A stretch of DNA of 64,000 nucleotides from Candidatus Latescibacterota bacterium (GTDB lineage Bacteria > Latescibacterota > UBA2968 > UBA8231). Each line of letters begins with the position of its first letter. Positions within the stretch are counted from its first letter, which is position 1. The stretch spans positions 864,001-928,000 of the forward strand of contig CBDETK010000013.1 of assembly GCA_965242865.1 (NCBI GenBank). The letters run 5' to 3'. The position numbers and the translations under genes are program-made. The notes below the pieces were generated by a model. That model made no database searches, had not been told where the DNA came from, and was given only the letters and a program-made list of their open reading frames with translations. Positions 1 through 64,000 of this stretch are shown one piece after another.

Positions 1-222
1 CTCGCGTCCAAGGCCGATCTTGCCGCGTTGAGAGCCATCTTAAAGGATGATATTGCGCGCTTACAGGCCGAGATTACGCGGGTTGAGAGCAGTCTCAAGG
101 ACGATATTGCGCGCTTGCAGGCCGAGATGGCCGAGCTCAAGGGTAGCGTCAAAATCCTGGTTGTAGTGATGACTTCGGGTTTAGCCCTCCTGAATATCGT
201 TTTGCGTTTCTGGCCCTCGTAA
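1..222 (+). CDS. Coiled-coil protein with C-terminal TM anchor (DUF1640/CCDC90/Bdr-like), 5'-truncated by window edge
   Basis: Frame 1 open from base 1 (LASKADLAALR...LKDDIARLQAE repeats) to a hydrophobic tail ending VLRFWPS; paralog of next gene. Confidence 0.7.
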   Translation, partial: LASKADLAALRAILKDDIARLQAEITRVESSLKDDIARLQAEMAELKGSVKILVVVMTSGLALLNIVLRFWPS

Positions 223-306
223 GCTCATGCCTACGCTAAAAAGGCCATTCCACTGCGTCGCTGGCGATTGCCGCGACACACCTCCCACGAAAGGAGCGTA
301 TCGATT

Positions 307-582
307 ATGGCTACCGTGCCCCCGACGATTGAAGAGCGTCTAGCCCGTCTCGAAGGCGTGTACGATCACCTCGCGTCCAAGGCCGATCTTGCGGAGTTGA
401 GAGCGGACTTAAAGGATGATATGGCGCGGATTGAGAGAGACCTTAAAGCCGATCTTGCGCGGGTTGAGAGCGACCTTAAAGCCGAGCTTGCCGAACTCAA
501 GGGGAGTATCAAAGTTCTGCTGGTAGTGATGACTTCGGGTTTAGCCCTCCTAAATATCGTTTTGCGGTTCTGGCCTTCGTAG
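307..582 (+). CDS. Coiled-coil protein with C-terminal TM anchor (DUF1640/CCDC90/Bdr-like), tandem paralog
   Basis: AAGGAG upstream, ATG 307; LASKADL motif, 11-residue-like repeats (LKADLARVESD), C-terminus nearly identical to the upstream gene. Confidence 0.7.
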   Translation: MATVPPTIEERLARLEGVYDHLASKADLAELRADLKDDMARIERDLKADLARVESDLKAELAELKGSIKVLLVVMTSGLALLNIVLRFWPS

Positions 583-587
583 GCCCG
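556..587 (+). repeat. 32-bp direct repeat, copy 1 (3' end of coiled-coil gene)
   Basis: atcgttttgcggttctggccttcgtaggcccg; 31/32 identical to 2743-2774. Confidence 0.9.
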
Positions 588-630
588 TGTTTCAGTTAAA
601 AAGGTAATTCAAGGAGGGCGAGCTAAAAGG

Positions 631-669
631 CAACCAGCCCCGCCGATATGGTCTCGGCGGGGCTGGTTG
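631..669. terminator. Hairpin between convergent genes, probable terminator
   Basis: 16-bp perfect stem caaccagccccgccga / tcggcggggctggttg. Confidence 0.65.
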
Positions 670-765
670 GTGTACAGGACGGACGCGGGCTTTCTTAGGC
701 GTGGCGTCAGGACCGGGGGTGATGGGCGCGGCGACGCAACGAAACCACCCATCCGCGCTGCCGCT

Positions 766-2586
766 TTACCGACAGCTTCCCAGAAGCTCCATCACGTAAA
801 TCTCCTGATTGTCCCAATCGCCATCGCGATCAGACACAAAGGCTATTTTTCGTCCGTCGGGCGACCAAGCGGGGTCTCCGTCGTGTGCTTTGTTGTCGGT
901 CAGTCGGTAATCGTTAGAGCCGTCCGCATCTATTACATGAATATCAGCAGCCCCGCCGGCGGTGCCGAAGCAAATCCCCGGCTCATTATAGGCGATCTGC
1001 TTTCCGTCGGGTGACCAAGTGGGATTTTCTCCACAGGAGGTTAGCTCGCGCACATTAGAGCCATCGGCATCCATCACGTAAAGAGAGGCCCCGGCTCCAT
1101 TATAGGCGATCTGTGTTCCGTCGGGTGACCAAGCAGGAGTGCCGGAAGAGTTGCTGTTGGTCAACCGGCGTAGGTATTCATCTTCGCCGTCAGCATCCAT
1201 CACGTAAATGTCCGTATAGAAGAGCCAATCGTCACCGCCGCCACGACCAGACACAAAGGCGATCTGTGTTCCGTCGGGTGACCAAGCGGGCTCTCCGTCA
1301 TATTCGCTGTTGTTGGTCAGCCTATGCTCCGTATCCGTCTCCGTATCGAACAAATAAATATCACGATTGCCATCGCGCAGGGAGTCGAAAGCGAAATACC
1401 GTCCATTGGGTGACCAAACGAAATTTGCGATGGATTTGAACCCTTGACTTATGTCGTAAGAGCCATACCAGTTCGCCTCCGTTGCCACGAAGCGCATAGC
1501 AGAATCGCCGTCAACCTCAGCATTGAAATAGATATACTGTCCACTGGGCGACCAAACGGGATTTGCGCTATATGCTGCAACCCCAACATCCTCAGTCAGT
1601 CGGCGTATCGGCCCAGTCACCCAGTTCACTCGCGTTGCCGTTTGCCCGATCCCCGTCGGCAGGGACGCATCCGACGAATTTGCGAGATAGGTCATAATCG
1701 CCAGTAAGTCGTCGAGATTGACCTGCCCATCGTCGGTGACGTCGCCTAAGCCGATATTGCCGTTGTTTGGAGCCACAATGGACGGGTCGAGATTGAACAC
1801 CACCACCAGTAGCGCGTCGCCTAAGTCAACTCGTCCGTCGTTGTTCACATCGCCTAACATACCGCAGGTCAACGCTTTACCCCTCGGCAACTCCTCGACC
1901 GATTGAACCACGAACTCCACCGGCCCCATCTCCGCCCGCACCGCAAAGGCCGCATCCACGTAGGGCACCACGCCCGCGCCCGAAACGACGATACCATAAG
2001 TCCGCTCGGTCGGTTCGGAGGGCGCACTGACCGCCGCGCCAGCCGCTGCCGAAACCGCCGCCGTCCCAGCCTGCCCGTCCACCAGCACCAGCCGCCGCGT
2101 CAACTCCACGCCCGCGCCGCGCAGCCGATAGATGTACACGCCAGCCGCCACAGCCTGCCCGGCCGTATCGGTCGCGTCCCACCGCGCCGCGTGCAAACCG
2201 GCCGGCCGCTCTTCGTCGACCAGCGTTGCCACGCGCTGGCCCAACACGTTGAACACCTCCAGCCGCATGTGCGTCGCCGTGGGGAGCTGATAGGGAATAA
2301 TCGTCGAGGGATTGAACGGATTGGGATAATTCTGCCCCAGCGCAAACCCCTGCGGCACCACGGGGCCGCCCAACGCCGCCAGCGGCAGCGCGAAATGCCC
2401 GTCCGCATCGGTCGTCACCTGCGCCACCGGGCCGCGCTGCAACGCCGCCAAATCGAAAATCATCACTTGGGCGGCGGCCACCACTTCACCCGAAGAAAGG
2501 CGCACTCGCCCCTCTACCAGCGGCTCGGCGGCTAGAGGGGACGCCAACACCAGCCCGACGAACGCGACGATGGATGCTTTTTGCAT
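766..2586 (-). CDS. Secreted modular protein: signal peptide, FlgD-Ig/T9SS-type A-like domain, dockerin-like domain, TolB-like (PD40) beta-propeller
   Basis: Signal peptide; LGQNYPNPFNPSTII motif; GDVNNDGRVD and GDVTDDGQVN dockerin repeats; repeated PAWSPDGxQIAF. Confidence 0.85.
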   Translation of the reverse strand: MQKASIVAFVGLVLASPLAAEPLVEGRVRLSSGEVVAAAQVMIFDLAALQRGPVAQVTTDADGHFALPLAALGGPVVPQGFALGQNYPNPFNPSTIIPYQLPTATHMRLEVFNVLGQRVATLVDEERPAGLHAARWDATDTAGQAVAAGVYIYRLRGAGVELTRRLVLVDGQAGTAAVSAAAGAAVSAPSEPTERTYGIVVSGAGVVPYVDAAFAVRAEMGPVEFVVQSVEELPRGKALTCGMLGDVNNDGRVDLGDALLVVVFNLDPSIVAPNNGNIGLGDVTDDGQVNLDDLLAIMTYLANSSDASLPTGIGQTATRVNWVTGPIRRLTEDVGVAAYSANPVWSPSGQYIYFNAEVDGDSAMRFVATEANWYGSYDISQGFKSIANFVWSPNGRYFAFDSLRDGNRDIYLFDTETDTEHRLTNNSEYDGEPAWSPDGTQIAFVSGRGGGDDWLFYTDIYVMDADGEDEYLRRLTNSNSSGTPAWSPDGTQIAYNGAGASLYVMDADGSNVRELTSCGENPTWSPDGKQIAYNEPGICFGTAGGAADIHVIDADGSNDYRLTDNKAHDGDPAWSPDGRKIAFVSDRDGDWDNQEIYVMELLGSCR

Positions 2587-2742
2587 CGTTAAAACTCCTT
2601 GAGATGTAGGGAAAGTTAAAGGATTGACCGCGTTAGGTTAAGGCGATTTTAGACCGCAAGCAAGAAGTCGAGTTTTCATTGACGCCGCTCTATTTCGTCG
2701 TATATGTTCATACAAGTACAAGCACACCCCAAACCAACCGAA

Positions 2743-2774
2743 ATCGTTTTGCGGTTCTGGCCCTCGTAGGCCCG
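2743..2774 (+). repeat. 32-bp direct repeat, copy 2 (orphan 3' end of the coiled-coil gene family) upstream of gdhA
   Basis: atcgttttgcggttctggccctcgtaggcccg; reads IVLRFWPS-stop. Confidence 0.9.
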
Positions 2775-2799
2775 AATAACAGGATAACAGGAGAATGAC

Positions 2800-4089
2800 A
2801 TGTCTTTGTTTAGCGACGCCAGCCAGCGGCTGGATGAAGCACTTGCGTACGCGTCTATTTCCGAGGACGCGATCGAGCGGCTCAAGTTGCCCAAATCGAG
2901 TTTGAAAGTCTCCATCCCGGTGCGGATGGACGACGGGGCGTTGCGCATTTTTCCGGGCTATCGAGTGCGCTACGACGACACCCGCGGCCCCACCAAAGGC
3001 GGCATCCGCTACCACCCAGACGTGTCCAGCGACGAGGTGCAGTCCTTGGCCTTTTGGATGACCTTCAAATGCGCGGTCGCCAATTTGCCCTTTGGCGGCG
3101 GCAAGGGCGGCATCACGGTCAATCCCAAGGAACTGTCCCATTTTGAGCTGGAGCGACTCAGCCGGGGCTACATCGACGCCATGGCCGACTTCATCGGCCC
3201 GGACATCGACATTCCGGCCCCGGACGTCTATACCAATCAGATGATCATGGGTTGGATGGTGGATGAGTACAGCATTATCAAGCGGCAGATCACGCCCGCA
3301 GTCATCACCGGCAAGCCCCTGACCATGGGGGGGAGTCTCGGGCGCGATACAGCGACCGCGATGGGGGCCTTTTTCACCATTGAGGCCACTTGGCCCAAGC
3401 TCGGATTTAGAGGATCGCCGGCCGCCACAACTGTGGCCGTACAAGGGTTTGGCAATGCCGGGGCCATCGTCGCCGAGTTGCTCTTCAATGCGGGGTATAA
3501 GATCGTGGCCGTAAGTGACTCCAAAGGAGGCATTTACCGGCGCGAAGGGCTCGACATCCCCAGCGTGCGCCAGTTCAAGGATTCGACCCGCACCCTCAAG
3601 GCGGTGTACTGCGAGGATACGGTGTGCAGCATCGTCGAGCACGAGACCATCACCAACGAGGAGTTGCTCGCGCTCGACGTCGATATTTTGGCGCCAGCGG
3701 CCTTGGAAAACCAGATCACCGAGGCCAACGCCCGCGGCATTCGGGCCAAGGCGGTGTACGAACTGGCCAACGGCCCCACCACATCGGGGGCCGACGAGAT
3801 TTTGCGGCAGCGGGACGTGGTCGTATTTCCCGACATCTTGGTCAACGCCGGCGGCGTGACCGTGAGCTATTTCGAGTGGGTGCAGAACCGCCAAGGTCTG
3901 TACTGGACCTTAGATGAGGTCAACGAGCGGCTCAAGCAGAAAATGGTCGCGGAGTCCGAGCACATCTGGGCCATTGCCCAAGCGCAGGGCATTGCGCCGC
4001 GCACGGCCGCGTACGTCCACGCCTTAAACCGAATCGGCGACGCCGTGCAAGCCAAGGGGACCAAAGAGTACTTCGTCGATGGGGCGTGA
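2800..4089 (+). CDS. gdhA: Glu/Leu/Phe/Val-family glutamate dehydrogenase
   Basis: GPTKGGIRYHP, GGGKGG, PAPDV, VQGFGNAG, NAGGVTVSYFEW motifs; AGGAG RBS. Confidence 0.95.
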   Translation: MSLFSDASQRLDEALAYASISEDAIERLKLPKSSLKVSIPVRMDDGALRIFPGYRVRYDDTRGPTKGGIRYHPDVSSDEVQSLAFWMTFKCAVANLPFGGGKGGITVNPKELSHFELERLSRGYIDAMADFIGPDIDIPAPDVYTNQMIMGWMVDEYSIIKRQITPAVITGKPLTMGGSLGRDTATAMGAFFTIEATWPKLGFRGSPAATTVAVQGFGNAGAIVAELLFNAGYKIVAVSDSKGGIYRREGLDIPSVRQFKDSTRTLKAVYCEDTVCSIVEHETITNEELLALDVDILAPAALENQITEANARGIRAKAVYELANGPTTSGADEILRQRDVVVFPDILVNAGGVTVSYFEWVQNRQGLYWTLDEVNERLKQKMVAESEHIWAIAQAQGIAPRTAAYVHALNRIGDAVQAKGTKEYFVDGA

Positions 4090-4159
4090 TCCGGCTGAAT
4101 TGACGTTAGGCGGGACGGCGGCTATATTGCGCAAAACTCAGCAAGACACAGGAGACCCG

Positions 4160-4924
4160 ATGCCTACTTCAGCGATTGGCGCCCAGTTGTTTACGGTGCG
4201 CGACTATGCCAAAACCCCAGACGACATTCGCCAGACCTTCGCCAAGGTGCGCGCGCTCGGGTACGAGGCGGTGCAAGCCTCGGCCCTAGGGGCGATCGCA
4301 CCGGCCGAACTCGCCGCAATAAGCCAAGCCGAAGGGGTGCAGATCGCGGCCACGCATACCAGCTACCAGCGCATCTGCGCCGAACCACAAGCCGTCGTCG
4401 AGGAGCACCAGCTATGGGGGTGCCGCCACGTGGCCATCGGCGGCTTGCCCCAGGAATACCGGCACCGCGAGGGCTTTGTGCGCTTTGCGGCCGAGGCTTC
4501 GGAGGCCGCGCGGCCCCTCATCGACGCCGGCCTGACCTTTAGCTACCACAACCACAGCTTTGAGCTGGAGCGCTTTGCCGGGCGCACCGGGTTGGACATC
4601 CTCCGCGAGGAGAGCGACCCGGCCGTCTTTTCCTTTGAAATAGACACCTATTGGATCCAACACGGCGGCGGCAACCCGGCCTCGTGGTTGGACAAGTTCC
4701 GCGACCGCATGCACCTCGTCCACCTCAAAGACCTGAGCATGGACGGTGCGCGGCAATGCTTTGCCGAAGTCGGGGAGGGGAACTTGGAGTGGGGGCCTAT
4801 TCTCGCGGCCTGCAAAAGAGCGCAGATCGACTGGTACTTGGTCGAACAAGACACCTGCCCCGGCGACCCCTTTGCCAGCTTGGGCCTGAGCTTGCGCAAC
4901 CTGCGGGCCATGGGGTTGGATTAG
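4160..4924 (+). CDS. Sugar phosphate isomerase/epimerase (xylose isomerase-like TIM barrel)
   Basis: GAQLFTVR, YHNHSFE, FEIDTYW, HLKD, VGEG, VEQD motifs; AGGAG RBS before ATG 4160. Confidence 0.88.
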   Translation: MPTSAIGAQLFTVRDYAKTPDDIRQTFAKVRALGYEAVQASALGAIAPAELAAISQAEGVQIAATHTSYQRICAEPQAVVEEHQLWGCRHVAIGGLPQEYRHREGFVRFAAEASEAARPLIDAGLTFSYHNHSFELERFAGRTGLDILREESDPAVFSFEIDTYWIQHGGGNPASWLDKFRDRMHLVHLKDLSMDGARQCFAEVGEGNLEWGPILAACKRAQIDWYLVEQDTCPGDPFASLGLSLRNLRAMGLD

Positions 4925-4933
4925 GAGGAAATC

Positions 4934-6115
4934 ATGCAGGAAATGCTCGTTCCTTGGGCCGCTTGGTACGGCGAGGCCCCGTTCAAAATGCAATTTCCCG
5001 ACCATTGGGACGTGGCGGTTCACCGCATGCGCGGCGGGCCGGACATCGGCGACGCCGGCATTCGTCGGGCACTGCAAGAGGCCATTGGCGCTCCGCCGCT
5101 GCGCGAATTTGCCCGCGGCCGGTCTTCGGCCGCCATCTTGATCGACGACCTGTCGCGCCCCACGCCGGCGTTTCGGCTGTTGCCGTACGTGCTCGAAGAG
5201 CTGGCGGCAGCCGGGATTGGGGCCGACGCCGTAAAAATTATCTGCGCGCTGGCCGCTCACCGCCCCATGACCCGCGACGACTTGGTCAAGAAGGTCGGGT
5301 TGGACATCGTCGAGACGATGCAGGTGTTCAACCACAACGCCTACGAGAACTTGGAGTTTTTGGGCTACTCCAGCCGCGGCATCCCGATTTGGGTCAACCG
5401 CGACATGACCTCCTGCGAGGTCCGCATTGCCTTGGGGATGATCACGCCGCGCGGCGGCATGTTCGGCGGCGGGGCCAAATTGCTCATTCCCGGGGCTTGT
5501 GGGCAGCAGACGATTTTGCTCAACCACCGCCACGTTCACGAAAATTTTCGCGCCCACCTGTCCGAGGTGGCGAGGATGGCTGGGGTGCGCTATATCGTCA
5601 ATCCGCTGCTCAACGAGGACTTGGAGATCTCGGGCTTGGTCGCTGGGGACACGGATGCGGCCTTTGAGCGGGGCTGCGAGTTGGGGCGCGTCCAGTACGC
5701 AACCTCCGTGCCCGACGCCTTTGACATTGGGGTGTTCAATGCCTTCCCCAAGGATACGGAGTTGTGCCAAGCCGGGTTGGCCATGACGCCGTTGGGCGGA
5801 ACCGAGAAAACCCCCTTCAAGGAAAACTCGACTACGGTCATGTGCTCGGCTAGCCCGGAGGGGCTGGGCTGGCACTCGGTGTTGGGGCCGGGCACGGCGT
5901 TGCGGGGAAAGCCCGGCCGCCCGGCCCGCCGCACCATCTTGTTTTCGCCGAACATCAACAAATGGGATGCGGCCTTGCTCTTTGGCGAAGGGGTCATTTT
6001 CTGCAAGACTTGGGAGGCCGTATTGAGCGAATTGGAAAAACACCACGGGGCCGGTGCGAAAGCATCGGTCTTTCCGGCGGGTGCGCTGCAACGGGCCGCC
6101 GATGCCAGCTACTAA
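4934..6115 (+). CDS. Lactate racemase (LarA/DUF2088) family protein
   Basis: IDDLSRPTP, AAHRPMT, GGGAKLLIPG motifs. Confidence 0.8.
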   Translation: MQEMLVPWAAWYGEAPFKMQFPDHWDVAVHRMRGGPDIGDAGIRRALQEAIGAPPLREFARGRSSAAILIDDLSRPTPAFRLLPYVLEELAAAGIGADAVKIICALAAHRPMTRDDLVKKVGLDIVETMQVFNHNAYENLEFLGYSSRGIPIWVNRDMTSCEVRIALGMITPRGGMFGGGAKLLIPGACGQQTILLNHRHVHENFRAHLSEVARMAGVRYIVNPLLNEDLEISGLVAGDTDAAFERGCELGRVQYATSVPDAFDIGVFNAFPKDTELCQAGLAMTPLGGTEKTPFKENSTTVMCSASPEGLGWHSVLGPGTALRGKPGRPARRTILFSPNINKWDAALLFGEGVIFCKTWEAVLSELEKHHGAGAKASVFPAGALQRAADASY

Positions 6116-6126
6116 GAGGAGAAAAC

Positions 6127-6903
6127 ATGCCACCGCTAGCGCGTTTTGGTCTAGAAGGTAAAATCGTCGTCGTCACCGGGGCTGGCCGGGGGATTGGCCG
6201 GACGATTGCGCTCGAATGCGTCCAGTCGGGCGCGCACGTCGCCGTGGGCAGCCGCACCACGTCTGAGTTGGAAACCCTCGCGGCCGAGATCGAGGCGGGG
6301 GGCGGGCGGTGCTTTCATCACCCGCTCGACGTAACGGACGTCCGCGCTATCGAGCGTTTTATGGCCGCGGTCGTGGCGCACTACGGCCGGCTCGACGTGC
6401 TGGTCAACAACGCTGGCTACAACAAGGTCGGCAAAATCCTCGACTGCGACGAAGCGCGCTACGACTTGATCGTCGATGCCAACCTAAAGAACGTGTTTTT
6501 CTGTAGCCAGATTGCCGCGCGGCAGATGATCGCGCAGGGGGCGGGGGGCACCATCGTCAATATCTCGTCCCAAGCCGGCGTGGTCGGCGCGCCGGATCGC
6601 GGCCCGTACTCGGGGGCCAAAGGAGGCGTCAACAACCTGACGCGGACTATGGCCGCAGAATGGGCCGAGTATCAGATACGGGTCAACGCGGTGGCTCCCA
6701 CTGTGACCCGCTCGCCGCTGGCCGAAACCGCGATGCGCGAAAGCCAAGCCTTTGCCGATGCGGTCAAGACCAAAAACCTCCTGCGCGGAGCCTTGGCCGA
6801 GCCGGAGGAAATGTCGGCGCCGGTGATCTTTTTGGCCTCGGACGCCGCGTCGATGATCACCGGCCACACGCTGGTGGTCGATGGGGGCTGGACGATTGTC
6901 TAG
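6127..6903 (+). CDS. Short-chain dehydrogenase/reductase
   Basis: TGAGRGIG, NNAG, NISS, YSGAK, VDGG motifs. Confidence 0.93.
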   Translation: MPPLARFGLEGKIVVVTGAGRGIGRTIALECVQSGAHVAVGSRTTSELETLAAEIEAGGGRCFHHPLDVTDVRAIERFMAAVVAHYGRLDVLVNNAGYNKVGKILDCDEARYDLIVDANLKNVFFCSQIAARQMIAQGAGGTIVNISSQAGVVGAPDRGPYSGAKGGVNNLTRTMAAEWAEYQIRVNAVAPTVTRSPLAETAMRESQAFADAVKTKNLLRGALAEPEEMSAPVIFLASDAASMITGHTLVVDGGWTIV

Positions 6904-7147
6904 CCAGCTATTGCGTTGAATGGCAGCAGGTTGCTGGCTAGGCTTTATCGCAATTCTTTAAGGGCCGCAGGGCCAATTCACTTAAAACAACGGGGCGTCA
7001 AGGCGAGGAAGTGCGCCGTGCAGAACCCGTGGGCGCGGCGACCATACCGAACAAACGCTCCCCAATGCCGCTGCCGTCAACTCGCGTTGTCCCAATCGGT
7101 TAAGCAACTTACTTTAGCAGACCATCGCTAGTACAAGGGGGCTTTGC

Positions 7148-9301
7148 TTGCTGAGACGCTTGCCGATTCACTACCTGCACCACCTCGCCGGGCGCGACGA
7201 CCAAGCCCTGCTCGCACAGCCCGGGGCTCAAACGCTAACCATGCGGGCGTTTTGGGTCGGGTCGTTTCTCAGCTTTTTTCTTGCCGTCGGCGCGCCATAC
7301 GGCAACATGATCATACGCGGTTCCTACATGGCCTTGGACTTCAGCACGCCGGGGGCCATTTTTTTGTTCTTAGTGCTCATCGGGCTGCTCAATGTGCTGT
7401 TCAAGGTCGCGGCCCATCCGCTGGGGGCCGTAGTATGGGCCTTGGTCTCGGGCGCGCTGTACAGCTCGTACTACGGCTGGCTGGCCCCCCTCGATCCGTT
7501 TGCCCCGGGGTTTTTCTTCGCCACCTTCATCCTCGCCTCATCCCTGCTCAATGCGGTCTGGGTCGCTTGCGGGCGGAGCTTGGTCCTCAACCGAGCCGAG
7601 CTGATTCTCGTGTACGTCATGCTGTTGATCGTCGCGGCCGTTTGCACCATGGGCCTGAGCGAACAAATTCTGCCGATGATCACGGCGGTGTTCTACTTTG
7701 CCTCGCCGGAAAACAAGTGGCGGGAAGTGCTCTTTCCGCATTTTTCGGCGCGCCCGGTCCTCGTGGCCGATGGGCGGGACAACAAGCCCTTTTACGAAGG
7801 GCTGACGCCCGGGGAGGAGATTCCCTACGCAGCGTGGGTCGAGCCTTTGGGCTGGTGGGCCGTTTTTCTCTTGGCCCTCTACGTGACCATGGTGTCGGTC
7901 GCGGTCATCGTCCGCCGGCAGTGGATGGAGCGCGAGCGCTTGCCCTATCCGATTACGCAGGTGGGAATCGCCATGGTGCGCGGCGAGGAGCGCGACCGCA
8001 AGATCAATGCCTTTTTTCGCCAGCCGGCCATGTGGGCTGGTTTTATGGTGCCGCTCGTTTTGGGCAGCTTAAAGGCCCTGCACCGCTACGACGCGGCCTT
8101 TCCGGTGGTCTCCCAGACGACGTGGATCCCCTTTGTCGGCAAGCAGACCTTGCAACTGACTGTCAGCTTTGCCATGGTCGGCTTTTCGTACTTCATCAAC
8201 GCCAACATCGCGGCGGGGATCTGGTTGTTCCACCTGTTGGCCAAGGTCGAAAAGGAGTTGTTGACCCTCGCTGGCGTGACGTCCGAGCAAAAAGTGGTCT
8301 ATGGCGTGGCGGACGTTTCCCTGATGGCGTACCAAGGGGTCGGCGCTCTGCTCGCCTTGGTCGGGGTGGGCTTGTGGGTGGGGCGGGAACACTTGCGCAA
8401 CGTGGGTAAAAAGGCCCTCGGCTTGGCCCCCGACGTGGAGGACGGGGACGAGATCATGTCCTATCGCGGGGCCTTTTTCGGGGCAGTGGGCGGGGTCGTG
8501 GTCATGTCGGTATGGCTGTGGGTCATGGGGACGCCGCTGTGGGTGGCGTTTGTTTTCGTGGTCTTGGCCCTGTGCGTGTTTCTCGGGTTGACGCGCATTG
8601 TCGCCGAAGCCGGCCTAGCGGTGGTGCGCGCCCCAATGACGGCCCCGGACTTGGTGATCTTGGGATTGGGAACCGACCTCGTGACCCGGACCGGCGTGTG
8701 GAACGCGTCGTTGGCCTATATGTGGGGCGCGGATGTGCGGGTGTTCGTCATGGCGACCTGCACCAACGCCCTCAAGCTCATCGAGGAAATGGAACCCCGG
8801 CTGCGGCGGCTGGTGTTTTGGGCCATTATTCTCGCGCTCTTCATCGGTGCGCTCGGCTCGTTTTGGATGATTTTCCATCTGGCCTATCAGCACGGCGGCA
8901 TCAATCTCAACGGTTGGTTTTTCAAGGGCGCGCCCGAAACCGCGTACCAAACCGCGTTCAGCAACATGGAGCCGGCCGGCGTTCACTGGCCGGGGCTGGG
9001 GTTTTTGGCCGGCGGGGGGCTGGCGATGGGGGCGATGATGTGGGCGCGGCAACGCCTGCCGTGGTGGCCGGTGCATCCCATCGGCTTTCCCATTGGGGCC
9101 AACGGCATGCTCAACTCGGTGTGGTTCAGCGTGTTTTTGGCTTGGTGTTTTAAGAAGTTGATCATGCGCTTTGGCGGGGTGGCCATGTATCGCCGCAGCC
9201 AGATGTTCTTTTTGGGGCTGATCTGCGGAGAGGTTTCGTGTAATGGAATTTGGTTGGTCATAGATTACTTCACGGGCAAAGTGGGGAACGTCATTTTTTA
9301 G
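7148..9301 (+). CDS. Polytopic membrane protein, DUF6785/DUF6784-like putative transporter
   Basis: 717 aa, many TM segments; RRQWMERERLPYPI and WWPVHPIGF motifs recalled for this family. Confidence 0.72.
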   Translation: MLRRLPIHYLHHLAGRDDQALLAQPGAQTLTMRAFWVGSFLSFFLAVGAPYGNMIIRGSYMALDFSTPGAIFLFLVLIGLLNVLFKVAAHPLGAVVWALVSGALYSSYYGWLAPLDPFAPGFFFATFILASSLLNAVWVACGRSLVLNRAELILVYVMLLIVAAVCTMGLSEQILPMITAVFYFASPENKWREVLFPHFSARPVLVADGRDNKPFYEGLTPGEEIPYAAWVEPLGWWAVFLLALYVTMVSVAVIVRRQWMERERLPYPITQVGIAMVRGEERDRKINAFFRQPAMWAGFMVPLVLGSLKALHRYDAAFPVVSQTTWIPFVGKQTLQLTVSFAMVGFSYFINANIAAGIWLFHLLAKVEKELLTLAGVTSEQKVVYGVADVSLMAYQGVGALLALVGVGLWVGREHLRNVGKKALGLAPDVEDGDEIMSYRGAFFGAVGGVVVMSVWLWVMGTPLWVAFVFVVLALCVFLGLTRIVAEAGLAVVRAPMTAPDLVILGLGTDLVTRTGVWNASLAYMWGADVRVFVMATCTNALKLIEEMEPRLRRLVFWAIILALFIGALGSFWMIFHLAYQHGGINLNGWFFKGAPETAYQTAFSNMEPAGVHWPGLGFLAGGGLAMGAMMWARQRLPWWPVHPIGFPIGANGMLNSVWFSVFLAWCFKKLIMRFGGVAMYRRSQMFFLGLICGEVSCNGIWLVIDYFTGKVGNVIF

Positions 9302-9329
9302 GGTATGAGGTCTATAGCAATTCTACGTT

Positions 9330-9432
9330 ATTCAAGACTGGATTCCCGCGTTCGCGGGAATGACGCCTGAATTCAAGACTGGATTCCCGCCCCGTGTCGG
9401 AGCACGGGGTGACGTTCTTGCGCGGGAATGAC
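9330..9432. repeat. Two tandem CGTC-type/dRS3-like palindromic REP elements
   Basis: ctggattcccgcgttcgcgggaatgac at 9338; second copy from 9379 with an extra internal hairpin ccccgtgtcggagcacgggg. Confidence 0.85.
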
Positions 9433-9451
9433 TCTTCATTATGAACATTAT

Positions 9452-12400
9452 ATGCGTTCAAATCATTTAGGGCTGCTATACATCGTCTGCGCGCTTGCGC
9501 TGACCGCCCACAGCGGTGGGGCAGGTGAGGAGGGCGTGCGCGAAACTGTGGCGTATCTGTCGTCGCTCGGCTCGCGGGTGAGCGGCTATCCCGGGGCGGC
9601 CGCCGCGGCCGATTACGTCGAGCGTCGCCTGCGCGCCAGCGGCCTAGCCGAGGTGGTGCGCGATTCCTTTGCAATCACCGTGCCCATCGATCGAGGGGGC
9701 GAACTGCGCCTCGCCGACAGCGGGGAACGCCATGCCCTCTACGGCCTGTGGCCCAACTTGGTCCGCACCCCGACCTTGCCCGCGTACGAGGGCGAGATGA
9801 TCTACGGCGGCGATGGCGAGTGGGACGATTACGCCGGCCGCGAACTCCAGGGCCGGGTGGTGCTGCTGGAGTTCAACAGTTGGAGCCGCTGGTTGCAGGC
9901 CGCTTCGCTGGGCGCTCGCGCCATCGTCTTTATCGAGCCGGAGGAGACCACGCGCAGTCAAGCGATGGCCAAGTACTCGACCGCGCCGCTGGACATCCCG
10001 CGCTTTTGGATTGCGCGAGCGGCCGGGCTGCGGCTCAAAGAGCGGTTGCTCCAGCGCCCCGCTTCCGTGGTGCTCAAGGGGCGCATGGACTGGCAGCGCG
10101 AGACCGCGTGGAATATCTGGGGCCGGTTCCCGGGCACGGACCCGGCGCGGGCCGACGAGACCATTGTCATCGAAAGCTACTACGACGGCATGTCCGTGGT
10201 GCCGGCCTTGGCCCCGGCAGCCGAGGTGACCGGCGGGGTGGCCGCGTTGCTGGCACTGGCCGAGCATCTGGCGCGTCACCCGCCGCGGCGGCCGGTCGTG
10301 CTGGTGGCCACGGGGGCGCATTTCCAAGCGCAGCAGGGCATTATCCACTTCCTCGAGCGCCACGCCCGACGTCATCCCTACTACGCCGAGCGGATGGAGG
10401 AGCCGCTCAAGCCCAAGCTCTTCATCGGCCTCGACCTGACGAGCCAATCGGCTGGGCTGGGGCTGTGGAACAATACGGACAGCTATGATCTCAAGCGGTT
10501 CTTCGTGCCGTTTGGGCGGCGTTTTACGGTCTATGCCGAGGAGGAAGCCGCTCGGTTGGGCCTAGCGCAGGAGCGGCCGCTGGCCAATGGAATCAGCCCG
10601 ATTCGCGGCATGGACTGGTCGACCTTTGTGCCGGGTGGGGTGTCGGTCAGTGGAATGCAGGCGTTGAGCGCGGGGATCGTCTCCCTGTCCGTGGCGACCG
10701 TCAATGACGCCCGCTACATCGTGGATACCCCGCTCGATACGCCCGAGCGGATGAATCTCGAAAATCTGGCCCGCCAAAGCCGCTTGCTCACCGCCATGCT
10801 GGCGCGGGCCATCAACGACGAGGCGTTGTTTGCCGAGCTCGAAGACTTTGGCCCGGTGCTCAAGGACCAATTGCGCTCGCTGCGGGTCAAGGTCCGCTCG
10901 TTCCCGCGCCGCAGCCAAATGCCCGATCGGCCGGTCGGCCACGCCTTGGTCGTGGTGGATCCTTGGTTCAAATCCCACAAGGGCGTGCGCCGGGCGCAGT
11001 ACCACCTCACCGACGGGCAGGGCGTCGCGGACATCGCTGGCTTGCGGACCGGGGCCTATCCGGTGGCGGCCTACCAAGTCGAGCCGACGACCGGCGCGAT
11101 CGCGTTCGCGCCCGATCTTTCGGAACGGGCGCAAGAGTTCAGCGGCGCGGTCGTGAACGGGTGGATGATCGACAGCAAAATTCGCTGGAATACCAACGAC
11201 CGCACCATCGTAGTTTTCCCCTGCATTGCGCGGCCGTTCTACAGCCTGATCGACCCGCGCTATCTGCGGTCGTTTGGCGAGATCAAGATCGTCGATCGCA
11301 GCGGGGTGCCGCCGCGGCAATTCGGGCTGGCGCGCGGGGTTGGCACGGGCGAGGCGGTCGGCGTGGTCTTTGGGCCGCAGGACGCGGACGCGGACGACGG
11401 CATCAAGATGATCATCGACAACCGCCTGCTCCTGCTCAACAGCGAGGGAGCGGAAAGCGAGGCCCAAGCGCGGGGGCGGGGCTACGTGTTGCGCGAGGAC
11501 TTGCTGAACCGCACCGGGATGCTGGCCGTTGAGGACATGTGGCAGCTCAACGAGGCGCGGCTGCGCACCTTGCGCGAACACGCCATTGAAAACCAGCGCT
11601 TGGCCCGGCTACACCAGCGCGGCAAGCGGCTGATCGAGCAGGCGCGACAGGCCGAAGAAGCGAGGGATTGGGAACGCTACGTCGGGCACGTGCGGGCCGC
11701 GCTCGGGGTGACGTCCCGCGCGTACCCGGAAGTGCTGGCTACGCTCAACGACGTCATCAGCGGCATGGTGTTTTTCCTCGCCTTGGTCATCCCGACCGCC
11801 TTTTTAGGCGAGCGCTTGCTGTTTGCAACGGCCGACATTCGCCGGCAGCTCGCCGGTTTTGGGGGATTGCTGCTGTTGGTGTGGATCGCGATTTCTCAAG
11901 TTCACCCGGCCTTTGCCATCGCCCATCCGCTGGTGATCTTGCTGGCCTTTGCGATCATGGCGATGGCCACGGCGGTCTTGGCCATGATCAGCGCCCGCTT
12001 CAATCGCTACATGCGGGCCTATCAAGCGCGGGAAGCCCACGTCCACGAGACCGACATCAGCCGCGCCAGCGCCGGCTACGCGGCCTTTATGCTCGGCATT
12101 TCCAATATGCGCCGACGCAAGCTGCGCACCGGGCTGACCTTGCTGACCTTGGTGCTGCTCACCTTTACGGTGCTTTCCTTCACCTCGTTCAACACGCAGG
12201 TTCGCTACATGGCCTTTGCCATGGACCACGAGGGAACCTACGAAGGGGTGCTGATCCGCGACCGCAACTGGGACGTGCTGAACCGCCCGACGCTCGACTA
12301 CGCCCGCTCCCACTTTGCCGCGGAGGGGGTCGTCGTGCCGCGCAACTGGTACGTCGCCTTTGACGACGAGCAGAAAAAGTACATCGAGATCAGCGGCGAT

Positions 12401-13861
12401 ACGTCCGTGGTGCGGGCGACGGGCATGCTGGGGCTGATGCCCGAGGAAGCGCGCGTCACCGGCATCGACCAAGCGCTGGTGCAGGGGAGCTTTTTTGCGC
12501 GGGCGGACGAGGCGGCTTGTCTGATGGCCGAGGGCATGGCCGCGGCGCTGGGCATTGGGCCGGCCGAATTGGGGGAGGCCACCGTCCGGGTGTTTGGCCG
12601 GGACTTGGTGGTGCGGGGCGTGTTCGATCCCGACCGCTTTGCAGCGGTGCGCGACCTCGACGACGAGTCCCTGACCCCGGCCGATTTCCAGATGTCGAGC
12701 ACCCAAGCCTTGGGGCCGGTCGCCGAGGACGATATGAGCATCGCCCTAGAAGAATCCGCGCTCGACATTCGCCCCTTCATCCACCTCGAAGCCGACAACG
12801 TCCTAGTCTTGCCGTACGAGACGTTGCGGGAGGCCGGGGGCACGTTGCGCTCGGTCGCGGTGCAGCTAGCCGATGGGGAGCGCGGCCAAGCATTGATCGA
12901 GGATTTTCTCCTGCGGCTGGCCATTACCCTGTTTGCCGGCCTCAAGGAGCCGGGCGAAGCCGCCGTTAAGGTCTTTTCCTACACCTCGATTGGATTGACC
13001 GATGTCGAGGGCTTGGGGGCCTTGGTGATCCCCATGTTTATCGCGGCGTTGATCGTGCTCAATGCGATGATGGGGGCCGTGTATGAACGCTTCCGCGAGA
13101 TCGGCATTTACTCGTCGGTGGGATTGGCCCCGCTGCACATTGCCCTGCTGTTTGTGGCCGAGGCCTGCGTCTATGCGATCATGGGCGTCACCTTGGGCTA
13201 TATTCTCGGCCAGAGTCTGGGCAAAGCCCTCATCGCGCTCGACCTGCTGCAAGGCATGAGCCTCAATTACTCGTCCATGGCGGCGATTGTGTCGTCCCTG
13301 ATCGTGATGGCGGTGGTTTTGCTTTCAACCATATATCCGGCCCGGGTCGCGGCCCGCACGGCCGTGCCCGATACGGTCCGCCGGTGGACGCCGCCAGCCC
13401 CGGACGGCGACCGCTGGGAAATGGAGTTCCCCTTTATGGTCAGCGAGGGGGAAGTGCGGGGCCTGTGTGGCTTTTTGGCCGGGTACTTCAGTGCCTATAG
13501 CGAGGATTCCATCGGCGACTTCTACGCCGAGAAGGTCCAGTTGGTCGCGGAAGACAGCGAGCGCGGGCCGGAGTACGCGGTGCAGCTCTTGCTGTGGTTG
13601 GCCCCGTTTGACATGGGGGTGAGCCAGTTCATGCAGCTCGAATTTTTGCCCACCGACGTCCAATCCGTCTATACGGTGGAGATTTACATTCAGCGGATCA
13701 GCGGTCAGGACACCTTCTGGCAGCGGGTCAACCACCGCTTTATCAATGGGTTGCGCAAAGAGTTCCTGCTCTGGCACACCTTGCCCGAAGAGTCCAAGGC
13801 CCACCATCGTCAGGTCGCCGAGCAGATGTTGGCCGCAACCCAAGCCGAGCCCGTGGAATGA
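9452..13861 (+). CDS. Giant membrane protein: M28 peptidase-like/PA ectodomain fused to MacB/FtsX-type permease
   Basis: Signal peptide; SRVSGYPG, PA-like insert, IESYYDG, GVAALL; NMRRRKLRTGLTLLT and VYERFREIGIYSSVG FtsX motifs. Confidence 0.8.
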   Translation: MRSNHLGLLYIVCALALTAHSGGAGEEGVRETVAYLSSLGSRVSGYPGAAAAADYVERRLRASGLAEVVRDSFAITVPIDRGGELRLADSGERHALYGLWPNLVRTPTLPAYEGEMIYGGDGEWDDYAGRELQGRVVLLEFNSWSRWLQAASLGARAIVFIEPEETTRSQAMAKYSTAPLDIPRFWIARAAGLRLKERLLQRPASVVLKGRMDWQRETAWNIWGRFPGTDPARADETIVIESYYDGMSVVPALAPAAEVTGGVAALLALAEHLARHPPRRPVVLVATGAHFQAQQGIIHFLERHARRHPYYAERMEEPLKPKLFIGLDLTSQSAGLGLWNNTDSYDLKRFFVPFGRRFTVYAEEEAARLGLAQERPLANGISPIRGMDWSTFVPGGVSVSGMQALSAGIVSLSVATVNDARYIVDTPLDTPERMNLENLARQSRLLTAMLARAINDEALFAELEDFGPVLKDQLRSLRVKVRSFPRRSQMPDRPVGHALVVVDPWFKSHKGVRRAQYHLTDGQGVADIAGLRTGAYPVAAYQVEPTTGAIAFAPDLSERAQEFSGAVVNGWMIDSKIRWNTNDRTIVVFPCIARPFYSLIDPRYLRSFGEIKIVDRSGVPPRQFGLARGVGTGEAVGVVFGPQDADADDGIKMIIDNRLLLLNSEGAESEAQARGRGYVLREDLLNRTGMLAVEDMWQLNEARLRTLREHAIENQRLARLHQRGKRLIEQARQAEEARDWERYVGHVRAALGVTSRAYPEVLATLNDVISGMVFFLALVIPTAFLGERLLFATADIRRQLAGFGGLLLLVWIAISQVHPAFAIAHPLVILLAFAIMAMATAVLAMISARFNRYMRAYQAREAHVHETDISRASAGYAAFMLGISNMRRRKLRTGLTLLTLVLLTFTVLSFTSFNTQVRYMAFAMDHEGTYEGVLIRDRNWDVLNRPTLDYARSHFAAEGVVVPRNWYVAFDDEQKKYIEISGDTSVVRATGMLGLMPEEARVTGIDQALVQGSFFARADEAACLMAEGMAAALGIGPAELGEATVRVFGRDLVVRGVFDPDRFAAVRDLDDESLTPADFQMSSTQALGPVAEDDMSIALEESALDIRPFIHLEADNVLVLPYETLREAGGTLRSVAVQLADGERGQALIEDFLLRLAITLFAGLKEPGEAAVKVFSYTSIGLTDVEGLGALVIPMFIAALIVLNAMMGAVYERFREIGIYSSVGLAPLHIALLFVAEACVYAIMGVTLGYILGQSLGKALIALDLLQGMSLNYSSMAAIVSSLIVMAVVLLSTIYPARVAARTAVPDTVRRWTPPAPDGDRWEMEFPFMVSEGEVRGLCGFLAGYFSAYSEDSIGDFYAEKVQLVAEDSERGPEYAVQLLLWLAPFDMGVSQFMQLEFLPTDVQSVYTVEIYIQRISGQDTFWQRVNHRFINGLRKEFLLWHTLPEESKAHHRQVAEQMLAATQAEPVE

Positions 13862-16527
13862 TCGAAGCGTTTTCTCAAAGAGTGTCCGGTTTTTTTCAGT
13901 GGCTGTTTGACCGCGAGTCAAAAAAGGAGCGGCAGTGGGCCGAGCTAGAGGAGTACCGCGCCTTACTCGAACCGCCCGACCGCTTTGAGGAGGGCTTTAC
14001 GGTCCGCACCATTATCGGCGTCCTCTTCATCTCGCTGATTATGACCCCGGGCGAGATGTTCCTCGGGCTGTACACGGGGGGCGGCATTGGCGATGCCGCG
14101 CAATGGGTGACGGTGATTCTCTTTTTAGAAATCTCCAAACGTTCGTTTACCTCGCTCAAGCGCCAAGAAATTTACCTGCTGGTGTACGTGGCCTCGGCCT
14201 TGATCTCCCGCGAGGAAGGCGCGTTCCTCGACTTGCTCTGGCGTCAGTACTTCGTGGGTTCGGCCGAAGCCGAGCAAGTCGGGCTGTCGCACAGGTTGCC
14301 GTGGTGGTGGGTGCCCTCGCCCGATTCCGAGGCCCTTGCCGAGCGAACCTTTATCCACCGCGACTGGCTGGCCCCAATCCTGCTGCTGGTAGTGGCGACG
14401 ATCATGAGCCGCATCGCTTGGTTTACGTCCGGCTACATGCTCTTCCGGCTCACCTCCGACCGCGAGCAATTGCCTTTTCCCACTGCGCCGATGTCGGCGT
14501 TGAGCGCCATGGCCTTGGCCGAGGATTCGGGTGCCGAGCGGGAGACGTGGAAGTGGCCGGTGTTTAGCATCGGCGCGGTCATTGGGGCGTCCTTCGGGGT
14601 CATCTATGTAGGGATCCCGGTCGTCACTGAACTCTGGGGGGCCAAAGTGACGATCTTGCCGATTCCCTTCTGGGATTTGACGCCTTATTTCGGCAACATC
14701 GTACCGGCCACGCCGCTGGGGATCACCATGCACTTGGGGCCGGTCTTCGCGGGGCTTTTTATGCCCTTCTGGTCGGTGATTGGCTCCTTTTGCGGGGTGA
14801 TGCTGCACACGGCCATCAGCCCGGTGCTCTACGAATGGGGCTATCTGCCGCGCTGGGAGATCGGCATGGACACCATTCGCACCCAGATCGTCACCGGGAT
14901 CGATTTTTGGCGCGCCTTTTCCATTGGCATCACCCTCGCGGTCACCATCGTCAGCTTTTACCAGCTTTTTTCCACTGGCCGAGAAAAGCAGGCCGAAGCG
15001 CGGGAGAAGCTCCGGCTCCAAGGGGACGATCAGTCGGGGATGTGCAAGCACTCGGACTGCCTCCACCCGGCCGAAGTGCGGGGGTACTGCTTAAAACATC
15101 TCGGGCGCGGCGATTTCAATATGTGGGTCTGCGCTTCCCTGTTTTGCGTCGCGGCCATCTATCCGATCGTCTTGGCCAAGAGCTTGTTTCCCGCCTTGGT
15201 CAGCACCGGCCTGTTGGTGACTTTCGTGCTCATCGCCTTTGTCTATGCGCCGATCATGTCCTTTGTCAGTGCTCGACTCGACGGCTTGGTGGGGCGCAAC
15301 ATTTCGATTCCCTACGTCGATGAGGCCATCCGCTTTATGACCGGCTTTCGCGGGGTTGAAATTTGGTTCGTGCCCTTTCCAGCTCGCAACTTTGGCGGGC
15401 ACGCCGAGGGGTTTAGGGTCGTAGAGCTGACCGGGATGAAGTTTACCAGCTTACTCAAGGCCGAGCTCTTTATGCTGCCCATCGTCTTTGGGGTGAGTTT
15501 GATGTACTGGACCTTCCTCTGGCGCTTGGCCCCCATCCCCTCGGAGAGCTACCCGTACGCGCAGAGAATATGGCCGCGGCAGGCCTTTGAACAAGCACTC
15601 GTACTATCCAGCACGATGTACAACAAAATGTGGCGCGCCGGGGAGGAGTTGGAAGGAGAGGTCGTGCCCAGCGGGCAAGCCGTGTGGAGCCCGAGCAATT
15701 TGTTGGACGGCCGCTGGTGGTACTGGCGGGTGAGTACCACGCGCGACTTAGAGGTGCCCGATCCGGTCAAGCGCGCTTATGGCCCTTGGTCGCAGACCGG
15801 GTACTTCTACACGGACTTCAGCGGCGGGGAAGCACCACCGCCGCCAGAGGCTGCCCAGAGGATCGACGCCGAGGCGGGTGCTCCGTCGGATGGCCCCGAG
15901 CTACTTTGGCCTCCCAACGGCATGGCCCTGGCCACGCCAAACCCCAACTTCCGGGCCGCGGTTGATTTGGCCCCAGGCGACTCGGTTGACTTCTACTTTG
16001 AAGTGGATCTCCTGCCCAGCTTTGATGGCGAGTTTTTGCAGCGCTCTTCGGACGAGCCTTTGCTCTTTGAGGTCTTGTGGCAGGACATGCAGTTTACGGG
16101 CAATCGCAAGGACGACGACGGCGATGGCCTGATCGACGAGGAGCTGGTCAACAACAAAGACGACGATGGCGACGGCCTGATCGACGAGGATACGCACCAT
16201 CCCCTCGGCGGCAAGAAGTGGCCCATTATCGTCGGCGCGACCGGCTTTGGCTTGGCCGCGTACTTTACCATGGCCTTTTTGGGCATGCCGATTTTTATGA
16301 TCTGGGGCTACGTCCAGAGCGTCAACGGCATTCCGCACACTCTCATTCCGCAAATCATTGGGGCCCTGCTAGCTAGGCACTACTTCTGGAAGCGGTACGG
16401 CAAGCAGCAATGGCGTCAATACGCCATGGTTTTGAGCGTGGGCTTTGGGGTCGGCATGGCCCTAATCGGCATGTTCAGCGCGGCCCTGTCGATGATCAAA
16501 AAAGCCATTTCGTCCCTCGCCTATTGA
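13858..16527 (+). CDS. OPT-like peptide transporter with inserted soluble domains
   Basis: TM-rich; EQLPFPTAP motif; Cys/His cluster; two DDDGDGLIDE repeats; start overlaps upstream stop (ATGA). Confidence 0.7.
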   Translation: MIEAFSQRVSGFFQWLFDRESKKERQWAELEEYRALLEPPDRFEEGFTVRTIIGVLFISLIMTPGEMFLGLYTGGGIGDAAQWVTVILFLEISKRSFTSLKRQEIYLLVYVASALISREEGAFLDLLWRQYFVGSAEAEQVGLSHRLPWWWVPSPDSEALAERTFIHRDWLAPILLLVVATIMSRIAWFTSGYMLFRLTSDREQLPFPTAPMSALSAMALAEDSGAERETWKWPVFSIGAVIGASFGVIYVGIPVVTELWGAKVTILPIPFWDLTPYFGNIVPATPLGITMHLGPVFAGLFMPFWSVIGSFCGVMLHTAISPVLYEWGYLPRWEIGMDTIRTQIVTGIDFWRAFSIGITLAVTIVSFYQLFSTGREKQAEAREKLRLQGDDQSGMCKHSDCLHPAEVRGYCLKHLGRGDFNMWVCASLFCVAAIYPIVLAKSLFPALVSTGLLVTFVLIAFVYAPIMSFVSARLDGLVGRNISIPYVDEAIRFMTGFRGVEIWFVPFPARNFGGHAEGFRVVELTGMKFTSLLKAELFMLPIVFGVSLMYWTFLWRLAPIPSESYPYAQRIWPRQAFEQALVLSSTMYNKMWRAGEELEGEVVPSGQAVWSPSNLLDGRWWYWRVSTTRDLEVPDPVKRAYGPWSQTGYFYTDFSGGEAPPPPEAAQRIDAEAGAPSDGPELLWPPNGMALATPNPNFRAAVDLAPGDSVDFYFEVDLLPSFDGEFLQRSSDEPLLFEVLWQDMQFTGNRKDDDGDGLIDEELVNNKDDDGDGLIDEDTHHPLGGKKWPIIVGATGFGLAAYFTMAFLGMPIFMIWGYVQSVNGIPHTLIPQIIGALLARHYFWKRYGKQQWRQYAMVLSVGFGVGMALIGMFSAALSMIKKAISSLAY

Positions 16528-16568
16528 GGGGTTTACAAGGTCCATTCGCTCTCGTATTTTCGCCGATT

Positions 16569-16892
16569 ATGGACTTGCTTACGCGCCTATTCCGCGTCAT
16601 GCGGGCACACACTGCGGCCCGCGAGCACACGCATTGGCAGCCCCCGCCGACGGCCCCGGCTCCGGCCGAACCCTCCGTCCTCGCTGGGTATTACGCCAAT
16701 TTGGAGCTCCCCGATGGAGCGAGTCTGGAGGAGGTGAAGGCGGCGTGGAAGCGGTTGATGAAGCAGTACCACCCGGACCGCCACGCCCAAGACCCGGCCA
16801 AGCGCGCGGTGGCCAACGCGCTGTGCGCCGAGTTGACGCACGCCTACAAAGAGCTGGAAAAGTCCCTGACCACCCATGACCCATCACACTAG
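16569..16892 (+). CDS. Small DnaJ-domain protein
   Basis: YYANLEL...EVKAAWKRLMKQYHPD J-domain with HPD. Confidence 0.88.
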   Translation: MDLLTRLFRVMRAHTAAREHTHWQPPPTAPAPAEPSVLAGYYANLELPDGASLEEVKAAWKRLMKQYHPDRHAQDPAKRAVANALCAELTHAYKELEKSLTTHDPSH

Positions 16893-16911
16893 ACTAGATT
16901 GGAGGCCGCTT

Positions 16912-17304
16912 ATGGCTGATTTTGCCACCGTAAAGGAGTACATCCTCGAGCTGGGCTTTGCCATCGCCGAGGAGATTCCCGAAGAGGAAATCATCATTGT
17001 CAACGACGAGGAGCGCGGGGTGCAAAACTTGGTGGTTGACTGCGAGGATACGGTGCTGGTGATCGAGCAGCTCATCATCCGAATTGCGCCCGAGGCCGCC
17101 GAGGCGCACAAGCGGATTTTGCAGATGAACCGCGACTTGATCTTTGGCGCCTTCGTCCTCAACGAGGAAGGCGATGGGCTGCTCTATCGCAATACGCTGG
17201 CGCTGGAGAATTTGGACTTAAACGAACTGGAAAGCACCATCAACTCCCTCGGGCTCGGCTTGGCCGAACACGGGGAAGAATTACTGGGTTTTGCCGCCCA
17301 ATAG
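16912..17304 (+). CDS. CesT/YbjN/YjfI-like chaperone
   Basis: Acidic 130 aa, LQMNRDLIFGAFVL...LENLDLNEL; directly upstream of pspA. Confidence 0.75.
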   Translation: MADFATVKEYILELGFAIAEEIPEEEIIIVNDEERGVQNLVVDCEDTVLVIEQLIIRIAPEAAEAHKRILQMNRDLIFGAFVLNEEGDGLLYRNTLALENLDLNELESTINSLGLGLAEHGEELLGFAAQ

Positions 17305-17315
17305 GAGGATAGGAC

Positions 17316-18026
17316 ATGGCAGGTATATTTCAACGCTTGTTTAAGACTGGGCAGGCCGAAGCCCACGCCATAGTAGATAAGCTCGAAGACCCGATCAAGA
17401 TGAGCGAGCAGGCGATCCGCGACCTAAAAAAGGACCTACAAGACAGCCTCAAGGCCCTCGCCGAGGTCAAGGCAATCGCCATTCGGCTCAGCCGCGAGGC
17501 CGCGGACCATCACCGGCGCGCGACCGACTACGAGCGCAAGGCCATGCTGCTGTTGCAAAAGGCCGAGTCCGGCCAGATGGAGGAAGCCGAGGCCGACCGC
17601 TTGGCGCGCGAAGCCCTAACCCGGGTCGAGGAAGCCCAAAGCCGGCACGCCGAAACCACCCAACAGGCCCAAGCCCAACAGGCCATGGCCGACAAGCTGC
17701 AGAGCAATGTCAACGATTTGAAGTCGAAAATCGCCTCGTACGAAAACGACCTAGTAACGCTCAAGGCGCGCACCAAAACCGCCAACGCCACCCGCAAAAT
17801 CAACCAGCACTTGGCCAACATCGACTCCAAGGGCACCACGGCCCTGCTGGAGCGGATGAAGGAAAAGGCCGAAGAGCAGGAAGCGCTGGCCGAGGCGTAT
17901 GGCGACATGGGCGACGCGGCCACGGCCGTTGAAGACGAGATCGACAAGGCCCTCGCCGACAGCAAGGGCGCCCAGGTCGATGACTCGCTCGCCCAGCTCA
18001 AGGCCAAAATGAAGGCGGCCAAGTAA
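17316..18026 (+). CDS. pspA: PspA/IM30 (ESCRT-III-like) family protein
   Basis: MAGIFQRL...DKLEDPIKMSEQAIRDL, long coiled coil, LAQLKAKM tail. Confidence 0.92.
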   Translation: MAGIFQRLFKTGQAEAHAIVDKLEDPIKMSEQAIRDLKKDLQDSLKALAEVKAIAIRLSREAADHHRRATDYERKAMLLLQKAESGQMEEAEADRLAREALTRVEEAQSRHAETTQQAQAQQAMADKLQSNVNDLKSKIASYENDLVTLKARTKTANATRKINQHLANIDSKGTTALLERMKEKAEEQEALAEAYGDMGDAATAVEDEIDKALADSKGAQVDDSLAQLKAKMKAAK

Positions 18027-18039
18027 GGGCTGCCTGGGG

Positions 18040-19692
18040 ATGAAGGCCCTGAGCCGCCGGCAATTTTTCGGCACCCTCGCCGCGGCCGGCGGCTGGGCGG
18101 CGTGGAGCGGGTGCGCGTCGGACCAGCGGCCGGTGCAGCCGATTCCCGGGCGGATCGTCAACGAGGGGCCGCCGCGTGGGCACCGGCTGCGCGAGGAGCA
18201 TTCTTGGGCGGACTTTGCCGCGGCCGAGGGCGCGTGCGACGTCGCGATTGTCGGCGGGGGGATCTCCGGCTTGGCCGCGGCGTGGAAGCTGCGGCGGTCC
18301 GGGGTCGAGCGAATTTTCCTCCTCGACCTCGAAGACCAGCTCGGGGGCACCAGCCGCAGCGGCCAATGGGGCGACCGACTGTTTCCTTGGGGCGCTCACT
18401 ACATCAACATCCCGCCGGCCGAAGCCGACTGCATCCACGAAATCCTGCAAGACGTAGGCGTCATTGACGGGTACGACGCGGCCAATAGGCCGATGGTCGC
18501 GGCCGGGGCGCTGCTGCGCTGGCCGCACGAGCGGCTGTTCCAGCGGGGCAAGTGGGCGGCTGGGCTGGACCCGTTTGCCGACGCGTCGGCCCGGGAGCGC
18601 GAGACCCTGTTGCGCTTTGAAGACGAGATGCTGGGCTGGGCCTTGCAGCGCGGTCGCGATGGCCGCCGGGCCTTTGCCCTGCCCTTGCGCTACAGCACGG
18701 CCGATGTCCGGGTGCGGCGGTTGGACCAAATCAGCATGGCCCAGTACCTCCGCGAACGGGGATGGCACGACGAGCGGCTCGGCTGGCTGGTCGACTACGC
18801 CTGCCGCGACGACTACGGCAGCACGGCCGCCCAAGTCTCGGCGTGGGCCGGGATTCACTACTATGCCTGTCGGTTCTACGACTACCGGATCGAGGAAGCC
18901 TATCCAGCCCACACCCTGACGTGGCCCGAAGGCAATGGCCACCTAGTGGCAAAACTCGCTAACAGGTTGGGGGAAAACGAGATAAGGCGACAATCGCTAG
19001 TGGTTCGTCTAGCCGAGGAGCGGTCGCAGGTGCGCTTGGGGTACATCGACTTGGCCACCGGGGAAAAGCGGCAACTCACCGCCCGGGCGGTGGTGTACGC
19101 CGGCAAGCTCCACACCGCGCCCTACGCGATTGTGGGCCTGCCAAAGGCCCAAGCCGAGGCCATGGCCGCGATCGAGTACAGCCCGTGGCTGGTCGCGGCG
19201 ATTTTTCTCAAAGAGCCGCTCGCGGCCCAGACCACCTGGGACAACGTCTTGTACGACAGCCCATCGCTGGGCTATGTGGTGGCCGACCACCAGCAAGGCC
19301 GGGGCGGGCGCGTGTTGATGTACTATTGGCCTTTTGTCGAGCAGCTCGCCCAGGCCCGGCGCGCCTTGCTCGCGCAGGACCATTCATTCTGGACAGCCCA
19401 GATCATGGCCGATTTGAGCCGAGTTCACCCGGAGCTAGAAGAGCGGGTGGAGCGCGTGGATCTGTATCGCTGGGGGCACGGGATGATGCGGCCCAGTCCC
19501 GAGTCGCTGTGGGGAGCGTCGGCCGCGCACCGGCAGCAGCCCATGGAGCGGATATTTTTTGCCTCGTGCGATGCGACCGGGTTGCCCCTGTGCGAAGAAG
19601 CGATGTTTTCCGGCATTCTGGCCGCGGAACAGGCCATGGACTGCCTCGGCGTGGCGCATGCCTCCTCGTTGGGCGGGCTCGCGGATGCCTAG
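18040..19692 (+). CDS. Tat-exported FAD-dependent (amine oxidase-like) oxidoreductase
   Basis: SRRQFF Tat motif followed by Cys; VAIVGGGISGL, GAHY, CRDDYG, RWGHGM motifs. Confidence 0.85.
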   Translation: MKALSRRQFFGTLAAAGGWAAWSGCASDQRPVQPIPGRIVNEGPPRGHRLREEHSWADFAAAEGACDVAIVGGGISGLAAAWKLRRSGVERIFLLDLEDQLGGTSRSGQWGDRLFPWGAHYINIPPAEADCIHEILQDVGVIDGYDAANRPMVAAGALLRWPHERLFQRGKWAAGLDPFADASARERETLLRFEDEMLGWALQRGRDGRRAFALPLRYSTADVRVRRLDQISMAQYLRERGWHDERLGWLVDYACRDDYGSTAAQVSAWAGIHYYACRFYDYRIEEAYPAHTLTWPEGNGHLVAKLANRLGENEIRRQSLVVRLAEERSQVRLGYIDLATGEKRQLTARAVVYAGKLHTAPYAIVGLPKAQAEAMAAIEYSPWLVAAIFLKEPLAAQTTWDNVLYDSPSLGYVVADHQQGRGGRVLMYYWPFVEQLAQARRALLAQDHSFWTAQIMADLSRVHPELEERVERVDLYRWGHGMMRPSPESLWGASAAHRQQPMERIFFASCDATGLPLCEEAMFSGILAAEQAMDCLGVAHASSLGGLADA

Positions 19693-21205
19693 GCTGGGGT
19701 CGCTGTTTTTGCTGGGGGCGATTTTCTCGGCCGCGGCCTGCGCCATCGTCTATCAGCTGCTCATCGGCAGCGTAGCGTCCTACTTCCTCGGCAATAGCGT
19801 CGAGCAGTTTTCCCTGACGATCGGCTTTTTCCTCGCTGCGATGGGGCTGGGGTCGTGGCTTTCGCGCTTTGTCGCCGACCCCTCGCTGCTGACGCGGCTG
19901 GCCCAGCTAGAGATTTGGCTGGGTTTTTTGGGCGGGGTGTCGGTCGGCGTGCTCTACGTGCTCTACGGATACACGGACTCCTTTCGGGCCGGCATGTTGG
20001 CTTTGAGCACGGTGCTGGGCGCGTTGATCGGCCTCGAAGTGCCCCTGATCACCCGGCTGTTGCGCGGGCAGGGGACGCTGCGCGCGGCGCTGTCGAATGT
20101 GTTGTCCCTCGATTATTTAGGGGCCTTGGTCGCCTCCTTGCTCTTCCCGTACATCCTGTTGCCCTTCCTCGGCAGCCTGCACACGGCGTTGGTCGCCGGC
20201 TTGGTCAACGCTGTCCTCGGCCTCGGCGTGGTGCTCGCGTTTAAGGCCGAGTTGGTAGCGCAGGGGGCCTTTCGCGGGCTCGGGGCACAAGCCCTCGGGG
20301 TGATTGCGGTGCTCGGGGCGTTGGCTTGGCAGGGGGAGGAGCTGCGGGCGCGGTGGGAAAGCGACCTGTACGCAGACCGCATCGTCCACAGCGAGCAATC
20401 GGCCTATCAGCAAATCGTCCTGACCCGGCGCGACGACCACCTGCGGCTCTATCTCAACGGGCACCTACAATTCGCCTCCATTGACGAGTACCGCTACCAC
20501 GAGGCCCTAGTCCATCCGGCCTTGGCCCTGACGCCCGCCCGCGAACGGGTGCTCATCATCGGCGGCGGCGACGGCCTAACCGCGCGCGAGGTGCTCAAGT
20601 ACGAGGACGTCGAGCACGTCGATGTAGTCGATCTCGACCCGGCGGTAACGCGGTTGGCCCAGCGCAACCTCCATCTGACCCGGCTCAACGACAACGCGCT
20701 GAATCGCCGCCGAGTGCGCGTGATCAACGAAGACGGCTTGGTCTTTTTGCAGCGCGCCCACGTGCCGTACGGCGCGATCCTAATGGACCTGCCCGACCCT
20801 CGCGAGGAGAGCTTGGCCAAGCTCTATTCGGTCGAAGCCTATCGGCTGTGCCGCAAGCTGCTCGGCCCGCACGGCGTCTTGGCGACCCAAGCCTCGAGTC
20901 CGTATCACGCGCGCGCGGCGTATTGGAGCATTGCCGTCGCCTTGGAGGAAGCGGGCTTTGCCGTCCACTCCTATCACTTGCCCGTGCCCTCTTTTGGCGA
21001 GTGGGGATTCCACTTGGCCGGCAAAGCCGGGCTGGACCCGACGGCCGTCGCCTTTGCAGTGCCCACGCGCTACATCGACCGCCAAGTCTGGGCGGCCCTC
21101 GCGGTTTTCGACGGCGATATGGCCCGCGTGCCCGTGCAGGCCAACCGACTTGATAGGCCGGTGTTGGCGCGTTATTATCGACGCAGTTGGGGTACTCAGT
21201 TTTGA
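19685..21205 (+). CDS. speE: Membrane-fused polyamine aminopropyltransferase (spermidine synthase)
   Basis: About 7 N-terminal TMs; DEYRYHEALVHP, LIIGGGDG, MDLPDP, VPSFGEWGF. Confidence 0.92.
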   Translation: MPRLGSLFLLGAIFSAAACAIVYQLLIGSVASYFLGNSVEQFSLTIGFFLAAMGLGSWLSRFVADPSLLTRLAQLEIWLGFLGGVSVGVLYVLYGYTDSFRAGMLALSTVLGALIGLEVPLITRLLRGQGTLRAALSNVLSLDYLGALVASLLFPYILLPFLGSLHTALVAGLVNAVLGLGVVLAFKAELVAQGAFRGLGAQALGVIAVLGALAWQGEELRARWESDLYADRIVHSEQSAYQQIVLTRRDDHLRLYLNGHLQFASIDEYRYHEALVHPALALTPARERVLIIGGGDGLTAREVLKYEDVEHVDVVDLDPAVTRLAQRNLHLTRLNDNALNRRRVRVINEDGLVFLQRAHVPYGAILMDLPDPREESLAKLYSVEAYRLCRKLLGPHGVLATQASSPYHARAAYWSIAVALEEAGFAVHSYHLPVPSFGEWGFHLAGKAGLDPTAVAFAVPTRYIDRQVWAALAVFDGDMARVPVQANRLDRPVLARYYRRSWGTQF

Positions 21206-21218
21206 AAGGATGTGCCTT

Positions 21219-21773
21219 ATGGGTTTGCGGAAATGGTTCGGAGGTCGCCAAGACCAAGACCAAGACGAACCGGCGTATGAGGAGTACTCGCTCCACACCA
21301 TGCGAGTGGGGTTCTTAGTCGATTACGACCTCAAAACGTGGCAAGTCACCGGCCGGGGAAGCTACGACTACGACGGCTATGCGACCGAGGAATGGGAATT
21401 GCAGGCCGATGGGCAGGTCTGCTTCCTCGAGCGCGCCGAAGAAAACGGCCAAGCCCATTGGACCCTGACGCGGGCGATTGGCCTCGACGAAATCGAAGGC
21501 GATGTGGCCGCGGCCATTATCGCCGACGGCGATCCGCCGGCAATAGTACAGTTTGCCGGCGACGAATACGTGGGGAGCGAGAGCGAGGCCGGCCTGTACC
21601 GCAAAGAGGGCGTCGCTGGGGAGCGCGAATTTGTCAATTGGTCGTTTGAAGGCCATGAAGGCCAAGTGCTTTTTATTAGCCAGTGGGGCGAGCGCACCTT
21701 TGCCGCGTACGCCGGCTTGGAGGTAGAGGAATACCAATTCACCGACATCCTGCCGGTGGCGGAGGGGGCTTAA
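21219..21773 (+). CDS. DUF4178-like protein
   Basis: VGFLVDYDLKTWQV...EW; family assigned from motif recall and speE/DUF350 context. Confidence 0.7.
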   Translation: MGLRKWFGGRQDQDQDEPAYEEYSLHTMRVGFLVDYDLKTWQVTGRGSYDYDGYATEEWELQADGQVCFLERAEENGQAHWTLTRAIGLDEIEGDVAAAIIADGDPPAIVQFAGDEYVGSESEAGLYRKEGVAGEREFVNWSFEGHEGQVLFISQWGERTFAAYAGLEVEEYQFTDILPVAEGA

Positions 21774-21774
21774 C

Positions 21775-22476
21775 ATGGCTTGGCGCGTAGCGGCCTTAGC
21801 GTTGCTGATGGCCTGTGGGGGGGCCAAAGACCCGGTAAAAGAGCTGGTGCGCGACTTAGATCGCTACCCGGAATACTCCCTAATCGTCGATGATACCCGC
21901 ATTGAAGAGGGGTCGCTGTTTCCCAACTACGCGCTGCGCTTTCAGGTGCTGACTGCTTCGGGCCAGCGCGTGGCCGGGCGCGATACCATCGTCTATCAGG
22001 AGCGGCGCACGGATTGGCTGAAGGTCCGCGAAGAGACCTTCTACCGCTACGACAACTACGTCGGCATGGTCGTGGCCTCCAAGTCGCTCGACGGCCGCCG
22101 CACCGGCGCCAATCAAGCACACCCACCCGGCTATCAGTACGTCGGCAACCCCCAGTACGGCTTCTGGGGCGGCGGCGGGTTTTGGCAGTTCTACGGCCAG
22201 TACGCGTTGATGCGCGACCTAATGGGCGGGTGGGGCGTTGGCCGGGGCGATTGGGAGGACTATCGCCGCAATCGGGAACGGGGCCGGCCGTACTACGGGC
22301 CGGTGCAAGGGGGCCGGCCCACCTTTGGCTCGCGCGGCTCGCAAACCCAAAAGACGCGGCCGCAATTCTACCAACGTCAGCAAAGCCGCCGCCAGGCCTT
22401 TAGCGGCCAAGTCAAAAACCGCATGGGCCGCACCACTTCCGGGTGGGGACGCGGCTCCTCGCGCTTTGGAAAATAG
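21775..22476 (+). CDS. Lipoprotein with Gly/Arg-rich low-complexity tail
   Basis: LLMAC lipobox; PPGYQYVGNPQYG.W...FWQFYGQYA; RG-rich C-terminus ending FGK. Confidence 0.7.
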   Translation: MAWRVAALALLMACGGAKDPVKELVRDLDRYPEYSLIVDDTRIEEGSLFPNYALRFQVLTASGQRVAGRDTIVYQERRTDWLKVREETFYRYDNYVGMVVASKSLDGRRTGANQAHPPGYQYVGNPQYGFWGGGGFWQFYGQYALMRDLMGGWGVGRGDWEDYRRNRERGRPYYGPVQGGRPTFGSRGSQTQKTRPQFYQRQQSRRQAFSGQVKNRMGRTTSGWGRGSSRFGK

Positions 22477-22486
22477 GGGGAACCCA

Positions 22487-23329
22487 GTGGACACTCTAGT
22501 GCTGATGGCCCAAACCGTTGTCTATCTCTTAGAGGCTTTTGTCCTGCTCTTTGTGGCCAAGCAGGTCTATGCCCGGGTGTTTCGGCGGGTCGATCTCAAA
22601 GACGAACTCTACGGCCGCAACAACCACGCGCTGGCCGTTGCGGTGAGCGGCTATTGCCTGGGGATTTGCTTGGCGCTGGGCGGGGCGTTGAGCGGCCCTT
22701 CGCTCGGTTGGCAAGCCGATCTGGTGGGCATCGCCCTGTACGGGATCTTGGCGATTGTCTTGATGCTCGTCGCCGGCGTGGTCTGCGAGCGGGTGCTCCT
22801 GCCGCACTTTGACAACCGCAAGGAAGTCATCGCCGATCAGAATATGGGGACGGCCTTTGTCGAGGCCGGGATGCACATTGCCAACGGCCTGATCGTCTTG
22901 GCTATCGTGCAGGGCGCGGGGCCGCTGTGGAGCGGCGTGGCCTTCTGGCTGTTGGCCCAAGTGGTGCTCGTGATGGCGGGGCTGCTCTACGAGTGGATCA
23001 CCCCGCATTCGGTCCACCGCGAACTGGAGCGCGATAACGCGGCGGTCGGCTTGGCCTTTGGCGGCGTGTTGGTGGGCATGGGCAACATCGTCAGCATTGC
23101 CGTGGCCGGCGATTACGCCGGGTGGCTCGTCGGCCTCCAAACCTTTGGCGTGGATGTGGGCTTTGGTTTTGTCGCGCTCTACGCGATCCACAAGTTGACC
23201 GACGCGCTTTTGGCCCCCCGAGTGCGCTTGGGGGCCGAGCAGGTCGAGGAGCAGCCGAATGTGGGGGCTGGGCTCATTGAGGCGTTTGGGTACGTGGGGG
23301 GGTCGATGTTGATCGTTTGGATTTTTTGA
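22487..23329 (+). CDS. Tandem DUF350 membrane protein
   Basis: Repeated EL/EV...NxA/G(L/V)A motifs with TM helices; GTG start after GGGGG. Confidence 0.8.
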   Translation: MDTLVLMAQTVVYLLEAFVLLFVAKQVYARVFRRVDLKDELYGRNNHALAVAVSGYCLGICLALGGALSGPSLGWQADLVGIALYGILAIVLMLVAGVVCERVLLPHFDNRKEVIADQNMGTAFVEAGMHIANGLIVLAIVQGAGPLWSGVAFWLLAQVVLVMAGLLYEWITPHSVHRELERDNAAVGLAFGGVLVGMGNIVSIAVAGDYAGWLVGLQTFGVDVGFGFVALYAIHKLTDALLAPRVRLGAEQVEEQPNVGAGLIEAFGYVGGSMLIVWIF

Positions 23330-23359
23330 ATGAATTGTGCCGTCATATTGCGTCTGGGC

Positions 23360-23477
23360 GCGGGGGCCGGTCGGGGCGCGGTCGGGGCACGGCCCCCTGT
23401 CGGGGCACGGGGGCCCCGACCTACGACGGTGCCGTTGGTTTTGTTGGGGTGCGGGGGTTCGTCGGGGCCCGACCTGC
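23360..23477. repeat. Cluster of degenerate GC-rich REP-like units between convergent genes
   Basis: gtcggggc repeated four times, including gtcggggcacgggggccccgacctac and gtcggggcccgacct hairpins. Confidence 0.55.
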
Positions 23478-24473
23478 GCGGTGCCATTGCCACAGCAGGG
23501 TTGGGGTGCCGATGAGGATGTAGGTCAGGGTTGCTAGGGCGTGGGTTAAGGTTGCACAGGCCAAAGCGGTGGCGAGCGGCACTGCGTAGAGGCGGTGTAG
23601 GGCCTCGCCGAAGAGGAAATGATACGAGCCGATTGCCCCGGGCGTTGGAATGATCACGCCGATGGACGATATGGCCATGACCGCCAGCGCCGCGGCCGCG
23701 TCGAGGTCGTACGGTTGGTGCAAATTCATGCCGATAAAGGCCGCATAGATAATAAACACGTAAGCCGCGTTGAGCAGGATTGAGCTGACGAGGATTTCAA
23801 GGTATGCGGTGGGCTGTTGCCGCAGCGCGGAAAGCCCGCCGATGAAGGTCTCGAGGATTTGGAGGACCCGCTCGCCGCGGCCCCAAGCGAGCCGCCCCAG
23901 CAGCGGCCGCATTCCAGCCAAAATTCTTTCCCGATACACCGATACCAAAACCAAGGCACTCAGCGCGACCAAGCAGGCGGCTAGGGCCAATAGGCCGATG
24001 GCGTCTCGGTCTGCGGCCGGGATCCAAAGCACGGGCCGGGCAATATCTATATAGACGATGAGCCAGAACAAGACGATGAGCCAAAACAGATCGAGGATGC
24101 GCTCCACCACTATCGTGGCCATCAAGGCGCTGATGCTCGCTCCGGTGGTCCACTTGAGGCTGACGCACCGCAAGACCTCGCCCGAGCGCGGCACGGCCAC
24201 ATTGGCCGCGTAGCATATAGCCAAGGCGAGCGATGCGTTGAGGGTGCTCACTTGCGGGGCAAAGGGCCGCATGAGGACCAGCCAGCGCCAAGCCCGCAAG
24301 CCCAAGGTCCCCAGCGTTGCGGCGCAGAGGACCGCGGCCCAAACCGGCGAAATGCCGGTCATGGCGTCCCAGAGTTCCCGGCGATTTATCCCCTCAAAGG
24401 CCCAATAGATAAAAAGCCCCATTAAGCCTAGGCTCAGTCCGTACTGGAGGGCTTGTTTTAGTCGCTTGTGCAT
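23421..24473 (-). CDS. Lysylphosphatidylglycerol synthase TM-domain (flippase-like) protein
   Basis: RAWRW, PRSGEVLR, VERILD, PTPGAIGSYH motifs. Confidence 0.85.
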   Translation of the reverse strand: MHKRLKQALQYGLSLGLMGLFIYWAFEGINRRELWDAMTGISPVWAAVLCAATLGTLGLRAWRWLVLMRPFAPQVSTLNASLALAICYAANVAVPRSGEVLRCVSLKWTTGASISALMATIVVERILDLFWLIVLFWLIVYIDIARPVLWIPAADRDAIGLLALAACLVALSALVLVSVYRERILAGMRPLLGRLAWGRGERVLQILETFIGGLSALRQQPTAYLEILVSSILLNAAYVFIIYAAFIGMNLHQPYDLDAAAALAVMAISSIGVIIPTPGAIGSYHFLFGEALHRLYAVPLATALACATLTHALATLTYILIGTPTLLWQWHRAGRAPTNPRTPTKPTAPS

Positions 24474-24493
24474 CGGGCTAGCAATACAAAGGT

Positions 24494-25114
24494 TCAAGCC
24501 TGTACGGGTTGAATTTTGCCCATGCGCTCTAGTAGGTCGATGATCTGTGCGGCCGCCTCGGCGGGCGTTGAGGTGTTGGTTTTGATGACCAGCTCGGGGT
24601 TTTCTGGTTCTTCATAAGGGTCTGAAACCCCGGTAAAATTGGGTATTTCACCGGCTCGGGCCTTTTGGTAGAGGCCCTTGGGATCGCGCTCGGCGCATAC
24701 TTCGACCGGGGCGCTGACAAAAATTTCCACGAAGTCGCCCGCGGCCATAAGGGCCCGGACCCCGTGGCGGTCGGCGCGATAGGGGCTGACAAAGCTGGCA
24801 AAGGTGAGGAGCCCTCCATCGACCAAGAGCTTTCCCACCTCCCCGACCCGCCGGATATTTTCCTGCCGGTCTTCAGCGGAAAAGCCCAAGTTCTTATTGA
24901 GCCCAAAGCGGATGTTGTCGCCGTCTAGCACATAAGCCAAGTGGCCGCGGGCGGCCAAGGCGTGTTCGGTCGTATAGGCAATCGTGCTTTTGCCGGAACT
25001 GGGCAACCCCGTCAGCCAGAGCAACACCCCTTGTTGGCGCAACAGGCGTTCGCGTTGTGCGCGGCTGACATGGCCCTCGTGCCGGACGATATTGGTCGCT
25101 TTAATAGCGGTCAA
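24494..25114 (-). CDS. cysC: Adenylyl-sulfate kinase
   Basis: WLTGLPSSGKST, LDGDNIR, RDPKGLY, FTGVSDPYE. Confidence 0.95.
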   Translation of the reverse strand: MTAIKATNIVRHEGHVSRAQRERLLRQQGVLLWLTGLPSSGKSTIAYTTEHALAARGHLAYVLDGDNIRFGLNKNLGFSAEDRQENIRRVGEVGKLLVDGGLLTFASFVSPYRADRHGVRALMAAGDFVEIFVSAPVEVCAERDPKGLYQKARAGEIPNFTGVSDPYEEPENPELVIKTNTSTPAEAAAQIIDLLERMGKIQPVQA

Positions 25115-25316
25115 AGTTCACCTCGTACGGTTAGGGGAATACGTTTCAGCGGAACTCACAATAACGACCATGCCGCCTCGATTCGTCAAGGAATGGGCCG
25201 CGCGGCGAGCAGGGCTGTTTTATTTGACGTTTAACGATTTATATATTTATATAAGTGGCAATTCACAGTACCAGTACAAGACGAGCGCATCTCATCAACC
25301 TAGAGGAGGCAAGCGT

Positions 25317-26267
25317 ATGAAAATTGCAATTAGCATCACTTGTGCGGCCCTGCTGGCGGCAACGGCGAGCGAAGGGGTTGTGAACATTCAGAATGTCGGT
25401 TCGGGTGCTCGGGCGCAGGGGTTGGGCAACAGCTTCGTGGCGGTGGCAGACAATGCAGATGCCGTGTTTGCCAATCCGGCGGGGTTGGGTCAGGTGTCGG
25501 GTCGTCAGGTTTCCTACACGAACGTGTCGCTGTTGTATGTGGGGATCGACGGCAATGATCTGGGGCAGCACGTGGTTTCGTATGCACAGCCGCTGGGCGA
25601 CAAGCTGGGGCTGGGGTTGGGCTATGAGCGGATCGGATCGTCGCTGATGAGCGAGAACGGGGCGTTTGTGTCGGTGTCGTATCAGGTGCAGCGTCGGCTG
25701 CAGGTGGGGGTGTCGGCCAAGTATTTGTTTTGGAGTGTCGGCGCGATTCCTCCCGATAATGGGCGGCCGGATCCGGTATCGAACCAGAGCGCGGGCAATG
25801 TGGGCTTGGATTTGGGGTTGTTGTGGCAGAGTCCGGTGGCTGGGGCGCAGGTGGGGGTGTTGTTGAAGAACATCAATCAGCCGAATGTGAAGTGGGGCGA
25901 GGTCAAAGACGCCAGCGGCCAGGTGGATTCGGATGCGGGTGGGTTGCCGATGGACGTGCATATTGGGGTGGGCTATCGTCTGAGCAGCCAGTCGTTGGTG
26001 TCGGTTCAGTATGTGCGTCACGATGTGACGGGGGATGGTTCGGACAACAGGGTGGTGGTTGGGGGGGAGACGCAGTTGTTGGAGGGGCTGGTGTTGCGTG
26101 CGGGGGGTCGTCGTTTGCTGTCGGATTCAGAGGATTCGGGTGCGGGCTTGAACGCGGGGTTGGGGTATCAGTGGAACCAGTTGGTGTTCGATTATGCCTA
26201 TGACATCGGCTTGGAGTTGACCGATACCAATGGAGCGCACCGGTTCTCCTTTGCCTACGAATTCTAA
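25317..26267 (+). CDS. Outer-membrane beta-barrel, PorV/PorQ-like
   Basis: Signal peptide; GARAQGLGNSFVAVADNADAVFANPAGL; C-terminal HRFSFAYEF. Confidence 0.8.
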   Translation: MKIAISITCAALLAATASEGVVNIQNVGSGARAQGLGNSFVAVADNADAVFANPAGLGQVSGRQVSYTNVSLLYVGIDGNDLGQHVVSYAQPLGDKLGLGLGYERIGSSLMSENGAFVSVSYQVQRRLQVGVSAKYLFWSVGAIPPDNGRPDPVSNQSAGNVGLDLGLLWQSPVAGAQVGVLLKNINQPNVKWGEVKDASGQVDSDAGGLPMDVHIGVGYRLSSQSLVSVQYVRHDVTGDGSDNRVVVGGETQLLEGLVLRAGGRRLLSDSEDSGAGLNAGLGYQWNQLVFDYAYDIGLELTDTNGAHRFSFAYEF

Positions 26268-26290
26268 AGGGCTATTCTTGGGGTGAATGC

Positions 26291-26328
26291 AAAAGGGCCG
26301 GCCTTCTTGGGCTGGCTTTTTTGTTTTT
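26291..26328 (+). terminator. Probable intrinsic terminator
   Basis: ggccggcc-ttcttg-ggctggct stem followed by T-run. Confidence 0.55.
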
Positions 26329-26348
26329 AAGTGGAGGAGTTCGTGCGC

Positions 26349-27245
26349 GTGAAAATTGGAATCAGCATCCTCTGCCTAGTCGTACTCGCCACTGCGAGTA
26401 GCGGATTTGTCAATATCCATGTTTTTAGCCCCGGCGTTCGGTCTCTAGGGCTAGGCAACAGCTTTGTGGCGGTGGCGGACACTCCAGAAGCGGTGTTTGC
26501 CAATCCGGCGGGGTTGGGGCAACTGCGGCGGCGGCAGGCGACCTTTGCGTACTGGAACATGAACGAGGATATGGGGCAGTATATGGCATCATTTGGCATG
26601 CCACTAAATGCAAAGTTGGGGTTAGGGTTGGGCTATGAGCGGATTGCCTCGTCGCAGATGAACGAGAACGGGGCGTTTGCGTCGCTGTCGTATCAGGCCG
26701 TAAGGCGGCTGTACGTAGGGGTCTCGGCCAAGTACCTGTTTTCGATCATTAGCCCAAAGATCTTTGAGGGGGACCTACCAACGGCATCGTGGGTTGATGT
26801 GGGCTTGTTGTGGCAAAGCCCGTTTCCCGGGGCGCAGATGGGCTTGTTCTTAAAAAACGTGTATCAGGCCAGCGGGAAAAAGGATGCCGGGCAGAAAGAG
26901 AGAGAGGTGCATCTAGGGGCTGGATATCGGGTGGGGACGCGGGCGTTGCTGTCCGTGCAGTATGCACAATACCATGGGACTCCTTCTCAGCGTCGGTGGA
27001 TGATAGGCGGGGAGTATTACTTGCTAGAGGGGTTGGTTCTTAGGGCGGGGAGGGAGCATGAGTTCAACCGCTATGAGTCCGACCTCAACGGCCTCGACGG
27101 CAGAGTGTGGTTGAGCGTGGGCGTGGGGCTTCGATTGGAGTATCGGGCGGTTGGGCTGTTGTTGGACTATGCCCATCGCGGCGGTGCGGGGGGATGGTGG
27201 TGGGAATTATCGCCGCACCGATTTTCCCTTGCCTGTGAGTTCTAA
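26349..27245 (+). CDS. Second PorV/PorQ-like beta-barrel, tandem paralog
   Basis: GVRSLGLGNSFVAVADTPEAVFANPAGL; ends HRFSLACEF; clear DNA similarity to upstream gene. Confidence 0.78.
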   Translation: MKIGISILCLVVLATASSGFVNIHVFSPGVRSLGLGNSFVAVADTPEAVFANPAGLGQLRRRQATFAYWNMNEDMGQYMASFGMPLNAKLGLGLGYERIASSQMNENGAFASLSYQAVRRLYVGVSAKYLFSIISPKIFEGDLPTASWVDVGLLWQSPFPGAQMGLFLKNVYQASGKKDAGQKEREVHLGAGYRVGTRALLSVQYAQYHGTPSQRRWMIGGEYYLLEGLVLRAGREHEFNRYESDLNGLDGRVWLSVGVGLRLEYRAVGLLLDYAHRGGAGGWWWELSPHRFSLACEF

Positions 27246-27454
27246 GAAGCGGTCTGCTCCGCAAACCCTGCTTTGGGCTGCATGAACGACCGTCCAGTGG
27301 TCTTAACATCGCCCATTTTTGTAGGGCGAGATGTCCTTGAGAGTAGCGGCGTTTCGTCCCTTGCGTCCAAACGATCGTTGCCGTAGCAGTAAGCAGGTTG
27401 CGGCTTCTGCGTTTAGGCTCTTAATTATGGCCCGACGGCAAATAACCTAAATCA

Positions 27455-27518
27455 GGGGCAGGCCCCCGTGCCTGTCCGTTAGAATTTCGTTGGGGCAGGC
27501 CCCCGTGCCTGCCCGTTA
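27455..27518. repeat. Two tandem 27-bp GTAG-type REP-like units
   Basis: ggggcaggcccccgtgcctg(t/c)ccgtta at 27455 and 27492. Confidence 0.8.
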
Positions 27519-27650
27519 CAGCGGCAAATTTGGCACGATCGGTTGACGTAATGAACGAGACGATGGTTAAGCATTTCACATCAGACCGGGGCCTTGCTGT
27601 GGGGCAAAACCCTGTTGGGTGCTTGGATTCATCGTCAAATTTAATGTGTC

Positions 27651-27691
27651 GTAAGTCCTTGAAAAACAACGACTTACCCCCCCCCCCCCCC
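27651..27691. promoter_or_regulatory. 11-5-11 palindrome abutting a C15 homopolymer
   Basis: gtaagtccttg-aaaaa-caacgacttac, then C at 27677-27691; function inferred only. Confidence 0.5.
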
Positions 27692-28071
27692 GAAAATTCT
27701 CCGCTAGCACCAAGCACTAAACGCTCTACTTCTCAGCATAGGCCGCCGGATCGTGCGCGGCTGTTGGGCGTCGCGCCGGTCTGGCCGCGCGGCCCCAAAC
27801 TGCACACGGCCGGTCGGCCTTCGTCTGTACGCCGTGTACGTCGGCTGGGGCCGATCCAAAGTACCGCCCTAGGGCGAGCCCGGCCGCGCCATTCCCATTC
27901 TTCCTCACGATACGACCCACCACTCGCCTTCCAACGATCGCGGACATCCTGTCCTCGTCGAAGGCGAGACGCCCTCCAGCCCGGATTCATCGAGAACAGC
28001 AGAAAAGGCGTCCGCAAAGTAGGGGTCGTGTACTCAGCTCTTCTTCTAACCGCCATACAAAGGAGCAAAAA

Positions 28072-36528: not shown

Positions 36529-37779
36529 AGACTCAACCAAGAACAAACTCAAATCAGCCCAGTACGTAATCACGACCAAGCAAGCTAACAAAATGAACAG
36601 AAAGGGCAGGGAGACCCGGTAGAGCCGATGGACGGGTTGTTCAAAGCGAATGCTGGCAATAAAGAGGTTGAGGCCAACCGGCGGCGTTGAGTAGCCGATT
36701 TCCAAGTTGGTTAAAAAGATGATCCCGAGGTGAATGGGGTGAACGTCGTATGCCGCGGCAATGGGCAAAATTAGGGGCACGACGATGAGCAGGGCCGAGA
36801 ACATGTCGATCATGCAGCCAACCGCTAGCAGAAATACATTGAGGAGAATCAAGAACAGCAGACGGCTGCTGATGTGAGCCTCGATGTACGCGAGTAAGCG
36901 CGTTGGAATTTCTGCATCGACGAGGTAATTGGTGTAAGCCATGGCCGCGGCCAAGACCACGAAAATTCCGCCGACCAGCACCATGCTGTCGCAGATGATT
37001 TTGGGCAGTTGCCGGATGGATACCCCGCGGCGGATTAGCACCGCCACCACCAAAGCGTACAGGGTGCTCAGGGCCGCGGCCTCGCTGACGGCGATGAACC
37101 CTCCGTAGATCCCCCCGAAGATCACCACCGGCAACAAAAGCTCCCAACTACAAGCGACAAAGGTCTGCGGCAATTGACGCCAGCCGATGGAGTGCTGGGG
37201 GGCCGGGCACCGCCGACCTTGGAACAAGCTGTAGCCAGACAAGGCTCCCACCAAGAGCAAGCCCGGGGCAATGCCGGCGATAAAAAGCTGATCGACCGGC
37301 GTCTCGGATACGATGCCGTAGATGATCAGGGGCAAGCTGGGCGGAAAGAGCAAGCCCAAGCTGCCCGAGGTGGTAATCAGGCCGAGCGAAAACGAATCGG
37401 GCAGACGCTGTTGTCGCAGCGCGGGCAACAGCAACCCACCGAGCGCGACAATGGTCATCCCGGACGCGCCGGTCAACGCCGTGAAGAGGGCGCAGACGAC
37501 AATGGCCATGATGGCCAGCCCCCCGGGCAGCCAGCCGAGCAAGGCTTGCGAAAAGCGCACGAGCCGGGCGGGGGCGCCGCTTTCGGCGAGGAGAAAGCCC
37601 GTCAGGGCGAAGAGCGGAATAGCCGTTAAGGTCGGCGTTTCGGCTATCCGGTACATCTCGATGAAAACGACGGTTAAATCGATCTCGGCGAGGGAAAAGT
37701 GCAAAAGGGCCAGCGCGCTGATGACCACAAAGAGCGGGACCCCGGCCAGGGCGGCGAGGGCGGCGAGGAGGCTGCTCAC
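36526..37779 (-). CDS. dctM: TRAP transporter large permease
   Basis: AIPLFALTG, GSLGLLFPPSLPLIIYG, EIGYSTPPVGLNLF. Confidence 0.93.
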   Translation of the reverse strand: MSSLLAALAALAGVPLFVVISALALLHFSLAEIDLTVVFIEMYRIAETPTLTAIPLFALTGFLLAESGAPARLVRFSQALLGWLPGGLAIMAIVVCALFTALTGASGMTIVALGGLLLPALRQQRLPDSFSLGLITTSGSLGLLFPPSLPLIIYGIVSETPVDQLFIAGIAPGLLLVGALSGYSLFQGRRCPAPQHSIGWRQLPQTFVACSWELLLPVVIFGGIYGGFIAVSEAAALSTLYALVVAVLIRRGVSIRQLPKIICDSMVLVGGIFVVLAAAMAYTNYLVDAEIPTRLLAYIEAHISSRLLFLILLNVFLLAVGCMIDMFSALLIVVPLILPIAAAYDVHPIHLGIIFLTNLEIGYSTPPVGLNLFIASIRFEQPVHRLYRVSLPFLFILLACLVVITYWADLSLFLVES

Positions 37780-38249
37780 GGGGCCGCGGGGGCGCGGAGG
37801 CGTCGCCCGCCCTGCAAGAGGAAGCGCAGCCCCATCAGGCCAAAGACCAGGGGAAAGCACAGCTGGGCGACCCAAGCGGGAACCGCAAAGAAAGCCGTGG
37901 TGCCAAATGCGCGTTCATCGAGCACAAAGCCCCCGGCGATATAGGCTAGATAGGCGCAAAGCGCGGCGGCAAAACAGTCCGCGCAACCCAAGGCGATGGC
38001 TCGCACCCGGGCGGGCAGCAGGCGCAAGGCCGCGTCAATGCGGATGTGTTTGTCGAGCCGGGTGGCCACCAAAGCACCGACCAGCCCAATCCACAACACG
38101 AGGTGCCGCACGAGGCTTTCGCTGCCCAAGAAGGTGATGGAGAACAGGTTGCGCATGAGAATCTGCCCGCAGGTCAGCGCCAGCAGGCAGGCGACCAACA
38201 GGACGAGGAAGCCGATCTCGAGCCGGTGGAGGACGCGCTGGACGCTCAA
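37776..38249 (-). CDS. dctQ: TRAP transporter small permease
   Basis: 4 TMs, ESLVRHLVLWIGLVGA, HIRID. Confidence 0.88.
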   Translation of the reverse strand: MSVQRVLHRLEIGFLVLLVACLLALTCGQILMRNLFSITFLGSESLVRHLVLWIGLVGALVATRLDKHIRIDAALRLLPARVRAIALGCADCFAAALCAYLAYIAGGFVLDERAFGTTAFFAVPAWVAQLCFPLVFGLMGLRFLLQGGRRLRAPAAP

Positions 38250-39250
38250 GGGGCCGTCCGGCAGGCTTGGAGGTGGCGCGCTATTTGTGCGTGGGCTGCT
38301 TGGGAAAAGGCGCGCCCCACGAGCTCGGCTTCGGCGCGGGCGACGAGGTGCTTGAAGGCCTCTACGTCTTTGGGGCGTACCTCGACCAACGACAGGCCGT
38401 TGTCCTGCAACACGGCCATGGCCTCGTCGTTTTCGCGGCGGTTTTGTTGTCTCAAGGCGACGAGGTGCTGCTGGGCGATGCGGTGGATGGCTTGGCGATC
38501 GCCTGCGGGAATTTTGGCGAAAGCTCGCTTGTCGAGCAAGAGCGCGCCTAAGGCGTAGTTGATGGGAAGTTGGGTGACGTATTTTGTATGGGTAAACCAC
38601 TGGAGGACGATGGTCACCGACGGCGAGGCGTACACCGCATCGATTAGGTTGGCCTGCAACCCGAGGAGCACATCCGGGATGCTCAGGGGAACCGAAGTGA
38701 CGCCGGCCAACCGGAAGAGCACCGAGGTCAGCGGTTCATCGGGTAGCTGCCATACCTTTTGGGCGCGCAGGTCCTCGACGGACGCTACGGGTTGCTGCGA
38801 GAGGATGTGGACAAAGCCGATGTCGGTCCAACCGAGAAAGACATAGTCGCGTTTTTCGTATCCCTGCCGGTAAAAGGCGTCCATTTGCTCTAGTACGCAA
38901 TCGACCTCGGCATAGCTGTCGAAGAGGAAGGGCATTTCCAGCGCGAGGACGTCGGGCAGGGTTTGGCTGATGCCTTGGCCGCCAAAGTTCCCGCCGTGGA
39001 GTTGGCCGATGCGCATCTTGCGCAAGACGACTTTTTCGTCGCCGTGGACGCCGCCGGGATAGATTTTGAACCCCACGTTGCCGGCCGTCTCCCGCCGTAT
39101 ATCTGCGTCCATGGTGCGGAGCACCTTGGCCCAACTGCTTCCTTCCGGGGCGAGAGTCGCAATTTTGAGGAGGTGATTGGGTTGGGGTTGGGCCGCAACC
39201 GAGCTGGCGACGAGCGCGGCCACCGCAAAAAGCCCCTTAAAAGAAGTCAT
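38246..39250 (-). CDS. dctP: TRAP substrate-binding protein (DctP/TatP)
   Basis: KIATLAPEGSSW, IYPGGVHGDE. Confidence 0.92.
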   Translation of the reverse strand: MTSFKGLFAVAALVASSVAAQPQPNHLLKIATLAPEGSSWAKVLRTMDADIRRETAGNVGFKIYPGGVHGDEKVVLRKMRIGQLHGGNFGGQGISQTLPDVLALEMPFLFDSYAEVDCVLEQMDAFYRQGYEKRDYVFLGWTDIGFVHILSQQPVASVEDLRAQKVWQLPDEPLTSVLFRLAGVTSVPLSIPDVLLGLQANLIDAVYASPSVTIVLQWFTHTKYVTQLPINYALGALLLDKRAFAKIPAGDRQAIHRIAQQHLVALRQQNRRENDEAMAVLQDNGLSLVEVRPKDVEAFKHLVARAEAELVGRAFSQAAHAQIARHLQACRTAP

Positions 39251-40112
39251 CGGCTTGGTCCAGCAGGATCTGCGCCTGTCTTTGGGCGGCGATGTTTTGC
39301 AAGGTAAGCTCCGGTACGGCGTCCGCCGGTTGGGTTAGGGCTTGGTTGAGCAGGGATTCGTAGAGCGCGCGGTCAAAAGTGCTCCGAGCGTAGAATTTGG
39401 CCTTGGCTACGTACACCATGAGCACCTGTCCTTGGCTGATAGCTACGGCTCGGTCGAAATGCGCGGCCGCCTTTGCCGGGTCGCCGCCCAACATCGGCGG
39501 CAGGGCTGCGTAATAGGAGCCCAAGAAGACATGGGAACTCCCGTATTGAAAAGTCTCGTCTTGGGCCACGATCCACTGCATGAGGTTAATCACTTTGGGC
39601 AATTCGGCCAGTGCCGCCATGGATTCGGTATTGGCGCTGATCCAAGCACCCCAACTCGAAGCCGCCCAAAACGCGACCGGCAGATCGTCGGCTTCTAGAT
39701 CGTCGGTGACGCGGACAAATTCGGCATAAGGGGCTTGGAGCAAATCGGGTTGACTCAGGCGCAGCGCCAGCGCTTTGAGGCCGTTTACCTTGCCCCGGTG
39801 GTACAGGTGCTTGGCTCGCTGGGGATCGCTGACTTCGACCAAGGTGGCGTAGGAAGTATAGATTTCAGAGGCACTTAAGAGCAGTTGCGGGTCTTGGGGA
39901 TTGGCCACCAGCAGCCCCTCTAACAAGAGCAGGAAGGTCGGTATGCCCGCGGCGACTAAGTCCAAGTCGTCGTGGCGGGCGGTGGCCGCGCTGACGTCCT
40001 CTATCAGCGACCCCACCAACGCAGACTGCAACCTAGCGGCGCACCCCAGCGGGCCCAAGGCGAGGACCGCCAGCAAGATCGCCGTCAAAATGCGACGCCG
40101 GCTAGGACGCAC
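39237..40112 (-). CDS. TPAT T-component lipoprotein (TatT-like, TPR)
   Basis: LGC lipobox; PPMLGGDPAKAAAHFDRA; precedes dctPQM. Confidence 0.82.
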   Translation of the reverse strand: MRPSRRRILTAILLAVLALGPLGCAARLQSALVGSLIEDVSAATARHDDLDLVAAGIPTFLLLLEGLLVANPQDPQLLLSASEIYTSYATLVEVSDPQRAKHLYHRGKVNGLKALALRLSQPDLLQAPYAEFVRVTDDLEADDLPVAFWAASSWGAWISANTESMAALAELPKVINLMQWIVAQDETFQYGSSHVFLGSYYAALPPMLGGDPAKAAAHFDRAVAISQGQVLMVYVAKAKFYARSTFDRALYESLLNQALTQPADAVPELTLQNIAAQRQAQILLDQADDFF

Positions 40113-41163
40113 GGCTCGCCTCCTCGGCCTTGATGGTGACGCGCAGGCACTGCCAAGGAGCGTCCTCTTCAGCGCAGGTGGCAAACATGTCCAAGGCACT
40201 GGCCAAGTCCTCGTCGCAGGCGCGATAAACAGCGGCAAAGAGCGCTAGATTGGCATTGTAGCGGCGATAAGACAAGAGCCGGGCATTGTTTAGCTCCCAC
40301 TCGAGGAACCCAGCGTAGCGGTTGTGGGTAAACTGCGCCTGAATGAGGGCGAAAGCGCGCTGACGCTGGGCAAAAACGACCTGCCGCTCGCGCAGTACCG
40401 CGCTGCGGGGCAAGCCCAGCGAGTAGAGGCTGTCGAGGGCCGCGACGGTCTCGGCCATGAAGTGCCGAAAGAGGGCCGCGTCCGCTCGGCGCGCTTGGGC
40501 CTGTTGCAAGAGCGGGGTATTGGGGCCGAAGTGCTGCGCCAAGAAGAGCAAGGCACCTTGGCGGCCGACGAAGGTCGCCAAGCTCTCGTTAAAATCGGTC
40601 TGACCGGGGGCATAGACGCGGGCGTGCGTCAGCTCGTGGAGGATCAAATCGGCCAGCTGGTCGGGCGCGTAGCCGAGCATTGAACTGAGAATTGGATCGG
40701 AGAAAAAGCCCAAGGTGCTGTAGGCACTGACCGGGCGGACCATGGCGTCGTACCCCTCGGCCGCGAGGGCAGCGCGCTCGGCGTCGGCCCAATCGCGGCG
40801 AAAGAACCCTTTGTAGGGGACCGCGCCGACGATCGGAAAATCCCAAGTGTAGGGGACGAAGCGGTCGGGCGGGCAAGCACTGACGTTCCAACTGATCGGG
40901 CCGCCCCCCGTATCGTAGAAGGTCGTGTACTGATCGTCGGGTTGCAGCCCCACGCTTTCGGCATAGCTGAGAACGGCTTGGATTAGCTCCAGTTGCGTCC
41001 GGGTGGGTTCGGCTAAGTCGGAGCGGGCGAGGAGGGCTTGGACGGGTAGGCGCTTGGACAGGACGCGGCTTTGGCCGCGGGCGAGATGCCAGTAGTAATT
41101 GAGATTGCAGCCCCAGCCGCCCAATAGGCTAAGCCCGATGAGAACTCGGTATAGACAAGTCAT
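40102..41163 (-). CDS. Putative zinc aminopeptidase lipoprotein (DUF2265/Aminopep)
   Basis: WGC lipobox; FPIVGAVPYKGFF, AYSTLG.F.DP, HELTH, FNES. Confidence 0.85.
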   Translation of the reverse strand: MTCLYRVLIGLSLLGGWGCNLNYYWHLARGQSRVLSKRLPVQALLARSDLAEPTRTQLELIQAVLSYAESVGLQPDDQYTTFYDTGGGPISWNVSACPPDRFVPYTWDFPIVGAVPYKGFFRRDWADAERAALAAEGYDAMVRPVSAYSTLGFFSDPILSSMLGYAPDQLADLILHELTHARVYAPGQTDFNESLATFVGRQGALLFLAQHFGPNTPLLQQAQARRADAALFRHFMAETVAALDSLYSLGLPRSAVLRERQVVFAQRQRAFALIQAQFTHNRYAGFLEWELNNARLLSYRRYNANLALFAAVYRACDEDLASALDMFATCAEEDAPWQCLRVTIKAEEASRAS

Positions 41164-41198
41164 CTAGTCGGAGCACGGCTGGCAACCGCTTGCGGCCC

Positions 41199-41681
41199 TC
41201 AAGAGCGGACGATCTTTTCTCCATCGAAGATCACGTTGCCCTCTTTGTCGAGGACGCGGCCGTCGCTGGTAAACTCGTACTTCATGGATTGACCCAAGGT
41301 CAGGTGGCGCTGTACTTCCTCTAAGTCTTGGTATTTCTCGATTAGCTTTTCAATCGGCCCCTCAAACGAAGTCTGCTGCCACTTGGGCCGGTCCTTGTTG
41401 TGGGCCGCCCGCTCTTCGGCCGTCATAATGGGCAGACGCTCGGCCGCGGGGGTGAACCGCCCAGCCATGGCCTGTTGGCGGCGGTATTTCTCGTGGCGCT
41501 TTTCCGATTCGGTCAGCATTTCCTCGGGCATGGCCTCGAAGCTGGTGTCTTGGTCGCCTCCTTGTTCCCGGCGCTTTTGCTGCTCTTCTTGGACCTCGCG
41601 CGCCAGGCGCTGTTGACGCTCGTGGTCCAAGCTATTGTCGGTGCCTAATCTCCTCAGTACATGTCGCGCGGCCTTGTTCAT
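41199..41681 (-). CDS. Hypothetical highly charged protein
   Basis: 160-aa ORF with GGGG RBS-like site, fills the intergenic space; no recognised motif. Confidence 0.6.
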   Translation of the reverse strand: MNKAARHVLRRLGTDNSLDHERQQRLAREVQEEQQKRREQGGDQDTSFEAMPEEMLTESEKRHEKYRRQQAMAGRFTPAAERLPIMTAEERAAHNKDRPKWQQTSFEGPIEKLIEKYQDLEEVQRHLTLGQSMKYEFTSDGRVLDKEGNVIFDGEKIVRS

Positions 41682-41880
41682 AGCGAATGGGCTACCCCCT
41701 GAAAATTGCGTGGAAGGTGTTCAAAATTGGCTAGCGATAAATATAAAGGGGGCGGGTGATTTGGCAAATCCAAATCCCCTTAGTTATTATAGATAGGCAG
41801 TAGCAGATGCTCTCGATGCCGAGGTACTAGTGCTAAGGCTAAGGCAGTCGAGATTTAACTTTTTGGTATGGAGATATAGG

Positions 41881-42900
41881 ATGAGTTTTTTATCGCGTCT
41901 CTTTTCTCATGAAATAGGCATAGATTTGGGCACCGCCAATACCTTGGTGTTTGTCAAAGGCAAGGGAATCGTCCTCAACGAGCCTTCGGTTGTCGCCCGC
42001 CAAGTCTCCACCCAAAAAGTCATTGCCGTCGGCGAAGAAGCCAAAGAGATGATGGGGCGTGAAAACGCCGGCATTCAAATAACTCGCCCCCTGAAGGACG
42101 GCGTCATCGCCGATTTTGAAGTTACCGAAGAGATGATTCGCAGTTTTATTCGCAAAATAAAAAAGAACAAACTTTTCGTGCGGCCCAAGATCGTGGTAGC
42201 GGTCCCGGCGGGTAGCACGGAAGTAGAAAAGCGGGCCGTGCGAAACTCCTGCGAGCGCGTGGGCGCTAGAGAAGTCCATCTGGTCAGCGAACCCATGGCC
42301 GCGGCCATCGGCATGGGCCTGCCCGTCGATCAAGCGGTCGGCTCCATGGTCATTGATATTGGTGGCGGGACGACCGAGGTCGCCGTAATCGCCCTTTCAG
42401 GGCTCGTCGAACACGAATCGCTGCGGGTGGCTGGGGCGGCTATGGATCAGGCTATTGTCGAGTGGATGCGCCGAAAGCACAACCTGCTCATTGGCATTCA
42501 GGGCGCCGAGGTCATCAAGTGGCAAATCGGCTCGGCGACGGAATTGAATACAGAAGAAACCATTCCGGTGCGCGGGCGCGACACCATAGCTGGGCTACCC
42601 AAAGTCTTGCAGGTGGATTCGGTTGAGATCCGCGAAGCCTTATCCGGTTCCGTGACCCAAATCGTCGCCAGCGTGCGCCGAGTGCTGGAGAGGATGCCCC
42701 CCGAATTGGCGGCGGATATCCTCGATAGAGGCATGGTGCTCTGCGGTGGGGGGAGCCTGCTGCGGGGATTGAAGGAACACCTGCTCAAGGCGACCAATTT
42801 GCCGACTTATATCGCCAGCGAAGACCCGCTCTCAGCCGTGGTGCGGGGCAACGCCCGCATTCTCGAAGAGTTCGATCACTACCGCCAGGTTTTGATCTAA
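41881..42900 (+). CDS. mreB: Rod shape-determining protein MreB
   Basis: IGIDLGTANT, RPLKDGVIADF, EPMAAAIG, DIGGGTTE. Confidence 0.96.
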   Translation: MSFLSRLFSHEIGIDLGTANTLVFVKGKGIVLNEPSVVARQVSTQKVIAVGEEAKEMMGRENAGIQITRPLKDGVIADFEVTEEMIRSFIRKIKKNKLFVRPKIVVAVPAGSTEVEKRAVRNSCERVGAREVHLVSEPMAAAIGMGLPVDQAVGSMVIDIGGGTTEVAVIALSGLVEHESLRVAGAAMDQAIVEWMRRKHNLLIGIQGAEVIKWQIGSATELNTEETIPVRGRDTIAGLPKVLQVDSVEIREALSGSVTQIVASVRRVLERMPPELAADILDRGMVLCGGGSLLRGLKEHLLKATNLPTYIASEDPLSAVVRGNARILEEFDHYRQVLI

Positions 42901-42905
42901 TTGGC

Positions 42906-43667
42906 ATGGCCAATACTCGGGATCTGCTCGTCATTGGACTAGCCGTTGTCTGCGCCTTGCTCTTGATGAGCCTGCCTTTATCCTATAAGACCTATATCGC
43001 GGAGCGCTGCCAAGTCGGTTTATTGGTATCCGGTCAAGCCCTGTTTTCACGAGTTACCCGCCACGCCCACAACCAAGAAAAGAGCCGTTTTCTCCTGGCC
43101 CAGAACGCAGCCCTAGCGCTCGACAATATGCAGATGCAGGAGGCTGCATGGGAAAACATGCGCCTGCGCAAGGCCCTGTCTTTTCGGCCTATCAATAAAG
43201 GTACGAGCGTTATTTCTGCCGAGGTAATCGGCCGCGACCCCGACCACATTTACGACACGGTTGTCATCAACGCTGGCCGCGACCTCGGCGTACATAAGGA
43301 TATGCCCGTGGTGACGCCCGAAGGGCTCGTCGGGCACATTACCCAAGTTGGGGCCTCGGACTCGGTCGTGCAGCTATTAATGCGGACGCGGGTTAGTGCT
43401 TTGATCCAAGCGACGCGCGCCCAAGGCATTGTCTCGTGGACCGATGGCCAGTTCCGGTTGCGATTCGTCGAAGCGAGTAATTTGGTGCAGGAGGGCGATC
43501 TGGTCGTGTCGTCCGGGTTAGGCGGGCGCTACCCCAAGGGCATACCGATTGGCACGGTGGTGGAGGTAAATCAGGCGGAACGAGCCCCGGTCTTTTTGCT
43601 GGTCGTCCTCGAATCCGTCGTGGATTTCTCTACGCTCGAAGAGGTGTTCGTTCTTGGCAAATCTTGA
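42906..43667 (+). CDS. mreC: Rod shape-determining protein MreC
   Basis: ENMRLRKAL, AEVIGRDP, SSGLGGRYPKGIPIG. Confidence 0.92.
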   Translation: MANTRDLLVIGLAVVCALLLMSLPLSYKTYIAERCQVGLLVSGQALFSRVTRHAHNQEKSRFLLAQNAALALDNMQMQEAAWENMRLRKALSFRPINKGTSVISAEVIGRDPDHIYDTVVINAGRDLGVHKDMPVVTPEGLVGHITQVGASDSVVQLLMRTRVSALIQATRAQGIVSWTDGQFRLRFVEASNLVQEGDLVVSSGLGGRYPKGIPIGTVVEVNQAERAPVFLLVVLESVVDFSTLEEVFVLGKS

Positions 43668-43755
43668 CAGAGTATGCTCCGTTCCATATTCTTTAGAACT
43701 GTTTGCTGGCGTGAGAGTTAACAAATTTCAATCCACCCGAGTAGAGAGTGCAGTC

Positions 43756-44097
43756 TTGACGAAAGCTGATATTGTGCGTCTAATCGCCGAGGGGACAGGG
43801 CTTACCAAGTCGGATACCGCGGCGGTCGTCAATGGCCTTATTGAATCCGTAGTTGAGGCTTTAGAACGGGAAGACCACATTGAAATTCGCGGTTTCGGCA
43901 CCTTCAAAGTCGTTGAGCGGGCACCGCGCATAGGTCGCAATCCATGCACCGGGGCCGAAGTAAAAATCGCCGGTCGCAAGGCCCCGACATTTAAGCCCTC
44001 AAAAGAATTGCGAGGGCGCGTCAATGGGAAAACCATAGAGGACAAAGGTCCGGGAGATAAAAAAGATGCCCTGTGGCAGGAAGAGAAAGCGGCATAA
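43756..44097 (+). CDS. hup: HU/IHF family DNA-binding protein
   Basis: TKADIV, IEIRGFGTF, GRNP.TG, FKPSKELR. Confidence 0.9.
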   Translation: MTKADIVRLIAEGTGLTKSDTAAVVNGLIESVVEALEREDHIEIRGFGTFKVVERAPRIGRNPCTGAEVKIAGRKAPTFKPSKELRGRVNGKTIEDKGPGDKKDALWQEEKAA

Positions 44098-44161
44098 GAT
44101 CGCTACGCACAAGCGCAAGAAGAGACTGCGCAAGAATCGGCACAAGAAGAAGAACATTTAG
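44066..44161 (+). CDS. 30S ribosomal protein bS22 (AURKAIP1/COX24 domain); absent from the ORF track
   Basis: MPCGRKRKRHKIATHKRKKRLRKNRHKKKNI; GGAG upstream; overlaps the HU 3' end. Confidence 0.88.
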   Translation: MPCGRKRKRHKIATHKRKKRLRKNRHKKKNI

Positions 44162-44174
44162 GCTAATAGGCTAA

Positions 44175-44251
44175 GGGCTAATAGCTCAGCTGGATAGAGC
44201 GCCGGTCTCCGGAACCGGAGGTCCCAGGTTCGAATCCTGGTTAGCTCACCA
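44175..44251 (+). tRNA. tRNA-Arg(CCG)
   Basis: Cloverleaf; anticodon arm ccggt-ctCCGga-accgg; GTTCGAATC; CCA end. Confidence 0.95.
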
Positions 44252-44282
44252 TTTTGTCGTCACAGTATGGTCGGATAATTGT

Positions 44283-44360
44283 CGGGGTGTGGCGCAGCCC
44301 GGCTAGCGCGCTTCCTTGGGGTGGAAGAGGTCGCTGGTTCAAATCCAGTCACCCCGACCA
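44283..44360 (+). tRNA. tRNA-Pro(GGG)
   Basis: Anticodon arm cttcc-ttGGGgt-ggaag; GTTCAAATC; CCA end. Confidence 0.95.
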
Positions 44361-44397
44361 TTTTTTATTGTATCGTCTGTTTGTCCATATCGGGTAT

Positions 44398-44475
44398 CGG
44401 GGTGTAGCGCAGCCCGGCTAGCGCACCTGCTTCGGGAGCAGGGGGTCGCCGGTTCAAATCCGGCCACCCCGACCA
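44398..44475 (+). tRNA. tRNA-Pro(CGG)
   Basis: Anticodon arm cctgc-ttCGGga-gcagg; GTTCAAATC; CCA end. Confidence 0.95.
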
Positions 44476-44477
44476 TG

Positions 44478-44521
44478 ATTAAGTCCCTGTGAGATTTTTA
44501 CTTACAGGGACTTAATTTTTT
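44478..44521 (+). terminator. Intrinsic terminator after tRNA cluster
   Basis: attaagtccctgt...acagggacttaat followed by T-run. Confidence 0.8.
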
Positions 44522-44537
44522 GCGATTGATATGAGGT

Positions 44538-45629
44538 ATGGCTCTCTCCATCGGCATAATTGGCTTACCCAACGTAGGCAAATCAACGCTCTTCAACGCG
44601 CTAACGGGCGATGGGGCCGAGGTATCTAATTACCCGTTTTGCACCGTGTCTCCCAATGTGGGTACAGTCGACGTCCCCGACCCGCGCTTGGAGCGGCTAA
44701 GCGAGGTTATTCAGCCCCAATCCACGACGCCGACGAGCATCCACTTTGTCGATATTGCCGGGCTGGTGCGAGGCGCGCACCAAGGTGCTGGGTTGGGCAA
44801 TCAATTTCTCGCCCACATTAGAGACGTCGATGCCTTGGTCCACGTGGTGCGCTGTTTTGACGACGCGCAGGTAAGCCATGTCGATGGGGCGATCGACCCC
44901 TTGCGCGATATTGAGACCATTGAAACGGAGTTGCTGCTCGCTGATTTGGCGGTCATGGAAAAGGCCGTGCCTTATCTAGATAAAGTGGTCCGCTCTGAGC
45001 CGCGGAGTACGCGGACGCACGAGTTGGCGGCCGGCGTCAAGGTCTTAGAGGGGTTGCAACGCGGAACGAGCGCGGCGGCACTGGGATTGACTAAAGAAGA
45101 ACGGGACGCGCTCGCTCCGCATCGCTTGCTGACGGCAAGGCCGGTACTGTACGCGGCCAATGTCGGGGAAGCAGAGGCCGATGCGCCGGGCCCATGGGTG
45201 GCCCGACTGGTCGAGCGCTATGGAGCGGAGCAAGTGCTGGTCGTCTCGGCACCGCTCCAAGCGGAGATGGCCGGTCTAAGCCGAGCGGAGAGAGCGGCGT
45301 TCATGCGGGAATTGGGGCTGGAGCACGGGGGCGTTGAGGGCTTAGTCCAAGCCGGATACACGTTGCTGAATCTGATTACCTTCTACACGCTCGCCAACGG
45401 CAAGCTGCAGGCTTGGCAGTTGCCGCGTGGGGAAAAGGCACCGCGAGCGGCCGGGCGGATTCACTCGGACATGGAAACGGGGTTTATCCGCGCCGAACTG
45501 GCCTCTTGTGACCAACTGCTCGCGATGGGGGGGTGGGCACCGCTAAAGGCGGCGGGGCAATTGCGGAGCGAAGGCCGGGATTACACCGTCGCCGATGGAG
45601 ACGTCATCACCTTCCTTTTTAAGATTTGA
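44538..45629 (+). CDS. ychF: Obg-family ATPase YchF
   Basis: [30 protein letters not shown]. Confidence 0.95.
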
Positions 45630-45724
45630 GGCTTGGAAGACTCAGTACAGTGGCGTTGCTCGGTTCGGTCGCCTATCTTCTGCTGTCTAACACCCAGACC
45701 AATCCCCGGCGGCTGGATGGCTGT

Positions 45725-46555
45725 ATGATAATTTGGCTAAAAATCGCCTTGGCAATGGCCCTGCTCGGCTGTGCTGTATGGTATCTCAAACCGGACGAGC
45801 TCCTCGCGGCCGCAGGACAGGTGGGTAGGGACAAGGTGCTCGTCTGCGGGGCGATTGCCCTAGTGGGCATCGGCGTCCAGTGGATTAAGTGGCAGTTGTT
45901 GTTGCGCCCCCAAATTCCCGAGGCCAATGGGCGCGATGCCCTCTATTCGCTGCTGGGCGGCGCAGCCCTCGGTCTGGTGACGCCCAGCCGCTTAGGCGAG
46001 CTCGGGCGCGGCGTTTTCTTAGGGCGGAGCCGCACCAAGGCGGCGTTGCTGACGGCGGTGGACAAGGTGAGCTCGGCCACCGTCACGTTGGGGTTGGGGG
46101 CTGCCGCCGCTTGGGTTTTATGGCCTCATCTCAGGGGCTTTTTGCTGTTGCTGGTCTGCATCCTCGGCGCGCTGCTGTATTGGGGTTGGTGTCGCCGGCG
46201 TGCGGGCGGGCCGATTGCCTGGCCCCTCATCGCCGGTTTATCCGTCTTGTTCAACGGGGTATTCATGGCGCAATTTCTCTATTTGGTCTCCGCTGGTGTA
46301 GGCACTGACGCTGCGGTCGTGTTGGCGGTGCCGGTGGTGTTTGCCCTAAAAACCCTGTTGCCCTTGGGGTTTTTGGACCTCGGAGTCCGCGAGGCCGCGG
46401 CCGTCTTGGTGTTTAGCAGCCTCGGCCTAGAGCCGCAACCTGCTTTTGTGGCCAGCCTCTTGATTTTTGCCTGCAATGTGTGTTTACCGGCTGGCTTGGG
46501 CTGGCTGTGGATTGGCAGCCGTCGACTGCGGACGACGGAAAAGGGTGCCTTATGA
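45725..46555 (+). CDS. Lysylphosphatidylglycerol synthase TM-domain protein
   Basis: KWQLLL, TPSRLGELGR, LGVREAA. Confidence 0.75.
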   Translation: MIIWLKIALAMALLGCAVWYLKPDELLAAAGQVGRDKVLVCGAIALVGIGVQWIKWQLLLRPQIPEANGRDALYSLLGGAALGLVTPSRLGELGRGVFLGRSRTKAALLTAVDKVSSATVTLGLGAAAAWVLWPHLRGFLLLLVCILGALLYWGWCRRRAGGPIAWPLIAGLSVLFNGVFMAQFLYLVSAGVGTDAAVVLAVPVVFALKTLLPLGFLDLGVREAAAVLVFSSLGLEPQPAFVASLLIFACNVCLPAGLGWLWIGSRRLRTTEKGAL

Positions 46556-47274
46556 ATTCGGCATATTTAATAAAAAAGGAAATATGCGAAGTAGGGCACC
46601 GGGTCTATCAGCGCGGGTACGTAGCGGCCAACGACGGCAACATCAGCGTCCGCCTAGAGGACGACCGAGTGCTGTGTACGCCAACGGGCGTGAGCAAGGG
46701 CTATCTGAGCGCCGACATGCTGGCGACCTGCGACATGGAGGGTGAACAAGTAGCGGGGGCGCTGAAAATATCGTCGGAAATCCGCATGCACCTCGAAATC
46801 TACAAGTTGCGGCCCGATGTCCGCGCAGTCGTCCACGCGCATCCGCCGACCGCGACCGGGTTTGCCGTCGCGGGTATTCAACTGACCCAGTGCGTATTGC
46901 CCGAGGTTATCGTCAGCCTCGGGGGCATTCCACTGGCCGACTACGGCACGCCCGGCGGCCCGGACATCGTCGAGCCGATGAAGCCGCTTTTGCGGCAATA
47001 CGACGCCGTTCTAATGGCCAATCACGGGGTCGTAACCGTGGGCCACCACGTCATGGACGCCCATTTCAAGATGGAGACCGTTGAACACTTTGCCCAAATC
47101 GCCTTGGTGGCGCACCAACTCGGGGGGATGCGCACGCTGGAGGGCAAAGACGTGGAAGATCTCGCGAATCTGCGGCAGCGCTTTGGAATTGGGGATCGAC
47201 CGTCCTGCGAGCCGGCAGCAGAGAGCACACTGGTCGAGCGGATTACCGAGGAAGTCCTGCGCCAACTGCGCTAG
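46552..47274 (+). CDS. Class II aldolase/adducin family (fuculose-phosphate aldolase-like)
   Basis: ANDGNIS, SSEIRMH, VHAHP, NHG; C-terminal amphipathic helix. Confidence 0.9.
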   Translation: MNSAYLIKKEICEVGHRVYQRGYVAANDGNISVRLEDDRVLCTPTGVSKGYLSADMLATCDMEGEQVAGALKISSEIRMHLEIYKLRPDVRAVVHAHPPTATGFAVAGIQLTQCVLPEVIVSLGGIPLADYGTPGGPDIVEPMKPLLRQYDAVLMANHGVVTVGHHVMDAHFKMETVEHFAQIALVAHQLGGMRTLEGKDVEDLANLRQRFGIGDRPSCEPAAESTLVERITEEVLRQLR

Positions 47275-47286
47275 TGCTGAGGGAGT

Positions 47287-48267
47287 ATGATATTTATAGG
47301 ACTGATTGCCGCGGTCATAGCGCTAGCAACTCCCGCGAGCGGCCAAGCCATCGTCGAGGCGATCCAGCGCGGAGACTCCCTGTCGGCGCAGGGCCAGCTT
47401 AAACAGGCCCTCGCCGAATACGAAAAGGCCCGCGCACTAGGGGCCGGCGGCGCGGTGTTTCTCAATCGCTTGGCCAGCCTTTACATGCAGACCGGCGGCT
47501 ATAAGCAGGCGGTCGAATCGCTGCAAACCTCGCTCGTGCCGGTTTACTCGGCGTTGGGGGAAGCCTTTTTGGCCATGGGCCAGCTCGATTCGTCCATTTT
47601 TTACGTCGAACGAGCGAGCATTTTGGCCCCGTCCGCAACCAAAATCCACAGCACCCTCGGGTATCTCTACATGCAGGCCGGGCAGAGCGAAAGGGCGCGC
47701 CACCGCCTCGACCGGGCCTTGGCATTGGACGGCAAAAACTCGGAAGCCTATCGCCTCTATGGGTATTACTACGCGCAACAGGACTCGGTCGACCGAGCCA
47801 TTGAATCCTATCAGAAGCTGGCGGAGTTGGCGCCGGAAAACGTCGAAGCCTACAACAACATCGCGTTTCTCCTCGCCGGCGCCGAGCGCTATCCCGAAGC
47901 GCTTGACTACTACAAACGGGCTAAAGAGCGGACGCAAGACCCGTACCTAGCCGAGGCGATCGCGGCCAAGGTCGAAGAGGTGCAGGCGATCCTAGCCGGT
48001 GAGATGCGGGCGCGCTACATCTTGGTCGAAACCGAAGCGTCCGCTCGTGCAGTGCTCGAAAAAATGGCTCGAGGAGCCGATTTTTCCCAGCTAGCGCAGC
48101 AGCTTTCCATCGCCCCCAACGCCCGTCAAGGGGGGGATTTGGGGTTTTTTGGGCCGGGTGAACTCATGCCCGAAATTGAGGAAGTGGTGGTCAAACTGAA
48201 GGTGGGGGAGCTGAGCCCGGTCGTGGAAATCCAAATGGGGTACATCGTAGTACAGCGATTGAACTAA
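47287..48267 (+). CDS. Exported TPR protein with C-terminal parvulin PPIase
   Basis: Signal peptide, TPR repeats, FSQLAQQLS...GGDLGFF. Confidence 0.85.
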   Translation: MIFIGLIAAVIALATPASGQAIVEAIQRGDSLSAQGQLKQALAEYEKARALGAGGAVFLNRLASLYMQTGGYKQAVESLQTSLVPVYSALGEAFLAMGQLDSSIFYVERASILAPSATKIHSTLGYLYMQAGQSERARHRLDRALALDGKNSEAYRLYGYYYAQQDSVDRAIESYQKLAELAPENVEAYNNIAFLLAGAERYPEALDYYKRAKERTQDPYLAEAIAAKVEEVQAILAGEMRARYILVETEASARAVLEKMARGADFSQLAQQLSIAPNARQGGDLGFFGPGELMPEIEEVVVKLKVGELSPVVEIQMGYIVVQRLN

Positions 48268-48304
48268 AGCAAGGCGCGGCCCCACCCCAACAGAGCGAAT
48301 TGGC

Positions 48305-49663
48305 ATGCCCCATTCCTATACTACTTGGTTCCAGTGTCTCAAGTGCGACGACGAGCACTATCCCCTAAACGAAATAGTCTATGACTGTCAAAAGTGTGGG
48401 GGCCTGCTCGAAGTGCGCCACGATATGGAAGCCTTACAGCGGCGGTCGGGCGGCGAGTGGCGGACGCTGTTTGATCAGCGCTACATGAGTTCGGTGCATC
48501 CCTACGGGAGCTCGGTTTGGGGCAAGAAAGAGATCGTGTGCCCCCTCGTCGAAGACGAGAACGTGGTCTCCATGTACGAGGGAGGGAGCAATTTGCTCTG
48601 GGCCGAGCGGTTGGGGGCCGAGCTGGGCATGGAGGATTTGTGGATAAAGCAGTGCGGCAATAGCCACACCGGTTCGTTCAAGGACTTGGGCATGACGGTC
48701 TTGGTTTCCATGGTCAACCAGATGATTGCCGAAGGCCAGCGCATCCCCGCGGTCGCCTGTGCCTCAACCGGCGACACCTCGGCCGCGTTGGCCGCGTATT
48801 GCGCGGCGGCTGGCATCCCGGCCATCGTCTTATTGCCCAAAGACATGATCTCCACCGCCCAGCTCATCCAGCCCATAGCCAACGGCGCGTTGACGCTGGC
48901 CTTGCGCACGGATTTCGATGGGTGCATGGCTTTGGTGCAGGAAATCTGCCGCCGCGACCAAATTTATCTGGCCAACTCCATGAATTCGCTCCGCATTGAG
49001 GGGCAAAAGACCATAGCCATTGAGTTATTACAGCAGTTTCACTGGGAGGTCCCCGATTGGGTCATCATCCCCGGCGGCAATCTGGGCAATGTCAGCGCCT
49101 TGGGGAAGGGGTTTATCGAGGGCCAGCAGATGGGGCTTATCGACAAGCTGCCGCGCCTTGCCGTCGCCCAAGCCGCGCAGGCCAACCCGCTCTATCGCAG
49201 CTATCTCGACCGGTTCCGCACCTTTGAGCCGCAAACGGCCGGCGACACATTGGCCAGCGCCATAAAGATCGGCAACCCGGTAAGCCGGGAGCGGGCCATT
49301 CGCACCCTGCAGCGCTTTGACGGCATCGTCGAGGTGGCCACGGAAGACGAATTGGCCAACGCTTGTGCAAGGGCTGACCGCAATGGGCTGTTCACCTGTC
49401 CCCACACGGGCGTTGCCCTAGCCGCGCTAGACAAAATGATCGCGGCCGGGCACATCGAGCCGCACAGCCGAGTGATCGTACTATCTACGGCGCACGGGCT
49501 GAAGTTTCCAGATTTCAAAGTGAAATACCACGAAGACCAATTGCGGGAGTTCCACGTCGAGCCGAGGTATCGCAATGAGCCGGTTGAAGTTGAAGCCGAA
49601 TACGAAGCAGTGCATCGGGCTGTCCTCGAGGCCGTTGAGCAGCGGCCGCCCGCTTCCGCTTGA
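48305..49663 (+). CDS. thrC: Threonine synthase
   Basis: HTGSFKDLGM, CASTGDTSA, NSLRIEGQKT, PGGNLGN. Confidence 0.93.
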   Translation: MPHSYTTWFQCLKCDDEHYPLNEIVYDCQKCGGLLEVRHDMEALQRRSGGEWRTLFDQRYMSSVHPYGSSVWGKKEIVCPLVEDENVVSMYEGGSNLLWAERLGAELGMEDLWIKQCGNSHTGSFKDLGMTVLVSMVNQMIAEGQRIPAVACASTGDTSAALAAYCAAAGIPAIVLLPKDMISTAQLIQPIANGALTLALRTDFDGCMALVQEICRRDQIYLANSMNSLRIEGQKTIAIELLQQFHWEVPDWVIIPGGNLGNVSALGKGFIEGQQMGLIDKLPRLAVAQAAQANPLYRSYLDRFRTFEPQTAGDTLASAIKIGNPVSRERAIRTLQRFDGIVEVATEDELANACARADRNGLFTCPHTGVALAALDKMIAAGHIEPHSRVIVLSTAHGLKFPDFKVKYHEDQLREFHVEPRYRNEPVEVEAEYEAVHRAVLEAVEQRPPASA

Positions 49664-49675
49664 AAGAGCCAATCA

Positions 49676-50863
49676 ATGAACCGCACCGACGATGGTTTTG
49701 TAGGAGAGTCCACTCGTTCCGTCCACCAGGGCGTGGAACGCGATAAGTTCGCCCAGTCGCTCATCGACCCCATTGCCCAGACCGCCACCTTCACCTTTGC
49801 CGATCTAGATGAATTTGCCGCCTTTAAGGCCGGCGAAAAGGTGCTCTACGAATACGGGCGCTATGGCAATCCGACCCAGCGGGCGGCCGAGCGCAAAATA
49901 GCGGCCTTGGAAAACGCCGCGGCCGCTTTGCTCTTTTCCTCGGGCATGAGCGCGATCACCTCGGTGCTCTATGCCATGTTGCGCCATGGGCAACACTTGG
50001 TGCTCATGGAGGATTGCTATCGCATGACGGCCAAGTTCTGCGAGGTCTTGGCCAAATTCGGCGTTGAATCGACCCTAGTTAAACCCGGGGATATGGAGGC
50101 GTTGGCCGCGGCCGTGCGCCCAGAGACCCGCTTGATCTTTACGGAGTCGCCGACCAATCCCCACCTGCACGTCCTCGACTTGGACCAGCTCGTCGCCTTT
50201 GCCAAACGCCGGCGGCTCAAGGTCATCATCGACAGTACCTTGGCCACGCCCGTTAATCAGAGGCCGCTCGATTTCGGGGTCGATCTGGTCATCCACAGCG
50301 CCACCAAGTACCTCGGCGGGCACAACGATCTGATGGCGGGAGCGGTCTGCGGCCGCGCTCCTTTAGTTGAGGCCATTGGCGAATACCAGCGGATCACCGG
50401 CGGAATCATCGACCCGAATACCTCGTATTTGTTGATCCGCGGGTTAAAGACCCTGGCCTTGCGCGTTGAGCGGCAAAACGATACAGCCCTGACCGTGGCC
50501 CGGTTCCTAGCCGGGCATCCCAAAATCCGGGCGGTCTTTTACCCGGGCCTCGAAAGCCACGTCGATCATTGCGTCGCCAAAGCGCAAATGCGCGGGTTTG
50601 GCGGGTTGGTCAGCTTTGAGATTGACGGAACCCTCGAGCAGACGCGGAATTTTATCCATCGGCTGGCCGTGCCGTACATCGCGCCGAGCTTGGGCGGGGT
50701 CGAGACCTTGGTCTCGCATCCGGCCACTGTTTCCTACTACGATTTGAGCCGGAAGGAGCGGCTGGCCATTGGCATCACCGACCAGTTGGTGCGCTATGCC
50801 GTGGGCATTGAGGACGCGGCCGAGCTGGTCGGCGATCTAGAGCAGGCGCTTGAGAAGGTGTAA
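49676..50863 (+). CDS. metB: Cystathionine gamma-synthase family PLP enzyme
   Basis: YGRYGNPT, ESPTNP, HSATKYLGGHND, SLGGVETL. Confidence 0.85.
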   Translation: MNRTDDGFVGESTRSVHQGVERDKFAQSLIDPIAQTATFTFADLDEFAAFKAGEKVLYEYGRYGNPTQRAAERKIAALENAAAALLFSSGMSAITSVLYAMLRHGQHLVLMEDCYRMTAKFCEVLAKFGVESTLVKPGDMEALAAAVRPETRLIFTESPTNPHLHVLDLDQLVAFAKRRRLKVIIDSTLATPVNQRPLDFGVDLVIHSATKYLGGHNDLMAGAVCGRAPLVEAIGEYQRITGGIIDPNTSYLLIRGLKTLALRVERQNDTALTVARFLAGHPKIRAVFYPGLESHVDHCVAKAQMRGFGGLVSFEIDGTLEQTRNFIHRLAVPYIAPSLGGVETLVSHPATVSYYDLSRKERLAIGITDQLVRYAVGIEDAAELVGDLEQALEKV

Positions 50864-50867
50864 GAGG

Positions 50868-51296
50868 TCAGAAGTTCAAGTCGGCCAAGAGCGCGGTCCA
50901 AGGCAGGGACGCGACGCGGCGGTACAGGTCGCTGTCGCTGGTCACGGCTTGGCAGCGGAGCTGGGCCCCCAAGGCAATAAAGCCCGCCGCGTACATGCTA
51001 ATGGAATGCTCAAAGGCGATTTGCGCGGCTCGGCGGATAATTTCGGGGTTGTAGGGCACGATATCCAAGTGCATGTACTCCAAGCTGGCCAACGCATCGT
51101 CTATATGGGTGCGATCGAATTGGCGGCTTTCCTTGAGGACGTGGGCTAGCTCGTAGATAGATTGGTCGAGCACGGTGAGTTCAACGCGCTCGGCTAGCTG
51201 TTCTTGGCGAAGCCCCAGGGCCTTGTGGGAGTCCACATCGTGGGCTGGAGAAAACCACCTCAGCATAACCGAGGTATCGAGCGCGTAGCGAATCAC
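50868..51296 (-). CDS. vapC: PIN-domain (VapC-like) toxin
   Basis: LDTSVMLRWF, YELAHVL, VTSD. Confidence 0.82.
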   Translation of the reverse strand: MIRYALDTSVMLRWFSPAHDVDSHKALGLRQEQLAERVELTVLDQSIYELAHVLKESRQFDRTHIDDALASLEYMHLDIVPYNPEIIRRAAQIAFEHSISMYAAGFIALGAQLRCQAVTSDSDLYRRVASLPWTALLADLNF

Positions 51297-51299
51297 GAA

Positions 51300-51557
51300 T
51301 CACGGCCCTCGCCGCTCCGCGCGCAGAACTTGGAGCGGATCCCAAGGCAGGGCCTTTTGGCGCAAGCTGTCTTGGAGCGTCATCCCGTGTTCAATCGCGG
51401 CCTGTTTGCGCTGGTTCTCATATACTGCTTCCCGTTGTTGGCAGTACGCCATAAAGGCCAAACGCAGGAGCTTGCTGCGGCTTACGCCCTCCTGCTGGGC
51501 CACTTGATCGATGCGCTCGAGCAAATCGTCCGGCAGCATGATGTTTACGCGCGCCAT
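51300..51557 (-). CDS. CopG/RHH antitoxin
   Basis: MARVNIMLPDDLLERIDQVAQQEGVSRSKLLR; AAGGAAAGGGG upstream; precedes PIN gene. Confidence 0.82.
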   Translation of the reverse strand: MARVNIMLPDDLLERIDQVAQQEGVSRSKLLRLAFMAYCQQREAVYENQRKQAAIEHGMTLQDSLRQKALPWDPLQVLRAERRGP

Positions 51558-51689
51558 AACCCCTTTCCTTTTGTTTGTTGCCTGAAGCGGGCGTAAAATG
51601 GCCAAATTAGTTTTGCCGCAACCGGCTGTCAAGGCGGCCCTCTTGCCTTAGTTTGGGTCGGTCTTTAATGTTACAATTAAGAGTAAGGC

Positions 51690-52640
51690 ATGAAAAATCA
51701 CCTGAAAATATTGTCCGGTTCGAGCAATCCAGACCTAGCCCAAGAAATATGTACGTACTTGGCGATCCCGCCGGCGCGCCGCCAGATCGTCCGTGCGCCC
51801 AACGACAACATAAAGGTTAAAATCGAGGAGAATGTGCGCGAAGACGACGTCTTCGTCATCCAGACATCAGCCCCTCCGGTCAACCACCACTTCGTTGAAC
51901 TGCTGTTGCTGATTGACGCGCTCAAGTACGCGTCGTCGCGCCGAATTACGGCCGTGCTGCCCTATTATCCTTATGTGCGCTCCGACAAAAAGGACGAACC
52001 GCGCATTTCCATTAGCGCGCGCCTCGTCGCCGACTTGCTGCAAGCGGCCGGGGCCGACCGAATTTTGACCATTGCCTTGCACAGTCCGCAAATCGTGGCG
52101 TTCTCGCGCATTCCGGTTGACCAACTGTGGGCTACGAGCCTGCTGTGCAACTTTATGCAGCTAAAAGACCTCAGCAACGCGGTGGTGGTGTCGCCCGATG
52201 TGGGGAGCGCCGATGAAGCGAGTGCTTATGCGCGTCGGCTCGGCTTGCCCATGGCCATTATGGACAAACGCCGCCACGCGGACGACGAAAAGGCCACCAT
52301 CAAAACCATGATCGGCGAGGTCGAGGGGCGCGACGCCTTGCTCTTCGACGACGAAGTGCTGACGGGGGGGTCCATGATGGAGTCCATCCGGGTTCTCAAA
52401 GAAAGGGGCGTGCGCCGAATACTGGCCGGCTGTACGCACGGCGTTTTTTCTGGGCGTGCGCTAGAGCGAATTGAGGCCTCCTCGGTGGAAGCATTCGCCA
52501 CCACAAACACCATTCCCTTGCCGGCGGGCAAGCCGAGGCGCAAAATCGCCGTATTGAGCGTCGCCCGGTTGCTAGGGGATGCAATCAAGGCCATTCACCG
52601 CGGCGAATCCGTCAGCCGCTTAATTGAGTGGGAGGGTTAG
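51690..52640 (+). CDS. prs: Ribose-phosphate pyrophosphokinase
   Basis: ITAVLPYYPY, SPDVG, DKRR, DDEVLTGGS, THG. Confidence 0.9.
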   Translation: MKNHLKILSGSSNPDLAQEICTYLAIPPARRQIVRAPNDNIKVKIEENVREDDVFVIQTSAPPVNHHFVELLLLIDALKYASSRRITAVLPYYPYVRSDKKDEPRISISARLVADLLQAAGADRILTIALHSPQIVAFSRIPVDQLWATSLLCNFMQLKDLSNAVVVSPDVGSADEASAYARRLGLPMAIMDKRRHADDEKATIKTMIGEVEGRDALLFDDEVLTGGSMMESIRVLKERGVRRILAGCTHGVFSGRALERIEASSVEAFATTNTIPLPAGKPRRKIAVLSVARLLGDAIKAIHRGESVSRLIEWEG

Positions 52641-52643
52641 GTA

Positions 52644-52805
52644 ATGCCAAGTAAGCTGACTATTTTCTCTGAGTTATGGGATTTTATGAAGGTCCGCAAA
52701 AAGTGGTGGTTGGGGCCGATATTCGCCGTTTTGATCCTGCTCGGGCTGCTCATTGTCACCACCCAAGGGTCGGCGGTGGCGCCTTTCATTTACACGCTGT
52801 TTTAG
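52644..52805 (+). CDS. DUF5989/SxtK-like small membrane protein; absent from the ORF track
   Basis: MPSKLTIFSELWDFMKVRKKWWLGP...GSAVAPFIYTLF; GGAGG upstream. Confidence 0.85.
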   Translation: MPSKLTIFSELWDFMKVRKKWWLGPIFAVLILLGLLIVTTQGSAVAPFIYTLF

Positions 52806-52810
52806 TGCTC

Positions 52811-52830
52811 ATAAAGATTTTTATGTAAAT
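52811..52830. repeat. Solo 20-bp AT-rich repeat overlapping the apt start codon
   Basis: ataaagatttttatgtaaat, identical to 36397 and 58349. Confidence 0.8.
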
Positions 52831-53341
52831 GAACCTCAAAGAACTCATCCGCGAAGTCCCCAACTTCCCGCAAGCCGGCGTCTCCTACAAGGACATCACG
52901 CCGCTGCTCAAAGACCCGGTTGGTTTGGCCGCCGCAGTCCAAGCCATGCTGGTCCCCTTTGCGGACGCCAAGGTCGATCTCGTCGCCGGCATTGAGGCGC
53001 GCGGCTTTGTATTTGCCGCGCCAATCGCCCTCGAACTGGGATGTGGTTTGGTGCCGGTGCGCAAGCCGGGCAAGCTCCCGGCGGCCACCTTGCGCCGCGA
53101 ATACGCGCTCGAATACGGCGAGACGGCCTTAGAAGTCCACACCGATGCGGTCGCCCCCGGGCAAAAGATCTTGGTCGTGGACGACGTCTTGGCCACCGGC
53201 GGGACCTTGGCGGCGACCTGCCACGTGCTCAAAACGCTAGGGGCGGTGGTCGCCGGCATCAGCGTGTTGGTCGAGTTGAGCTTTTTAGCGGGCCGCGACC
53301 GCTTGCCCGGCTACCCATTGGAAACCGCTATCGTCTATTGA
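52829..53341 (+). CDS. apt: Adenine phosphoribosyltransferase
   Basis: KDITPLL, GIEARGF, RKPGKLP, YALEYG, VVDDVLATGGT. Confidence 0.96.
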   Translation: MNLKELIREVPNFPQAGVSYKDITPLLKDPVGLAAAVQAMLVPFADAKVDLVAGIEARGFVFAAPIALELGCGLVPVRKPGKLPAATLRREYALEYGETALEVHTDAVAPGQKILVVDDVLATGGTLAATCHVLKTLGAVVAGISVLVELSFLAGRDRLPGYPLETAIVY

Positions 53342-53382
53342 ACCCCAACCCCAACCCCAAACGATGGAGCCATCATACCTTC

Positions 53383-54054
53383 ATGTCGAGTGAACGCCGT
53401 AAACTGAGCAAGAGCGAACTCCGCGAAGACGAGTTTGTCGAATGGATCATGCAGGCGGTCGAGTACGTCAAGGAGCGCGCCCGCCTCTTTGGCAGCGGGG
53501 CCGTCGCCGTGGTCGCGGTCATTGTGGCCATCAATTATTTCATCGAGTCCAAGGAGGCCAGTCGGCTCCAAGCCGCGGCCCTGCTCGGAGATGTGCTGAT
53601 GGTCGAGCAGGGCGGAGAGCCGACCGAAGCCATTCGCTTGGCCGAAGAGCTGGTGTCCTCCGCCTATGCTGGGACGGCGGCCGCGGCCCAAGGGACCGTG
53701 CTGTTGGCCCATCTCCACTACGCCGAGGGGCGCTATGCCGAGGCGCGGCGGTACTACCAAAGCTACTTGGACAACTACGAGCCGGTGGATGTCTTGGTGT
53801 ACGCCGCCCAAAGCGGTCTGGCCGCCTGTCTCGAAGCCGAGGGGCAGCTTTTGGCCGCGGCCCAGCACTACGAAGGGTATGCGGCTCAACAGGCCGGGAC
53901 GATCCACGAGGCCCGGGCCCAGATGGAAGCTGCCCGCATCTATGGGTTAGCCGGCGAGCGCACCGAGCAACAGGCCCTGCTCGAAGCGGTCCGGCGCGCA
54001 TTCCCCCAGTACCCCATTGCCGCACGCGCCCGCGCTGCTCTAGCCCTGTTCTAG
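53383..54054 (+). CDS. Membrane-anchored TPR protein (YfgM-like)
   Basis: RRKLSKSELREDEF N-terminus, one TM, TPR-like helices. Confidence 0.75.
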   Translation: MSSERRKLSKSELREDEFVEWIMQAVEYVKERARLFGSGAVAVVAVIVAINYFIESKEASRLQAAALLGDVLMVEQGGEPTEAIRLAEELVSSAYAGTAAAAQGTVLLAHLHYAEGRYAEARRYYQSYLDNYEPVDVLVYAAQSGLAACLEAEGQLLAAAQHYEGYAAQQAGTIHEARAQMEAARIYGLAGERTEQQALLEAVRRAFPQYPIAARARAALALF

Positions 54055-54063
54055 GTAAAGGGC

Positions 54064-54984
54064 ATGGGGAGTACCGATCTCAAGGTGTTTGCCGGGCGGA
54101 GCAATCCCGCCTTGGCCGCAGGCATTTACCAGGCGCTGGCCATTGAGCCGGGGGGCATTGAGTTCATCGACTTTAGCAACGAAAACATCAAAGTAAAGAT
54201 CTGCGAAAACGTGCGCGGCCGCGATGTGTTCTTTATTCAAACGTCGTGTCCGCCGGTTAGCTCCTACTTGATGGAGCTGCTCATCGCCCTCGACGCCCTA
54301 AAATACGCCTCGGCCGGCCGCATCACCGCGGTCTTGCCGTACTACCCTTACGCGCTGGCCGACAGCAAGGACGAGCCGCGGATTTCCGTGGCCGGCCGCT
54401 TGGTGGCCGACCTGATCGCTGAAGCTGGGGCCGACCGCATTCTCACCATGACCTTACACAGCCCGCAGACGATGGGGTTTAGCCGGATTCTAGTGGACCA
54501 ACTGAGCGGCGTCCCCGCGATATGCGCTTACTACGCCGACCTCGGCCGCGACGGCTTGGTCGCGGCCGCGCCAGACATCAGCCGCGCCAAGGTCACCGAG
54601 ACGTATGCCCAGCGCTTGGGATTGCCCTTGGTGGTCGTGGATCAGGGGGCCGGGGAAAACAGGGTCATTGGCGACGTCGCCGACCGCGATGTCGTATTTT
54701 TCGACGATGCGATCATCACCGGCGCTTCCATCCTCGCCGGCGCCGCGGCCGTCAAGGAGCGCGGGGCGCGCAAAATCTACGCCGGCTGCGTCCACGGCAC
54801 CCTAACCGAGCCGACCATAGCCCGCTTGGAGCAATCCAGCCTCCAAGCCTTGGCCATCACCGACACGATCCCCGTGCCAGCCGCCGCCGGTCCCATAGTA
54901 CAGGTCTGCTCGGTGGCCCCTCTTTTTGCCAGTGCCATCCGCGCTATCCACGAAGAGACCTCCATTAGCGCGCTATTCAACTGA
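54064..54984 (+). CDS. prs: Second, divergent ribose-phosphate pyrophosphokinase-like protein
   Basis: Paralog of 51690-52640 with altered catalytic motifs. Confidence 0.8.
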   Translation: MGSTDLKVFAGRSNPALAAGIYQALAIEPGGIEFIDFSNENIKVKICENVRGRDVFFIQTSCPPVSSYLMELLIALDALKYASAGRITAVLPYYPYALADSKDEPRISVAGRLVADLIAEAGADRILTMTLHSPQTMGFSRILVDQLSGVPAICAYYADLGRDGLVAAAPDISRAKVTETYAQRLGLPLVVVDQGAGENRVIGDVADRDVVFFDDAIITGASILAGAAAVKERGARKIYAGCVHGTLTEPTIARLEQSSLQALAITDTIPVPAAAGPIVQVCSVAPLFASAIRAIHEETSISALFN

Positions 54985-54993
54985 GGCGGCCCC

Positions 54994-55716
54994 GTGAAGA
55001 TCGCAGTGCTCGCCGACATTCACGCCAATCTCGAAGCGCTAGAGGCCGTATTGATCGCCGCGGCCCACGCCGGGGCCGAGCGCGTTATCTGCCTAGGCGA
55101 CATCGTGGGGTACGGGCCCGACCCGTTGGGCTGTATCTATCGGCTCAAGGAGGTCGAGGCCCAGATCGTATTGGGCAACCACGACCAAGCCGCGTTGGAG
55201 CCCCAGCGCATCCAGTCCTTTAACGCACTGGCCCGTCCCTCGCTATACCAAGCCTACGAGGCGCTGGGGCCGGAAGAACGCGATTTTTTAGAACAGGGAG
55301 TCTTTCGGCGCGTAGAGCGCAATGCAGGGCTGGCCCACGCCAACCCCCTCCAGCCGGAAGCGTGGGAGCCCCTCCTCCTGTACGATCGCGTTGCTTGGTG
55401 TATGCGGCAGCTCAAGTGGCCCTTGGCTTTTGTCGGCCACACCCACGAAGCGCGCATCTACTGCAAGCTGGGCGACGAGCCCGTGCTGTTGACCTCGGCC
55501 ACGGCCGCCATCGGGGAGCACCAATACTTGGTTACGGTCGGCAGCGTCGGCCAGCCCCGCGATGGCGACTGGCGGTCGGCCTATACCCTGTGGGATGTCG
55601 ATGAACAATGGGTCGAGCTCCAGCGCGTCGAATACCCGGTCAAGCGAACCCAAGCAAAGATCAACACCCTCGGCTATCCCCACTACTTGGCCGAGCGCTT
55701 GGCCAAAGGGGAGTAG
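54994..55716 (+). CDS. Metallophosphoesterase
   Basis: DIHAN, GDIVGYG, GNHD, GHTH, GSVGQPRD. Confidence 0.92.
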   Translation: MKIAVLADIHANLEALEAVLIAAAHAGAERVICLGDIVGYGPDPLGCIYRLKEVEAQIVLGNHDQAALEPQRIQSFNALARPSLYQAYEALGPEERDFLEQGVFRRVERNAGLAHANPLQPEAWEPLLLYDRVAWCMRQLKWPLAFVGHTHEARIYCKLGDEPVLLTSATAAIGEHQYLVTVGSVGQPRDGDWRSAYTLWDVDEQWVELQRVEYPVKRTQAKINTLGYPHYLAERLAKGE

Positions 55717-55731
55717 GCTAGGCCGGTTGGC

Positions 55732-56637
55732 ATGCAGGGCCGCATCCTTAGAGTCTCTGGGCGGCAGTGCCTCGTCGAGGTTGAGCAGCGCGACTGGCAA
55801 TGCAAAATTAGGGGCCGGCTCAAGGCGGGAGCCCGCAAGACCCACTCCCCGGTCGTCGCCGGCGACTGGGTTGAGATTGTGCCGACGGCCGAGCGGACGG
55901 GCGTCATCGAAGCGGTGCATCCCCGGTCGTCCAAGTTCTCGCGCGGGGGCCGGGGGATGCGCCCGGTTGAGCAGATCCTCTTCGTCAATATGGAGCAATT
56001 GGTGGTCGTCGTGGCCGCTTGCCAGCCGAGGCCGCGGCGAGGTTTTATGGACCGAGCGCTTGTCATGGCCCTCCAGGGGAATCTCCAGCCCGTGATCTGC
56101 ATCAACAAAATCGACTTAGTCGCCCAAGAAGCCGTGGACGCCCTGACCGCGCCCTACGAAGCCTTGGGGTATCCAATCTATCGCACCAGCGCGGTACAGG
56201 GCACTGGAATGGGCGAGTTCAAAAAGGCCCTGAGCCAGCGCCGCACGGCCGTGGTCGGCCAATCCGGGGTCGGTAAATCGACCTTGCTCAACGGCGTTGA
56301 ACGCGGGTTGGGCCTCAAGACTAAGGAGATAATGAAACGCCGCGATCGCGGCCGGCACACCACCGCGGCCGTGCATCTGTTCAAGTTGCGCGCCGGCGGC
56401 TATGTGGCCGATACCCCTGGGGTTGACGCGCTCCGCTTATGGGGGATAAAACCGGCCGAGCTCGCGGCGTATTACCCCGAGCTCGACCCATTGCGCGGCC
56501 AGTGTCAATTCGGCGATTGCAGTCACGTGCGCGAATCCGGTTGCGCGGTGCAGGCGGCCGTAGCGGCTGGCCGGGTGGCCGCGGCGCGCTACGAAGGCTA
56601 CCGGCGCATTTTCGCCAGCTTGAGCCGCGATGAGTGA
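55732..56637 (+). CDS. rsgA: Ribosome small subunit-dependent GTPase A
   Basis: NKID, GQSGVGKS, GRHTT, DTPG, CQFGDCSH..ESGC. Confidence 0.95.
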   Translation: MQGRILRVSGRQCLVEVEQRDWQCKIRGRLKAGARKTHSPVVAGDWVEIVPTAERTGVIEAVHPRSSKFSRGGRGMRPVEQILFVNMEQLVVVVAACQPRPRRGFMDRALVMALQGNLQPVICINKIDLVAQEAVDALTAPYEALGYPIYRTSAVQGTGMGEFKKALSQRRTAVVGQSGVGKSTLLNGVERGLGLKTKEIMKRRDRGRHTTAAVHLFKLRAGGYVADTPGVDALRLWGIKPAELAAYYPELDPLRGQCQFGDCSHVRESGCAVQAAVAAGRVAAARYEGYRRIFASLSRDE

Positions 56638-57577
56638 ACTATCCATCGAGGAGTTGCTCGCCACCTACGGGCCACAGCTGCGACTCGAGCTCATCGCCGG
56701 GGCCGAGGGGTTGCAGCGGACCATCAACAACAGCGACATCCATCGCCCCGGCTTGGCTCTGACGGGCTTTGTCGAGTTGTTTACCTTGGATCAAGTGCAA
56801 CTGTTGGGCAATACCGAAGTGGAGTACCTGCGCAGCTTATCCCCACAGCGGCGGCGGCAAGCCCTCAAAATCATCTATCAATTCGACATTCCATGCGTGG
56901 TCTTGACCGGGCGGGGGCGCATGCACTCTGAGCTGCGGGCACTTGCCGACGAGTGCGCGGTCCCGCTGCTCAAGTCCGAATTCAGCACGGCCGAGCTGAC
57001 CCACCTGATCCGCTTTTATCTCGACGAAGTGTTCGCACCCCAAGTGTCCGTGCATGGGACGCTGGTCGATGTCTCCGGGGTAGGGCTGCTCTTTCGCGGT
57101 CGCAGCGGCATTGGCAAAAGCGAGGTCGCCTTGGATTTGGTCGAGCGCGGGCATCGGTTGGTGGCCGACGACGTGGTCATCATCAACCGCAAGCCCCAAG
57201 GCATTTTGGTGGGGCGCAGCTCGGCAATGCTCCAAGATCACATTGAAATTCGCGGCATTGGCATCCTAGACGTAAAAAAGATGTTTGGCGCGTGGCGAAC
57301 TCGGCGGCAGAAGCGGGTGGAGATATTGGTCAACCTCGTTGATTGGGACGAAAAATACGCGTACGAACGCCTCGGCCTCGAAGACAATAAGGTGGTAATC
57401 CTCGGCGTTGAGGTGCCCGAGGTCTTCATCCCGCTGTTTCCCGGCAAAAACATCACGGTACTCGCCGAGACCATCGCGATAGATTATCTCTTGCGCTTGG
57501 ACGGGGGGTACGCGGCCCGGACCTTTAGCCAGCGGCTCCAAGAGCGCATTAGGGGGAGGGGGGACGAAAAGCCATGA
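56630..57577 (+). CDS. hprK: HPr kinase/phosphorylase
   Basis: HRPGLALTG, HGTLVDV, GRSGIGKSE, LVADD, IEIRGIG. Confidence 0.95.
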   Translation: MSELSIEELLATYGPQLRLELIAGAEGLQRTINNSDIHRPGLALTGFVELFTLDQVQLLGNTEVEYLRSLSPQRRRQALKIIYQFDIPCVVLTGRGRMHSELRALADECAVPLLKSEFSTAELTHLIRFYLDEVFAPQVSVHGTLVDVSGVGLLFRGRSGIGKSEVALDLVERGHRLVADDVVIINRKPQGILVGRSSAMLQDHIEIRGIGILDVKKMFGAWRTRRQKRVEILVNLVDWDEKYAYERLGLEDNKVVILGVEVPEVFIPLFPGKNITVLAETIAIDYLLRLDGGYAARTFSQRLQERIRGRGDEKP

Positions 57578-58458
57578 TGACGCTCGGCGTGGCCGGCCAT
57601 GCCCGCGAGGTGGCGGTCCATCGGCAGGCTCTGCGGGGTTGCCGCGAGATTCGACTGGTGTATCGCGCCGATTGCGCCGCGGTCTTACGCGAAAAAATAG
57701 ATGGGCTGGTGTTGTTGCACGTAGAGGACAAGGCGCATTGGCTCGACGCGGCCAGCGCGGCCGGTCTCCACGTCATGGCGACCCATCCCGTCCAAGAGGT
57801 GAACCATCCGTCCAAGGTCTGCGTGCTGTCGCTGGGGAGGCACACGCGCTTTGGCTCGGCGTTGGCCCGACCGGGCGTGGCGCATTACTCGTTGGAGCTT
57901 TCTTTTACGTCGGCTTCCTTTGAGCGCGTGGACCGCGAGGCGATTTGCAATCAAGCGGCCTTGGATATGTGCGACCTGCTGTTGGGTGCTTGGGGGCCGG
58001 TCGATGTGCTGTACAGCAGGATGCGCAACTTCTTTCATCCCGGTCGCGTGGAGGACGCGTCGGTCGCGCTGCTGAGAATGCACAATGGCGTCGAAGGTTC
58101 GGTCGCGCTCTTCGACGTGGCGGGGGGGACCCCGACCTTGCGGATTCGGTTGTACGCAGCCGACGAGGTCGTGGATGCGTCTTGGCCTTGGGCATGGGCC
58201 GCAGACGATTTGGCGGCGTACTATCGCAATTTCGTCGCTTGTATCCAAGGGCGGGCCCAGCCCCTGTTGGGATTGGGGCAGGTCGCCGAAAGCTATCGGC
58301 TCTTGGCATGGCTGCGCGCCTCGGCGCGACAAGATGCGATAATGTCTTATAAAGATTTTTATGTAAATAAAAAAACAAAAGACAAAAACCATCATCATTC
58401 AGAACTGGATTCCCGCGTTCGTGGGAATGACGACTGTATGCAAAAACAGGGCCGATGA
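57574..58458 (+). CDS. Divergent Gfo/Idh/MocA-like oxidoreductase; C-terminus extended by repeat-derived sequence
   Basis: AGLHVM, VEDASVALLRMHNGVEG, FVACIQG resemble the family; canonical GxG and EKP motifs lost. Confidence 0.55.
   Translation: MMTLGVAGHAREVAVHRQALRGCREIRLVYRADCAAVLREKIDGLVLLHVEDKAHWLDAASAAGLHVMATHPVQEVNHPSKVCVLSLGRHTRFGSALARPGVAHYSLELSFTSASFERVDREAICNQAALDMCDLLLGAWGPVDVLYSRMRNFFHPGRVEDASVALLRMHNGVEGSVALFDVAGGTPTLRIRLYAADEVVDASWPWAWAADDLAAYYRNFVACIQGRAQPLLGLGQVAESYRLLAWLRASARQDAIMSYKDFYVNKKTKDKNHHHSELDSRVRGNDDCMQKQGR
58349..58431. repeat. Composite AT-rich motif plus CGTC-type REP, read through in frame
   Basis: ataaagatttttatgtaaataaaa...ctggattcccgcgttcgtgggaatgac. Confidence 0.8.
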
Positions 58459-58482
58459 ACATTCCATTAGGACAGCTATATA

Positions 58483-59016
58483 ATGTATAAGTCATCGTCA
58501 TCCGCCGCGCCTCCCACGTACTTCGCGCTTGGGTTAGCGTCTTTCTTGTTGGCGATTGTGTTGCTGTTCAACCTGCTCAGTCCTATGACCGTGCCGGTTA
58601 CCAAGGAGCAGTTTGAGCAGATTAGAGAGGCCGACCTGATTGAGTATCTAATCGTGCAACCCCGGGGATTTGCTTGGCAGCTCAAACGGGCCGTGCGCGT
58701 CCAAGGGACCAACGGCCCGACTCAGGCCCAGCGGATCGCGCTCGCCGAGCCGGACTCAACGATGGCCGAAAATTGGCAACAAAAGGGGGGTGCGGTGCGG
58801 CAAGAGCGCGATGTTTCGCAGTGGGGGGGGATGATCTTCATGGCCTTGTTGCTCGGCGTGGGGGGGTGGCATATCTGGTCCCAAATACGGCTCGATCTCA
58901 AAGGGGGAGGGGGGCCTCGCCGTCGCTTGCGCGACCTAGAAACCGCGCTCAAACAAGGCAAAATTACCCAAGCCGAATTCCGGCAGCAGGCCGAGCGGCT
59001 GTGGGCCGAATTGTGA
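58483..59016 (+). CDS. Two-TM membrane protein with C-terminal SHOCT-like helix
   Basis: TM-loop-TM, then LRDLETALKQGKITQAEF. Confidence 0.65.
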   Translation: MYKSSSSAAPPTYFALGLASFLLAIVLLFNLLSPMTVPVTKEQFEQIREADLIEYLIVQPRGFAWQLKRAVRVQGTNGPTQAQRIALAEPDSTMAENWQQKGGAVRQERDVSQWGGMIFMALLLGVGGWHIWSQIRLDLKGGGGPRRRLRDLETALKQGKITQAEFRQQAERLWAEL

Positions 59017-59030
59017 GGAGCTATGGCGAG
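59010..59030 (+). repeat. 21-bp direct repeat, left copy (mutL RBS and first codons)
   Basis: attgtgaggagctatggcgag, identical to 60268-60288. Confidence 0.93.
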
Positions 59031-59136
59031 AGGTGGGGACGCTTCCAAGGCTGGAGGGCAGGACGCCCTCCAGCCCGGATGCATTGCAAACAACACGTAG
59101 GTCTGTGTGCTATCGGCGTCGGGGACGCCATCCCCG

Positions 59137-60108
59137 TTACTGTCTGTCGGGCAGGTCAGGGTTGGGTGGGACTGGCTTTGACGCTACGACGCGCCTTGAG
59201 CCAGGTCTTGCTCTCAAGGAGTCGATTGCGGCTCTTGATGCTTCGGAGAGGGGACAACCAGAAATCGATATAAGTTTCAAGTTGGGCAGCTTGCCCGGCA
59301 GGCCGAAGTCACTCAAATCCGAAACCGCGCACGACCTGTTACCTTTGCTATGCATCCTCAGCGTATCCAAGTTGGTCAAATTTGCCAACGGATTCACATT
59401 CGTAAGAAGGGGGTTGCCCATCAGCCTCAGGTGTCGCAAGTTGGTCAAATTTGCCAACGGATTCACATCCGCAAGAAGGTCGTTGTTGGTCAGCCTCAGG
59501 TGTCGCAAGTTGGTCAAACTGTCCAATGGACTCAAGTCCATAAGAAGGTCGTTGGCATCCAGATACAGGTGTCGCAAGTTGGTCAAACTTCTCAATGGAC
59601 TCAAGTCCGTAAGAAGGTCGTTGTCGCCCAGCCGCAGCCACTTCAAGTTGGTCAAACTGGCCAACGGAGTCACATCCGTAAGAAGGGGATTGCTGCTCAG
59701 AGCCAGCGAGTCCAAGTTGGTCAGACGGGCTAACGGAGTCATATCCGAAATCGCGTTGTCGTTCAGATTCAGGAATCGCAAGTTGGTCAAGTGTTCAAGG
59801 CCTTCCAAACGCTGAATGTTTTTACTGCTCGCGTCGAGCTTTGTCAGGAGAGCCAGATCATTTGCGGTAAGGGGCGTCACGTGCGCCAAGTTGGGGGGGA
59901 TGTCCAACAAGGGGTCCAGTGTCTTCCGCACCGCACGCTCCAGATTGGGGTCGATGAAAGGCGAAACTGGGCAGGATGTGCTTGTACTCAGGTGGGCTTT
60001 GCCGGCCGGATGGGGGGCAACCGGCGCGGAGTCGGCGCATCCCATCCAAGTGGCGATGAGGGCCAACAGGGCGAATCCCAGCAGGGTTTTTAGGGGGGTC
60101 AACAACAT
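59137..60108 (-). CDS. Internalin-like LRR lipoprotein A
   Basis: WMGC lipobox, FIDPNLERAVR cap, mostly 23-aa LRRs (caagttggtcaaa recurring at about 69-bp period). Confidence 0.88.
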   Translation of the reverse strand: MLLTPLKTLLGFALLALIATWMGCADSAPVAPHPAGKAHLSTSTSCPVSPFIDPNLERAVRKTLDPLLDIPPNLAHVTPLTANDLALLTKLDASSKNIQRLEGLEHLTNLRFLNLNDNAISDMTPLARLTNLDSLALSSNPLLTDVTPLASLTNLKWLRLGDNDLLTDLSPLRSLTNLRHLYLDANDLLMDLSPLDSLTNLRHLRLTNNDLLADVNPLANLTNLRHLRLMGNPLLTNVNPLANLTNLDTLRMHSKGNRSCAVSDLSDFGLPGKLPNLKLISISGCPLSEASRAAIDSLRARPGSRRVVASKPVPPNPDLPDRQ

Positions 60109-60206
60109 TTTTCCTCTCCTTTCCTTTATCTGGTATGGAGGTTAGGAGGGGGCTAGTCCTAGGAAACGCCCCTCCTTATTTGGTTTATAGGCCGTAGTAT
60201 CTCCAC

Positions 60207-60223
60207 TGCCCGTTATCATTAGT
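60207..60223 (-). promoter_or_regulatory. Degenerate recombination half-site A (spacer plus one arm)
   Basis: tgcccgttatcattagt; 15/17 match to the reverse complement of 63346-63362. Confidence 0.6.
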
Positions 60224-60267
60224 TACTTGAAGGGGGTTAGGCGAGGTCTGGTGGTCTTTGATTCTAT

Positions 60268-60288
60268 ATTGTGAGGAGCTATGGCGAG
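60268..60288 (+). repeat. 21-bp direct repeat, right copy
   Basis: attgtgaggagctatggcgag containing mutL ATG 60281. Confidence 0.93.
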
Positions 60289-62035
60289 TATTATTCGCGT
60301 TCTCGACGAAAATCTGGTTGGAAAAATCGCCGCTGGTGAAGTCGTGGAACGGCCGGCCTCGGTCGTGAAGGAATTGGTCGAAAACTCAATTGATGCGGGG
60401 GCTACAAAAATCCGCGTGGAGATCAAGGCCGGCGGCAAGCAGTTGATTGCGGTGACCGACGATGGCTCGGGCATGACCCGGGAGGATATCGCCTTGTGTG
60501 TGCGCCGGCATGCCACGAGCAAGATGGCCTCGGCGGCCGACCTGTTCTGCATTCAGACGCTGGGCTTTCGCGGCGAAGCCCTAGCCAGCATTGGTGCGGT
60601 CGCTCAGTTGGCCATTGAATCGCGCACCCCGCAAGACGAGGTGGGGACGCGCTTGGTCGTGGAAGGAGGGATAGAGCGCGAGATGCACAGCATGGGACGG
60701 GCGCACGGCACGACCATTGTGGTAAAGAACCTGTTTTTTAATACGCCGGCGCGGCGCAAATTCCTCCGGTCCATCAATGCGGAAGCCCGCCACGTGGCCC
60801 AGACCGTCATCCACTTAGCGGCTGGCTACCCGGCCCTTGGCTTTGAACTAGCACACCAAGACCGCCCGGTCTTGAACTACGCCCCGGCCTCTCGGCGAGC
60901 GCGGGCGGCCGAGTTGCTGGGCTTTCCAGCCGCCGAACTGTTGGAGTTGGCGCACGAGGAGGAGGGTCTCAAAATCGAAGGGGTCTTGGCCGGTCCCGAG
61001 CGCTGCGGCCCCAGCAAGGGCAAGCAATATCTCATTGTACAGGGACGGCCCATTGCTTCGCGGCTGATGACCCGTGCGGTACAGCGGTGTTTTGAGGGCC
61101 TGCTGCCCGAAGGACACCATCCGGTATTCATGCTCTGGATCGATATGGATCCCAAGAAAATCGACGTCAATGTCCACCCGACCAAGCGGGAGATTCGCTT
61201 GGCCAACGAGGGGCAGGTCGTCGCGGCCATTGAAACTAGCGTCCGGCACAGCTTGCGCCTGCCCGAGGTGCAATCCTTTGTCTATGCTCCTCCGCGCTCC
61301 AGCGAGACCGGCCGCGATGAGGGCAGCGAGCCGGTCGCGGTCCGCGTGGGCGAGCCAGCGTCACCAGTGCTGCACACCCTGCCCGCGTCCGGCCCCCCGG
61401 AGGCAACTGCCGGCGACCAACTCGCGATGACCTTTGTCGCCCCGGGCGAGGCCAAAGTCGCTGTCGCCGCAGACGCTGCGATGTGGCAGGTTCACAATCA
61501 GTACATCCTCGTCGAGGTGGCCGATGGCTTGCTTTTTGTCGATCAGCAGGCCGCGCACGAGCGCATCCACTACGACCGGGCCATGGCGCAGCTCGATGGC
61601 GCGACCGGGGAAAGCCAGCAGTTGCTCTTTCCCATCCAGCTAGAAATGGGGGCCGCGGATTTCGAGGTCTTCAACCAAGTGCGGGATGACATTGCCAAGC
61701 TGGGCTTTGTCGTGCGGGACTTTGGGGCGCGGACGGTGTTGGTGGAAGCTGTTCCTGCGGCCTTGGATCGCTTTGGCGAGGGCGACGCTTTTTATCAGCT
61801 CTTGAACGACGTGCGCGATGGCCAGCATTCGGGGCACGCTTGGCGCGAAGCCCTCGTCTTAGCTTATGCGCGCAAGGCGAGTATCGAGAAGGGGCAACGC
61901 CTGAATGCCGAGGCGCAGGCGCATTTGATCAGGGCACTGCTCCAAGTGGAGCGGCCGCACGTAAGCCCGACGGACAAGCCGATTATGGCGCGGATGAAGT
62001 TGAGCGATATGGAGCGGCTGCTACGGAAGTTCTAA
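60281..62035 (+). CDS. mutL: DNA mismatch repair protein MutL
   Basis: IAAGEVVERPASVVKELVENSIDAGA, TLGFRGEAL, DVNVHPTK, DQQAAHERI. Confidence 0.97.
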   Translation: MASIIRVLDENLVGKIAAGEVVERPASVVKELVENSIDAGATKIRVEIKAGGKQLIAVTDDGSGMTREDIALCVRRHATSKMASAADLFCIQTLGFRGEALASIGAVAQLAIESRTPQDEVGTRLVVEGGIEREMHSMGRAHGTTIVVKNLFFNTPARRKFLRSINAEARHVAQTVIHLAAGYPALGFELAHQDRPVLNYAPASRRARAAELLGFPAAELLELAHEEEGLKIEGVLAGPERCGPSKGKQYLIVQGRPIASRLMTRAVQRCFEGLLPEGHHPVFMLWIDMDPKKIDVNVHPTKREIRLANEGQVVAAIETSVRHSLRLPEVQSFVYAPPRSSETGRDEGSEPVAVRVGEPASPVLHTLPASGPPEATAGDQLAMTFVAPGEAKVAVAADAAMWQVHNQYILVEVADGLLFVDQQAAHERIHYDRAMAQLDGATGESQQLLFPIQLEMGAADFEVFNQVRDDIAKLGFVVRDFGARTVLVEAVPAALDRFGEGDAFYQLLNDVRDGQHSGHAWREALVLAYARKASIEKGQRLNAEAQAHLIRALLQVERPHVSPTDKPIMARMKLSDMERLLRKF

Positions 62036-62169
62036 AGCTGAGCGCAGATCGGCTATCGGCTTACTACACGACACCAGCGACCCGCCGGAGGGTAGGACGC
62101 CCTCCAGCGGGAGCATTGGAACAACACACGTAGGTCTATGTGCTATCGGCGTCGGGGACGCCGTCCCCG

Positions 62170-63111
62170 TTACTGTCTGTCGGGCAGGTCAGGGTCAGGT
62201 GGGACTGGCTTTGACGCTACGACGCGCCTTGCGCCAGGTCTTGCTTCCAAGGCACGGATTGCGGCTCTTGATGCTTCGGAGAGGGGACAACCAGAAATCG
62301 ATATAAGTTTCAAGCTGGGCAGCTTGCCCGGCAGGCCGAAGTCACTCAAATCCGAAACCTTGCACTCGGAGCTATGCATCTTCAGCGTATCCAAGTTGGC
62401 CAGATTGGCCAATGAATTCACATTCGTAAGATCGGGGTTGCCAGACAGCCTCAGATATTGCAAGTTGGTCAAACTGGCCAGCGGAGTCACATCCGAAATC
62501 GAGTTTGCGCCCAATGTCAACCTTTGCAAGTTGGTCAAACTGGCCAGCGGAGTCACATCCGAAATCGAGTTTACGTTCAGCCTCAGGACTCGCAAGTTGG
62601 TTAAACTTCTCAACGGACTTACATCCGAAATCGAGTTCACGGCCAGCCACAGAGAGTCCAAATTCGTAGCGTGTTGGAGGCCGTCCAAGCTCCCAATGTT
62701 TTTATTTTTTGCGTTGAGCACGGTCAGGGTAGCCAGATCCGTCACTCTAAGGGGCGGCACGGTAGGGTCCGTCAAGCTGCTGGTGGGGTCCCCCCCCACC
62801 TGGGCCCCTAGTGCTGTCCGCACCGCACGCTCCAGACTGGAGTCGGCGAACGTAACGTAGGTCGGTGTGCTATCGGCGTCGGGGATGCCGTCCCCGTCCG
62901 AATCGGTGGCGGTCTGGGTACTGTCGGCGTCGGGTATGCCGTCCCCATCAGAATCGGCGGCAGTCTGGGTGCTGTCTGGACAGGTCAGGGTCAGGTGGGC
63001 TTTGCCGGCCGGATGGGGGGCAACCGGCGCGGAGTCGGCGCATCCCATCCAAGCGGCGATGAATCCCAACAGGGCGAAGCCGAGCAGGGTTTTTATGGGG
63101 TTCAACATCAT
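62170..63111 (-). CDS. Internalin-like LRR lipoprotein B
   Basis: WMGC lipobox, 2x DSDGDGIPDADST, FADSSLERAVR cap, 22-aa LRRs; C-terminus nearly identical to LRR A. Confidence 0.88.
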   Translation of the reverse strand: MMLNPIKTLLGFALLGFIAAWMGCADSAPVAPHPAGKAHLTLTCPDSTQTAADSDGDGIPDADSTQTATDSDGDGIPDADSTPTYVTFADSSLERAVRTALGAQVGGDPTSSLTDPTVPPLRVTDLATLTVLNAKNKNIGSLDGLQHATNLDSLWLAVNSISDVSPLRSLTNLRVLRLNVNSISDVTPLASLTNLQRLTLGANSISDVTPLASLTNLQYLRLSGNPDLTNVNSLANLANLDTLKMHSSECKVSDLSDFGLPGKLPSLKLISISGCPLSEASRAAIRALEARPGARRVVASKPVPPDPDLPDRQ

Positions 63112-63156
63112 TTTTTCTCTCCTCCTTATTTGGTTTATAGGCCGTGGTATCTCCAC

Positions 63157-63173
63157 TGCCCGTTATCGGTAGT
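63157..63173 (-). promoter_or_regulatory. Recombination half-site B (spacer plus one arm), inverted relative to the full site
   Basis: tgcccgttatcggtagt is the exact reverse complement of 63346-63362. Confidence 0.75.
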
Positions 63174-63320
63174 TACTTGAAGGGGTGAATAGTGGAGGCG
63201 AGGTCTGGTGGGCTTTGATTCCGGTCTGGTAGTCTCTGATTCCATCAGACCGGAAAGCATCCTGCAGTTAATCAGCAATTGGACGTTCAGTCTTTTTATG
63301 AGAGAACTGAAATTTCGTCC

Positions 63321-63348
63321 TTGACTTTTATTTTTTACAACCTATACT
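63321..63348 (+). promoter_or_regulatory. Sigma70-like promoter facing the recombinase
   Basis: TTGACT-16 bp-TATACT; the -10 overlaps the left arm of the palindrome. Confidence 0.6.
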
Positions 63349-63376
63349 ACCGATAACGGGCATTATCGGTAGTATA
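63343..63376. promoter_or_regulatory. Putative tyrosine-recombinase core site (14-6-14 perfect palindrome)
   Basis: tatactaccgataa-cgggca-ttatcggtagtata, 110 bp upstream of the recombinase ATG. Confidence 0.75.
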
Positions 63377-63399
63377 AAAACTAGGCGAAGCCCTCGCAA
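63371..63399 (-). promoter_or_regulatory. Divergent sigma70-like promoter facing LRR B
   Basis: On the minus strand TTGCGA-17 bp-TATACT; the -10 is in the right arm. Confidence 0.5.
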
Positions 63400-63486
63400 A
63401 ACGCGGCGGCAAAATGCCGCGGTGTTCGCTATATTTATTTTATTCTTTAGCCACTGTTAAGAACATCGCGGATATTTATCCATTTA

Positions 63487-64000
63487 ATGAGTGAGACGAT
63501 CAAACCAATCGTCCGCCGACTGACGCCAACGCCCGCGTTGGTTGCGGACGACCCCCTCGAACAATTTCTCAGCGGCCAGCTCAGCGAGCGCACTCGGCGT
63601 GCGTACTACGCCGACCTCCAGCACTTTTTTGCATCCATCGGCATGGAACTCGCAGACGTCTCCCTCGCCATCTTACGCACGATCACCTTTGAACACGTAG
63701 TCGCCTTTAGAAACCAACTCGCCAGCGAAGGCTACAAGCGCAGCAGCATCAATAGAAAATTGTCCAGCCTGAAGTCGTTGTTCAAGATGTTGGTCGCCTT
63801 GGGCCACATTGGGAAAAATCCGGCCGACTCCGCCTTGGTGCGCGGCTACAGATTGGACGAAACGCTGGTTGGCAAAGCACTTTCCAATGAGGTGTTGAAC
63901 AGACTACAGCAAGCCATTGCCGAGGAAGAAAACGACTTAGTCCGTACGCGCGATGCGGCCATGTTCCATTTGCTCATGTTCGGCGGGCTGCGCCGATCCG
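63487..64000 (+). CDS. Tyrosine recombinase (XerC/D-like), 3'-truncated by window edge; absent from the ORF track
   Basis: SERTRRAYYADL, SSINRKLSSLKSLF, NPA, RDAAMFHLLMFGGLRRS (first catalytic Arg). Confidence 0.92.
   Translation, partial: MSETIKPIVRRLTPTPALVADDPLEQFLSGQLSERTRRAYYADLQHFFASIGMELADVSLAILRTITFEHVVAFRNQLASEGYKRSSINRKLSSLKSLFKMLVALGHIGKNPADSALVRGYRLDETLVGKALSNEVLNRLQQAIAEEENDLVRTRDAAMFHLLMFGGLRRS

Follow-up and report, generated by a model that had tools for sequence, protein, structure and literature searches.

How did an LRR gene come to lie in antisense between the mismatch-repair gene mutL and its upstream neighbour U in the genome of a sponge symbiont, and does its presence there act as a switch on mutL? 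We addressed this in the window, meaning the whole 64-kb stretch of DNA that was analysed, and in the genome under study (G000), which represents the insert-carrying lineage. With a probability of about 0.6, the 1,237 bp that separate two 21-bp repeats at the start of mutL (Table 1) are a fixed, non-autonomous and lineage-specific local duplicate of a nearby LRR cassette, produced by an accident of replication or recombination. The insertion is probably not a switch.

Table 1. Features of the mutL locus, in window coordinates unless another contig position is given.
Feature	Position	Strand	Description
IR_L, left inverted repeat of module	58344..58367	+	Exact motif occurs in the genome only here and at IR_R
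Upstream gene U, 177 aa	58483..59016	+	Two predicted membrane helices; no family match; genus-specific
Left copy of 21-bp target duplication	59010..59030	+	U stop codon and decoy ribosome-binding site/ATG
Inserted cassette 1, 1,237 bp	59031..60267	-	Hairpin, LRR lipoprotein gene, 5' region and 3-nt filler
GC-rich hairpin, small dispersed family	59042..59084	.	Adjoins LRR1 at its 3' end
LRR1, 323 aa	59137..60108	-	Pfam LRR_4, E=4.1e-27
Cassette 1 5' region	60109..60264	-	Common only to cassette 2; 17-mer at 60207-60223
TAT filler	60265..60267	.	Separates the homologous cassette sequence from the right 21-mer (alignment)
Right copy of 21-bp duplication	60268..60288	+	Working ribosome-binding site and mutL start
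mutL, 584 aa	60281..62035	+	Intact; all three MutL domains; TIGR00585, 478 bits
Cassette 2, likely source copy	62084..63221	-	LRR2 gene (62170 to about 63111) with the same hairpin and 5' region
Palindrome TATACTACCGATAA-N6-TTATCGGTAGTATA	63343..63376	.	Promoter-like region of the recombinase gene; conserved in relatives
Int, tyrosine recombinase, 326 aa	63487..64000, continuing to 64467 beyond the window	+	Third tyrosine recombinase of the genome; scores far below the XerC and XerD cut-offs
IR_R, right inverted repeat	G000:C13:928548-928571	-	548 bases past the window end

The insertion site at the start of mutL

The two copies of the 21-mer ATTGTGAGGAGCTATGGCGAG are free of mismatches. No further copy with up to 2 mismatches was found in the window, where 100 shuffles gave an expectation of 0.00, and none with up to 3 mismatches in the entire 5,997,474-base genome. 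The 21-mer contains the TGA stop codon of U (59014-59016), a GAGGAG motif (59015-59020) and the opening 8 bases of mutL (ATGGCGAG). The decoy ATG of its left copy opens a frame of 25 codons (59023-59100, read from the sequence). In-silico removal of the insert and one repeat copy gives the junction that is found in relatives, in which the stop codon is followed after 6-8 nt by ATG. This empty junction was present at 19 of 19 congener loci and, in a second set that consists partly of the same genomes, at 23 of 23 named congener loci. The identical 21-mer occurs as a single copy at three of these 23 (L095, L096 and L103) and on one metagenome contig (L086), the single contig matched by a metagenome scan with a 28-mer spanning the left junction, which has the empty site and belongs to another species.

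Because the U/mutL junction is uninterrupted at 23 loci of related Candidatus Latescibacterota and on a metagenome contig, cassette 1 was inserted in this lineage only, with a genuine duplication of its target. A preliminary description of this locus had claimed as much from the letters alone: an exact repeat holding the stop codon, the GAGGAG motif and the first mutL codons, an insertion at the mutL start, and a coupled junction restored by its removal. Each of these held when the sequence was searched and compared with relatives, and the empty-site allele that it proposed looking for in related genomes was there. It had overlooked cassette 2, beyond mutL, and the inverted repeats that enclose the module as a whole. 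In these relatives, U is translationally coupled to mutL, and the comparison supports a tightly coupled U/mutL junction as the ancestral state.

The inserted cassette and its paralogue

The only open reading frame with a family match between 59031 and 60267 is the LRR gene. Neither the open reading frames nor the family search revealed a recombinase, excisionase, integrase, transposase or replication gene in the insert, in agreement with the earlier gene call of one antisense LRR gene and no mobility gene, and no pair of inverted repeats joins the two insert ends. LRR1 has a signal peptide that we take to be of the lipoprotein type from its motif WMGC, a lipobox spotted by eye. A search of the same genome for the LRR family returned 87 matches, and an orthologue of LRR1 that is 96% identical was present in another public assembly. 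With an LRR domain, a lipoprotein-type signal, membership in a multi-copy family and a sponge-associated genome around it, cassette 1 codes for one of the dozens of eukaryotic-like LRR surface lipoproteins of this sponge symbiont. The hairpin at the 3' end of the gene has a predicted fold of -33.7 to -35.2 kcal/mol (z about -5.5), and the left end of this element is also the left end of the insert. A search of positions 58200-64000 against Rfam gave no match at E<=0.1.

Cassette 1 is missing at 23 of 23 congener loci, and the only sequence with homology to its flanks is cassette 2, which lies 3 kb away in the same orientation, just downstream of mutL and between it and the recombinase gene. 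The closest paralogue of cassette 2 is cassette 1, with identities of 94% over 240 nt, 92% over 133 nt, 95% over 65 nt and 96% over 26 nt, and their homology stops at ...TTTGATTC, 3 nt short of the right 21-bp repeat. The genome contains their 5' region exactly twice, and 30 congeners lack it. Likewise, the C-terminal 103 aa match only LRR1 and LRR2 at E<=1e-40, with one weak match elsewhere in the same genome (1.6e-6) and none in the 30 congeners at E<=1e-5. Cassette 2 is also absent from all 13 complete relatives, which have U, mutL and Int and show no LRR match on either side of mutL.

Origin of the insertion

The direction of copying can be approached through a 17-mer in the cassette 5' region, the source of which is the palindrome in front of the recombinase gene. 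The 17-mer is exact in cassette 2 and has two mismatches in cassette 1, and it has no other genomic match at up to 2 mismatches. The occurrence of this promoter-derived 17-mer in both cassettes argues for cassette 2 having originated in situ and having served as the template for cassette 1. Bacterial genomes are known to be rearranged by template switching, which produces segmental duplications, and by tandem duplication with subsequent remodelling deletions, and either may have operated here. By the first route, a double template switch would have copied the LRR cassette; by the second, the unit of mutL and cassette 2 would have been duplicated in tandem, and the first mutL copy would then have been deleted past its eighth base. 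Either route would have returned to, or joined at, a point 21 bp upstream of the point of departure, leaving the 21-bp duplication and the TAT filler, with the U stop retained in the left copy and the translation signals of mutL in the right. These 21 bp contain the U stop together with the ribosome-binding site and start codon of mutL, so that an event which failed to duplicate them could not have survived.

Some features ask for more than this simple scheme. The leftmost 19 nt of the insert (59031-59049) have no match in the left flank of cassette 2 and match another hairpin copy (C13:100535), so that a simple copy of present-day cassette 2 fails to explain the left end. The central LRR regions of LRR1 and LRR2 share only about 47% protein identity, which requires either that other paralogues later contributed segments to a mosaic, or that the insert came from a third copy. 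Neither a tandem mutL duplication nor any other intermediate was present in any genome examined. Genome-wide, isolated direct repeats of 17-45 bp at a spacing of 300-6000 bp form 135 pairs. Several of the 13 pairs that were inspected proved to be tandem paralogues, one that was followed in detail was a longer, diverged duplication, and none of the 13 was clearly a second example of one gene inserted with a short duplication of its target. Capture of the cassette by end joining is unlikely, because no Ku gene (PF02735) was found in this genome, which is 93.6% complete.

The best-surviving alternative, although an unlikely one, is that the insertion is a recombination scar: the cassette would have entered by homologous exchange with a strain in which an LRR cassette abutted the start of mutL, with a gene-end stub left at the boundary. 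Short duplicated gene ends do recur at insertion boundaries of the module around mutL: beside IR_R, G000 carries 28 nt of the mutL 3' end in inverted form, and in genome G019 the mutL 3' end is duplicated (BLAST aligns 22 nt at 91%, and inspection by eye gives about 27 nt) and flanks an insert of about 100 nt. Such a donor arrangement was not found in 30 congeners, however, and the 17-mer common to the cassettes and the local promoter, together with the paralogy to cassette 2, points to an origin within the locus. A candidate stub of the mutL start in G019 (ATGGCGAG) was rejected, as this stretch is part of the duplicated mutL 3' end.

The preliminary description had likened the insert to the Streptococcus pyogenes island SpyCI and suggested that it could excise through its repeats. 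A mobile cassette would then have integrated site-specifically into the mutL 5' end, where the 21-mers would serve as att-like sites and excision would toggle the coupling of mutL; we consider this improbable. The exact direct repeats at the mutL start are as expected of such an element, and a tyrosine recombinase gene lies 3.2 kb off in the same module, but this recombinase has its own, unrelated target repeats. The insert has neither the integrase and excisionase of a SpyCI-type element nor a replication gene, it lacks terminal inverted repeats, and its paralogue lies only 3 kb away. The 21-mer is found neither in cassette 2 nor elsewhere in the genome, so there is no attP-like source, and 21 bp is a marginal length for homologous excision.

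Assembled contigs from public runs of three studies bear on the same point. Both junctions are bridged by contigs of X1 and X2 (0 differences) and X5, and the left one also by X4, with at least 31 letters on either side of each junction; X1 may be the source sample. The X5 strain, from a run labelled as a sponge metagenome, is about 2-3% diverged and has kept the insertion with both junctions. Its persistence there and in other studies, together with purifying selection on mutL (see below), gives no support to reversible excision. Among the joints listed for X1, X2, X4 and X5 none skips 59031-60288, but assembled contigs drop rare variants, so this is no evidence against excision. Four other joints (58379/62007, 58426/62059, 59086/62221 and 62086/59056) were rejected as rearrangements, since their short sides span 21-35 letters; we read them as cross-matches among paralogous hairpins, inverted repeats and the inverted mutL-end copy.

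Two classes of element were considered and rejected. An insertion sequence, MITE or transposon is contradicted by the missing terminal inverted repeats and transposase, by a duplication of 21 bp against an expected 2-15 bp, and by cassette ends that have only two genomic copies. As for an integron gene cassette, the adjacent recombinase scores 39.9 bits against an integron integrase cut-off of 265, and the cassette 3' end has no attC-like imperfect palindrome besides the perfect GC hairpin.

It is very improbable that the insert is a retro-copy, in which cDNA of a cassette-2 transcript, running from the start site to the hairpin terminator, entered a staggered break with a long target duplication. 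The homology between the cassettes does span a transcript-like unit, with the hairpin at one end and a sharp 5' boundary at the other, and the genome has one reverse-transcriptase-like gene (40 bits), but that single match is weak, the left 19 nt have no counterpart in cassette 2, and genes retro-copied in this manner are not known from bacteria. That the duplication is an assembly artefact, a danger raised in the preliminary description and for which no favourable point was found, is practically excluded by the independent contigs that bridge the left junction in four runs and the right in three, as one common assembly error is impossible for the diverged X5 strain.

Consequences for mutL

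The insertion has physically separated mutL from U, as had been suggested. On the branch to G000 we counted 42 synonymous and 16 non-synonymous codon changes in mutL, and 27 and 17 on the branch to its closest relative; judged by these codon changes, mutL is under purifying selection on the insert-carrying lineage. Its transcription may now depend on read-through over the antisense LRR gene, or it may start in the cassette 5' region. A promoter and terminator scan gave nothing usable upstream of mutL or LRR1, with 4 promoter-like sites against 2.3 expected.

The U-mutL-Int module and its two orientations

The cassettes lie within a 3.5-kb module of U, mutL and a non-Xer tyrosine recombinase gene, bounded by inverted repeats of about 30 bp. 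The exact motif GTCTTATAA-N6-10-ATGTAAA occurs in the G000 genome only at IR_L and IR_R. Across five whole genomes it gave 1-2 matches per genome, all at known module ends, and a control pattern gave 0; 21 of 24 genomes had both members of the repeat pair. The module of G000 holds two LRR cassettes, and that of its closest relative an ankyrin gene. Int, the third tyrosine recombinase of the genome (one of three PF00589 genes), scores 132.7 bits for XerC (cut-off 335) and 118.9 for XerD (cut-off 330), and it is present in 22 of 24 congeners and in none of 16 genomes of other families. The module has orientation A in G000 and 13 relatives and orientation B in 9, with one unassigned. Six orientation changes fall on the mutL tree (at least 5 forced) and five on the tree of the flanking leuS (at least 3 forced), and three sister pairs differ in orientation (L105/L106, L107/L110 and L100/L099). 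The module therefore combines locus-specific inverted repeats, a linked dedicated recombinase and repeated switching among relatives, as in site-specific invertible elements.

We tentatively consider it possible, although on balance doubtful, that mutL is part of a recombinase-driven invertible module in which each flip changes the neighbouring operon (hprK-GFO or leuS) that reads into U-mutL and the flank that reads antisense to it. Such flips would make mismatch repair phase-variable and would amount to a programmed mutator switch that can be reversed. The G000 module would also serve as a landing pad for host-interaction genes, and cassette 1 would loosen mutL from its upstream driver.

Significance of the locus

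Sponge-associated Latescibacterota genomes have been reported to be rich in LRR and ANK genes (PMC12993501), and that paper contains 0 mentions of mutL or inversions and does not address the mode of family expansion. The cassette gives a base-pair-level view of a symbiont widening its eukaryotic-like surface-protein repertoire. The presumed copy-and-paste event landed in the gap of 9 bp between two translationally coupled genes, and was tolerated because the overlapping stop codon, ribosome-binding site and start codon were duplicated. It is a useful worked example, and adds no new principle. Its module context outweighs it: inverted repeats enclose a mismatch-repair gene and a tyrosine recombinase of its own, with at least 5 flips in one genus on the mutL tree. 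In the literature searched we found no description of a recombinase-driven invertible mutL module, which would be new, and if the flip alters mutL expression, it would be a new bacterial way to tune the mutation rate.

Comparison with known systems

LRR1 and LRR2 resemble the eukaryotic-like proteins with LRR or ankyrin repeats known from sponge symbionts in being LRR_4 proteins of a sponge-associated Latescibacterota genome. As in template-switch and tandem-duplication rearrangements, cassette 1 has an equally oriented copy close by, a few filler bases at one of its junctions and a target duplicated over a short length; it differs in that no intermediate was seen and in that one of its ends coincides with a dispersed hairpin element and not with the flank of the source.

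SpyCI is described as a phage-like island with site-specific integration, excision, episomal replication and a growth-phase mutator state. The likeness lies in the insertion at the mutL start, the direct repeats and the splitting of mutL from upstream transcription. In contrast to SpyCI, the insert studied here is 1.24 kb long, has one LRR gene and no mobility gene, is a copy of a local paralogue, shows no sign of excision and leaves mutL constrained.

Invertible elements with tyrosine recombinases include the fim switch (FimB/FimE), the invertible regions of Bacteroides, the R64 shufflon (Rci) and pneumococcal PsrA. It is the U-mutL-Int module and not the cassette that resembles them, with short bounding inverted repeats, a linked tyrosine recombinase, both orientations and a crossover at a fixed repeat position. 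These known elements flip promoters, surface-protein genes or restriction-specificity genes, whereas the module described here spans 3.5 kb and contains a housekeeping mismatch-repair gene together with the recombinase itself.

A candidate invertible mutL-recombinase module

The feature of this locus worth following up is an invertible mutL-recombinase module, rather than the LRR cassette (cassette 1) at the start of mutL. In relatives, U (the gene upstream of mutL), mutL, and Int (a tyrosine recombinase gene) sit between hprK-GFO and a gene for a 1022-aa protein that we take, from its N-terminal sequence, to be leuS. The order hprK, GFO, U, mutL, Int, and reversed leuS is found in 13 relatives and in the genome studied here (G000), and the three-gene segment is exactly inverted in nine relatives (9/22 with known orientation; L092-L114); this count covers 23 relatives, one of them undetermined. 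Locus-specific inverted repeats of about 30 bp enclose the 3.5-kb module, with GTCTTATAA-N6-10-ATGTAAA and conserved A-rich flanks at both ends. The repeat pair was detected in 21 of 24 genomes. Five whole genomes each gave one or two exact matches to the motif, always at known module ends, and a control pattern had no match in the same five. Genome-wide matches in G000 comprise only the left and right repeats (IR_L and IR_R; see the table) and three degenerate copies within 32 kb, two of which have the inner 20 nt exactly as in IR_L but lack the outer GTCTT, while the third overlaps the leuS start codon.

Coordinates of features at the mutL locus of G000 (window positions, the window being C13:864001-928000, or positions on contig CBDETK010000013.1 where prefixed C13)
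Feature	Coordinates	Strand	Description
IR_L	58344-58367		left inverted repeat
Hairpin repeat GGATTCCCGCGTTCGTGGGAATGAC	58388-58470		between IR_L and U start
U	58483-59016		177 aa; upstream of mutL
21-mer ATTGTGAGGAGCTATGGCGAG	59010-59030; 60268-60288		two exact copies
LRR1	59137-60108	minus	323 aa; LRR_4, E=4.1e-27; single gene between the 21-mers
mutL	60281-62035		complete: HATPase, DNA_mis_repair, MutL_C domains; TIGR00585, 478 bits
Cassette 2	62084-63221		same orientation as cassette 1, just downstream of mutL; LRR2, LRR_4 2.2e-21
Int-upstream palindrome	63343-63376		TATACTACCGATAA-N6-TTATCGGTAGTATA
Inverted copy of mutL 3' end	C13:928492-928519 (window-equivalent 64492-64519)	minus	28 nt, 25/28 identical; between Int stop codon and IR_R
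IR_R	C13:928548-928571		right inverted repeat, 548 nt past window end
Degenerate repeat copies	36392-36415; 52806-52829; C13:932487-932510		2-3 mismatches

Orientation requires six changes on the mutL tree, at least five of them forced by well-supported branches, and its clustering there is no greater than with shuffled labels; on the tree of the flanking leuS there are five changes, at least three of them forced. Three sister pairs or groups are of opposite orientation: L105/L106, L107/L110 (both complete chromosomes), and L100 versus L099 and L101. Comparing these sisters shows that the inner repeat part and the variable spacer travel with the segment end and the outer flank is exchanged, which puts the crossover at the repeat's outer edge, between ...AAT and GTC.... 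Int itself is a 326-aa protein; the genome has two further tyrosine recombinases, three in all. It scores far below the cut-offs for both XerC (132.7; cut-off 335) and XerD (118.9; cut-off 330), with weak matches to FimB/E-type invertases. Among 24 congeners, 22 gave an Int match, and the 16 genomes searched from other families of the class gave none. Homologous recombination between the inverted repeats may be the source of the flips, but we favor a dedicated site-specific inversion system with mutL as its cargo, to which we assign a probability of about 0.75. The flanks converge on the segment, so whichever way it lies, U-mutL runs in the direction of one neighboring operon and faces the other. 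It is possible, though less likely than not, that flipping alters mutL expression. A literature search on mutL with invertible elements or DNA inversion gave no paper describing such a module, and the sponge Latescibacterota genome paper (PMC12993501) mentions neither mutL nor inversions. As separate observations, L104 is without the Int-side repeat, and the Int orthologue of a divergent congener (G015:C28:12421-13341) has two in-frame stop codons (one TAG, one TAA) and is possibly a decayed recombinase.

Variable sites within and around the module

The space between mutL and Int varies among relatives in length and content, from 145 to 420 nt in 13 relatives to 1.45 kb in G000, where it holds cassette 2. 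In the closest relative, L096, the U-mutL site is empty and a different insertion of about 1.9 kb (L096 6287-8222) lies between mutL and Int, carrying an ankyrin-repeat ORF (6538-6918) and two small coiled-coil membrane ORFs, one of which splits the conserved Int promoter region. The palindrome upstream of Int, which lies in a promoter-like region and overlaps two divergent TATACT boxes, is kept in all 13 relatives inspected.

On the IR_L side, the hairpin repeat next to IR_L has a summed contig depth about 30-fold above its surroundings (4823.7 vs 147.2) in the public sequencing run X1; depth is raised in the other three runs as well, and contigs break there. A similar unit follows the degenerate repeat copy at 36392. 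Over 58320-58460, a comparison by eye shows that G000, unlike its relatives, is missing about 26 nt just before IR_L, and with them a TTGAAT box, a possible -35 element for U-mutL. The GFO-like gene of the relatives stops at a TAA inside the repeat, whereas in G000 the frame continues through repeat and hairpin to 58458.

The LRR cassette is an insertion at the mutL start

The 21-mer bounding cassette 1 (59031-60267) contains the U stop codon, a GAGGAG ribosome-binding site, and the first 8 bases of mutL. No third copy was found at up to two mismatches within the window, where none is expected by chance, or at up to three mismatches across the 5,997,474-base genome. The preliminary description of this duplication, and of an insert with one antisense LRR gene and no mobility gene, is borne out; the insert has neither a recombinase nor a transposase gene. 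By eye, LRR1 has a lipoprotein-like signal peptide, and the left 21-mer copy now starts a 25-codon decoy frame (59023-59100, read from the sequence).

A search of 24 congeners and 16 genomes of other families detected U in 21 of the former and none of the latter. Its spacing from mutL is a stop codon plus 6-8 nt in all 19 congener loci, and likewise in all 23 named loci, whose genomes partly overlap with the 19. The identical 21-mer occurs singly in 3 of the 23 (L095, L096, L103) and in one metagenome contig (L086). Because these junctions are uninterrupted, the proposed empty site was reconstructed correctly, and the repeated 21 bp represent a genuine duplication of the target. Gene order is U-mutL-Int in all 13 complete relatives, and none of them has an LRR match on either side of mutL. 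An assembly artefact is ruled out by public contigs bridging both junctions and by an LRR1 orthologue in another assembly (96% identical over 303 aa). Contigs from X1, X2, and X4 bridge the left junction with no differences, and it is also bridged in X5, a run labelled sponge metagenome, by a strain with about 2% differences; the right junction is bridged in X1, X2, and X5. The four runs come from three studies, X1 possibly being the source sample. The preliminary description is correct in reading the cassette as an insertion.

Relationship of the two cassettes

Cassettes 1 and 2 have in common a hairpin and 3' coding end (240 nt at 94%), a signal-peptide region (133 nt at 92%), and a 5' region (65 nt at 95% and 26 nt at 96%), and their homology ends in both at ...TTTGATTC, in cassette 1 only 3 nt (TAT) ahead of the right 21-mer. 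The LRR lipoprotein family is large in this genome (87 protein matches); the 5' region and the C-terminal 103 aa are found within it only in these two cassettes, and neither was detected in 30 congeners searched. One half of the Int-upstream palindrome, a 17-mer in a variant that is peculiar to G000 and L096, also lies in both 5' regions, exactly in cassette 2 (63157-63173, 172 nt from the palindrome) and with two mismatches in cassette 1 (60207-60223); the genome has no further match at up to two mismatches. The presence of this half in both 5' regions could point to common regulation. From these patterns we infer that cassette 2 was probably built in place and that cassette 1 is its copy. 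The hairpin is very stable (-34 to -35 kcal/mol). Two features speak against a simple copy: 59031-59049 differs from the cassette 2 flank, matching another member of a small hairpin family, and identity in the central LRR parts is only about 47%. One must suppose either that mosaic exchange followed or that a third copy has been lost. Cassette 1 is a neat but ordinary case of local gene duplication.

At its right end (63200-63242), cassette 2 has the 21-nt unit GGTCTGGTxGxCTxTGATTC twice in tandem; cassette 1 has one copy, ending exactly there. About 50 nt of the LRR1 leader (60121-60170) are without an LRR2 counterpart and duplicate the ribosome-binding-site region.

Origin of the insertion

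The insert has no terminal inverted repeats, no Ku gene was found in the genome, and reverse transcriptase gave a single weak match there. The most economical account would be a local replication or recombination accident. Two template switches may have occurred, with the return point 21 bp upstream of the departure, or mutL and cassette 2 may have been duplicated in tandem and the first mutL copy then deleted past its 8th base. Because stop, ribosome-binding site, and start overlap, both genes are functional only after an insertion that duplicates the 21 bp, and selection would account for the survival of this particular event.

In the mutL locus, insertion boundaries repeatedly carry short duplicates of gene ends. 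The inverted copy near IR_R comprises the last mutL codons and 6 nt downstream, and is present in the X5 strain contig too. Another congener (G019; L075/L093) has about 100 nt inserted at the mutL 3' end, with the final stretch of mutL on both sides as diverged direct repeats. BLAST aligns 22 nt of these at 91%, and by eye they extend to about 27 nt; it is the downstream repeat that retains the sequence of other species. Elsewhere on the contig, at C13:1181148-1183341, two isolated direct-repeat pairs, one of 21 bp and one of 30 bp, place copies of a small-gene start and of part of a DUF1156-like methylase gene at a site 1.5-2.1 kb upstream, and may be another gene-end stub.

Consequences for mutL and comparison with SpyCI

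The suggested uncoupling of mutL from U can be confirmed as physical separation: the two are now 1.26 kb apart, with a convergent gene between them, and mutL's own translation signals are intact. There are 42 synonymous and 16 non-synonymous codon changes in mutL on the G000 branch (27 and 17 on that of the closest relative), so the gene has remained under constraint. The preliminary description had also likened the cassette to SpyCI and considered it possibly excisable. Cassette 1 has neither mobility functions nor terminal inverted repeats, and its reading as a mobile switch is not supported. It lacks the mobility functions that define SpyCI, and has only its position and its direct repeats in common with it.
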